Both the position numbers and the translations under genes were made by a program. The notes beneath the pieces are model-generated. The model was not told where the DNA came from. It searched no databases and saw only the letters and a program-made list of their open reading frames with translations. From Eledone cirrhosa (Eukaryota), in the NCBI GenBank assembly GCA_964016885.1, contig OZ024743.1:24056001-24120000 (forward strand): a DNA stretch of 64,000 nt, read 5' to 3'. Shown here piece by piece: positions 1 to 64,000 of the stretch. How positions within the stretch are numbered: the stretch's first letter is position 1; each line of letters begins with the position of its first letter.

Positions 1-294
1 TGATTAAATGTCAGAAATGATATTATTTTTTATTAGTTGTTCATGCAGTATTCATTTATTTCACATTATTATTGGTATTTATTGTCCTTCCTTTTCAAAT
101 GGTAGGATTAGGATAAGATTTAGCTGCTATTTCTAACATGTCCAGCAACCACATATCAGATGGTAGATGTAGTGGTATTAAAGATTGTAACAAAAAGTTA
201 CATTTCTTTCAAGCTCCTTGACATTCCTATAGTTTCTGAGACATTATGCTGACTATTGCATCGTATATATAACTGGAAATATAAATATATTTAC

Positions 295-412
295 CTCCTG
301 ATAACCAAGAAGTTTTCCTGTGGTTGGGTTTCGTTCAACTGTAATAGTTGTCTGCACCGGAGTGACATCCAATTCCAGTAAATTCTCTGGACATTTTTTC
401 CTAGGACAATAT
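295..412 (-). CDS. SKIV2L: Ski2-like RNA helicase, coding exon 3 (gene continues beyond left edge)
   Basis: ttttgcAG acceptor, GTAAAT donor; 118 nt, phase-compatible with exon 2; (K)YCPRKKCPENLLELDVTPVQTTITVERNPTTGKLLGYQE, cf. human QRHPTTGQILGYKE. Confidence 0.88.
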
Positions 413-1354
413 CTGCAAAACAGTTGAAAAAAGAAAAAGATGAAAAGAAAAAAAAATACTGTCATATTAACCCTTAAGTATTTAAACCGGCTGTAACCAA
501 CCAGAATTCTCTCATCTCTTTCTGTTCAAACTGGCTGTAACTGGCTGCTTATACTGATGCTAAGGTATTGTTCTCAAAATAAATAACATAAAAAAATCTC
601 ATAGATTTGATATTATGTGAGATATAGCCTTTACCACAAAAATACAATAGTATATATAGAGTAACATAAATGCTAAAGGGATAAACATTACAAGCAATCC
701 AAAGGAAAAGTTGTAGTTTAGACAAATGTAATTACCATGAGGAAAGAGAAGGCAAAGATTAATATGAGAAAGGGCACCATGATAAAATGCACCCTGCCTA
801 CTTTGTAAAGTGGTTGTGCTGGTTTCACAACGAAAAGCACCCAGCCCATACTATAAGGTGGCAGTGGTGGTGCCAAGATAAAAAGCACCAAATCCACAAT
901 ATAAGGTGGTACTGGCCTGAGACACAATAAAATGATTCCAGTACATGCTATAAATTGGCTGACATTAGGAAGCACATCCAGTCATAGAAACCAAATCAAA
1001 AAGGGAGCATACAAGCAGGATGTAGTCGCTTGACCTGTCTGACCTCAGTCAGTAACAGCCTGTCTAATCTATGCAATCATGGGAAATAGACATGAAACAG
1101 TGATGATAACTGATGATGTGTTGGATGACAATAAGACAAGAGGAAGTAATGGATGAGAGAGAGAGTGTGTGTGTGTATATGTGTAATAAAAATGGTTGGT
1201 GGCAGGGAGACATAATGAGAATATAATGAGTGGGAGAGACCCAAATGTAGATAAGATATATGTCAACCTCTATCACCACTATCATCACCATCATTTTTAC
1301 ACCTGTTTTACCATGCTTCACGGGTTGGCTGGAATACCTCCAGCACCACATTTC

Positions 1355-1434
1355 ACCATGTACTATACATGCACCTTTGATGAGTTGTAGTGCACCTGAG
1401 CACTGTACACAATAATTTCATTATTATTATTATT
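1355..1434 (+). mobile_element. 3' tail fragment of the CR1-type LINE family
   Basis: Near-identical to 29755-29832 (atgcacctttga.gagttgtagtgcacctgagca...cacaataatttcattatt); ends in (ATT)n. Confidence 0.75.
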
Positions 1435-2504
1435 ACCACTTGTCAGTTCTTTGTCATTTCCTTTATGTGATTCAACCTCTTGAGATTATCTTATGTCACT
1501 CTTTCCTGTGTCTTCCTTGATGTAACTCTTCTGCAGGTTTCATTCACTTGGAGTGTTCAGCCCTTCTTTATATAACCGACATCCTCCTTATGCATCACAT
1601 CCTCTATTATATTATATCCAGCCTTTCTCCCATTCATGTAACACTAACACATCTAGCAGAGTATGTTTACTTCTTTTCTTTACAAATCCTATGCATTCAA
1701 GCTCCATATCACACTATCATGTAGCATTGCACTTTGTACAAAAGCATCATGAGAGACAAACACTTTGTTTTTAGCTCTCTGAAATTTTTGTCTGTCTACA
1801 TTTATCTTACAGACATCAGGCATCAACCTGTAAAAGTTTAAGCTGAACTTTAGCCATGTCAACATTTCATCCTAGGTTAGTTAACAATTCAAATGATGAT
1901 AATAATTTCTAACATAACCGCAAGGATTGAAGTCGTTTATTTGGTGAGTGTTTGGGGATAGCTGCATATATCAACCCCAATACTTCATTGGTACTTATTT
2001 TACTGAGCCCTTAAGGATGAAAAGTAAACTTGACTGTGGCAGAATTTGAACTTGGAATGTAAAGAGACATAACTAAATACTATAAGTCATTTTGTCAGCT
2101 GCTGTTTATTCTGCCAAGTACAAAATTACAGTCAATAACAATCAATTGCAGCATTTGACTGGTTTGGTACTTAGTTTATCGACCTTGGAAAAGGATGAAA
2201 GTTAAGCTTGATGGGACTTGAACTGAGAACCTAACTCTATCCTATAATCCAGCAATAAAAGCAAATTTTATCATCAACTGAAACAAGCTGATAAACAAGA
2301 AGAAGGCTGACCGAGGACTAAACAACAGCAATAATACTAATAACTGTTTCTGAAATTTGTGACACAAGAGAGAAATGTCCTTATACAGAAATATATGTAA
2401 TATTTACCAGTGAAGTTTCATTTCAACTGCAACCACATACACATATACATCAATATATATTCAACAGTTAATAGAAAGAATATAAGAAGAAGATGAAAAC
2501 TCAC

Positions 2505-2611
2505 TTTTGGTGCTTCTTGAAATCATGAATGGGAAGATTTTCTGGATGTTCCACATATTTTTCAAGATCTCTCTTCCAAGATGGTAAAATTTTTGGAAGG
2601 CCAAAGGGTAG
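2505..2611 (-). CDS. SKIV2L: Ski2-like RNA helicase, coding exon 2
   Basis: ccttctAG acceptor, GTGAGT donor; 107 nt, LPFGLPKILPSWKRDLEKYVEHPENLPIHDFKKHQ+AA (phase 2). Matches the LPxGLP...LPxH pattern of SKIV2L. Confidence 0.85.
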
Positions 2612-4874
2612 CTAGAAGGTAAAAATAACAAAAATTATAGCAGTCATTTTTTAATTGTTTCTATTTTGATCCAAGAAAGGATAATAAACTGCAAATGTAT
2701 TCATTATTTTAGTTAAATTTGATTAGAGAAATTATGAAACCAGCAAAATAATACTCTACATTTTTTGGCAATTGGGATTTATATCAATTTATTTTTTTGT
2801 TTTTGTCAATATGATTTAGTATCAAGTGAATGAAGATATCTAATGGTTGTAAACTTTAATCAGAATGCATCACTTCAATTTACAAAATACAAGGATTTTG
2901 TGATGCCTTTGCATTGGAAACCATTTCCATTTCTGGAAGTGGTTAGTTGCAGAACAGATATGGTTAAATGAATTTATGTTGACTGAAGAGGGCTGAGAGA
3001 TTAAAAAAAATTGAAACCAATGTAATTTGAACTATAAATGTAGGGTTATAAAACTGAATACTGAGAAACTTAACTAGCCATATTCAAGTAATATAATTAT
3101 TTCTAACAGAGCCAGAAATTTGGAGGAAGGGGAAAGCCAATTATATCAAATCCAGTACTTAACTGGTATTTTATTTTATCAACTCTGAAAGGATGAAACA
3201 CAAAGTTAGCCTTGGGTTTCAAATTTTGTTGAGAAAAAATGACCAATTTATACCAATACCAGAACATGACTAGTATTTTATTTTAGTAATTCTGGAAGAA
3301 TGGAAGGTAAAAGTGACCTCTGAGGGAGTTTAACTCAGAACATATAGAACGATAACTAAATACCACAATGTATTTAATCAATCACTCTCCTGCTTCTTCC
3401 ACTCACCATCCTCAGCTATAATAATGATTTCTTTATTACTAGTATTTATTTATATATTTATTTTTTGTAGCAAGACAATCAACTCAAGTATTCACTTAAT
3501 CCAAGTTTCCAGTTAGCTATTTTCAGTCCATTCATGCTGGAATAAACCTCAGCTGTGACCATTCTGTTTTTCTAAAGGTATGTTTACTCAGATGCTTCAG
3601 TGATTCTGCCATCCACCACACGTCAAGAAGGACAGGTCATTGATGGAAGCATCTATGTAATCATTTCTCTGTTAGAAATAATAGCCAAATCACTCAAATT
3701 ACACCCCACTATCTTTAGTCAAACTAGTAAAAAGACGTAATGGTCATGGTTGGAATGTCTTTGATCATAGGTCTTTCCATCAAGGTTAATCTGGATTTAA
3801 ACAACAATAATAACATAAGGAAATATACATATGGTGTTTTCGAGGATACACAGCACCTAAGAATAAAATATGATGATCATGACTGAAACTCCTTCGATCA
3901 TAGATCTGCTCAATGAAGGCTGACCTAGGACTAAACAACAATAATGCTAATAACTTTCTGAATTTGATGGGAGGGGTTAGTCTAGTAGGCCCTGAAATCT
4001 CTATATAAATGCCCTAGTATTTGTGCTTGGATAACTGGTGCTAAGTTGAAACCTATGGTCATGAATGTTGGATAATGACCGAAAAATATGATCGTGAATA
4101 CAAGCAACCATAATGGAGTTCCTCTGAAACGACTTTGGAGTCATGTTACTCGATAGAGTGCATAGCTTGGAGGTCAGGGAGTCGCTCCGGGTAGAGTTGA
4201 TACTAATCTAAATGGAGAGATCAAACCTGCGAGACTACGGATATGTGGTGAAACTCTCAGGAAAGAATTGCTGGATAAATTTTAGGGGTAAAAATCAACC
4301 AGCAGGAGTAGTCACCGAGAAAGATGGTTGGATAATATCTATGAGCTCATCTGGTCTCATTTGAGCATCCAGCCAGGTCAATTGGAGATGGTTGCTTCTG
4401 ACAGGACTCGCTAGGTGTGCTTCAAGGTTCTGCTCCTACGACCCTCCCAGGAATATATGTAAAAAAATAAGGAGATGAAGAAGTGTTAGTCTATTAAATC
4501 GACGCTAGTACTAGGCTGGTACTATATTTTATCGCCCTCGGAAGAATAAAAGCCGGAGTTGACCTCGACGGAATTTATACTAAGAATGTAAGGGCTGTAA
4601 CAAATACCACAAGGTATTTTGTCCGACGCTCAAAGGATTCTGCCCATCCACAATAATTGTTTCTACGTTAGGCACAAGGCCAGCAATTACCCAGTGTATT
4701 ACTGGTACTTTATTTTATCGACCCCGTAAGGATGAAAGGCAAAGTTAACCTCGGCGGGCTACAAAATCCTAAGACGTTGAGAATAATGCGAAGTTCGAAG
4801 ACGAAAACCCCAGCAGTCAAGAATTATCAAGTAAAAGGGAGAAATCAAAAGCAATAATAATTATAATTACTTAC

Positions 4875-4988
4875 AGTTTTCAAGGGTAGTGGCACCCTAT
4901 TTAGATTTCGCTTTTGTTCGGGAATAACTTCCACACGACCACAAGTACCGGTCTCAAGAAGATCGAACATCCTTTCTGGACACGTCAT
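4875..4988 (-). CDS. SKIV2L: Ski2-like RNA helicase, first coding exon
   Basis: ATG at 4988-4986; 38 codons MTCPERMFDLLETGTCGRVEVIPEQKRNLNRVPLPLKT, then a GTAAGT donor (phase 0). Resembles the recalled human SKIV2L N-terminus (VELGCTGHWEL). A ttacAG acceptor ending at 5015 suggests an upstream non-coding exon. Confidence 0.8.
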
Positions 4989-5080
4989 TACGATCTAGTC
5001 AATCTTTCGCAAATCTGTAAATTGGAAGAATATATCATTGGTTAAATAACTTTCCAGCTTTCCTTAGTTGACTGGGTCGG

Positions 5081-5111
<31 letters not shown>

Positions 5112-5789
5112 TCCTGTGTTCAACTAATAGATGAATTCGTTCTGCAGATCTTTAAACAATGGCGAATCGAGGAGGAGGTTGAAGCTGTTCGATGAAGGAT
5201 TATATTTAGAAACTTGTCGACATTTAGACTAAATAAGGAAAGAAAAGATTTCACAAGTAGTATGGTATATCTAATAGACTTTTCATATATTAAAACAAGG
5301 CACGGCAGAGACGGCAGTGCAACTAGAAATATAAACAAAAAGGTGTCATTTTGAAGTTATGTGTGTTTGTGAGGACATGCCTGAGCATATGTATATATGT
5401 GTGTGCGTGTATGTATATGTTTGTGGGTGGGTGTTGTGCAAAGCAAAGAAATATTGCAAGATGGTTCTCGAAACGAACTTTCAGTTTCAACATAAACTGC
5501 TGACTTGGATTAAATTACGTGACAAGGAAATTTAACAATCAAGAAAAGAAGATTTCAATTACCGAGGACAGCATTTGCCAAATAACAACAAAAAGAATTC
5601 TAGAAATCTAGCTGTCGTCTAGATAAATGTATCAGTAGATGATTATCAAAGAACGTAATTGCAATACATTAGACAGAGGCGATAGCATCGCCGGTTGACA
5701 ACAATCACTTTTTCCGGTGAAGTAGTTACTTCCCTTTAATTTTGACACCGGTTACTAATTATTTCCCTTTAATACCATTTTACAAAACT

Positions 5790-7025
5790 AACGATCTAAA
5801 TACGAATGGAGCGGGCTTATTAGACTTCTCTTCTAGCAATGGACTCTCTATTATGAGCGCCTTCTTCCAACACAGACACATCCATAAGAGGAATCAAGGA
5901 TAGAGATCAAGAATTGATTTTGTTATTGATCTCTTCGATTCGGTGCTGGATGTTCGTGTTAAGAGAGGAGCTGAGCTGTCAAATGATCACCATCTAGTTA
6001 TCTGGAACATGATACTACCTAAAACCAAAGACGCCCACAAAACTGGCGAGTCCAGGTCACCTGTAGGATAAAATAGGAAGCGTTGGTGGATAGGGAAGTC
6101 AAGGCCAAGTATGCAGATACTATTGCATCCAAATTCAGAGAACTCCGTGTGCAAACAGAGTACATTGAGACAGTGGAGATTGTTCAGGACAGCAGTTAAA
6201 TGCTTCAGATGTTAAATGTTGCGTGCGAAAGAAGCTTGGTGTGACGCCGCATGGCAGGAGGACTCCTTGGTTCAATCAAGAGATCAACGATGCCATCCGA
6301 GCAAAAAAAGAGGCCTACAAAGCTTGGCTTGGAAATAAGTCCCCCTTCTTGCACTTGCGGTACTGGCAGGCACGAAGACACAACAGAGACAGTAAATGCG
6401 GGAGGACTTTGGGGTTAAGCTGGAATCCAAATTCCGATCAGCAAATAAAGTGTTTTGGCAAACCATCTGCCGACTTTATAAGAAGTCCTACTCCACGCAT
6501 GCTATCAGGAACGTACCTGGGGTTCTTCTCTCTTTAGAGAGGTGCATCTTCGTGAGGTGGCGAAAACACTTTGTTGATCTCCTAAATCTGATCATAGCGA
6601 CATCTTCTGATGTACACAACTGCATCGGGGAGCGATGACTAATCTCTCGGTGACTGAGGTCACAAGAGCAATTAAAGAGCGCAAATGTGGCAAGGCCGCT
6701 GGGAAGATGAAGTTCCGCTCGAGATGTTAAAAGCTTTAAATGTGAAGGTATTCTCTGGATGACTCGTATATGTCGCGTGGCCTGAATCTTTGGAAAGGCG
6801 ACTAAGCAATGTCAATCGGGAGTGACAATCACAATTTTCAAAAAGGGTGACGAGAGGGATTGCTTGAATTATAAAGTGATATCCTTGTTAAGCCCTCAGG
6901 TAAATCTATGCTAAGTGTCTGGCAAAGAGATGTAGGGAGAGTGTTGGGTCCAAATTAACGAATGAACAGTGTGCTTTTTCCTCTGGGCGCGGCACAGCCG
7001 ACTAAATATTCACTCTGCGATAGGC
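5790..7025 (+). mobile_element. degenerate RTE-type LINE fragment (end of APE, linker, start of RT)
   Basis: Broken frames read RSRIDFV...VRVKRGAELSNDHHLV, TPWFNQEI..AIRAKKEAYKAWL, RWRKHFVDLLN, IFKKGD.RDC.NY..ISLLS; many stops and frameshifts. Confidence 0.7.
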
Positions 7026-7472
7026 ATAGACGAATGTGAAATTATTTTTACCTTTCAGTAGAAGCAGGTGATCACCAAACCCTTTTATTACGATAGTAAT
7101 CTTACGTTCTGGATGTAAATTGATGGTGAAATCGACACCTGCCCTTCAATGCTCCTCACTATTCCGATCACTCCAGGTGTGTCCTCAACAAGGTTGCATT
7201 AGTTGGACCATTTCTGGAAGGCCTGTCACGCTTAGAGCGTCTATGTTCATCATGTTGTGAGTCAGTTCTCTTGCAGCCTATGCAATTGTTTCTAGTCTGT
7301 GTGTATTGATGTTGTGAGAAACAGACTGTGGGGGACCTATCCCAGCTCTATGGTTGCGGAGGCAAGTAGACCGATCCCCAAAAAGCAATGCTTGGGCATT
7401 CAAACTGTTACTGGATTCTTTTGCTACCTCGGTCCCTCAGAGAACTGCTTTAAGGCCTAAGCTGTCTATATT

Positions 7473-9012
7473 AATAATAATAATAATAATGAAATTATTG
7501 TGTAAAGTGCTCAGGTGCACTACAACTCGTCAATATAGTACATAGAATAATACACAAATGCCAGGGAAGTACATGTTTGTATGTGTTAGCTGTAGTGTTG
7601 GCGGATCTCGGGAAGCATGGAGGCCTTAAAGGATGCAGTGTCTCGACAGCTAACAACTGATGCAGGTAGTTTGTTCCATGCTTCAGCAACTCTGAGCGTG
7701 AAAAAATGTTTCCGAAAGTCATGGGAACTGTGCTGTTTTCTTACTTTGTGGGCATGTCCACGTGTGTTAGACACATGGAAATCGAAAAGGCACTCAGGGT
7801 TGTTGTTGGCAACATGGTTAGCAATTTTGTGGGTGTTTACCAAGTCAGTTGCCAGGCGTCGGAGCTTCAATGAATCCATGCCCAGGGAAGCAAGGCGCTC
7901 AGAGTATGGTAGATGCCTGATGGAGGGTATTCGCTTGGTTGCACGTCTCTGAACAGTTTACAGGCGGTCAATGTCCTGAGCAAGATAGGGGTTCCAGACT
8001 GGTGATGCAAATTCTAAGTGTGGTCGCACCATAGCTGTATACAGCCTTAAATAGATATCTGGAGAGCGGCTGACAAAGGTCTTGCTGAGTGATGCTAAGA
8101 CACCCTCGGCCCTCTTGACAATTTTAGAGACGTGCCTCGTCCAACGCAAATCGCTGCTGACCGTAATGCCCAGGTCACGTTCACAGGAAGACTTCTTGAT
8201 ATTAGTGCTGTGGAGGGAGTATGTGGACGCTGGGTTTTTACTCCCAAAATGCATGGTGGTGCACTTGTCCACAGCTAGCTTGAGTTGCCAGTCTGAGATC
8301 CACTGTTGCATTGTGTCCAGGTCAGACTGCAAGCAAGATCTATAGTGTTCAGGATCTGTCCTTTTTATCTCAAGGTACAGCTTGATGTCGTCTGCGTACT
8401 TTAGTACTGTGGCATTCCTTAAGTTGGCATCTATGTCATTAATATATGCCACAAACAAAAGGGGGCCAAGAACAGATCCCTGAGGTACACCAGATGACAT
8501 CTCATATGGTGAGGAATGCTGTCCCAGAACCGTGACTACCTCTCTTCGACTGAGAATGAAGGACTTCAACCAGTTAAAAAGATCATCCTTCACACCCATT
8601 GCAGAGAGTTTTGCCATAAGCCTTTTGTGTGACACAGAATTGAAGGCCTTCGCAAAGTCAAGGTAAACAACATCCACCCATGAGCCGCCATCAGTGATCC
8701 GGGTGATGTCCTCAAGAAACTCTATAAGTTGATCACAGCAGCTGGAGTTGGGGATAAATCCAAATTGCGAGGGCCGGATAAGACTGTGAGAGCTCCAGAA
8801 GTTCCAAAGTGTTTCTCTGACACAGGATTCCATCAGTTTGGCGATGCAACTAGTAAGACTGACTGGACGATAGTTCACAGGTGATGTGCGGTCACCCTTT
8901 TTGAACAGAGGAATGACACTGGCAGTTTTCCACTGTTCTGGAGTAGCACTGTTGTTCAGACAGAATTGGAAGAAGCGTGATAACTGGTGTAGAAGGTTTG
9001 CAATAGCAGCTT
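7473..9012 (-). mobile_element. 5'-truncated CR1/L2-group LINE (RT domain to 3' UTR)
   Basis: ORF 7958-8878 has NYRPVSLTS, YLDFAKAF, GVPQGSVLGPLLF, YADD, VRPHLEF; C-terminal FRKHFFTLRVAEAWNKLP; (ATT)n tail at about 7473-7490. Confidence 0.92.
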
Positions 9013-9482
9013 GGGCACATTTTCATTTACTAGTTCATTGCCCCCATCACCACAAGGTTTATTTTCCAAAGTCTTGACATTCGCTAAACATGGATTATAT
9101 TAAGAGAGAGTTGCACCGGATGATTAGTCTAATTCTCTCGTTCCCGATTTGCTAGTTTAGTGGCAAGGCGACTGGGTTTATATCATGGATGCAATGGGAT
9201 TATCTGGGTGATTTATGTGTACCCCATGCTCTCAGGTATGCATCCCTTCTGTCGTTTGAAACTTGACCATTAATCATGGATTTTCCTCAGCAAGCATATT
9301 TCGCTGTTGATTCTTCTGGGTTCATCCACCCACTGCAGTGTGATCTTACTAAGAAAGCTTAATGGGGGTTAACGATTTAGTTGCCAATGACCTAACCATG
9401 CAACAAATTGTATTGGATTATATGTACCAGAACAGAAGCGCTCCTGAGCGACTTTTATCTCCCCCCATTCTCTCTTATCTCC

Positions 9483-9554
<72 letters not shown>

Positions 9555-9720
9555 ATATTTATATTTATATATGTTTGATATAACTATAAATATGTAGGGT
9601 AGTACTAAGTACTAGCCGGTTACCGGTATGACAAAAGGCTCAATGCAAATTTTCAAGTGTTTTACAGAGCCGAGATATTAAGTGTTAAAACGATCACATT
9701 TTAGTTTAGAACATTTATTA

Positions 9721-9765
9721 GCTGACAATTGTTTCTTCCAGAGGGATGTCTAGAATCATCGGAGC
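9721..9765 (-). ncRNA. type I hammerhead motif, CCGAUGA core variant
   Basis: Minus strand: GCU-CCGAUGA-UUCUAGA(CAUCCC)UCUGGAA-GAAA-CAAUUG-UC-AGC. 7-bp stem II, palindromic helix III ACAAUUGU, GUC site. Confidence 0.6.
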
Positions 9766-10293
9766 ATAAGGAATGTCGAAAACGTGTAACTAGAATCCTA
9801 GTCATTTAGAACATTTAAGGTACATAGTTGTTATTAGTGTCAAAGCATCATGTGGAGATTCAGGAGTTAGACAGATTTTCTGCTTGAAATAACACAATTA
9901 CAGGCAGCACTGGTTGGAAGTGTAATAGGTATAAGTAAAAGCAAAAAGCACAAGCAAAAAAATGACAAGAAAAAAAGACAGGGAAATAAGTTATAAGCAA
10001 AGACAATTGGTGTACAATGTAGGAGTCAATACATGTATGAGGAAAGAGTTATAATGCAGTTGAAACTTATAAAATTAAGTAACCTAACGGTTTACCAACA
10101 GCTTAATAAAGGTTAATACAAACCTTAGAAAAGATAATTTACAAATAAAAAATGCATAAGATAATATACCTACAATAACAACATGGCCAGTAATTCGGAG
10201 GAATTTACATTTAACAAATTAGGCTGCTCAGCCGATAATATGCATAAGGAAAGTATATACTTTCAAACGTTCAATAGACTGACAGGAAGGTAT

Positions 10294-10336
10294 ACGGTGC
10301 TGATGACAGCTAATAAGCTAGAAAATAGTTCATCGT
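10294..10336 (+). ncRNA. minimal type I hammerhead motif (partly degenerate copy)
   Basis: ACGGUG-CUGAUGA-C-AGCU(AAUA)AGCU-A-GAAA-AUAG-UU-CAUCGU. Stem I 6 bp with one G.U; helix III palindrome broken by one substitution. Confidence 0.6.
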
Positions 10337-10572
10337 TCCATTGTCAGTGTTGAACAAAAGGGCAACGATGGTTGCCGAACACTGTACGGCTTAATTCGGG
10401 CTGTTTGTTTACAAACAAACTGAACATTATAATAAATGTTCGGTAAACCCATACGTACATATATGTATGTGTGCATGTATGTATGTATATACATACTACT
10501 GTACGTCTGTATACATACTTACATTTAAGTATCAGCCGTACTAAGAGTGAGAAATGAAATTTCATTTTTTCC

Positions 10573-10654
<82 letters not shown>

Positions 10655-10930
10655 GGAATAGAATGAAATGAAATTTCATTTCTCACTCTTAGTACGGCAC
10701 TTACTTAAATGTAAGTATGTATGTATGTATACGTACATACATATATGTATACACACGTACAGTAGTATGTATATATATACATACATGCACACATATATAT
10801 GCGCGTATCGGTTTACTGAACATTTATTATAATGTTCGGTTTGTTTGTTTGTAAACAAACAAACAGCCCGAACTACGCCGTACAGTGTTTAGGCAACCAC
10901 GTCACCTTTTTGTTCAACACTGACACAGGA

Positions 10931-10973
10931 ACGATGTACTAGTTTCAAGCTTATTAGCTATCGTCAGCATCGT
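10931..10973 (-). ncRNA. minimal type I hammerhead ribozyme
   Basis: Minus strand: ACGAUG-CUGACGA-U-AGCU(AAUA)AGCU-U-GAAA-CUAG-UA-CAUCGU. 6-bp stem I, palindromic helix III ACUAGU, GUA site. Confidence 0.8.
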
Positions 10974-11129
10974 ATACCTTCTTGCCAGATGGTTGAACGT
11001 CTGAAAGTATATACTTTCCTTATGCATACTAACGGCTGAGCAGCCTAATTTACATATCGAGTGAGTTCAGTCGGCCGGGCACACCGAAAACGATAAATGG
11101 AATAGAATGAAACGAAATTTCATTTCTCA

Positions 11130-11750
<621 letters not shown>

Positions 11751-12286
11751 CGAAGGAGTTGTTGTAAGGAACCAGATAAACCATAACGCACCAGAGTACT
11801 CAATACTTAGAGTAGTAGAGTGTGTAATATTCAAGGAAACAACAAACAGAGGTACAAAAAGTCTTATTAGTTACACGCTTTATATGGAAAAGAGGAATGG
11901 AGGAATGGATAGAAAATAAATAAATAAAAAATTAACTGTTTTCCAGCAAATATCCAGTGCATTACTGGTACTTTATTTTATCGACCCCGTAAGGATGAAA
12001 GGCAAAGTTAACCTTGGCGGGATTTGAACTCAGAATGGCAAGGACCGTAACTCTATACGTCAAAGCTTGGCGTTCGACCCTCTAAAAAATTAACATGAAA
12101 AAAGCAAAAAGAAAATTGAAAGTAATAGAGATATCTAGGGGAGACAACTCCAGTGTGATTAGTTGTGTTACTATGGCTACGCGTTTGTTTGGTTAAAATA
12201 CTTCAAACCTGTTATGAATTTTATTTTCACATAACACGGTGTTCCATCTACTTTAAACATATACATTGCGTAATATATTGAGAACA

Positions 12287-12388
12287 ATGGAGTCGAATAA
12301 AAAGGAAACAGCGCCTTGGCATTTAACGGCCACTGGCGAAATTGGAGTGAAGAGAGAGCCTATGTTGTCAAATGAATTATTACTGAGA
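12287..12388 (+). CDS. CFAP77: cilia- and flagella-associated protein 77, exon 1
   Basis: ATG 12287; MESNKKETAPWHLTATGEIGVKREPMLSNELLLR, then GTATGT donor (phase 0); cf. human RLGVVRDSMFQNPLIVK. Confidence 0.8.
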
Positions 12389-13909
12389 GTATGTGGAAGA
12401 TTTTTTTAAATTTATTAATTTGTTGTTGTTTAACTCTAGGTTATGCCTATGATGAAAAGCATTCCATCCACGACCATCTTATTTTTTCCAGACATCTAAT
12501 ACTGCATCATCCAAAGTACCCTTTCATTTTAGAGATAGAATTTGAGCGAGATTTCTAGCAAGTCAAATGGTTACATACAGGTTCACTGTTGTTTTTATGA
12601 GAATGTTCTTCTTCATGTACTAATATATGACCATCCTGAAAACATATGTCGTTGCTATTATTGATGTTGTTTAGCCCTAGGCCATTCCTGAATAAGCAGA
12701 TCTAAAGACAAACGGCATTGATGCCATGACCATTCCATCTTACTTTTGAGTCATAATTTATCTAGGACTACAACTACATTATAGAACGCCTCATCCTCTT
12801 TTTAAAAGACGGTAGTATGTGATTTGAGGGAGATTTGACAGCTATTTCTAACAGGTGGTGTGACCACGAGATTAAAAAATTGAATGTGTTATTCATCGAG
12901 TATTGTAAACTTAAAGAAGTATTAGTGATTAATATATATTTTAAAAATTAAATTTGTAAATTTTACGTTATATCTTTTTGACTCATTTTATGTTCTAAGT
13001 CAGTCTGACCTAAGCTATTTAAGGCCCGTTAGGCCGGTGTTTATCCTGAATTCATGGCGTGAAGCGACTGAAAGTACAAGACTTCCCCCTGGACAGGACG
13101 CCAGTCCATTGCAGTGTTAAATCCCCCATCTATAACTGGCATTCATTTTCAGCTGAGTCTACTGGAGCAACACGAAATGAAGTGTTTTGCTCAAGAACAC
13201 AACACGCAACGCAGCCCAGGAATCGAACCCACGACATTATGATCGTAAGTCCAACACTTGGCCACGCGCCTCCACCGTTTTATATTGAGCAAAATGTTTA
13301 GAATCATTGCCGCAGAGGTTCAATCTTTTCATGCAATGCGGCTGTTCGATCTAGTAGTAGCAAATCACTATGCCAACATACACACACAATGTATACGACT
13401 ACAATGTTGAGGCGATTTTTCTTTTAACCCACAGTAGCACGTTTGCCCTGAGAGATTTCACCATAGAGGAACTTCTCCTCCTCCTCCTCCTCCTCCTCCT
13501 CCCCCTCACCCCCCTCATTATTATTATTATTTGTGTGTGCGTGTGTAAATGTATGTATGTATGTAATATAAGGGGCCGAGAGAACCCTTCTGTCATGCCA
13601 GAGTATGGCATCCTTTCTAGTGTAAAGTGGTTGGTGATAGGAAGGGTATGAAGCTGTAGATAGCTTGCCAAACAAAGGATTGAGAGGATCCTTTAGTTGT
13701 GTCAAAAACATGACAATCATTCCTGTGCACTTGGTATAACGTGAGACCATATGTAAGTGAGATGCAGATCCCTAACCTGTCTGGGAGATCAGTATCCCCG
13801 CTTCAGTACTGACTTGGTTTATATAGACCCATCCAACCCTTGCTATAACAGAGAAAGCGGACGTTAAAACGATGATGATGATGATGATGGCGTCACAGTC
13901 GGGATTTTA

Positions 13910-13959
<50 letters not shown>

Positions 13960-14537
13960 AAATATATATGTATATATATATATAAAATATATCTATATAT
14001 ATAAAGTTGTAGTTCCCGTCTGTTTGTTTGTTTGCTCCTATCATTTTAGAGATATATCCCCATAACCATATATATTCTGAAACTACATTGCCCAGGGTAC
14101 TTGGATAAGTATATTTCATTTTAATCAAATGGTTCCCCGGGGGCACAAACCCCCGCTGAAAATTTTTTCCCCTCGATTTATATGAAATTTAAACCATAGG
14201 TAAATGACAAGATATGATGCCTATTCACAATAGTTTTGAATTGATATTTTGAAAAACATTATTTACAAGAAACAAAATAAGAATAAGATTTAATAATGTA
14301 ATTTTGATTTGATATATTACAAAAAATACTGTTTTTCAATTTTTCATGCATTACATTTTACATTGAGTAATATTGAAATGCAGAGTTTTTCTCCATAAAT
14401 TATACTACTGATTTAAAATCAATCATCATTTTCTTACAAAAAAAAAAATGTGTGAAATGCAGTAAGGTGCGGGTAATTTGGCTAGTATAAATATAAAAGC
14501 CCATACAGTGATTCTTTGCTTAAACTTTAATCTGTTC

Positions 14538-14575
<38 letters not shown>

Positions 14576-14635
14576 AAAACAAGATGGCGTAGGACAGAAC
14601 AAAGGTGAGGCACAAAACAAAGAAAAGAATCCCCA

Positions 14636-14678
14636 GTCACTGAAGAGGTCACAGAATGTGTGACGAAAGAACTTTGAC
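14636..14678 (+). ncRNA. minimal type I hammerhead motif in CFAP77 intron 1
   Basis: GUCA-CUGAAGA-G-GUCACA(GAAUG)UGUGAC-GAAA-GAAC-UU-UGAC; lies in a module of about 260 bp (14570-14832) bounded by (TA)n. Confidence 0.72.
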
Positions 14679-14853
14679 AATATATGAACAACCGTCCAGT
14701 TGTGGAACCAACCAACCAACCGGAAATTTATAAATTCTTAAATTTATAAATTTAATTTATAATAAATTGGAGTGAAAGCAACTGGTGCGTGTGTTTCTTA
14801 TTGGCAACATGACCCTCCCAAAGTATAACAATATATATATATATATATATACA

Positions 14854-16045
14854 CAGGGTGTGGACGATATTTGTTCGCAATTTTCAATTGCTAATTTTAT
14901 GCCAATTTTTTTTACTTCCGTTGTCACTCTTGTCTTCATAAAAACAGTGACTATATTTCCATTATTTATTTTCAGATTAATTGATTATGAATAATTTTGA
15001 ACCTCCAAATTTGTGGAAGAGAGTTTTTCTTGAGAGTTGTGGAAGAGAGTTCTTGGAATCCGCGCCGGGAGGACAAATAAGGAAATTTCAGACTTTCTCA
15101 GCGTCAGTAGGAGAATGGTGGAAAAGGTCAGAAAGGAATTGGAAGATTCAGGATTCCACTACGAAGCAACATCAGAGAGGAAAACACATGATCGACGATC
15201 TGACACCTTCAGAATGCCCGAGTTCATTGCTGAAGTTCAGCATATCATCAACAATGAACCTAGCAAGTTGATGCGTGCCATTGCAAGGGAGAAAGGCGTG
15301 GATGAAAAGCTCATTAGGCTGGTGGTACATGAAGACATTCGCTACGTTTCATACAAGATGAGGCAAGGACAATTTCTGTCAAAGGCGATGCAAGAAAAGC
15401 GACTGAAGCACGCAAAGAAGCTGATCAACAAGTTGAAACACCCACTGGAGCCAGACATGCTGTGGTTTTTCTCCGACGAGAAAAATTTCTGCCAAGACCA
15501 GAAGATCAACTCCCAGAACAACAGGTGGCTCGCTGTCTCATCCAAAGACGTGCCCAGAGTCATGCAGACAAAGTTTCCAGCAACAACATTGGTCTTAGGT
15601 GTCGTCAGCAGTCAAGGTGACGCCATGCCACTTCACTTCTTCCCTGAGGGCCTCAAGCTGAACACCGATGGCTACATCCACGTTCTGAATGAGGTAGTAA
15701 AGCCCTGGATCGACCAGGTAGCTGCAGGTAGGCCGTATGTGTGGCAGCAAGACTCAGCGCCCTGCAATACCAGCCGAAAGACCCAAGCCTAGCTGTCAGA
15801 GAACTTCGTCAACCACACTTCACCTGACATCCGGCCTCCCAGCTCACCTGACTGCAACCTCCTCGACTTCTTTGTGTGGAGCACAGTGGAACGAGACACC
15901 AACAGATCTAGCTGCAATACGAAAGATGATCTGAAGGCCAGGATCACAAGTGCCTTTAGGGGCCTAAGTCGGGGGACAGTGACGAAGGCCTGTAGCCGGT
16001 TCCGAGGTCGTCATCAAAGCCAATAGCGGGTTTATAGAGTGAGAT
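14854..16045 (+). mobile_element. Tc1/mariner superfamily, DD37D (maT-type) transposase pseudogene
   Basis: CAGGGTG left end after a TA/CA tract; ORF 15037-15792 with WFFSDEKNF and QQDSAP. Reading through TAG 15790 gives PPSSPDCNLLDFFVW, with 37 residues between the 2nd and 3rd D. Right TIR not found. Confidence 0.85.
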
Positions 16046-16110
16046 CGAAAGAACAAGTCATGAAGAAATACTGACCCAAGTTTGATAAATATATATATAT
16101 ATATATATAT

Positions 16111-16574
16111 AGTATGTAGAAATAAACACAATAAATTGTGTTTAAAATTACAAGTGTTGGAATACCATGTTGGTTTGACAGATTTAAACTCTGAAACAAA
16201 TGGAAAATACAAGATAAAAAGTACTAACCGTTTCAATAACTATTAATCTCCACTCATGCCACTTTGAACGACTGACACACGAGGTAAATTATTCCCTCGT
16301 GTAGTATTTAGTTACCTACTGTCTTAGGTGTTTGTCACTTTTAATCTTGTCTCCCGCTGACGAAATTCCTACAGATTATCTCTTACAAACACAATTTTCA
16401 GGGCGAAACAGATTAAATCTCTAAACTGTCTGGAAGATTAATAGTTACTGAAACGGTTAGTACTTTTTATCTTGTATTTTCCGTTTGTTTCATAGTTTAA
16501 ATCTGCCAAACCAACGTGGTATTTCAATCATTGTAATTTTAAACACACAATTTACTGTGTTTATTTCTACATAT
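16111..16574 (+). mobile_element. PLE-like fold-back module: inverted arms of about 140 bp around a hammerhead
   Basis: 16111-16252 is the imperfect reverse complement of 16431-16574; adjacent to (TA)n. Confidence 0.7.
16341..16441 (+). ncRNA. type I hammerhead with extended stems I and III
   Basis: UUAAUCUU-(GUCUC bulge)-CCG-CUGACGA-[41 nt containing UCCU/AGGG]-GAAA-CAG...CUG-UC-UGG-AAGAUUAA; GUC site at 16428-16430. Confidence 0.7.
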
Positions 16575-16904
16575 ATTATAAAATTCTCAGTATTTATACT
16601 TTGAGCTTATTAATTGTAGGGTATTAATATGAGTATCTAACTCTGCCTTTTATTTGTATATATATATATATGTGTGTATATATAGAGTAAGAAAAAGGCA
16701 AAGTAGTTTCAGATGTTAAAGTCCTTTAATGATAATGCTGTGATACATATTTCAATGACGACAGTGGCCACACGATTCCGTGTACCCAGTGCTATGACAT
16801 CATCAGATAAGTTCTTACATAATAAGGTTACGTTCCCGAGGCAATCCAAAGTGAAACGACAAGGGAATGGACAAGGCGTGTGTTCTTGTATCCCTCGTCC
16901 GTTG

Positions 16905-16950
<46 letters not shown>

Positions 16951-17024
16951 CTATTATGTGTATATTCATATATATTTCTCAAACTTTTATTTATTGGAAA
17001 AGTTTAATCTTTTATTTCCCACAG

Positions 17025-17121
17025 CCTGATGTTGGCAAGCGTCGAATGAGGAGTTACACAATGCCATCTCACTGGATATATGGTGTGGAATATCCCCCGT
17101 GCTATGGGTCTGTAGGTCAAG
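17025..17121 (+). CDS. CFAP77: CFAP77 exon 2
   Basis: tttcccacAG acceptor, GTAAAT donor; PDVGKRRMRSYTMPSHWIYGVEYPPCYGSVGQ+G (phase 1); cf. human AELGKPRERSYSLP...YG. Confidence 0.88.
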
Positions 17122-17148
17122 GTAAATAAAAACATGTTTCTTTATATA

Positions 17149-17630
17149 CCATATATGTCAGCATACAGGTCGACATTTGGTGCCTAAAAATATCTCTCCA
17201 AAACCAGAGTTCGACTTGCTTGCCTATAAAATGTGAACCTTTATCACTGAGGGGTAAACAGTGAAACACTCATTCTATACCACTTACCATAACTCTAGCA
17301 GCCTACCACAATTATTTTCTACTGAATCTCATATTTGTTAAGTCTATTTAATGAAGAGATTATAATAATATCAATGACTTGCCGTACCTCATAGGGTAGG
17401 TTCGTTAAGGTTAGGCTAGGCTAGTTTACTCAGTGAGTTAGAACTGAAGTGTTTTAGAAGTGTCTTAGTCTTTAGCATGCCACTAAATTTTTTGAATTAT
17501 TTCCCTTGCAACTGCCTTATTTTTTGGAGGGTCATCTTATCTGGCGTATATAGGCCTAAACCTGAATTACACCTCAGAATTTTTGGGGTCGACCTATGCA
17601 TCTGATTGACTTGTATGCTAGCATATACGG
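17149..17630. mobile_element. pogo/Tigger-like MITE
   Basis: TA|CCATATATGTCAGCATACAGGTCGAC ... GATTGACTTGTATGCTAGCATATACGG|TA: imperfect TIRs with TA flanks, 27 bp after the CFAP77 exon 2 donor. Confidence 0.6.
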
Positions 17631-18457
17631 TAGATATGTATGTATCTTGGAATAGGACTGGTCTTGTGGTCTACTTTCCTTTACCGTGTTCATACATCTT
17701 TCACTTAATCCATTAATCCTTTGAAAAATTTTGAGTGGCAGAACATTATATTTCTCTTGGCATAGCTCTCAAGTTTTGAAATTAGGCAGTGTTGGTATCA
17801 TGATAAAATGCACCTAGTCCAATCACTAAAATGGTAGTGCCAGTGCCATGACAAAAAGCACCCAAGCACCCTGTAAAGTGGTAGTGCTGGGGTCTCAATA
17901 AAATTCTCCCAGTGTACATTGTAAAGTAATTGGCATTAGGAAGGGCATCCTGCCAAGAACAGAGCATAGAAGCAAGACATGGTCACCTTACCAGTCTAGC
18001 CTTAGTATGTGACAGCTATGATAATAATGTGCTCAACCTGCTAGAAATACCAGTCAAATTACATTCTCTTTAAAAAAAAAAAGAGGAAAGGACACATTAT
18101 ATGATGTTATACAGCCCCCACCCACAATAAAGATTGAATGCTTACATTTGGAACCATGTCTGCTTCATCAGGGCTGGTCTGGGACTAAACAACAAAAGTA
18201 ACCTGTTTGTTGAGATTAAACTTTGATATTTTATTCTATCAACATTGAAAAGATGTTGCATAATCCCAGGTCAGCTATGACCAAGCAGATCTATGATGAA
18301 AAAACCCATTCCAGTTGTGACCTCTCCATCTTGTTTTCAGAGAATGTACCTAGAGCTCCATTATCCCCTATATTATTATTTTCAGACAAGCTGGAGCTTG
18401 GAGAGTATGTGGTTATTTTCTTGTATTGATTGGCACATATTGATGTATTGATCAATA

Positions 18458-19090
18458 GCTTCCTGTACCTAGGAGATCAGATTAGCATGGGATGGGGTGT
18501 GTGTGTGTGTGTTCCGAGGCCATAGTATCTAGAATAAGGATGGGTTGGAAGAAGTTTATGGAGCTGCTTCCTCTCCTGACAAAGAAGGGTTTCTCTCTGT
18601 GTACGAAAGGCCGGCTATATGATCCCTATGTGAGGAGCGCGATGTTGCATGGTAGTGAGACATGGGCAGCAACTGCAGAGGATATGCGACGGCTGGAGAG
18701 AAATGAGGCAAGCATGCTCCGTTGGATGTGCAGTGTAAATGTGCGTGAACGACCCAACATGGATGTGTTGAGAGAGAAACTGTGTCTGAGAGGGATAGAA
18801 CGTAGTGTGCGAGAGGAGAATGCGGTGGTATGGACATGTGATATGCATGGAGAATGACCGATGGGTGAAGAAGTGCCAGGAAATGCCAGTTGAAGGAAGA
18901 CGTGGTAGAGGTAGACCACGAAAAACATGGACGGAGGTGGTGAGAACAGACCTCAGATCACTGAAGCTCATGGTGGAGATGACAAAGGACCATGACAAGT
19001 GGAGAGATGCTGTGCTGAATAAGACCCGTCTCACCCTTGCAAGCAGGGAAAAGCGGACGAAAAATGATGATAATGATGATGATGATTACT
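18458..19090 (+). mobile_element. RTE (BovB-like) LINE 3' fragment
   Basis: VRSAMLHGSETW, RMRWYGHV, VEGRRGRGRPRKTW; frameshifted; (GAT)n tail. A more decayed copy lies at about 36975-37330. Confidence 0.85.
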
Positions 19091-19502
19091 CATATTATGC
19101 ATATTTACACTAAGGATGATTCGAACACAGAATGTCAAGGAATGTTAATAAAAAATACATCATCATCACCATCATATGATGCAGGCCATACTGGCATGGG
19201 TTGGATGGGCTGCTATGGTTCTATTCAATTCTAATTTAGTATGACTGCTCTCTTAGATGGGTCAAAGACCATGACGTGCCCGTACATTTTATTTTAGCAT
19301 GGCTTCTATGACTGGGTGTCCTTCCTAACACCAGTCACTTTATACAATGCCCTGGGTTCATTTTATTGGGGAAACAGCATGAGAGTGGTTGCCATGTCCT
19401 CAGCAAAACTAAAGAGTATTGTTTCAACTCACATGCTACTCCCTTCACAGAATGTACTGGGTGCATTTTATTGTGGCTCCAGACCTAGAGAGCTATATAT
19501 TA

Positions 19503-20720
19503 ATAGCAGAGTAGTCCATTGTTGCTGGGCAATTTTCACCGCAGAATGCCTTTCTTCCAATTTTTTTTAAATTCCACGTCAGACCATTTCTCCCCATACC
19601 TTATCTCCCATTACTTATTGGGACACAGATTTTACCAAAACTGACTTTATTTTGTTTATCTGGGTAAGAAGAACGGAAAAATAAAGCTAATTAAGAAATG
19701 CAACAATTAGTAAGGTAAAGTTGTTTTATTAGGAGTGCATTTATCCAGATTTATACATGAAAGGAATTTTCTTTCTTCCTTCTTCAGTAAGGTCTTCTTC
19801 AATGGATAGGCCTCTTCATCTAGATGGATTTCTGTATTATTTGGGGCAATTTATCACTTCTCGATAAATAATATATTTTGTTTTTCTGTTTGGTATATAC
19901 ATGTTAAGACTTTTTCTTACTTCCTACTCTTGAACATTTGGGTGAAACAAGGTTCTTCAAACTGTAAACCAGCAACCGAAAATGTTTGCCCTTGTGATTT
20001 GTTGATGATCATGGCAAAACAAAGGTTCACTGGAAATTGAAGTTGTTTGATTTCAAATGGGACATCAGTAGGGATCAGAGGAATTCTTGGGACAACACAC
20101 CATCTCTTACTACATCCTGTTGAAATGGTGGCTTGATTCACATGTGGATACAATTTTTCACGACCAATCAAGTGCCGTCACATAGCCTTGGTGGGTCCAA
20201 ATTCCTCAATAACATGATGAGTGCTCCTTCTTTAAGGTCAAAGGCATGTGGAAGCATTCTTTATTGTTCTAAAGAGTTGAAGAACTCTGTTGAGTAATTG
20301 ACAGCTTCTGATTGTTCCACCATAGTGTCGACTGATTGATAGAGCTTTGAAAGCTCTGGAATTCTTTTTAACAGCTCTTGATTTATCAATTTAATTGTCA
20401 CATTTTTCGGGGCCAATATAGTCCTTTAACTGAGCCACATGTGACTTGCAAAGGAACACTTCTATGAGATTGGGTATGGATTCTACCCATCATGGCTATG
20501 GGTTTTATATCAATAGATCCCTTGCAATCTAAAGAAAGTCTTCTATCCCCAGCATTAACAGATTTTGTGATTACTGTCCTGCCTGTTCATCTCCACAAAG
20601 ATATGCCCTCATGTTTGTGGAGAGCTTGAAAGAACTCCAAAGTGTAAAATTTTTCAAACAAGCTCAAATTTCATTAATTCTAGTAGCCTGGGCAATTTCC
20701 ACCACATAATAAATTAAATT
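19503..20720 (-). mobile_element. decayed Helitron (PIF1-like helicase C-terminus and 3' end)
   Basis: PRIPLIPTDVPFEIKQLQFPVNLCFAMIINKSQGQTF; degenerate 3' hairpin plus CTAT at 19503-19530, resembling the intact end at 63413. Confidence 0.75.
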
Positions 20721-21904
20721 TTTCTTTTATTCTATGTCAGACTATGTCTTCTCCATGCCTCATCTCCTGTTACTTATTCCCTGTGAATTACCAATCATCT
20801 CCAAGGTTGTTTCTATAGAAAATGGATTGGAGCAACGTGAAATAAAGTGTCTTGTTCAAGGACACAATGTGTCACCAGTAATCAAAGTCATAAACTTACG
20901 ATTGTAAACTGAATACCCAACCACTAATCATGCTGCAATGAAAAGTCATACGCACATTAACAATATGAAATTGAAAGACGGACATTGAAAACAACACACT
21001 GCCAGGAATTGAACTCACAACCATACAATCGTGAGCCAAATACCCTAACCACTAAGCCACGCTGCAATAAAAAGTCATACATTAATACAAAATAGAAAGA
21101 CGGACAGAAGAAAAGATGATGAAAATAATATTCACTAATCTGATTGGCTATCTGTTTCTTTTCACCTTAATGGATATTTTTGTTGATAGAAATGATGGCA
21201 GCTTCTATAAACATTCAATTTGGTGATCTTGAATTCGAGTTATTTCTCTTAGCAAATTATATTTTTTGATTTCTAATAACCAAAAACATTCTTCTTCAGG
21301 TGCAGATGTTGAAAATCAAATCTGTTTTTCTGTAGGTCGCACGGTTTTGGAGCCTTTCAGGGGCACACGCACATACATAGATGCACACACTCTTGAATAT
21401 ATAGTAGATATTTCACCCCCTCTCGTTTTATTCCATTTCTATTCATTTCATGTTATGTAATTTCTGGAAATCCTGAACAGATTGACAGAAATTTTTCAAA
21501 ACAAATTGTTTTTTGTGCTTACACTAAAAATATGAGTTATGCATGTGCTAAGAATAGTCTACACAACTACAGCTTTCCTGCCATGATTATCTCCTCCCAT
21601 CTCTTAAACCTTAATTCTAAGCCCTAAACCCTGAAACCAATCTCAAATCAGGCTTATAGTCTATAATGCCTATTGTAAACTGTACCAAATTTTATTGAAT
21701 ATTACTGCATGTACTTTAACATATATGCAAAAATGAAAATGAATCAGTCTGGCTATTATTTGTTTTGACAAATTTCTGTTTCAGACTGTAAAGTCCTTTG
21801 TCTTGTTTCAATGAGTCTACTTAAATAAAGTAACCCTGTCTATTTTTTGTTTTTCATTTTTCATTTTCTCTCTTTTATAAATGCTATTTGTATCATTTGA
21901 AAAG

Positions 21905-22139
21905 CTCTCCGGAGTTGGGACCTTCCTACTGACTTTACCCCTTTGAAGCCTCGGACAGTGAGCGTCCGTAATTTTATTGCTCTGAACAAGGAATGTGTCC
22001 AGAAAGGCATTGTAAATGCACGAGAACAACATCATTACCGGCAATTACATGATATACGGAAGTGTACCACAAAGGATGCTGGTCAAAGGGCTTTCAAAAT
22101 AGAATTCCCTATCGATACTACTTTTGGTAAGCCAGTCAG
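21905..22139 (+). CDS. CFAP77: CFAP77 exon 3
   Basis: Weak AAG acceptor, GTAAGA donor; ALRSW...RNFIALNKECVQKGIVNAREQHHYRQLHDIR...TFGKPV; cf. human [31 protein letters not shown]; phases fit (1 in, 2 out). Confidence 0.9.
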
Positions 22140-22344
22140 GTAAGATTCATATGTGTGTCTATCTGTCTGTGTGTTTTTGTTTGTTTGTTTGTTTAATGTA
22201 TTAATTCAATATATTAAGAGTGGATATCAGAGCATTGGAAAGTATACATTGCTGTATTCAGTTACATCAGCTTTTCAACAGTTAAGTACTGGGGTTGATT
22301 TAAATGACTACTTCTCCAATTTTTTCTTTGAATCTGGGATACAT

Positions 22345-22408
<64 letters not shown>

Positions 22409-22558
22409 CTTATGGTAGCTAAGATGCGTCCATAGGTGGTATGCCAGTTGAGCACTCTATGCTCCTACGGAGCAGAGTATGTTAGAATGGAAAATGAAAA
22501 ATCAGTGATGCATCGGAACTCAATATATTGATTTTGGATCTGCTCTGAAATCAATAGA

Positions 22559-22648
22559 CGTGTCTGAGTAACCTGCGAATCCAGAGTCAGGTCGATCCAC
22601 ACGCAGATCGCTCCTCGAGCTGTTCACCAGGGAAACAATTGTAATATG
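22559..22648 (+). ncRNA. degenerate hammerhead with 61-nt stem II domain (CFAP77 intron 3)
   Basis: CGUGU-CUGAGUA(G8 lost)-A-CCUG...CAGG-GAAA-CAAUUG-UA-AUAUG; homologous to 45430-45526; flanked by inverted repeats 22484-22530 and 22649-22695. Confidence 0.55.
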
Positions 22649-22689
22649 CAATAAATTGAGTTCCAATGCATCACTGATTTTCCGTTTTC

Positions 22690-22749
<60 letters not shown>

Positions 22750-22786
22750 GTTTGTATATATATATAAATCTATATGTGTATATATA

Positions 22787-22876
<90 letters not shown>

Positions 22877-23548
22877 CATACTTAACTTTGATAGATTTCA
22901 GCCATTATTGGCCCAGGCCATGTCTAACTTAATAGCACCACCTTCTATATTTTATAGTAACATGCCTCTAATACTGCATGGAATGAGATATCCATTGAAA
23001 GGTCTCTGGTATGAAGGCTTGCTTCTTTGATATGACTAGTCTGCTGTAGTGTTAGTATAGCAAGGTTTTAATTGAGGGAAGAGTAAAATAGTTTTTTTTC
23101 CCCCCTTTTTAAGGTAGATGTAAATGTTTTGTGGTTTTTAATTACATCCATTTAAGTTCTGAGTTAAAACCGTTGTTAAAGTTGATCTTATATTTCACAC
23201 TTCCGTGGGTTGATAATATATGTAATAGTTATGCACTGGATTAGATTAAATCAACTACACCCTTTCCCTGTGTAGGGCTAGGTGCAGGGGAGGTCCTGCC
23301 AGAAGTGAAAGGTCAGTGATGTCACTTTGGAAGTGCAGGCCATGTCTCTCTCTTGGTCCATGTGCCATGGCAGAGTGTGGACATTTTGCGATGACTGGTG
23401 CGAATGAGTGTGTGAATTCTGCTATGCTCTCTGGCCAGACAAGAACAGGTGAGCATCATACAGGGAGATTCAGTCTGGACATGAGTGGAGATGCAAAGAT
23501 AGGTCCCTTCGCATTTTAAAACAGCTTGAATTTGTTACTCAATTTCAG

Positions 23549-23657
23549 GCCATCCACTCCTATTCAAGAAGTCATTGCAAACAAATTTGGGGTCCTGTGG
23601 TATCAAGAGAAAAAAGAAGCCCAGACACGGTTAGAAGAAGAAGATAGCGAACTCTTT
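23549..23657 (+). CDS. CFAP77: CFAP77 exon 4
   Basis: tttcAG acceptor, GTAAGT donor; (R)PSTPIQEVIANKFGVLWYQEKKEAQTRLEEEDSELF; RPSTP motif as in human. Confidence 0.9.
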
Positions 23658-26600
23658 GTAAGTTTACATATTTTTCTTTATATATTTTATAAGTCAGTTA
23701 TCACTAGTAGCAAGGTCAATTGATAGACATAGGTTAAGAAGTTTACTTCACAATCAATCGTTCCAAGTTCGATCCCACTGTGCATTGAGAAAGTGTCATT
23801 TACCATTTGGTGACTGAAGCAAATAAGGCATCCAAAAACTGCAGTATAGTCAGGTTGCATACAATTAGTTTGTCTGGATACAGACATGCAAAATTGGCCA
23901 TCTGGACGATGTTCTACTCTTGTTCTCGACAAATATTTCGCCTGATGTAGAGAAGCTATCCAACGACAGTCAAAAACAAGTCTCTCATTAAACAATTTAC
24001 CATTTCTGCCTGTATTTTATTTGTAGTAAGGAATGCCATTAAAGTAATATCACATAATATTCATTGTTCTTCTTTAAATCCCAAGATTAAGGTAGCCTTC
24101 TGGACAGAGCAGTCTGAGGAGCAAATTTATTATATTTTGATATCAAGGCCCGCCGACGAGGCACTGCATAGCTATGTGGCTCGCACACCCCAAAAGGTTG
24201 CTGACCACTGGTCTAGCAGAACAGGTCGGATCAAGAGCAGTAAACCTCGATAAAAATCTTGCTTGTCTTATAGTAATTAATAGTTCATGTGGTGACCATC
24301 AGTTTAATTAGATGACTTCGGCGGTGTGATCACCAGTGGCTTCGCAAATGATTAACTATTAATACCATTAATACTATTAATTCGGGAACGAATTGGCACA
24401 ACTGCTCCAGTTAACGGAGAAATCTAAGTGTATGCAGGTGTAGTAAGCAGCATACATTTTAACCATTCGAAGGATGATTCAAGAAAAGAAACAAGGGAGG
24501 TAACTCTAGCTTGCCAAGTTCAGAGTAGCGTACCTTTAAATAGCATCTGGGCGCAGCCATTGATTATTTTCGTTTATTTTGGCGAGTGCTGTAATTTAAC
24601 CCAGCACCTACGCAGTATATTACCTATTTATATCTAGGTAGCCTGACTCATTTTATAGTTAAGAAAGACTTACTGACCAACTACAAACCACATCTGTTAT
24701 ATGGCTGACGGATGAGGTTTGACACGATATTCTCTAATTATCCTGAAACGACCTAACGCTGGAAAAAGGGATTAGGTCTCTCCAGGGAAATCGAGCCCCA
24801 TAACAATTTGTATGATAGGCTTTAGCTATTTGTATTCATACAATTTCATACAATTAAAAAAAAATTATAATGGATATTTTTTAGATGTAGAAGAACCCTA
24901 TCTCTGTAATTGTCTTAATTTGGGTGGTGTATTTTAAATGCTGACAATACTTTTCTTGTTTTCCATTCTAGTTTTGCTAAAATATAGCGAATATTATAAA
25001 TCATTATTATTGTTGTTGTTGAATCGATTAAATCAACTCAATACTTGGCTGGTACTTTATTCTACCGGCGCTTGGAACTAGGTTAACTTCGCCTTTGATC
25101 TTTCTGAGGTCAATCAAATAAATTACCAGCCAAATACTGGGGGTTGATTTAATCATCATCAGCACACCACCTCTCTATAGTACTTAGTTACATACTTTTA
25201 TGTTCTAAGTTCAAATTTGATCAGTATAGACTCATTTTTCCTGCCATCAGGATCAGTAAAAAAAAATATGAGTTATATACAGGAGCTGATTGAATGAAAT
25301 ATGGCTTACCCTCTTTCATAATGTGTTGCTTCATGCCAATGTATTGAACAGTATAACAACTTCAAATATATACCTAAATACACATTTGGAATATATTGGA
25401 ACAAGTTATCAAGTTCACTAATATTTGTTAAAATTCTGGCATCTAACAACACCCCATTACTAACTACATGAAGTCAATGTAAAATATGATCTTCTAAAGA
25501 TCACTTCTTTCAAAATTTATGAATCATTAGAATCACTTATCACGCCAATAGTTCACTATAATATTTATTAATTAGTTCAACCTTAGCTATTGTTCGTTTT
25601 TATGAAGACTATTGTATTTCTTAGGTAATTAATTCCATCTAATCATATACTATATAATTCTTGTCCTCTCAAGCTCTGAATATCTTTATTATTTTTTATC
25701 TATCGTTATAATTATTGTATATATTTTCATATTAATTCTAAGAATATTATTTAGAATATTTGTTATGTAACTTATGAGAAATAACTAAATTATATTACAC
25801 AAAACTTATCTCCCTTCCATTATGTTATGTATTTGGTTTAGAATCAGTACACTGTATCTTTGTATGTCATAAGAAGCAACTAAAAGGGTTGTGTAAAATA
25901 TTGTCTTAAAATGTCCTGTTTGACTCATGCTAGCATGGAAAAGTTGATGTAAAAATGATGATGTTACTGATGATGATGATGATGATTCAAAATGGCATTA
26001 TGGTAAATTTGAAGGGACGGTGAGCAGTAGGAATGTCTCAGAGTTACAAAGTACCTTTTAACATGCAATTCATATGGTGAAACTTTAAGGTAGCAGTTAT
26101 ACTTACCATCAGTGTACTTTATCAACATATACGTATAGTATTGAGTTCTTTCTTATTTTGGTTGATAAGCATTGTATAACACATTTACTCTGTAAAGTTA
26201 TGTTGGTACCACAAAACATCCAGCCCACACTGTAAAGTGGTCGTGTAGGTGTCACGAGAAAAAGCACCCAGTCCACACTGTAAAGATGATGATGATGTTG
26301 ATGTATACTTGTTTTACAGGTGGCAAATTAGCAGAGTCGTTAGAATGTGGGATAGAATGCTTTATGGTATTCATCCCGGCTTTCTGCTCTCTGAGTTCAA
26401 ATCCTGCCGAGGTCAACTTTACCTTTCATTCTTTCGAGGTTGATAAAAAAAGTACCAGCATAGTACTGGGGTGGATTCTTCCTCTATATCTCTTTCTCAT
26501 TTCCTCTCTCTCACTTTCTATCTTTCTCTGGAAGAAATCTGCTGTACTCGGGCCTGGAAAGAGATGGGCTCTGCCAGACTTATAATGTATGTCAATACAG

Positions 26601-26778
26601 CACCCATATGACTATCAGGAGTAACGGGACCATACGTACATACTTGTTTTATGAGTTTGTGTAATAGACACAAGAAGCATGCAATAAATGAAAGGGTTGT
26701 ATATTCTTTATATAGTTTCAAATTATGTGGAGTTCAACTTTGCTCTCCCTCCTCGTTACATATTTATTAATTTTTCAG

Positions 26779-26883
26779 CATCGTCAGTATGGAATATATA
26801 AGACAAAAGCAAATATGTTAGCACAATATCAACAACCAATCAAGGATCCCCAACTTTGGAAACTTTCACGCTTCACTAAAAGT
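26779..26883 (+). CDS. CFAP77: CFAP77 exon 5
   Basis: tttttcAG acceptor, GTATGT donor; HRQYGIYKTKANMLAQYQQPIKDPQLWKLSRFTKS; cf. human [27 protein letters not shown]. Confidence 0.88.
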
Positions 26884-28206
26884 GTATGTATATGCAACAT
26901 GTGTTTAGTATGGTGCTTTATAATGTAATGTTTGCTTCTATTTTCTTTTCTTTTTCATATGTAGAATTCAACGTTAGCCAAAGTAAAATAAAGACCATGG
27001 CTACAGTGTTTAGTGACAGAACTGAGATGATAAAGGGTCTGGGAGGACTCTTCAATCTGAGCATGTGACAACCTTTTTAGTACTGGTACCATGATAAAAT
27101 GCATTAACTCAATACTGTAAAGTGGGAGTGCTGGTGCCATGATAAAATGCACCTTGTCCACTCTTACTACATTAACCTCAGTATGTGTGAATAGTACTTG
27201 AATTCATGGACCTTTTCAAGGTTCATAAATGAAAAGCAAAGTTGAATTCAGAATGTAGAGGGCAATAGTGATTTACTATAAAGCATTTCATGCCCTAACA
27301 ATTCTGCCAGTCCATCACCCTAGTGTGTTCAGATAATGAGAAGCTGCTCTACTATTGATGATATTCTGTTATTCTTTAGCTCCAGCTCAACCCTTATTTA
27401 AGTAGAACTATGATGAAAGGCATTCCAGTCATGGCCCTCATGTTCTTTTTCAGAATGCTACTTAATATATCAATTGATTTTCAGGTAGTAGATGAGGGCT
27501 CTCAAACACATGGCCTGCAGGACGCATGTGACCTGCAAAATACTTTTCTATAGCCAATGGCAGGAGATTTCAAATGGAAAATTTGTCCCCTTACATTTGA
27601 TATTTGGTACCAATTCACATATCCCACGTACTATCTTATGTATATTCATTTTGATATAAAAAAAAAAAAATTCCTGCTTATCAGCTGTATTTCAGATTAA
27701 CATTATAACTGGTGGCAACCACCTCACTTCTTCATCTCCCTTTTGGTCTGTTGTGCCTCTCACCCTGGACATAATGGTCCTTTTGAGTCCTTGAGTTTGA
27801 GACACCTGCAGTAGACTGTAAAATGGAAGATAATTTACTGCTTTTTCTGGCATGTCAAGTGAGTGTGTAGAGCAGTGATCCCTAGTATTTTAACTACCCC
27901 TTTTATTTAAATGAACTCCACCTCCCTGTCTCACTGTAATTATACCCCTCTTAGATTGTTATATGGTGAGAATAATAATTAAAAGAGAAATGACTATACT
28001 CAGAGTAGAATGGATAGTCAATAGTGTGTGATGATTATATTTTTAAACTAAGACTTGAAATTTTGAACTTAGCTCACAGACTCCTAGTACTGCTTTTATG
28101 GATCCCCAGGACTCATGAAGCCCAGGCCAGAAACTGTTGGCATAGAGGGTTGCTCATTATTTCATTGTTGGAATTAATATTGATATTGCTATTGTTATTT
28201 TTGCAG

Positions 28207-28335
28207 GCACAACCTCACCTCGAAACCTTTCGATCTAATAAAAGCAAATCAAATGCCCTTGCTAAACATGATTTAGACAAAATACCTCGACTTGGAACAA
28301 CACAGCAAGGAATATACACAGCTGCGCATCATTAA
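28207..28335 (+). CDS. CFAP77: CFAP77 exon 6 (stop)
   Basis: ttttgcAG acceptor; AQPHLETFRSNKSKSNALAKHDLDKIPRLGTTQQGIYTAAHH*; cf. human HLDTF...RQGTLRMGNYT. Six exons total 777 nt = 258 aa + stop. Confidence 0.9.
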   Translation, partial: AQPHLETFRSNKSKSNALAKHDLDKIPRLGTTQQGIYTAAHH

Positions 28336-28818
28336 AATATCTCGCTGCATCAGATTTTCTTCAGAAACACAAATGTTTTTTTCTTCTTTCTCACTGTTTT
28401 ACTTACTCTGTTTCTGTCTGCCTATCTATCTGTCTGTTTGTCTTTTTGTCTCTGCCTGCCTGCCTTTCTCGTTACCTGTCTGCCTAACTTTCTCTTTGTC
28501 TGTCTGCCTGTCTCTGTTTAGCCCTGATCTCACTGGCCTATGATTAAAACCTTCCAATTATGACTATATTCATCTTTTCCACTGTCACATTCCATCAGAC
28601 CCACATTATCCAATGTGCAATTTTTCCTAAGATGGTATGGTGTAATTTGAGGGAGATTTAGGTCTTATTTGTAGCATGTTTTTGCTGTAATATTTTCTGC
28701 CAAGCTTAGTAGTTATACTTCTTTCTTTCTAACATTTGTTTATTTATTGTTTCCTTCTTTCTCTGTTTCTTTCTCATCTCTGTGCAATCATGTATGCAGC
28801 TATACTTGTATGTGCTTG

Positions 28819-29832
28819 CATAGATGCCAACTTAAAGAATGCCACAGTACTAAAGTACGCAGATGACATCAAGCTGTACCTTGAGATAAAAAGGACAGAT
28901 CCTGAACACTATAGATCTTGCTTGCAGTCTGACTTGGATACAATGCAACAATGGATCTCAGACTGGCAACTCAAGCTAACTGTGGACAAGTGCACCACCA
29001 TGCATTTTGGGAGTAAAAACCCAGCATCCACATACTCCCTCCACAGCACTAATATCAAGAAGTTTTCTTGTGAACATGACCTGGGCATTACGGTCAGCAG
29101 CGATTTGCATTGGACGAAGCACGCCTCTAAAATTGTCAAGCGGGCTGAGGGTGTCTTAGCATCACTCAGCAAGACCTTTGTCAGCCGCACTCCAGCTATC
29201 TATTTATGGTGCGGCCACACTTAGAATTTGCATCACCAGTCTGGAACCCCTATCTTGTTCAGAACATTGACTGCCTGGAAACTGTTCAAAGATGTGCAAC
29301 CAAGCGAATACCCTCCATCAGGCATCTACCATACTCTGAACACCTTGCTTCCCTGGACATGGATACATTGAAGCTCCGACGTCTGGCAACTGACTTGGTA
29401 AACACCCACAAAATTGTTAACCATCTTGCCAACAACAACCTTGAGTACCTTTTTGATTTCCATGTGTCTAACACACGTGTTTCCATGTGTCTAACACACG
29501 TGGGCATGTCCACAAAGTCAGAAAACAGCACAGTTCCGATGACTTTCGGAAACATTTTTTCACGCTCAGAGTTGCTGAAGCATGGAACAAACTACCTGCA
29601 TCAGTTGTTAGCTGTCGAGACACTGCATCCTTTAAAACCTCCATGCTTCCCGAGATTCGCCAACACTACACCTAATGTTCCTCCTCCATACATATACACA
29701 CATGTATATCATGACTCATACACTATTCACTTCCCTGACATTTGTACATTATTCTATGTACTATACATGCACCTTTGACGAGTTGTAGTGCACCTGAGCA
29801 TGTTACACAATAATTTCATTATTATCATTATT
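28819..29832 (+). mobile_element. second 5'-truncated copy of the CR1-type LINE
   Basis: Near-identical to the reverse complement of 7473-8435; short deletion near 29205; 23-bp tandem duplication (tttccatgtgtctaacacacgtg) near 29457-29502. Confidence 0.9.
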
Positions 29833-32291
29833 TGTCGAAGTAAGTACAAATGTGTGTGTGTGTGGACAGAGGTATGGCAAAATAGATCAGAAGTTTTCTT
29901 CAGAACTATAAGAACCCTGGTTTGATCTCACTTTATGGCACCTTCTTTAACTATGGCCTGAACTTCACTCAAGCATTATGAATACAATTGGTTAGACAGC
30001 AATGCACTGTACCTGCAGTTCAAAGAACCATTCTTGTCAAACACACTGTCTCTCTGGCCCTGCTTAAGGATTAAATCTACAAGCATTTGTGGAATGCTCA
30101 GACACTTGAATCATAATTCAATTAATAGTTATGTTAGTGTTAAGATGTTTAAGTGAGTGTTAAACAGTCATTTAGAAGTAATTATGCAATGGGGGAAAAG
30201 ACAACATTAGCTCAATTGATTAATGTTAAACGAAGATGATGATGATGATGATGAACACTATATAATTATTTTATCAAGTGCATTAGACAATACCAGACAT
30301 TTTTGTTTTATAAGATAAGGGGAATATCTTCACTGAAACATATATGTCATTGTACTTGCCAAAGTAGTAATAGGAGTCAGTAAGTAGATAAACAATATCA
30401 TACACTAGTTGCTGGCAGTGCAGTTTTCGACATTAAGGTAGTACTACATTTGTGATGATAGTTTGCGCAACAGATGGAATGATCGCTCTGTTAGTGTGAT
30501 GCATGTAAGACAATAGGCGGCAAATTGGTAGAGTCATTAGAACATCGGATCGAATGCTTTGTAGTATTTATTTTGGCTATCTGCTCTCTGAGTTTAAATC
30601 CCGCTGAGGTCAACTTTGCCTTTCATCCATTCAAGGGCAATAAAAAAGTACCAGTCAAGTACTGGGATCGATTCTTCCTCTTTATCTCTTTCTAACTTCC
30701 TTTCTCTCACTCTCTGTATTCAGGCCTGGAGAGGAGATGGGCTCTGCCAGGTTTAGAAAATGCCCTAGAAATGCAGTATGTCAATATGGTGTCCCTACGA
30801 CTCCTTGGGAGTTACGGGTTCATACCATACCATACCATACCATACCATACCATACCATACCATACCATACCATGTAAGACAATAATAAAACAAGATAAAG
30901 AATGGACAGAAAAATTTTTGACAAAAAGAGAGATAAATATGTACAAAATTATGACTAGAAATATATAGACTACAGACAGTGTTTGTATGTGTGCTACATG
31001 ATATGCTGGAAATAGGAAAAAAATTGACTTTTGTTGGTGAGATGTGGAGCGAAGAAAAAGCATGATCGACACCTACCTGAGCTCCAGGGTGTAAGGCCAA
31101 ATGAATGGCCTGGTGGTAGGAAGAGTGAGGCAGAAGAGAGATTGTGGAAAGGGTGGAGGAAAATGAGAGAGAGAGAGAGAGAGAAGAGGAAGGGAGCTCA
31201 TGCAAGTATAAACAAAATTAGGTTTACCAAAGTAGATGTGTATTGACCTGGATGTATATAAGTATAGTCATCATTTCATCATTTCATTTTACGTCCGCTT
31301 TTTCCATGCTTGCAAGGGTGGGACGGGAACTGATTTTGGCTTGATTTCTACAGCTGGATGCCATTCCTCACACCAACCTCATTTACAGTGAGTGCTGGGT
31401 GCTTTTTTGCCGTGGCACCTTCACGACCACTTTGCAGTGGAATGATATGGACCCCAGTCCCTATCATCTCATTTCTACAGCTGAGTAAACTGGAGCAATG
31501 TGAAATAAAGTGTCTTGCTCAAGGAAACAACACATCACCCGGTCTGAGAATTGAACTCACAACCTTTCGATTGCAAGGCCAATGCTTTAACCACTAAGCC
31601 ATGTGCCTCCAGTATTAGCAGAAAATGCACATAGTTACAGAAGACAAGACATTAAGGTGGTACTGCATTTGTGATGGGAGCACAACATTGAATGATCGCT
31701 CTGTTGGTGAGATGCATGTATAACAAAACAAAGAATGGTCAGGATATATATATATATATGTATATAAAACGACAACAGAAGGCTGGACTAGAAGATACGC
31801 TGCCATTTCCTTTGTAAGGTTTAATTGAACCATGTCAGCTTTTATCATTTCATCTGAAGTTTTCCTAGTATCATGCACCTCTTTATTTTAAATGGTATAT
31901 ATATATATAAATATCATCATCATCATCATCATTGTTGTTTAATGTCCATTTTCCACAATTGCATGGGTTAGACAGGTTGTCTTGTTATAAAACAAAATCA
32001 GGTCCAGTGAGCCCATCATGCTCATATGGATCTGTATTTTAGCTTAGTTTCTATGGCTGGATTCCCTTCCTAACACCAACCACGTTACATACAGTATGGA
32101 CAGAGTGCTTTTTATCATGGCACCAAAATGACCACATTACAGGGTGAACTGGGTGCTTTTTGTCATGTCACCAACACAACCACCTTACAGTGTGGCATGG
32201 ATACTTTTTGGCATGTCTCTAGCATGATTACCTTAAAGTAGACTGGGCACTTTTTGTTGTGTCAACAGCACAATCATCTTAGAGTGTGTAT

Positions 32292-32343
<52 letters not shown>

Positions 32344-33631
32344 TTGTTATAGTTGTTGCTCACACCTGAATAGGTTTTGCTGTCCTTCAATGAGGCTGCA
32401 TCTCAAAGGAGATCTCTTGGGCGTTTGAATGAGTGGGGGCCCAGTGTAGACATATACATATAGGATTGGTTGCATAAATGTATATTGTATTATAGCTGTG
32501 AAGTTACATAAATGACTCACTGGTCTGGAGTTTCATACCTTAAGCATATCTTTGATCTGTTTTAAATGTACTCTTAGTCAATACTCTAGTTTCTTGAGTT
32601 ACAGATGTAGCCACACACATAACATAATTGTTTCTACTCTTGGCACAAGGCCGGCAATTATCACAGTGTATTACTGGTACTTTATTTTATCAACCCCGTA
32701 AGGATGAAAGACAAAGTTAACCTCGGCAGGATTTGAACTCTGACCATAAAGGGACGTAACTCTTTGCTGCAAAGCATGGCGTCCTACCCTCTACCGATAC
32801 TGCCAATCCACTCAGATAACATAATACACACATACATGTACGTACTTACATATGTAAGCGTGTATGTGTGTATGTATATATATGTATTAATATGTATGTA
32901 TATATATGTGTGTATGTGTGTATATATGTATATATGTATGAATATATGTGTGCATGTATATATATGTATAAATGTATGTATATCTGTGTGTGTTTACTTG
33001 GACTTGCTGATATAAGCCAACACCCGGTGACAAACTTTTGTCATAGATTCTTCTAGTCAGTGTTGTCATTAGTTAAATAATCATGATTAATTAAGTTAAG
33101 TAATCAAAGAACTTCCTGTTAATTGAACATAATTCTATAAATATATATACACGTCACCAACATACATCAAACACATATGCCTATGTAAATACATACATGC
33201 TTATATAAGTACATACATTACACACACACACACACATCGAACAATGAAAACAAAAGGCTTACAGAACTACGTACATGTTTAAGGTCGGCCACCATGCTTT
33301 GCAACATAGAGTTACAGCCCTTTACAGTCTGTGTTCAATTCCTGCTGAGGTCAATTTTGCCTTTCATCCTTACGGGGGTCGATAAAATAAAGTACCAGTA
33401 ATGTACTGGGATAATTGCTGGCCTTGTGCCAAATGTAGAGACAATTATATTGTGAGTCTTACGAGATAGTGACTGATGAAAGGAAAAGCTGTCCGGGGAA
33501 GAATAAAACACTTTTTATGATGATGAAAGATATCCTATCTGAAGTGAAAAAAAATAACCCAGCAAAAAACACCAAATGAATGAATTACAAGTGAAGATTC
33601 TTAAGATCAGTCAAGAAATCCTCCATTGTCA

Positions 33632-34140
33632 TATCGTTGATGGCCGCCTCTCACGCCGTGCTGCTCTCAACGAGATCATAAAGCATGGCCTGGATATGTG
33701 CAGGCTTCCCTTCTTAGCTTGATCCAGTGGAATTCAACTGAGGGGATGGCAATGTTCCCGTTCTGTGGAGGTAGATCCTTCATCTGGAATGCTACATGTT
33801 GTGACACCTCTAGTGACAACCTGGTACATTCGGCTACCAACCCAGGCTCTGCTGCCCACCAAACCGAAGGGGGTAAACTGTCCAAGTGTCAGCCGCTCTC
33901 TGATAGGTTTGTGGTAGAGCCTGAAGCAGTAGAGACTTCCAGCGTTTTGGCCCCCCGGATCACATCCCTGCTCACTGATATCGGAGCGGAGTTGGCCACC
34001 CGCAGGTACAAACCCTGCGAGCTGGAGTGGCTGTTCCAGCGCGTCTCCCTCGCTGTCTTTCGGGGCAATGTCTTCTCCATCTTGTTGGCTGGGATACGGC
34101 AGGTGTAGGGTGGTAGTCTCTAGACTTAAAGGTTAATAAT
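33632..34140 (+). mobile_element. CRE-clade non-LTR retrotransposon, C-terminal restriction-like endonuclease fragment
   Basis: HAALNEII, IWNATCCDT, PEAVET, LEWLFQRVSLAVFRGN; a second 3' piece lies at about 35487-35610. Confidence 0.7.
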
Positions 34141-34572
34141 TCTGACACACACAGACACACACATCATTAGTATTTATTCTCACCATTACTTAACCCCTCA
34201 TCACTCAAAACTCATCATCCATCTGTAATAATTGTTTCTACATTTGGCACAAGGCCAGCAATTACCCCAGTGCATTACTGGTTCTTTATTTTATCGACCC
34301 TGTGAGGCTGAAAAGACAAAGTTAACCACGGCGGGATTTGAACTCAGACCGTAAAGGGGAATAACTCTATGTTGCAAAGCATGGCGTCCGACCCTCTACC
34401 GACTCATCCTTTTAGTGTCAAACAGTAATACTGAGACAGTATCTGTTAAAGAGCAGTAGAGGAAAATAACATCCACATAGGTTTGTGCCAGACCTGAATA
34501 AAATAAGTACTGGGGTTGGTATGATAAACTAAAATCACAGCAGTGCTCCAGCATGACCGCAGTGGACTGTGA

Positions 34573-34735
34573 AGGCGCATGGCTTAGTGGTTAGAGCATT
34601 GGGCTTGCAATCGAAAGGTTGCGAGTTCAATTCTCGGACCGGGTGATGTGTTGTTTCCTTGAGCAAGACACTTTATTTCACGTTGCTCCAGTTTATTTAG
34701 CTGTAGAAATGAGATGATAGGACTGGGGTCCCTAT
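34573..34735 (+). mobile_element. tRNA-derived SINE (second family, CORE/V-like body)
   Basis: A box TGGCTTAGTGG, B box GAGTTCAATTC, body ccttgagcaagacactttatttcacgttgctccag. Reverse copies at about 13140-13275, 20828-21062, 31460-31610 and 49620-49757. Confidence 0.75.
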
Positions 34736-36565
34736 CGTTAAATTACCCAAGACACCTCCAACGAGATATACCTTGGAGGAGGCCAGCTAAACCTGAATAG
34801 GTGTGAGCTGTCACACACTGACTGAAACAAGAGGAAAAAAAAGAAGAAAGAAAAGAATATTCATTATAAATGCTCAAAAAGGAGCTGAATAATATTTTCT
34901 ATGACGGAATTGAAGATCTCAAGAAACACCCAGTGTCCTCGTAAGTAGATATCTGGAAAAGCTAGGGATTTCATGCGAAGAAAGAAATAGTTTATAATAT
35001 TTGATAGCTTTTGAGACTTTCAGGTATATAGACCCCCATCGATTTCAGCAAGAGAAATTAAAATTAAAAATAAATTTTAGTATATTTAAGCACTTAATAT
35101 TGATTGTATTATGTAATTAGAATATGTCAGAAAACAAACAGAACAAAACCTACAACCGGGACTGCGAGAAAAATAATTTAATAATATTTGTTTCTACAGT
35201 TGGCACAATACAAGCAATGTGAAGGGGAGGGGAAAGTCGATTAAATCAACCCCAGTGTGCTACTGGTACTTTATTTTATCGACCCCGTAAGGATAAAAGG
35301 CGAAACTAATCTCGGCGAGATATAAACCCAGAACGTAAAATAAATCAAAACAAACTAAAGGAGTTTAGGTATAACATGAAATATTTTATAACAACAAATT
35401 ATCAGGAGACAGAAATACTGGAAAACCATAAAATTTGACTAAAAAGAACAATCAGTTATAGTGAAAATATAGACTGCAGCAATACACCATAGGCGCTGAG
35501 CTGGCCAGCCGCTGGTGTGAGCCCCGCGAGCTGAAATGGCTTTTCCAGCGCGTCTCCCTTGCCGTCCTCCGGGGAAACGCTTTCTCTATTCTGTCCGCCG
35601 GGGCTGTGGCAAGGGCACCAATATGATTAACTGACTTGTCATTTTATCAGTCAGATGTTTTTAGGTGCTAACAGTTAGAATCATTGGTTATCTAGGTTTA
35701 TATTACTGCATTCATACATAAAACAACAAAATACTTAGATATGGGAGAAAATATTTTACAAAAAGCAGGTTACCAATATAGTTGTACATAAAGCAGAAAA
35801 TCAGACATGAACTTCAGTTTAGAGTGAAAATACCACATTATTTATAAATATGCTAATAACATTTTACAAAAGAAAACAAAATGAACTTAGCAATTGTAAA
35901 AAAAAATCCTGCTACACGCCAGGAAGTGGTTGACCGCAGAAGCCATGTCAAAATGGAACATATGAGCAAGACACAGTCGTCTGACTTGTCTGTCTAAGCC
36001 ATGCAAACATGGACAATAGACATAAAACAGTGATGATGATGATGATTTTGTCTTTATAACCCACTGTAATTTTCTTTTCTGTGCAATAAATGTTTTCGTT
36101 CGCTTTGAATAAACCTTGTCTTTTCATTAACCAGTAACAACAGCAACCTCTTCCTGCAACCTTTCTCAATTCTTTGTTTTAATCTCCCGACTTCATTAAT
36201 TATCATTTTACTAAAAACACATTTTCATGTATTCGTCTCATTTGCCACCCAGTTTTTTAACTCCTCAATTTCTAGTCACTGTATCTACTTTTGTTATCTG
36301 TCTACAAGTGTTGCTTTTGTTTTCTCCATTCTCTTACTATTTTTTTTGCTGTAGGTCAGGCAGGGACAGCATTTTTCGAGCAGAGGGCCGCTTGAGATAT
36401 GGCTCATCATAAGGCCAGTTGCACTACTAAAAAAATTCAAAGTAACTTTGGAATTAGGTGTGCCATTCAGAAAACCAAACAGGCCGCAGTTTGCTTATGA
36501 CTGCTGTAGGCAGTTACCCCCTAATTTCTGTTGCTACTCTATTATTATGCTCTTTAGCATAGTTT

Positions 36566-36761
36566 CAGACCTGTCAACCTCTAAAAGCCAAACCGGGGAG
36601 TACCATGAAAAAGAAGTGTTAAAAAACGGGGAGAAATGAGGCAAAATGGGGAGATTTTACATAATGAAAGCTATACCCATTTTCACAAGAGAAGACATCT
36701 CTCACCCACCCCAAAGTGGGTGAGAGATCTCCCCGTCGGACGGGGAGAGTTGACAGGTCTG
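36566..36761. mobile_element. 196-bp MITE with 6-bp TSD
   Basis: TIR CAGACCTGTCAAC/GTTGACAGGTCTG; TAGTTT duplicated on both sides. Confidence 0.85.
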
Positions 36762-37791
36762 TAGTTTACCACTTTTAGTTTGTAGGCAATAGTACAGCTT
36801 GAGCACATAGCATTGACGGTAAAATATTCCACTGATACCACCAGGCCCCCTATAATTTTCGACAGTTTTCTTACTTAGTAGTAATGGAGGTTGCTCTGAA
36901 AGAGCGGACTGGAAGAACAATGGAGAGTTGATAACTCTGCTGACAACAAAGGACTTCTTTTTCTGAATGAAGGGTGGACTGCATGATGCCTGCGTGTGAA
37001 CTACAATGCTACAAGGTAGTGAGACATTGCGGAAGACCTGTGAAAGCTAGAAAGAAATGAAGTGAGCATGATATGGTGGATGTGTAATGTTAACGTGTAT
37101 GAACGATGTAACATAAGGGAACTGAAAAAAGAAGCAACAAAAAAAAAAAAAGAAACTGTATAAGAGGGGTCCGAAGCAATGTGCAAGAGAGAAGACAGCA
37201 ATGGTATGGATATGTGATGCATATGGATAATGACGACTGTAAAAAGAAATGCAGAGAAATTTCAGTGGCTGGATGAAGAAAGCAAGAAAGACATGGGGTG
37301 CGTAGTAAATTGGATCTCACGACAGAAAAGACTCGCCTGCCAGCATAAAATTGTGACATGACTTACCTTTCTTCCTTCCACTATCTCTCTTTAGAAACTA
37401 CTCTCACCATCATGGAACACTCTCCACTCTACCCAGATTCATTCCTGCTCCCGCCGAGGTTAACTTTGCCTTTCATCCTTACGGGGTCGATGAAATAAAG
37501 TACCAGTAATGCACTGGGATAATTGCTGGCCTTGTGCCAAAAGTAGAAATAATTATTTATAGCGATGGACTGGCAGTATCAGTAGAGGACTGGACGCCAC
37601 GCTTTGAAGCATAGAGTTACGTCCCTTTACGGTCTGAGTTCAAATCCCGCCGAGATTAACTTTGCCTTTCATCCTTACGGTGTCGATAAAGTAAAGTACC
37701 AGTAATGCACTGGGATAATTGCTGGACTTGTGCCAAAAGTAGAAACAATTATTATAGCCATTTACGTTGGGACGACTACATTTCAAATTTC

Positions 37792-37836
<45 letters not shown>

Positions 37837-37953
37837 TTCCCTATACACTCGCACACATACACAAACAAGTACATTATACTGATATACAATGTACAAATGT
37901 ATATTGTATTGAGATTCAACCGTTTATTGTATTTTATATTAGTTTCTGATATT

Positions 37954-38140
37954 TGGATTGGCAGTATCGGTAGAGGGTCGGATGTCATGCTTTGACGTAT
38001 AGAGTTACAGCCCTTGCTGTACAGCCCTTCAAATTCCGCTGAGGTTAACTTTGCCTTTCATCCTGACGGGGTCGATAAAATAAAGTACCAGTAACGCACT
38101 GGGTTATTGCTGGCTTTGTGCCTAACGTAGAAACAATTAT
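37954..38140 (+). mobile_element. dominant tRNA-derived SINE (Meta-domain-like), representative copy
   Basis: A box TGGCAGTATCGG, B box (GAGTTCAAATCC in better copies), body gcctttcatccttacggggtcgataaaataaagtaccag, tail gccttgtgccaaaagtagaaacaatt. More than 25 full or partial copies across the window, e.g. about 4500-4760, 11950-12085, 32626-32812, 37450-37750, 42610-42945, 51835-52020, 53675-54290, 55440-55637, 57316-57595. Confidence 0.85.
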
Positions 38141-38262
38141 TTATAAATCATTATTGTTTTTTATAGATATTATTTTACTTCCTTTGTGTTTATAGACTCG
38201 TACATATATATACACACATGAAAAATCTATAGGCATTATTATATACATAGATACACACACGA

Positions 38263-38696
<434 letters not shown>

Positions 38697-39093
38697 CATA
38701 AATACATACATACATATATATATGATACAACATATATATATATATGTATATATATAAATACACACATACATATATAGATGATACAACATTATATATATGT
38801 TGTATCATCTATATGTATGTATATATATACCTATACACACCTTTACACACATATATATGATAAATGAAGGATGATAATATAGATAATTAGTTTCTCTTTT
38901 TCATATATAATAGACTATCATATTAGAATAAAAATAAGTGGGAAATAAACAAACGAAAACTAAATAAAAAGAAATAACGAAAAAATAAAAAATAAAATAA
39001 AAAAGTGATGATGATGATGATGGTGTTGGTGGTGATGGTGGTGGTGATGATTATGATGATGATGATGGTGGTGATGATGATGATGGTGGTGGC

Positions 39094-39126
<33 letters not shown>

Positions 39127-39732
39127 AATAAATGAAGGAAGAAATACAGAATGTCAACCAAACAAACACATCGAATATGTTTATTATAAAAAAACAACCT
39201 ATAAGTTGATTGATTAATCAAACCATTTCGGCGTCATTTCGCCCTCTCAATCTACTTCTCCATCACACTGTCTCTTTTCTTTTTTTAAATCTATTCTGTT
39301 TCACCTAACAGATTTAATGTTTACGGCTATTTGGAGTAGCTCCAGACATATACAAAAACAAACATGAAAAATAACAAACACTTGTAGCACAGACATTCCA
39401 TTTCTATATGTCTGTCTTTCTCACCATCTCTTTCTCTCTTTCTCTTGTTTGTTCGTTTTCAGCTAACTTAACCTTGATGTCGGAGCGCTTCCTTGCTGCT
39501 TCCTTGTTCATTGGTTTTGATTATTACATTTATTTGTTCTTTGTACTTTGATGAAAAATCCATCTTGGCTGGTCCTTGGGTGTTACAAATATTCCTACTA
39601 GATCAGGTCTCCTGTCTCAGGATAAGTTAATATTTTGAGGTGCTGCTTCCATGATACTTTCATTGTCCTTGACCCTCACGTCTCACAGAGACGTATTTGC
39701 TCTGTGAACATGTCACAGATATCTCAGTAACT

Positions 39733-39795
39733 GTTGAGAATGTTAGACAGCTGTTTCAAGATTCATTAATCGCTCATCAGTGGCATTCACTCAAC
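39733..39795 (-). ncRNA. type I hammerhead motif with extended stem I
   Basis: Minus strand: GUUGA-GU-GAAUG-CC-A-CUGAUGA-GC-GAUU(AAUG)AAUC-UU-GAAA-CAGCUG-UC-U-AA-CAUUC-UCAAC. Palindromic helix III ACAGCUGU, GUC site. Confidence 0.72.
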
Positions 39796-40053
39796 CGGTA
39801 CTGAAATGAAAATAAAGTAGAGCCTATATAGATTTTGGTGGATGAACATTACACTGTTATTATACTTAACACTATCTTAGTGCTACTACCAATTAATTAT
39901 AACTATCCAAGTTGGCACTAATATTCATCTGATGATCTTGTGAATATACAGATGAAAAGCCAGAGTAAAAGGCCTCATCGTTTGGCCATAAAGAATATTA
40001 CTAAACCCTAATTCGGCATTGAGTATCTATTCTCACTTTCGTCAATATCACTC

Positions 40054-40107
<54 letters not shown>

Positions 40108-40267
40108 TTATTTCATCATCATCTCATTTTACGTCCACTTTTCCCTGCTTGCAAGGGTGGGACGGGAACTGATTCTGGCTTGATTTCTACAGCTGGATGC
40201 TCTTCCTAACACCAACCTCATTTACAGTGAGTGCTGGATGCTTTTTTGCCGTGGCACCTCCACGACC

Positions 40268-40333
<66 letters not shown>

Positions 40334-40338
40334 TATAT

Positions 40339-40526
40339 AAGCTTTCGCCGCATTTTTGACTAAAGAAATTTTAGCCAGGTAGTGGGGATTAGACACCTCT
40401 AAGAAATTGAAAAAGATGTGTATTGACGTACATGTACGTCAATACACATCTTTTTCAATTTCTTAGAGGTGTCTAATCCCCACTACCTGGCTAAAATTTC
40501 TTTAGTCAAGAATACAGCGAAAGCTT
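40339..40526. repeat. 188-bp spacerless palindrome next to (TA)n
   Basis: Centre gtaca|tgtac at 40432/40433; 94-bp arms with three mismatches near the outer end. Confidence 0.88.
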
Positions 40527-40574
40527 CTATTTTTTATTTCAAATTCGCTCGCTGTTTCAAAACATACATACTTG

Positions 40575-40699
<125 letters not shown>

Positions 40700-41610
40700 C
40701 GAGCTGTCAGAAAAGTTCCAGGACTGATGTCACAAAAGATTTATTTCAAACCCAAACTTCACACTAAGAGTTTTCTCCTTCAAAGTAATCCCCCTGGAGT
40801 ATGTAACTATAATCTTAGCTCTCTGCACCGATCAAACTTTTTCCTTCATAATTTTATATACATGTCCTCTGTTTCAGGTCGTCAAGCAATGAGAACAGAG
40901 CAACGAACAAACTTGAAGTTTCTGGTACGGTTGGGGAAAACTCCGTCAGAAGCACTGGGATTGCTGCAGCAGGTGTATGGAGATGAGACGATGTCACGCT
41001 CACGTGTTTTTGAGTGGTGCAAGAGGTTTAAAGAAGGACGCGAGGACGTGGAAGATGACCCCAGGAGCGGAAGGCCCTCAACAACCAGGACTGAGGTCAA
41101 CGTTGAGCGCGTCAGGCAGATGGTGCGTAGCGATCATCGGCTGACTGTTCGACTGATGGCAAATGAGCTGGGCATGAATCGGGAAAGCGTCTGGAAGATT
41201 CTCACTGAAGATTTGGACATGCGGAATGTCTGCGCGAAGATGGTGCCAAAACTGCTGAACGATGACCAGAAGGGTCGACGCATGCAAGTGTACCAGGACA
41301 TCCTTGAGCGTCTTGAAAACGAACCAGACTTGCTAGGGACAGTCATCACCAGTGATGTCATGGTTCTTCGAGTACGATCCGGAGGGGACCCGTTTTGAAG
41401 ACGTGGACGACATCAAAAAGGCGTGACGACGGAACTGCGGAGGATCACGGAAGAATCCTTCCAGGAGTGCATGCAAGCGTGGCAGAAAAGGATGGAAAAG
41501 TGCATTAGACTCCAGGGGGATTACTTTGAAGAAGAAAACTCTTATTGTAAAGTTAGGGTTTGAAATAAATCTTTTGTGACATCAGTCCTGGAACTTTTCT
41601 GATACACCTC

Positions 41611-41611
<1 letters not shown>
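40700..41611 (+). mobile_element. internally deleted mariner element
   Basis: TA flanks; TIRs of about 55 bp (...CAGAAAAGTTCCAGGACTGATGTCACAAAAGATTTATTTCAAACCC); Mos1-like HTH (EQRTNLKF...WCKRFKEGR...DDPRSGRP, MVPKLL). Catalytic region deleted near 41385. Confidence 0.9.
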
Positions 41612-41666
<55 letters not shown>

Positions 41667-41668
<2 letters not shown>

Positions 41669-42297
41669 TTTTTATCCAAAGCCACCTCTTGGTTCCCTTT
41701 TCAGCTTCGCCCGCGAACCGTATCGTTTTTCAGTTCATTACTCTGGTGAAGCCAAGGACAGTGCCGAGTATTACTCTGGTGAAGCCAAGGACAGTGCCGA
41801 GTGATCTCTGGTGAAGCCAAGGACAGTGCCGAGTATTACTCTGGTGAAGCCAAGGACAGTGCCGAGTGATCTCTGGTGAAGCCAAGGACAGTGCCGAGTA
41901 TTACTCTGGTGAAGCCAAGGACAGTGCCGAGTATTACTCTGGTGAAGCCAAGGACAGTGCCGAGTATTACTCTGGTGAAGCCAAGGACAGTGCCGAGTAT
42001 TACTCTGGTGAAGCCAAGGACAGTGCCGAGTATTACTCTGGTGAAGCCAAGGACAGTGCCGAGTATTACTCTGGTGAAGCCAAGGACAGTGCCGAGTATT
42101 ACTCTGGTGAAGCCAAGGACAGTGCCGAGTGATCTCTGTGCAAAACCTCTAGAGTCCACATTGAAATTCTCACATCATGTTTTTCTACCTCTGTCCTGGT
42201 CTTTCTCCACCAATTCCTGGTAGTTTATCCATTTCTTTTCGTAGATCTCTTCAATGTACTTTCACATGGTATTGTAAGCTCCAACATGATTAATTCA
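41667..42297 (-). mobile_element. HERO-like non-LTR retrotransposon C-terminal RLE fragment
   Basis: Broken frames read LIMLELTIP, IEEIYEKKWINYQELV, NVDSRGFAQRSL, EAEKG, RWLWIK; ends at (TA)n. Confidence 0.6.
41738..42138. repeat. 33/32-bp minisatellite, 12 copies
   Basis: Unit TTACTCTGGTGAAGCCAAGGACAGTGCCGAGTA; variant junction GAGTGATCTCTG after copies 2, 4 and 12. Confidence 0.95.
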
Positions 42298-42400
42298 ATA
42301 TTTCTTTACTTTTATGCACAAACAACAGACAGACACACGCACGCAACTCCTTCTCATACACTATGAGACATGCACTTTTTCCTGCACGCATGCACGCGCG

Positions 42401-42453
<53 letters not shown>

Positions 42454-43019
42454 ACATACACACATACACTCACACATACACACATACACTCACACATACA
42501 GATACAGGCACGCATGAACATATACTTGGTGTTACCTTCCCATACGCTTCTCTGTCCCCGCCTCAATTTAAGTGGGGCTATTTTTATCTATTTAATAATA
42601 ATATGATTGGTTTCCGTTTTAGGTACAAGGCCAACAATTTTGGCGAGGGGAAAGTCGAATAAATCGACCCCAGTACATTACTGGTACTTTATTTTATTGA
42701 TCACATAAGGATGAAAGGCAAAGCTAACCTCGGCGGGATTTGAACTCAGAACTTGAATGTACGTAGCTCTATGCCACGAAGCGTGGTGTCCGACTCTCTA
42801 CCGATGCCGCCAAGGTTAGCGTTGCCTTTTATTCTTACGGAGTCGATAAAATAAAGTACCAGTAATGCACTGGGGTCGATTTAATCGACTTTTTCCCCCC
42901 CTCCCTTGAAATTGCTGGCCTTGTGCCTAAAGTAGAAACAATTATTATTATTCATATTATGGTTCCTAGGCATCATTCTTCTGTGACTTGTCTTTCCTAT
43001 CGTCTGTACACACACACGC

Positions 43020-43124
<105 letters not shown>

Positions 43125-43234
43125 CGCAAGTGAATAAAAAACCAACAGGATAATGTAAAGAAAAATGAAATTCTAAAATCTGTCATATAAATACATAAAT
43201 ATATCATCTTCGAATGTATTCACACATACATATA

Positions 43235-43298
<64 letters not shown>

Positions 43299-43522
43299 GT
43301 ATACAGACACTTGCATACCACTGTACTGATGGCTATATACAGATTTCTGACCTTTCCATGCTAATGGACAAAAGCTTTTAACATTAAACACGAATTATTG
43401 TTCGTTTCAGAATTGATGTAAATTTGGGTCTAGAAATGAGAAAAAAAAAAAAAAAATCCAGTCTAGCAGTCTCTCTCTCTCCCCTCTCTCTCCCACCCCT
43501 CTCTCCCCCCTCTCTCTCTCTC

Positions 43523-43607
<85 letters not shown>

Positions 43608-44081
43608 TATATTATATACACATATATATATATAAAATTATAAACATGTATACACACACGCAAAAACACACTCTCTCTCTCACACACACACACACACACA
43701 AATATATTCATGTATTATGTATGTATATATTGTGTATGTATGCATGAAGTTTAATATAATATAATAAATGTAATATCATACAATATAATATAATATGATA
43801 AAATGAGTCCGTTTGAGTGGTCTATATTTTTTGCAATTGAAGAAGTAAAAATATATTACCGCATAACATATACACATACGCAAACTTCTATTTATACACA
43901 TCTATCTATGTACATTTTTATAGTCATGAAACTATACCAGTTACTTAATGACATGTAGTTTCGTTTTCAACACACTTATGTCTATAGTTTCGAATAATCT
44001 TATGTAAATATATATAGAAATATATGTTATACTATGTACCTATTTTTTTAGAATATATAAATTCCTAATAATGAATATCAC

Positions 44082-44204
<123 letters not shown>

Positions 44205-44402
44205 CAGTAATATTTTTGGGGTGGTTCTAAGGGAATTATTAGGTACGGGTAATAGAGGGAAGTATCTAAATCTCAAGTAACATCTAAAAAATTGGCCCTA
44301 GTCATATTTGATTCGATGGTGATTATATATATATAATCACCCAAGGGCGGTGTCCCAGCATGGCCTCAGCCGGATGGCTGAAACAGGTAAAAGAGTAAAA
44401 GA

Positions 44403-44519
<117 letters not shown>

Positions 44520-44529
44520 AATAATTATA

Positions 44530-45275
44530 ATTTAATATGGGTATAGCTTCTACAGGGCTAGAATTGTTTCATTCGAAGGAAATCGCTAAACACTCATTGT
44601 AGTTAACTAGATTGTAGACCAATATGAATAACTGACGCAAATCCTCATATCCCTTATCTCCTCGAGAAAGTATCCATGTACCTTCCTATTTCTAAGATCC
44701 GAATTCAAACACAACCTATCCAGTGATTTATTAACAAATGGAATCCTGAAATATTTCACTTTTACCCTTCTATCCTTATCCTTTGCATCCTCAAGTAATC
44801 TATTGTAGAAACCATCTATCAGAAAACTAACCTCGGATAGCCTTTCTTCACACCTCCTCATCAAATCCTTAAGCTTGCACTTAGAACATACTCTACGCAA
44901 CATAAAACATTGGTAAAAATCCCCGGACCTATAGAGTTCGACCAGTTTCTTCCACTCATTACCCGTATCACATTTATCTCTCCTAATTTTTCTTAACTTC
45001 CTCCTACCGTGGATATGTTTCCTTCTTAGCTCAGGCAGAGAAAGATAGACGCGGCTACACTTATTTTCCTTCTTAGATATTATACCAGAGACCGTAACTC
45101 TATCATTCAACCCTAGTGGGTTCACACTGCACATAGCCCCCATTCAGTAATTCTCCCTAGCCAGTAATTCCTGTTTAGCTATAGTTCCTAACACCTGAAC
45201 CTGGTCAATGATCTTGATCTTACCACAACCAAAACCCTCCCTATCTCGCCTGAAGTGTTCGTATATGTATAAAGA
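44530..45275 (-). mobile_element. Naiad-type Penelope-like element fragment (GIY-YIG end followed by pre-RT linker)
   Basis: YEHF...KIIDQV...LLARENY*MGAMCSVNPLGLNDR is the end of a GIY-YIG domain (TGA at the conserved W), followed in frame by FRIPFVNKSLD...VSYSYWSTI, consistent with an N-terminal endonuclease. Confidence 0.6.
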
Positions 45276-45429
45276 TTTGTCCGAATAAAACACTGTCTAT
45301 GTCCACTGAGTCACCGCTGTAATGACTGAGACGTCTGTCCGACGTACCCGCAAACTTCACTCAGCTCACTGAATACCGTATATAAGATATAGGGTACAAA
45401 GAATCAGTGTTGCATCATATACATATTTA

Positions 45430-45526
45430 AACACATATTACTTATGTTTCACTACCGATCAGCTCGAGGAACAATCGATTATGTTCGTTCTTGAATCTGG
45501 ACTCGAAAGCTCTTCAGATATGTGTT
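45430..45526 (-). ncRNA. type I hammerhead with 60-nt branched stem II domain
   Basis: Minus strand: AACACAUAU-CUGAAGA-GCU-UUCGAG...CUCGAG-CUGAUCGGU-AGU-GAAA-C(AUAA)G-UA-AUAUGUGUU. 9-bp stem I, intact core, GUA site. Confidence 0.72.
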
Positions 45527-46107
45527 CTCACATGTAGACTCACGTCGAAACACACACACACACACGCACACACGCACACACACATATATATATATTTATA
45601 CACACACACACGTATATATATACAAATGTATATATGTACACAGAAACATATTATTATCTAATTATCTAACACTTAAGACATTTAGGCAAGTGAAAACACA
45701 TTAAAGGCTCCAGTCTTCTTCTGGATACCATGATACTCTTGTCGGCAATCATTCATATAAATAATCTAGTTAAAGGTTTATCTACCATCTCTATACGATC
45801 TGTATCTCCCTGAACCTGTATATGAGACGTGTGACCACAGTCAGCGTGCAGCGCCAAGCTTTGTTTGTATTTTGTAATATATAAAGAAAATAAAGACAGA
45901 TTTGTTAACCATTCATGCGTGTTTTTACACACTGGAAACTATTTCATTTTATTTACATATTTATTTATTTGTGTTTGATATTTTTGAATAACAATATCAA
46001 TAATAATTAAAATTCTTTTTCATATTATTTTCACTCGAGGCTAATTATGGCTTTAATTCTTTCGGTTTCGATAAAATATCAGTTAAATACTAGAGTCGAT
46101 ATTAATC

Positions 46108-46301
46108 CAGACCTGTCAAAACTCCCCGTCCGACGGGGAGACCTCCTAACCACTTTGGGTGGGTGAGAGATGTCTTCTTTTGTGAAAATGGGTATAGTTT
46201 TCATTATATAAAATATCCCTATTTTGCTTCATTTCTCTCCGTTTTAGGGCACTGTTTTTCATGGTACTCCCCGCCTGGGGTTTTAGAGGTTGGCAGGTCT
46301 G
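46108..46301. mobile_element. second copy of the 6-bp-TSD MITE, inserted in a SINE
   Basis: TTAATC|CAGACCTG...CAGGTCTG|TTAATC; a third copy at 46980-47233 carries a nested SINE piece. Confidence 0.85.
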
Positions 46302-47476
46302 TTAATCGATTACCCCTACTCAAATATTTCTACTTGTGAGCTAATTTGACATATATAACTTATTTATTTCAATTTTTTGTTTCTTTTTCCTACTCACTAC
46401 AAAACAATCACAATTTTGTAATTTGTACCTGTAATGTTATCCACTTATTGTCGTTTTTATTGAATGGATATGGGTGGTGGTGGTGATGGTGGTGGTGCAT
46501 TGGCTGAGTCATTAGAGCGTGAGACAATGCTTAATAGTATTTTTTCCGGGTCTTTAATTTCTGAGTTCAAATTTTGTTGAAGTCAACTTTGCCTTTCATC
46601 CTTCCGAGATCGATAAAATATGGATCAACATATTCGATTTTCTTCTCCTATCAAAATTGTTGGCCTTGTGCCTCAATTAAAAATTGTTAAATTCAATGGG
46701 TAGAGCATCGGACAAAATTATTTTCACTCCTCTGTGTTATGATCGGTGGCGCCCGAGAAAGTGTCGCAACATGTGATGTCAAAATTCAATTCTAAATGTA
46801 GTGGACCCTTTAATAACGAATCTAACTTCCTTCCCACAGAACGTCATTCGTTACCACAACAATATTTGCATGTCCAAAATATAGTTTTCTCTTTCATATA
46901 TTTGTATACACCGATTTCTTAATTAATCGACCCTAGTACTTGACTGGTACTTTATTTTATCGACCCCGGAACGATGGAACAGACCTGTCAACTCTCTCTG
47001 TCCCACGGGGAGATCTCCCAACCACTTTTGTGTGGGTGAGAGATGTCGTCTCTTATGAAAATGGGTATAGCTTTCTAAAATAAAGTACCAGTAATGCACT
47101 GGGTAATTGCTGGCCTTGTGCCAAAAGTAGAAGCAATTATATAAAATCTCCCCATTTTGCCTAATTTCTCCCTGTTTTGGAGCCCTTTTTTTCATGGTAC
47201 TCCCCTTTTGGAGATTTAGAGGTTGGCAGGTCTAATTAATGGAATAAATAATCAAATGGTCCATTGCATTCGTTCAAAGCTAATACCTTTTTGTTGTCAT
47301 AAAAACCGACATTTTTTGCTGAAAAATTTCAAAACACATGAACTCTGAGAAGCCTTGTATAATATTGTTAAACGCTTCAAACAAATCAAAAGATTATATT
47401 TTGTTAACGTGCATTTTCTATGTAACGGCTATTTATTTCGTATAAAAATATAACATCTGTATATATACAGAGAGGG

Positions 47477-48147
<671 letters not shown>

Positions 48148-48148
48148 A

Positions 48149-48345
48149 CAGGGTGGCCCAAATGTTACACAGGGGTTTTAGTTTTTATTAACTTCCTGAA
48201 TTGTACAGATTGATGTATGAAATTTTGACACAACTTAAACGACATAATGGAAATTATTTTGCACTCGTCAATCCTTGTCACACCTCTACATTACATCTTT
48301 CAATTGGCGGCCATGCGACCCCTGTGCGACTTTTGGGCCACCCTG
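48149..48345. mobile_element. Tc1/mariner MITE
   Basis: TA|CAGGGTGGCCCAAA...TTTGGGCCACCCTG|TA. Confidence 0.85.
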
Positions 48346-48456
48346 TATATATATATATATATATATATAATAGTAATAATAATAAATTTGAAGACTAAAA
48401 TCCAAAGAGGGCTCGATAAGGATAAATATATATAAAATATATAAGAACCGTAGACC

Positions 48457-48529
<73 letters not shown>

Positions 48530-49122
48530 CAGACAAACAGATAGACAGAAAGAAAGAGAAGGAAACTAATGGTTTCTCTACGAATCGAACTTCCTTTCCT
48601 ATTTCCAATTCATCATATACAAACACACACATACAAATGAAGTAATAATCACATCCTCGCACACATACACAGAAATAGATATATTTCCGTCTGTAAGTAA
48701 CTATGTGAAACTACGTCTTTACCCTTTGCTCTTTCTGAATTGACATCACTTTCTGTCTGTCGCCTGGTGTAGTTTTACCTTTGGCTCTCTGCTCTAGACA
48801 TTAGTAGCTACAAAGACATTAAACAGGCGGCACAATTCAGCTTATTTTGATAAGTGTTAAAAGATATTTGTCACGGCAAACCTCGTTATCTTCGACCTGG
48901 CTTTATCACAACCACACATACACACACACAAATATGGATATATGCATCCATACATAGATATATATACATACACACACAGAAACATACATATATGTATGCG
49001 TATATATGTTTGAATAAGTATATATATATATATGTATGTAAAAGGTAAACAGAAATAACAACACAATCGGTACAGTATATGGAAGGGATATATTAGGTTA
49101 ACGCTTGATAGCAGGAAGAGGG

Positions 49123-49158
49123 TCTTAACGTTTCGGACGCTAGTCCTTCATCAGAAGA
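49123..49158 (-). ncRNA. minimal type I hammerhead motif
   Basis: Minus strand: UCUU-CUGAUGA-A-GGAC(UAGC)GUCC-GAAA-CG-UU-AAGA; helix III reduced to the palindrome ACGU (dimer-only). Confidence 0.72.
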
Positions 49159-49244
49159 AAGAATGAGAAATAAGATAGATTGAGGGGACGGGCGGGATGG
49201 AATTGGAAAAAAATGTCTTTAGATTAAAATAACAGGTCATTCAT

Positions 49245-49460
49245 ATATGTATATTTATGTAATGTATATATATATTAAGTATATATATATGTATATATAT
49301 ATTTATGTAATGTATATATATATTAAGTATATATATATGTATATATATATTTATGTAATGTATATATATATTAAGTATATATATATGTATATATTTATGT
49401 AATGTATATATATATTAAGTATATATATATATATGTATTTATGTAATGTATATATATAGA
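49245..49460. repeat. AT-rich minisatellite, about 40-50 bp unit, about 5 copies
   Basis: atttatgtaatgtatatatatattaagtatatatat repeated with variable TA runs. Confidence 0.8.
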
Positions 49461-49487
49461 TAGATATATATATAGATATATATCATT

Positions 49488-49519
<32 letters not shown>

Positions 49520-49925
49520 TATACACACATATATATATAAGAACGATCGACTTTCGTCAAATCGGACCGAGGGAACAATGTTTCCGTTGGTCTTTCCAAT
49601 TGCTAATACTATCTATCGGTCGCAACTCCAGGTAGAAGGAGTAACGTGAAATAAAGTGTCTTGCTCAAGGACATAACGCATCGCCTGGTCCAGGAATCGA
49701 ACTCACAACCTTACGATTGCGAATCCAATTCTCTAACCACTCCGCCACACGCCTTCACAAATATATATGTATATATATATATATATACCTTAATTTATAT
49801 ATAATAAATAATATAATATATATATATACCTTGTGCCAAAAGTAGAAACAATTATATATACACACACACACACACATATATATATATACATATAGATATA
49901 CATATATATATATATATACATATAG

Positions 49926-49976
<51 letters not shown>

Positions 49977-50001
49977 GATATACTTACATATATATATATA
50001 T

Positions 50002-50036
<35 letters not shown>

Positions 50037-50512
50037 CGTATGTTTTGTGAAGGTACGTATACCTTCGCGTACGTATATTTGATTGTTATGGCGTATACAT
50101 TTTTAAATATTTCTGGTACATATGGTTTGGCTATGTGTATACGGGAGTTTTGCGTCTGTGTGAGTATGCAGGTTCGTACGTATGTAGGGTGTGTGTATAT
50201 GTGTACTTCATGTTTTGGTTGACTTACGTCTCCGAACATTCGTGTATTTATATGTAGGTATGTGTGTGCGCTTGTTATATACGTATTTATTTATTTATAT
50301 ACGTTTATATAATTATTTATTTATTTGTAGACACGCTTACACACACACACACATATTTATATGTGCGTGGTTTTGTTTACCTATGGTAAGTTTTTGCGTA
50401 TGCTTGTGTATGTACGTATTTGTATTTATTTATTTCTATTACTTCTGTATTGTATTTATTTACTTTGTTCTTAACTCTGTAGCGGAGATTCATTCGGTCT
50501 CCTAGTTAGAAT

Positions 50513-50782
50513 TTAGTCTACGACTTCTGCTATACCATTTACGTGGTTTTGTCTTTGCGTGCTATTGTTCTCCACGCTCCACATATGACGTAGTATCTTC
50601 GTTTTTTCGTTCATTGCCAGAGAACGTCTCTATGCACCACCTAAGAGAACATTAGTCTACGACCTCTTTTATACCATAAACGTGGTTCTGTCTTTGCGCG
50701 TAATTGCTTTTCACCGCTCCTATTAATGACGTATTATATTCGTTTTTTCCCGTTCTTAGCCAGCAAACGTTTCCACGAACCA
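50513..50782. repeat. diverged tandem duplication, 139-bp period
   Basis: Units start ttagtctacgac at 50513 and 50652, with shared blocks tatacca..acgtggtt.tgtctttgcg, atgacgta and ttcgttttttc. Confidence 0.8.
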
Positions 50783-50931
50783 AAGTATCGTCTTCCTGTC
50801 TTCCTCCGGTTGCAACGTTTTTTGAAATATCCACTTCTGCGTTTACAGATTGACTTTGTTAGTTTCAGAAGATCCCGTTAAGGGTGAAAGCAGCGATTCT
50901 TTGCTTAAACTTTAATCTGTTATTTTAATAA

Positions 50932-50995
<64 letters not shown>

Positions 50996-51046
50996 GTATA
51001 TATATATACATATATATATGTATATATATATATATATATATACATG

Positions 51047-51180
<134 letters not shown>

Positions 51181-52596
51181 TATACATGTATATATATATA
51201 CATAAGTATATATAATACATACATTACATACATTACATACACACACAAACTCTCACGCACACATATATAAGGAACATTGATGCAATCACCACCGCCACCA
51301 CCACAACTACCACCACCGGGCGTTGTTATGCGGCTGCTTGACCTGCTAAAGCTGGCGGCCATATTTACCTCAAATCGCATCTCACTTTCTTAATTTAGTA
51401 AAGAAAGCAACGGCTAAATAGTCCCAGCCATATTTCTTAAAAGACAAACTAGTCACCGTTTGAATACCTTTGACCATTCATAGGTCTCGACTATCAGGCT
51501 TGGTTTGGTGTGGAACAACAACAACAACAACAGCTGCTGTAGAAACAACAACAGTAACTACTACTACTACTACTACTGAATTCAAATCCCACTTTACCTT
51601 TCATCCTTTCGGTACAGATAAAGAAAGTATCTGTGATATCCTAGGTCTTCTGCTGGATCCAGTGAGGGACGACTGAAAGTGGGACCATATGCTTAGTTTT
51701 TGATTTTCGTCTAACACATGGGTTCTCAAACCTTTTGGGTCATCCCACTCACGGCCATATAATATCCTCAGCGTCCACTCAATTCTATTTCCAATTCTAT
51801 TTCCAGAGAGATGCAAATTGTAAATAATAAATAATTGTTTCTACTTTTGGCACAAGGCCAGCAATAACCCAGTACTTTACTGGTACTTTATTTTATCGAC
51901 CCCGTAAAGGATGGAAGGCAAAGTTAACCTCGGCGGGATTTGAACTCAGAATGGAAAGGGCCGAAACTCAATGCGCCATAGCATGGCGTTCGACCCTCTA
52001 CCGATACTGCCAATCCACCGATTGTAAATAATATATAATAAATAAAATCGTTAATTAATATATAATAAATAATATAATATATACTATGTATAAATAAATA
52101 TATATTTTTTATTTTACTATATCTATATATAGTAAGTATCATTTGATATTTAATATACTATTATATCATCTCTACCCTTCCCCACCACCCGTTTAGGCCC
52201 CAGTGACCCAGGACCTTCTCAACGCCCCCCCCCCCCCCAAGGGGCGGTAGTGCTGACTTTGAGAACCTCTGGTCTAATACATGAGGTCAACTTGATTTAT
52301 ACATAACAATTCTTAGAGTATTATATACATATCAAAACCGATTGTCGCTATCATTAATCTGTATAAAATGAAAATATCTATTATATCTTGTTCACAACTT
52401 TTTTGTTCAGCCAATCACGAATAGGGTGATAAAATAATTGACCAGACCTAATAAACGTATTATGTGGTTGATGATCGATATATTGGCGTCTTCAAATAGC
52501 AATGTACAGTATATGTTATTATATATGTGTATATGTGTATATATATGTTATTATATATGTGTATACCGCTATATGCGTATCTCCCCGCTCTCTCTA

Positions 52597-52675
<79 letters not shown>

Positions 52676-54534
52676 TTCTCTCTCTCTCCCTATATATATA
52701 TATAAGTAAGACATTTGTAAATGGAACAAACGAAGGGCGGATATGAAACAGACAGAGATTTCTTGCTCGTCAGCTGTCTACTGAATGTCTGTGAGATTCG
52801 GCTGTTAAAAAAGTACTATTCTCCCTAGTGCACTAATAGTCCTTAACGAAAGAAATCCGTTCGAGATAAGAATACAAAGGATTTGAGACAAAGCAACTAC
52901 GTTACAGCTCGGGTATTTTCGACCAATTGGACAGGGAAACATGACGAAAAATAACGATAGGGGACAGGAAAATTCCTACAGTGAAAACGCGAACAACAAT
53001 ATGTAGGAAGGTAACCGTTGACGAATGAGAATTATGTATGGTGCAGCCACCATGTATGTATGTATGTATGTATGTATGTATGTATGTATGTATGTATGTA
53101 TGCATGCATGTACGTACGTACATACATACATACATACATACATACATACATACATACATACATACATACATACATGCATGCATGCATGGTGGTTGCAAAC
53201 TCTGCTAAGAGTATTGCAATTGCTTGTCAGATTATAGAGTGTTGGTGTCCTTTTAGGCTACGGCCAGCCATACGAACCTGTAACAGATCCTGAACAAGCA
53301 ATGCCTGTGCTTTGAAGGTTTTTTTGCACTCGACCAATCCCACTCTCTGAGCATCGAAAACACTACCCGAAAAGGAGAAATGGTCAACATCATTCAGACA
53401 TACATACATAGATACAGACAGACAGACAGATACACAGATGCACAAAGATATATAAATACATATATTTATAGATATAGAATAACTTCTGCAATGTCACCGA
53501 ACAGATAGATTATTCGTAAAGCCAACTAATACAAGAAAGCATGACTTGCATCTTTTCCTTGTCTGTAATTTCGAGAATCAAGAAACAGGATTGACCATCT
53601 TATAAATTAAGAAAGGCAATACTGGAAGAAAATTCTCTCTCCAGAGGGTTTCATTGAAAGTATGAAAAAATAAATAATTGTTTCTACTTTAGGCATAAGG
53701 CCAGCAATTATCCAGTGCATTACTGGTACTTTATTTTATCGACCCTGTAAGGATGAAAGGCAAAGTCAACCTCGGCGGGATTTGAACTCAGATCATAAAG
53801 GGACGTCACTATGCCCGAAAGCATGGCGTCCGACCCTCTACCGATACCGCCAATCCACCGCCTGAAAAAATAAATAATATTCACCTGTTAGTTAACAAAG
53901 TTTATCCTTACCGATCCAGAGCGGCGTATAAAATTGCACGCATGCGTAGATCAACCAGCAAGTAAATATATGTATACCACGGACAATATATATACATATC
54001 GTGCCGAGGTTAACTTTACCTTTCATCCTTACGGGGTCGATAAAATAAAGTACCAGTAATGCATTATATAATTGCTGGCCTTGTGCCAAAAGTAGAAACA
54101 ATTATTATTTGGCAGTATCTGTAGAGGATCGGACGCCATGCTTTGCAGCATAGAGTCACAGCTCTTTACGGTCTGAGTTAAAATCCCACCGAGATTAACT
54201 TTGCCTTTCATCCTCACGGGGTCGATAAAATAAAGTACCAGTAATGCACTGATATAATTGCTGGCTTTGTGCCAAAAGTAGAAGAATTATTATGTGGATT
54301 GGCGGAGTCGGTTGAGTGTCAGACTACATACTTTGTGCCATAGAGTTACGTTCTTTATGTTCCGAGTTCAAATCCCGCCGAGGTTAGCTTTGCTCTGGGG
54401 TCAATTTAATCGACTTTTCCGTCCCCCAAAATTGCTGGCCTTCTGCCTAAATCAGAAACCCTTATTATTAGTAGTTAATGAGGAAATTTATATATATTGC
54501 AGAAACATGTATATATATGTATAGAGAATACTAA

Positions 54535-54858
54535 GGGGGTGAATTGGCAGAGTCGTTAGAATGTCGGGTAGAATGCTTTATGGTATACGTTCCAGCTTTC
54601 TGCTCTCGGAGTTCAAATCCCGCTGAGGTCAACTTTGCTTTTCATCTTTCGAGGTCGATAAAAAAAGTACCAGTCTAGTACTGGTATCCATTCTTTCTCT
54701 ATATCTCTTTCTCACTTTCTATCTTTCTCTGGAAGAAATCTGCTGTACTCAGGCCTGAAGAGGGATGGTGTCCACCGAGCTTAAAATGTTCAAGAAACGC
54801 CATATATCAATACGACGGCCCTACGACTCTATCAGGAGTTACGGCACCATACCATACT
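54535..54858 (+). mobile_element. Meta-like SINE subfamily with long pyrimidine-rich body and (ACCAT)n tail
   Basis: Homologous to about 26318-26640 and 30515-30873, where the tail has expanded to (CCATA)n. Confidence 0.7.
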
Positions 54859-54933
54859 ATTCAGAATAGCACTATTAGTGATAGCGTACATAAGCCATCG
54901 GTTACGGATTTCAGTATTGCTGAGACGAGATAC

Positions 54934-54982
54934 ATGTCTTTTGATGAAAGCCCAACTAGGCTTGAAAACCGGTTAAAGGTAT
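54934..54982 (+). ncRNA. minimal type I hammerhead motif, U3 variant
   Basis: AUGUCUU-UUGAUGA-AAGCC(CAACUA)GGCUU-GAAA-ACCGGU-UA-AAGGUAU; palindromic helix III AACCGGUU. Confidence 0.68.
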
Positions 54983-55264
54983 TTAATATTTTTTTCAGTT
55001 TACAGGGAAATACTATATTTAGCTTGTTTATATGTCCACACACTCCATGTTCGTATTTACGCAGTCTTGGGTTGTTCGCTTCTCTGTATATACAAGTATA
55101 ACTTTATATATATAGTCATACAACATCTCATATATATATATATATATACAGGGTGTCCCAAAAAAGTATACACACTTCTACAACAGCATTCTAATAAATA
55201 TTGCCTATACAGGTAATCAAAATGTGTATATATATATATACATACATATATATATATATATACG

Positions 55265-55393
<129 letters not shown>

Positions 55394-55792
55394 ATACTTG
55401 GGGAGGGTCATATTTGTGTAATAATATTGCCAGAATTAATAACTGTTTCTACTATTAGCACAAAGCCAGAAATTACCCAGTACATTACTGGTACTTTATT
55501 TTATCGACCCCGTAAGGATGAAAGGCAAAGTTAACCTCGGCGGGATTTGAACTCAGAATGGCAAGGGCCGTAACTCTATGCGTCAAAGCATGGCGTCCGA
55601 CCCTCTACCAATCCACCGCCCTCTACCGATACTGCCAGAATTAATAACAGAACACACTCACTGTTTGGTTGGTTTTCGCTTCTGTGTCTTTTATATCGGT
55701 TAATTTAATGTATTCGGTCCTCAATGTTACAATTGACTGACCAGCGGTCAAAAATACAGATATAATATAGACACAAACACATATATATAGTC

Positions 55793-55836
55793 TAACAAAG
55801 TTCTTTCGTTGCACATCTGCAACATCGTCAGTGGTG
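55793..55836 (-). ncRNA. minimal hammerhead motif, family of 14636-14678
   Basis: Minus strand: CA-CUGACGA-U-GUUGCA(GAUG)UGCAAC-GAAA-GAAC-UU-UG; stem I weak. The module terminus at 55388-55411 matches 14809-14832. Confidence 0.62.
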
Positions 55837-56063
55837 CTATTATGTTTCCTCCTGTTGTATTGTATGCCTAGGCATACAATCTTAAAGCCATACACATATA
55901 ATACTTAGATGATCAAATCATTGTATTTAAATCTTCTATGGAAGTACGGCCATCTAAGATTGACTTTGTATTTAAATCTACATATCATTTGCTATATATG
56001 TATATATGTATAAAATGGTAGTTTGGCTCTCAATCGATATATCCTCGTATATCATTTACAAAC

Positions 56064-56188
<125 letters not shown>

Positions 56189-56410
56189 TTCATTTATGTT
56201 AGGTCGTTTACGAATGGGTAGAACTGATGGTTCTGGTTAGTAAACGAGGATGCAACAAATTAATTAAAGCACTCAACCTTATGCAAGTCATCCATCATAG
56301 ATGTGGTATCCAGTGGTTGGTGCAGGAACGGAATAAAGTATTTATTAAAACAACAGAAGGCCTGACTGGAAAATTTGCTTCAGAATTTAAATTCGCGAAA
56401 TCACTATACT

Positions 56411-56766
56411 TATTTCGATGGCCCAGCTCCATCATCCGATTATGATACAAGACAAGGCGATGTCCTCAGGTGTCATCTGAATAATTAGGTAACAAGGTTA
56501 CGTTGAACCCAAACAATAAATGGAAGATAGGGGAAAAGTAAAAAGAAAAAAAGAAAAACGAAAATTCGATTCGGACCATTTGCTACCATATTTGTAGGCG
56601 GTCGCCGAATCGAATTTTCTTGTTTCTTTTTTCTTTTTACTTTCCCTCTATCTTCTATTATCTGTTTGGGTTCAACGTAATCCTTTATATAATTCTGAAG
56701 ATGACACCTGGTGAGATCGCCTTACCTTGCATCATAATCCGATAATGGAGCTGGACCATCGAAATA
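56411..56766. repeat. diverged fold-back of about 350 bp
   Basis: tatttcgatgg.ccagctccat...aaaattcgattcgg is mirrored by ccgaatcgaatttt...atggagctgg.ccatcgaaata, with many mismatches. Confidence 0.75.
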
Positions 56767-56793
56767 TATAATATATATATATATATAAACACA

Positions 56794-56916
<123 letters not shown>

Positions 56917-58240
56917 ATGTGTGTGTGATTGTGCTTGTGTGCGTGTGCGTGTGTCTGTGCGCGTGTTTGTTTTTCTGACCATGTATGAGTAATTATTATG
57001 TTATATATGTTTTTGTGTCTCAGTGTGTGATGTGTAAGATAAAAGAGACAATAATATAAGATAAATAACTTAAATTGTCTACGTTTGACTTCTGTACAAT
57101 AGCTTTGAACAAGTTATAAGGATCAGCTTACTTTCGTAGAGGAGACAAGGTGAATAGCAGAACGAATAGAGAGTTAAATAGATCAACAGACAGGGTGACA
57201 GACAGACAGATAGACAGATAGATGGACAGAAGAGAAGTCTATAGGCAGACAACTAGGTTGATAGTCATATATCTATATAAACAACATTTATTTACGCTCT
57301 TAATGTGATGGATACCTGAGTTCAAATCCCGCCGAGGTTAACTTTGCTTTTCATCCTCGGTCGATAAAATAAAGTACCAGTGATGCACTGGCATAATTTA
57401 ACGTTAAAAGATATATATTGTTTCTACTTTTGGCACAAGGCCAGCAATTATCCCAGTGTATTACTGGTACTTTATTTTATCGACCCCGTAAGCATGAAAG
57501 GCAAAGTTAATCTCGACGGGATTTGAACTCAGACAATAAAGGGCCGTAACTCGTTGCTGCAAAGCATGGCGTCCGACTTTCTACCGATACTGCCATATAT
57601 ATTGCCACGAAAAAAGCCATAAAAATATCGCGGAAGATATTTACGATTCCACGGATATACGGTGGTTTCCACGAACAATTATTAGTTAGATTCTAAGGAA
57701 AATTCCGTGAATAACCAAGACCGCGAATGTCGGGAGTACACTGTATAAACAAAACATATCGATTGAATGTTATGATTAACTGAAATAATAGGAAATATAG
57801 AGAGTGGGGGATATAAATGGTGCGAGAGAAAAGAAAGATAGAGAACAAAAGATATTGGGAAAAGTAGGAGAGTGAAAAGAAAGTTGTAATAGTTTGAGGC
57901 AGAGAGTGACGACAAGGGGAGTTAACACTGAAGTGTCTACAGCGAAGTAAATATTGTAATTGTTATATGACTTTTCAGTGGCTTTATTTATGCCTTTCAC
58001 CTCTCAGGGTCGATTAAATAACTAACTAGTCAAGTACTGGCTGGTATGATCCACTGTTACCACCTACTAACATATCTGACCCCCACCCCCCAAAAAAGAA
58101 AAACAAAAAAGAAAAAGAAAAAACAATACTAAAGCAATTTTAAATTAAAGATAAGTAAAGCATATAGACTACAGTCAAAGAGAAATTAGAAGAATAAGAG
58201 CAAGCTAGAGGGGAAAATAGAGTGGGAAAGAAAGATAGAT

Positions 58241-58283
<43 letters not shown>

Positions 58284-58292
58284 GATAGATAT

Positions 58293-59181
58293 GTTTCTTT
58301 TATTTGCCACTAGGGCATCAAAAGTGGGACAAGTACAAAGGGGGGAGTTTACACAAAAAGGCGTCCTCAATAAGGAGGAGGCAATAACAAAATATAAAAA
58401 TAAAATAAGATATAACAAAAAATAAAATTTATAACAAAATCCTCAATAGAGAGGAGGCGCCTTGGGGGGTCGCACACACCCCCGAAAAAAGTGTGCAACC
58501 CTTCTCCTCAGGAGCACAGAGAAGGGGTGCTCCCTTGGTCTTTCATCTTCCTCACCTATAGTCTGATGTAGAGTGAAGGCCCATTCACACGGGCCATTCT
58601 CGCCACTTTCACCCATCTTTCATAGAAACGGCTGGGGTGCAGCACCTCTCTCGCCATCCTGATCCTTCTTCCGAAATGATATCGGAAGAAACGGACCAGT
58701 TGTTGGCCAGAGAGAAAGGTGCCTGACCTCAGTCCTTTCAGACGCGTCCACCATACAACCTCTTTCGCCATGGCTATTACGCACAGAAACACCGCCTCTG
58801 CTTCATCTTTGAAGGGGGGAGGCGGCTTGATCATTACAATAGACTCGGTGGTCAACCGGATCGGTCCCACCCTTGACAGCAGTTGTTCGACATAGCCCCA
58901 CAGATCGGCTACGCCCGAGCAGTGTACCAATGCGTGTACAACGGTTTCCTCGTCGCACACGCATCTGGGACAGATCTTTTTGGCGGGGTCCCTACCCGGG
59001 CGCCCGTGTCTGTAGAGCCTTTCTCGAACGGGTAAAGCCCCTCGGTAGCACTGCCAGGCCAGGGACTTCTGGAAGTTGTCCATAGGTCCCGGGCTGAATG
59101 TCCTACCGAACAGGCTGGCCAGTTCGTCCTCCTCCATGTCTAGGGCTTCTCCGAGGGCGTCGTCGCACCTACTGCGTACCA
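58293..59181 (-). mobile_element. Tx1/L1-clade LINE 3' fragment (zinc knuckle, 3' UTR)
   Basis: LAWQCYRGALPV, CPRC...ETVVHALVHC, AKEVVW; AATAAA near the 3' end; (GATA)n tracts at both junctions. Confidence 0.82.
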
Positions 59182-59182
59182 G

Positions 59183-59245
<63 letters not shown>

Positions 59246-59790
59246 AGCAACAAGAAGTTGTATAACATTAATACAACATTCTGGTGCAAGCGGAGAAACA
59301 GGCAAAAACAACATACAAAATGAAAATGGGTGATGGTTAAATACAAAAGAAAGACGCGGGAGAGAAAATAAAAATGGGATGGTGAGTAGGAATGGACGCT
59401 TAAAGTATTAGAGGACAGAAGATGTGACATACACAGCGGCAAATATTTAGAAATATATGATATATCACGGCCGTGTTTTGGAGGAGTTTTTAATATGTTT
59501 GAAATAAGAAGACAAAAACAACCAACCAACCAAACAAACAAACATAACAGTTAACAGAGACTTAATGCAATATATATTTAGTTTGATGTTTCATGTAAAG
59601 GCGAACCTATACTTCATCTACACATAATAAAGACAAATTCCACCCCAGCAATGGAAACTATAAAAATAAATAAATGAAACAAAATAGCAACAAAGTCTTT
59701 GAGATTTAATGCACACATGATTCGAAGCAGCAATCAACTGACTATTAACAAGTCGCACTACACAACTAGTAAACGCCTTGTTGCATGTCC

Positions 59791-59865
<75 letters not shown>

Positions 59866-60614
59866 GTGGTAAAGGCGGAGCGTTTAGGTTGGTAGCCGCC
59901 TACGGCCCTTTCGGGTCAATGCGGCCGGACTTCTTCCATCGTCTGGAGACTTTTCTAGGGACGTCCCGCTCCTTGCTATTAGTGGGGGACTGGAATGGTA
60001 TCCTAGATGCACGCTGGGACTACGTAGGGGCCTGCCCCGATAGAGAGGGGTGTAATAGCCTCAAAGGGTTAATCGGTCGATTTGACCTGGCCGATAGATA
60101 TCGACTAGATTTTCCGACTGCGCCAACCTGGACTTGGGCAAATCGTAGCGGATCATCTAGGTCGTACCTAGATAGGTTCTTAGTTAGAATTAAGGATAAG
60201 GACTTTTTAAGTTGTCCAAAAATGCGCATGGTTGGCTATTCAGACCACAAATTAGTGACCTGCATGGTCAACCTTGACAGAACTCATAGACAGGGCCCCG
60301 GTTACTGGAAGCTCAACTTGTCCTTGCCGGCAAGTAGAGCCTACAGGAATCGGATTAGTACGTTAGTTAAGGAACGGTTGACTGGAGCGATCGTCAACAG
60401 CAGGTGGTGGGTATCTCTAAAGAGAGAGATTAGAGTAGTCTCGATAGAATTTAGTAAGGTTCTAGCTGCGGATAGGAATAGGAAGGAAAGGGAGCTAATA
60501 GATAGAGTAGAAGAGGCAATTAGAAGCGGCGACGTGGCCAGAGTGCTAGCGTCGAGAACGGCTTTGAGCCAGTTTTTCGACGCGAAGCACGAAGGCTGCG
60601 TTGTCCGAAGTAAA
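59866..60614 (+). mobile_element. Tx1/L1-clade LINE APE endonuclease fragment
   Basis: LVAAYGP, LVGDWN, WTW, SYLDRFLV, SDHKLV, GPGYWKLN; begins directly after (TATC)n. Confidence 0.85.
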
Positions 60615-60619
60615 ATGGT

Positions 60620-61560
60620 GGAAGTGGCCTACTTCCCACTCCAAGTAGCAAACTTAAAATTCACCCTAGAATAGGAATGAGCAATGGGATGACAAATAAC
60701 AAATGCCCAGGTAATAATATCCCTACCAACTCCACTAGAACCCCTAGAAGGAATAAGCCTAGAAATATCACCTGGCTTAACCCCCCATTCTCATCTAACT
60801 TAGCCACTAATATCTCTAAACGCTTCTTCTCTATCCTATCTAAATACCTCCCCCCCCCAACCATAGATATTACAAACTCTTTAATAAAAACAACATTAAA
60901 ATCTCATTCTCCACAACACCTAACCTAGCTAGCCACATCACATTCAGTAACCAGCATAAACTAAGACAGTATAATTCCCACACCGCGGTACTACCACCCC
61001 CATCAAATACACCACGCCACTACACCAACACTTACTCTAGTAGCACACCTCCCCCATCTAATCCTTCTAGCACGCACCAACCGCATAGTTTAAACAACCC
61101 TACACTCACTAACGGCAGAAATAACTGCAACTGCCGTTACCCTAATGCATGCCCACTAAATGGACAATGCCTGACACCCAATATAATTTATAGGTGCACA
61201 GTTAAAATAGCTTCGCATACCAGCTCCTATATTGGCTCTACCTCTAACCCTTTTAAGGTACGCTATAACGCGCACTCTTTTTCCTTCCGAGACCCTAACA
61301 ATAGATGTTCGACATCTCTAGCTAGGCTCATTAAAAACCTTAAATTAACCAACATTGAACACTCACTAACATGGGATATCTTGGCTGGGGCCCAACCGTT
61401 CAATGGACGAAAAACTCTTGTGACCTCTGTCTTACCGAAGCATATTACATAACTCTATCACGACCTCTACCGATTAACGATAGAAGGGAGGTAACTATTA
61501 GCTGTCAACATCGAAGGGCTAATTCCTTCGCCAACAGAATATTTGACCCAACATAGTCAT
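60620..61560 (+). mobile_element. Penelope-like element fragment with C-terminal GIY-YIG endonuclease
   Basis: ITWLNPPFS, CNCR...CPLNGQC, IIYRC...SYIGST..FKVRY..H, CDLCLTE, SCQHR; frameshifts near 60850 and 61400. Confidence 0.85.
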
Positions 61561-61914
61561 CTAGTCCCATTTTTACTTATAGCTAATAAGTTAAATAGTT
61601 ATAGCTAACTTAGATAATTATAAGTTACATTGTCTCTCAATTAAAAAAAAAAAATTAGCACTTCTTAACTAAAAACTACCCACAATTTCTAATTTCTCGA
61701 GGAGTTACTTCCCCGGAAACCACCCTCTAATTAGTAAGGTAAATATGTCCATTGGCTGCCATCTTGTTACCCATAGGCAGATCTCACACAATGCAGCCTC
61801 GACAGAAGAATATTGCTCGACTATGGCAGAGAATAGATATACCCAGGACACGATAGTGAAATACCAATATATGGAACATTACATTCATGTAACATTCTTT
61901 ATTTTAATTTATAT

Positions 61915-62046
61915 TCCTTTTGAAGTTCCGATGAGCTGCTCTAATTGTACCTAAGTTAATTATCTTCAACTGAACCAGATCGGTAATGATCTATACTCAT
62001 TTGATCCAGAAACATTATATGGAGTAGCGAAACAATTGTAAACGGA
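61915..62046 (+). ncRNA. type I hammerhead, CCGAUGA core, 94-nt stem II domain
   Basis: UCC-(bulge)-GUU-CCGAUGA-GCUGCUCUA...UGGAGUAGC-GAAA-CAAUUG-UA-AAC-GGA; 9-bp stem II base starting G-C; palindromic helix III; downstream of the PLE ORF. Confidence 0.65.
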
Positions 62047-62076
62047 CATTACTAATATTATTATTATTGTTATTAC

Positions 62077-62702
62077 TCTTTGAGTCTCAGTCATTGATGT
62101 TAGTTAACTGGAAAGTTTGTTGAAATGAATATCAAGCCACTACCTGCAGCCTCAGATATTCAGGACGTATCGGAGGGTTCTTGCTGTTCTCAGCAAGCAT
62201 GCCTTTTGAAGCGTTCCAAAAATCGTGAAGGGGCTAATTTTCTTTAACCATCCCTGGAAACTTTTTGAGATAGTCCCTAGTGCGCCTATGACAATCGGGA
62301 TCACTTTGACTTCATGGCAGTTCCAAATCCTTTTTACCTCCCACTTTAAGTCCTGGTATCGGTTAATTTTCTCCCTCTCCTTGTCTTGCACTCTCGTGTC
62401 GAATGGGCAGGCCACATCCACAATCAGGCACGATCTTTTTTCTTTGTCCAAAACCACCAGGTCAGGTCTATTGTGTTCCAGTTTCTTGTCCGTCTGTATC
62501 CTAAAATCCCACAGCACCTTCACCTGATCGTTTTCTATCACCGCCTCTGGCTTATGCTCATACCACTTCTCAGAATGTGGGAAATTGTTTACTTTGCATA
62601 GGTGCCAGTGGATCTCCCTGCCCATCACATCATGTCTCCAGCCCTTATAGTGAGTTTGGGCTAGGTGTTTACACTCGGATACAATGTGAGCCACAGTCTC
62701 CT
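62077..62702 (-). mobile_element. R4/Dong-like non-LTR retrotransposon 3' fragment (RLE domain)
   Basis: HIVSEC, RHD, LWDF, RPDLV, IVDVACP, KINRYQDL, IPIVIGALG; 3' end abuts a (TAA)n-like tract. Confidence 0.85.
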
Positions 62703-62774
62703 CTTTGAAGTTCCGATGAGCTGCTCACACTTTTATAAGAATGTTGTTGAAGTGTATATACATTTTTCGGACAC

Positions 62775-62851
<77 letters not shown>

Positions 62852-62892
62852 GGTCTAACAGGTTATCGTTATAGGCAGTCCACTTAGATGCG

Positions 62893-63003
62893 TGCTCTGA
62901 TGAAAACGACTGGTTATAAACAAAGTATTGGAGATCGATTGACGCAAAATCAAGCGAGTAGCGAACTCTAGACTTACCAGATCAAAGAAACAATTCGTCA
63001 GCA
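62893..63003 (+). ncRNA. type I hammerhead motif with 83-nt stem II domain
   Basis: UGCU-CUGAUGA-AAAC-GA-CUGGU...ACCAG-A-UC-AAA-GAAA-C(AAUUC)G-UC-AGCA; inner helices AAGU/ACUU, UUGGAG/CUCUAG, UUGA/UCAA; base of stem II mismatched. Confidence 0.58.
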
Positions 63004-63080
63004 ATGTGAATAAAGCCCTTATTGTATAGCAAACCCATGTCACACTACTTTCTTGAATTATATATATTTATATAAACATA

Positions 63081-63289
<209 letters not shown>

Positions 63290-63412
63290 GTATATATTAA
63301 TTCAATGTAATGACAAAATTCAAAGGAATTGAAAGTAGAGGGTGAGAAGATATATACACCGAGGTAAAACATTTAACTAAAACGTATTACTTTCCTCCCT
63401 TTTATATATATA

Positions 63413-63440
63413 CTAGCAGAAGTGCCCGGCGTTGCTCGGG
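63413..63440 (-). mobile_element. Helitron 3' terminus (element extends rightwards)
   Basis: Minus strand: CCCGAGC-AAC-GCCGGG hairpin, then cacttctg-CTAG|T. Confidence 0.7.
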
Positions 63441-64000
63441 GCTGATGAACTGATGTATTATAATGAATATTCCATCTCGTTTGGTTTGCAGGCCTGGTAT
63501 GTCATGGTCTCTGTTAACTACGGTATATATAATCTGGTTGTAGCTAGAAAAATAGACATACCGCAGCAGGGTTTGTACCTACATAGGTGATCCCCTGTCT
63601 ATTGGACTTTCGCCTGTCCTAACTGAGGTCGTAGATGAAAGGGATAGGATAAATCACTTTTTGACAGGACAAAGAAAACGTTTGTTGGTGCCTGTTTATG
63701 TCGTGGTTTTGGGTTCAATCCCTAATTTTTTTATTCCTTACTGAAAGTACTTAATGAACCTGTGAACGTCCCTAGCAGTTAAGAATGAGAAATTGAATTG
63801 TTTCTGGCGCAATTGTACTCTCGTCATTGTTAACGAAAACTACATTGAAACACGCGCACACACACGTGTGTATTGACGGTAATACACACACACATGCTAA
63901 CGGCGACATAACATTTACCGGTTATATAAACTTTTCATGCTATATAACATCGTACTGACTACATAGCCTTTTACCTGCTACATAGCTTTACCGGCTACAT

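What the first reader, a model, noticed from the sequence alone, without database searches (positions are those of the whole stretch)
45430..45526. Hammerhead carrying a conserved 60-nt branched domain in stem II, with a covarying homologue at 22559
Seen: intact core, 9-bp stem I and GUA site, but 60 nt between CUGAAGA and GAAA. The homologue at 22559-22648 has 61 nt, shares CGARUCCAGA and UCCUCGAGCUG, and uses a different closing helix (CCUG/CAGG vs GCU/AGU) and a different inner hairpin (CGAUC/GAUCG vs GAACGAAC/GAUUGUUC). The conserved CAG and CUG could form a pseudoknot. Inference: a selected RNA domain grafted into the ribozyme (RT-recognition element or allosteric module), rather than a simple loop. 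Standard HHR searches with short loop II limits would miss it.
Basis: partly seen in the sequence, partly recalled or inferred. Interest (0 to 1): 0.8.

Follow-up and report, generated by a model that had tools for sequence, protein, structure and literature searches.

The report
Hammerhead ribozyme with conserved extra arm
Thousands of copies of a jumping gene in this animal genome end in a hammerhead self-cutting RNA motif whose second stem is lengthened into a 60-letter hairpin with an almost unchanging internal loop, which likely binds a protein and would thereby control when the RNA cuts itself.

Summary
Real, but differently built than described. The minus-strand motif at 45429-45527 is a type I hammerhead at the 3' end of a Hydra-clade Penelope-like retrotransposon. 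The homologue at 22559 belongs to a sister family. The genome holds at least 4,910 exact matches to the domain plus GAAAC (0 in the control), in many subfamilies.

The 58-63 nt insert is an unbranched irregular hairpin, not a branched domain (20 of 21 folds). Its helices covary between subfamilies: 11 of 12 outer pairs change on both sides, and about 10 tree-counted compensatory events stand against 2.5 expected. No single pair passed a strict all-pairs test.

An AGUC/YGAG internal loop is about as invariant as the catalytic core and sits at a fixed distance from it. Both window copies are decayed. Rfam misses the motif, and I found no description of it in the papers searched.

Best mechanism (inferred, about 45%): a protein-binding site, probably for the element's own protein, that gates a dimer-dependent ribozyme. 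No RNA or cleavage data exist here. The scan noted a Penelope hammerhead in another genome, but with a stunted stem II.

The parts
45429..45527 (-). Type I hammerhead ribozyme motif, family A copy; predicted cleavage after A at 45439
   Evidence: own covariance model 93.6 bits, but this copy was in its seed
45451..45510 (-). 60-nt stem II extension: 9-position helix, 2-nt bulge, CAG/CUG, internal loop, AGG/CCU, terminal hairpin
45493..45497 (-). 5' half of the conserved loop (family GAGUC; this copy GAUUC)
45462..45465 (-). 3' half of the conserved loop (GAGC), 11 nt before GAAAC
45439..45450 (-). GAAAC-loop-GUA with 2-bp stem III; palindromic in the family (CAUAUG), broken in this copy
45385..45555 (-). 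5'-truncated 3' end (pseudo-LTR) of a family A Hydra-clade Penelope-like element, inserted into an older Naiad fragment
   Evidence: link to a Hydra endonuclease in L340 and L345
22559..22648 (+). Homologous hammerhead, family B copy, 61-nt extension 22571-22631, core decayed to CUGAGUA
22404..22530 (-). Inverted 3' end and tail of the same family B element, the usual inverted partner of PLE insertions

Best explanation
This is the hammerhead ribozyme motif at the 3' end of Hydra-clade Penelope-like retrotransposons, with stem II extended into a 58-63 nt unbranched hairpin whose near-invariant AGUC/YGAG internal loop likely binds a protein, probably the element's own reverse transcriptase-endonuclease, and would thereby gate self-cleavage. 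Shown: the hammerhead core, the palindromic 2-bp stem III, the covarying helices, the invariant loop at a fixed distance from the core (11 nt on the 3' side in 19 of 19 subfamily representatives), and the link to Hydra ORFs. From the literature on this family: such ribozymes cleave weakly and as dimers, and one PLE hammerhead cleaved only when the element's protein was added. Inferred: the RNA on its own mostly folds away from the active form; protein bound about one helical turn out on stem II would hold that stem in register and favour the dimeric active core. Inferred: cutting falls just upstream of a conserved A(A/U)UAAA, so it would strip the 3' end from a unit transcript or split tandem transcripts, whereas copies that insert come from uncut RNA, since they carry sequence on both sides of the site.
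For: Covariation on a sequence-only alignment of 19 subfamily representatives plus the 2 window copies: 76.6% of cells paired, 22 of 27 pairs changed on both sides, 0 of 500 shuffles as high, slid controls 28-41% paired. Tree-counted compensatory events 10.0 in 15 insert pairs against 2.5 +/- 1.6 with permuted partners, 2 of 20000. Loop columns G33, A34, G35, A68 are identical in 19 of 19 representatives and U36, C37, G69, C70 in 18 of 19, while inserts average 53% identity (minimum 28%). In copies found by the core alone, 27 of 30 carry both loop halves against 0.5 expected (30 of 294 matches fetched). Spacing to the core is fixed. The modelled active dimer lies 6-44 kcal/mol above the free minimum, 6-8 in the five best rows, which fits a need for help. 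Protein-assisted cleavage of a PLE hammerhead: PMC11167929. Low activity and dimers: PMC4209133, PMC6765202. Hydra linkage.
Against: No binding, cleavage or expression data. No column pair reached E<0.05 in my all-pairs, tree-aware test on 61 sequences (best E 4.1, a helix pair). Many representatives were retrieved with patterns that contain the loop, which inflates its invariance, and the core-only set comes from a few related subfamilies. Hammerheads with the same stem III and a short stem II (137 matches) or unrelated extensions exist in the same genome, so the loop is not needed by this ribozyme type in general. An invariant loop fits an RNA tertiary contact as well as a protein site. The protein-assisted precedent is a Poseidon element with an ordinary stem II.
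Confidence: 0.45

Rival explanations
1. The loop is an RNA tertiary-contact module. It docks on the extended stem I or on the partner ribozyme of the dimer and replaces the usual loop 1-loop 2 contact, with no protein needed.
For: Fixed distance from the core. Natural hammerheads need stem I-stem II contacts for speed (PMC3088659). An A-rich strand follows stem I in 22 of 30 long-insert copies.
Against: The same A(A/U)UAAA follows the cleavage site in 15 of 30 copies with 25-55 nt inserts, of which only 5 carry the loop, and similar A-rich tails follow short-stem Hydra hammerheads in the supplement of PMC8557442, so it is not a specific partner. No other conserved partner strand was seen.
Confidence: 0.22
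2. The loop is a template-recognition site for the reverse transcriptase and has no effect on cleavage; it only happens to sit in stem II.
For: It lies about 80 nt upstream of the first 3' end of inserted copies and is kept in even the shortest insertions. 4,910 exact matches show efficient mobilisation.
Against: In the Poseidon element tested in vitro, initiation occurred downstream of the ribozyme and a template lacking the first 20 nt from the start of stem II still worked (PMC11167929). Here a separate conserved tail (GAGUGCUC) lies between the two 3' ends. A free-standing site would not need fixed spacing to the core.
Confidence: 0.13
3. The invariant bases act at DNA level, for example as part of the pseudo-LTR promoter that drives the downstream tandem ORF, and the hairpin is only a tolerated extension.
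For: PLE pseudo-LTRs carry the promoter (PMC6765202). The motif lies about 150-250 nt upstream of Hydra ORF starts in L081 and twice in L082. GAGTCA resembles an AP-1 site (recalled).
Against: Both halves face each other across covarying helices at fixed RNA geometry, which a DNA site does not need.
Confidence: 0.08
4. The insert is a built-in off switch: its UCAGG (or CAGA) pairs with the catalytic UCUGA and keeps the ribozyme inactive until refolded.
For: UCUGA/UCAGG pairs in 94% of cells and one-sided changes keep G-U pairs. RNAalifold's only consensus helix is UCUG/CAGA. One or other anti-core helix has probability above 0.5 in 6 of 21 transcripts truncated in the insert.
Against: No covariation is possible or seen, and 450 of 500 shuffles do as well. 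In full-length RNA the UCAGG helix has probability 0.06 or less in all 21 rows and the CAGA helix exceeds 0.5 in 2 of 21. One subfamily breaks it (row L258). It does not explain the invariant GAGC.
Confidence: 0.07
5. The loop is a hairpin-ribozyme loop A look-alike (A-GUC opposite NGAR) that docks its flipped-out G on a partner and gives a second cleavage or ligation site.
For: AGUC/YGAG matches G+1, G8 and A9, which are (almost) invariant in 941 hairpin ribozymes, and A10G is a natural active variant (PMC8216279; loop A sequence in PMC3672286).
Against: The closing pair is inverted (C at position 11 in 18 of 19; the passages read name only G or A there). No loop B with helices 3 and 4 can form: only 3 nt separate GAAACA from GUA, and the best helix 3 candidate is 3 bp or less in 14 of 19. 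A match of five or six bases to one of many known loops is a plausible coincidence.
Confidence: 0.03

Closest known systems
Minimal type I hammerheads of metazoan Penelope-like elements (Cervera and de la Pena 2014, PMC4209133)
   Same: Type I topology, position in the pseudo-LTR, very short palindromic stem III implying dimers, many dispersed single copies and inverted pairs.
   Different: Described helix II is 6-8 bp; here stem II is a 58-63 nt irregular hairpin with an invariant internal loop.
Hammerheads of Hydra-clade PLEs (Craig et al. 2021, PMC8557442, file S2)
   Same: Same protein clade, (TA)n insertion, palindromic stem III, often unpaired first position of stem II, A-rich then U-rich tail.
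   Different: All listed Hydra motifs, including Hydra-1_oBim, have 3-7 bp stems with 3-10 nt loops. The longest loop 2 entries in that file (29-35 nt) belong to spike-moss PLE-X elements and no conserved internal motif is given.
Protein-assisted hammerhead of Poseidon from Anolis carolinensis (Frangieh et al. 2024, PMC11167929)
   Same: PLE hammerhead followed by a tail between two 3' ends; cleavage needed the element's protein, the behaviour proposed here.
   Different: Other clade; the ORF starts in stem II there, whereas here the ribozyme lies about 0.9-1.4 kb after the endonuclease and 100-200 nt before the next ORF; no extension described.
Engineered hammerhead aptazymes (recalled, not from a call)
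   Same: A ligand-binding module placed in stem II at a set distance from the core.
   Different: Artificial; here ligand and gating are untested.
Hairpin ribozyme loop A (PMC8216279, PMC3672286)
   Same: 4x4 loop with A-G-U-C opposite N-G-A-R.
   Different: Closing pair inverted, no loop B, helices 3 and 4 absent.

Membership tests
Type I hammerhead ribozyme | CUGANGA and GAAA boxes with A15.1-U16.1 and H17 | tested here: met
   Window copy 45429-45527; intact in 18 of 30 family A and 21 of 30 family B copies. The copy at 22559 has G8->U.
Type I hammerhead ribozyme | Stems I, II and III around the core, ends in stem I | tested here: met
   Stem I 85.7% of cells paired, 5 of 5 pairs with two-sided change; stem III 97.6%; stem II 78.2%.
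Type I hammerhead ribozyme | Tertiary contact between stem I and loop 2 | tested here: inconclusive
   No canonical loop 2 near the core and no conserved partner strand seen.
Type I hammerhead ribozyme | Self-cleavage after H17 | not testable with these tools
   Needs an assay.
PLE minimal hammerhead | Palindromic short stem III (dimeric fold) | tested here: met
   Perfect palindrome in 21 of 25 A and 28 of 29 B copies with a readable stem III; two-sided changes across subfamilies. Broken in the flagged copy.
PLE minimal hammerhead | Short helix II of about 6-8 bp closed by G10.1-C11.1 | tested here: not met
   Insert 58-63 nt; first position paired in 12 of 21 rows, G-C in 4; second position C-G 16, A-U 3.
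Hydra-clade Penelope-like element | C-terminal GIY-YIG endonuclease upstream of the ribozyme on the same strand | tested here: met
   Family B: L335, L336; family A: L340, L345. The window copies themselves are truncated to the 3' end.
Hydra-clade Penelope-like element | RWK and DKT motifs | tested here: met
   RMRW(R) and DKTGN in L081 and L082, R for K at the third place; tested for family B and one other subfamily, not for family A. Definition from PMC8557442 section 11.
Hydra-clade Penelope-like element | CxCx5C linker and no CCHH in the endonuclease | tested here: met
   CxCx5C in L335; third Cys replaced by different residues in the decayed family A copies L340 and L345; one Cys only between the GIY and YIG positions.
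Hydra-clade Penelope-like element | Insertion into (TA)n and pseudo-LTR/inverted arrangement | tested here: met
   23 of 30 A and 18 of 30 B copies run into a microsatellite at the first 3' end, 6 and 11 carry the tail; inverted partners.
Naiad PLE | Ribozyme region belongs to an element with N-terminal endonuclease | tested here: not met
   The Naiad-like frame flanks the family A copy on both sides and is found next to 1 of 123 instances only, the window's own: a nested insertion.
Hairpin ribozyme | Loop A with G+1, G8, A9 | tested here: met
   G35 19/19, G67 16/19, A68 19/19 against PMC8216279.
Hairpin ribozyme | G11-C-2 closing pair | tested here: not met
   C opposite G in 18 of 19.
Hairpin ribozyme | Loop B between helices 3 and 4 | tested here: not met
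   3 nt between GAAACA and GUA; no consistent helix 3.
Kink-turn | 3-nt bulge followed by tandem sheared G-A pairs (consensus recalled) | tested here: not met
   By inspection of alignment A1 neither orientation gives a 3-nt bulge next to GA/GA.

The most novel reading that the evidence does not exclude
A natural aptazyme: a retrotransposon hammerhead that carries an aptamer-like module in stem II, through which the element's own protein (or a host factor) switches self-cleavage and so decides whether a transcript is cut or kept whole as template, the architecture that engineers build by hand.
Probability: 0.3. Interest if true: 0.8.

Novelty: new variant of a known kind. Interest (0 to 1): 0.55.

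Why it matters
What hammerheads do in Penelope-like elements is open: they cut poorly, and inserted copies come from uncut RNA. A lineage that kept a loop as constrained as the catalytic core, at a fixed distance from it, gives a precise handle: mutate nine bases and measure binding, cleavage and reverse transcription. If it gates cleavage it is a natural protein-switched hammerhead. In any case at least 4,910 such motifs in one genome escape Rfam, so ribozyme counts in animals are too low, and the 'half-core' motifs set aside in other PLEs deserve a search with long stem II limits.

Tried and rejected
Rfam, whole window and one well-preserved copy: no hammerhead or other relevant family. RNAalifold on A1 did not recover the structure; it gave a 4-bp core/insert helix only. 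All-pairs tree-aware covariation test: no pair at E<0.05 (3 of 64 rows dropped as non-homologous). Pseudoknot of second CAG with CUG: rejected. Branched fold: rejected. Alternative register 38-66/39-65/40-64: 9 of 21 rows unpaired at 38-66 against 3 of 21 at 38-65, so disfavoured. Naiad as parent element: rejected as nested insertion; the Naiad consensus file of PMC8557442 lacks the motif. Splice-site and protein-coding explanations of the conserved CAG-G: rejected by inspection, since subfamilies lack a pyrimidine tract or GU and the frame is not kept. Search outside this genome: 122 pattern matches in the fetched metagenome and viral loci, none with CUGANGA within 30 nt upstream, taken as chance (the metagenome scan covered 54 of 64 parts); no Hydra-protein locus in viral contigs. 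Sequencing runs: no RNA holder listed; the three contig sets laid show only that the repeat is present. Lunse et al. 2017 (PMC5785218) is not held.

Full report
OBSERVATION. The finding lies on the minus strand. A strict type I descriptor run over both strands of the window returned one hit, 45527-45429: stem I of 10 contiguous pairs, CUGAAGA, 60 nt, GAAAC-AUAA-GUA. The homologue has its core at 22564-22570, a 61-nt insert and GAAAC-AAUU-GUA. Rfam lists no hammerhead among 142 matches at E<=1 in the window and none for a well-preserved copy at E<=10. Both window copies are decayed. The homologue reads CUGAGUA, where nearly all of its 29 aligned relatives read CUGAGGA. The flagged copy has two changes in the conserved loop region and a broken palindrome.

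COPIES. DNA searches of the own genome (3.0 Gb) gave 1,787 and 2,469 first-look candidates for the two families, 40 scored each. Exact patterns give firmer lower bounds, each with a reversed-pattern control: GAGTCAGG..YGAGCYR..GAAAC 4,910 against 0; CTGAGGA..GAGTCAG..YGAGC 2,606 against 0; the same with CTGATGA 359 against 1. In the loci fetched, 123 of 157 core matches with 50-72 nt inserts carried the loop and fell into 39 clusters. I took 19 of these as subfamily representatives, leaving out singletons that looked like decayed or deleted copies, and added the two window copies (alignment A1, MAFFT, no structure used).

PARENT ELEMENT. Both families are 3' ends of Penelope-like elements (PLEs). 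Copies end about 55 nt after the cleavage site and run into microsatellites (23 of 30 A, 18 of 30 B) or carry a further tail (6 and 11 of 30), and many have an inverted partner. Family B is continuous with a GIY-YIG endonuclease about 1.4 kb upstream in L335 and with RT and endonuclease in L336, and its tail is followed directly by an ORF start in L081 and L082. Walking upstream from family A reached the same kind of endonuclease about 0.9-1.0 kb upstream in two independent loci, L340 and L345. The proteins show RW(R), DKT, a CxCx5C linker and no CCHH, the diagnostic features of the Hydra clade in PMC8557442. The nearest long protein found, from Argonauta hians, is 47% identical to a related RT in L082 (3 hits among 2,269 candidates); with the likeness to published Octopus elements this points to an octopod host (inference). 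The Naiad-like frame beside the flagged copy lies on both sides of it and next to no other of 123 instances, so it is the target of a nested insertion.

STRUCTURE. The insert is an unbranched irregular hairpin in 20 of 21 single-sequence folds; mean z is only -1.1 and 11 of 21 are below -1. On A1 the named structure has 76.6% of cells paired and 22 of 27 pairs changed on both sides, with 0 of 500 shuffles as high on all five measures and slid controls at 28-41%. The outer 12 pairs are 78% paired and 11 change on both sides; CAG/CUG becomes UGG/CCA in three rows, and the pair closing the loop on the far side is A-U, G-C or U-A. The innermost helix is poorly aligned by MAFFT and not supported at those columns. 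Kin share changes, so I added two tree-aware tests on 61 sequences under 88% identity (154 instances, 64 kept, 3 dropped as non-homologous). Counting compensatory events on the tree gave 10.0 in 15 insert pairs against 2.5 +/- 1.6 with permuted partners (2 of 20,000). An all-pairs test in the manner of R-scape found no pair at E<0.05; its top pair was a helix pair at E 4.1. Power is low: stem I itself scored only 1.0 event. Stem III is a perfect palindrome in 21 of 25 A and 28 of 29 B copies and covaries across subfamilies, the signature of dimeric PLE hammerheads (PMC4209133).

THE CONSERVED LOOP. Between two covarying 3-bp helices sits 5'-AGUC-3'/5'-YGAG-3'. With its closing G-C pair, four columns are identical in 19 of 19 representatives, four in 18 of 19 and one in 16 of 19, while inserts average 53% identity and fall to 28%. 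Part of this is built in, because many loci were found with patterns holding the loop. The fairer test is the core-only pattern: 27 of the 30 loci fetched (of 294 matches, control 3) carry both halves within one mismatch, against 0.5 expected from shuffles; these come from a few related subfamilies. The loop lies 11 nt before GAAAC in 19 of 19 and 12-14 nt after the CUGANGA box. Within families, copies decay at similar rates in loop, core and flank in A (4-6%); in B the loop departs less (1.1% against 3-6%). Selection therefore shows mainly between source elements.

CONTEXT THAT LOWERS THE CLAIM. Long stems II are common here and not all alike. The core-only pattern finds 137 short inserts of 8-24 nt (control 2) and 106 of 25-55 nt (CTGATGA core only; control 3), of which 5 of 30 fetched carry the loop. 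A third family in this window has a 94-nt unrelated insert. So the loop marks one very successful lineage, and 'grafting' of a foreign module is not shown. Outside this genome I found nothing, but the collections at hand hold almost no animal DNA.

MECHANISM. Shown: core, helices, loop, spacing, parent. From the literature: metazoan PLE hammerheads cleave weakly and as dimers (PMC4209133; PMC6765202), and the Anolis Poseidon hammerhead cleaved only with the element's protein, while uncut RNA was the template (PMC11167929). Computed: the active dimer lies 6-44 kcal/mol above the free minimum in the 19 rows evaluated, 6-8 in the five best, and the stem II helices often have probabilities under 0.5 in the full monomer; these are decayed copies and the model has no tertiary terms. 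Inferred: an invariant purine-rich loop held one turn from the core is most simply a protein site that couples RNP formation to cleavage (0.45). A(A/U)UAAA follows the cleavage site within 25 nt in 22 of 30 and 15 of 30 copies of the two core-only sets, against 0 and 1 upstream; I read it as a polyadenylation signal (inference), in which case cutting would remove the transcript's 3' end. Rivals are an RNA tertiary contact (0.22), RT template recognition without gating (0.13), a DNA-level promoter element (0.08), an anti-core switch (0.07) and a hairpin-ribozyme loop A look-alike (0.03).

LITERATURE. Seen: PMC11167929 and PMC4209133, parts 1-2 of 4 of the text; PMC8557442, passages, section 11, supplement parts 1-2 of 59 and term searches; bioRxiv 10.64898/2026.07.22.740005, part 1 of 5; passages of PMC3088659, PMC6765202, PMC8216279, PMC3672286; abstract of PMC13725137. 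Searches showed no title, abstract start or read passage describing a PLE hammerhead with a conserved long stem II. PMC8557442 does note eight Naiads with core halves 35-50 nt apart and lists PLE-X motifs with 29-35 nt loops, so long spacing alone is not new. Lunse et al. 2017 was not available, the supplements of PMC4209133 were not opened, and Repbase is not at hand; any of them could hold such variants. Aptazyme, kink-turn, AP-1 and bulged-G consensus remarks are recalled.

VERDICT. A real, selected RNA structure; a new variant of a known kind (PLE hammerhead), with an unexplained invariant loop that makes the open question of ribozyme function in PLEs directly testable. Interest 0.55.

Noticed in passing
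window 61928-62040 (+), endonuclease frame 60844-61452: A third Hydra-type hammerhead family (2,421 first-look candidates) with a 94-nt unrelated stem II insert and a fixed core variant CCGAUGA (19 of 20 aligned copies; CCGACGA in one).
   Followed up: partly
window 9705-9769 (-): Short-stem hammerhead, also with CCGAUGA, GAAACAAUUGUC and a following AAUAAA.
   Followed up: partly
L245-L274 and listing: Several further hammerhead families with unrelated 40-50 nt stem II extensions and the same palindromic stem III.
   Followed up: partly
6-25 nt after the cleavage site, most families: Conserved A(A/U)UAAA followed by CA and a U-rich stretch, like a polyadenylation signal placed just downstream of the cut.
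   Followed up: partly
tails of families A, B and of L082:6050-6075; window 22404-22480 (-): The optional tail of about 75 nt between the two 3' ends shares GAGUGCUC and a hairpin in three subfamilies; a candidate RT initiation element.
   Followed up: no
window 44607-45390 and 45640-45760 (-): Decayed Naiad PLE fragment (N-terminal endonuclease), split by a microsatellite and the family A insertion.
   Followed up: partly
window 31544-31601 (-) and 34580-34637 (+): Two weak tRNA-like Rfam matches just above the gathering score, possibly heads of tRNA-derived SINEs.
   Followed up: no
window 11374-11455 and 40380-40485: Near-perfect long inverted repeats, probably small non-autonomous DNA transposons.
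   Followed up: no
window 7586-9022 (-), 15034-15792 (+), 40427-41398 (-), 58556-60674 (-): Fragments of LINE reverse transcriptases and endonucleases and of mariner-like transposases (mariner label by eye).
   Followed up: no
G000:C8:17161983-17164234: Tandem array in which CTGATGA and GAAACATATGTA recur, a possible retrozyme-like repeat (listing).
   Followed up: no
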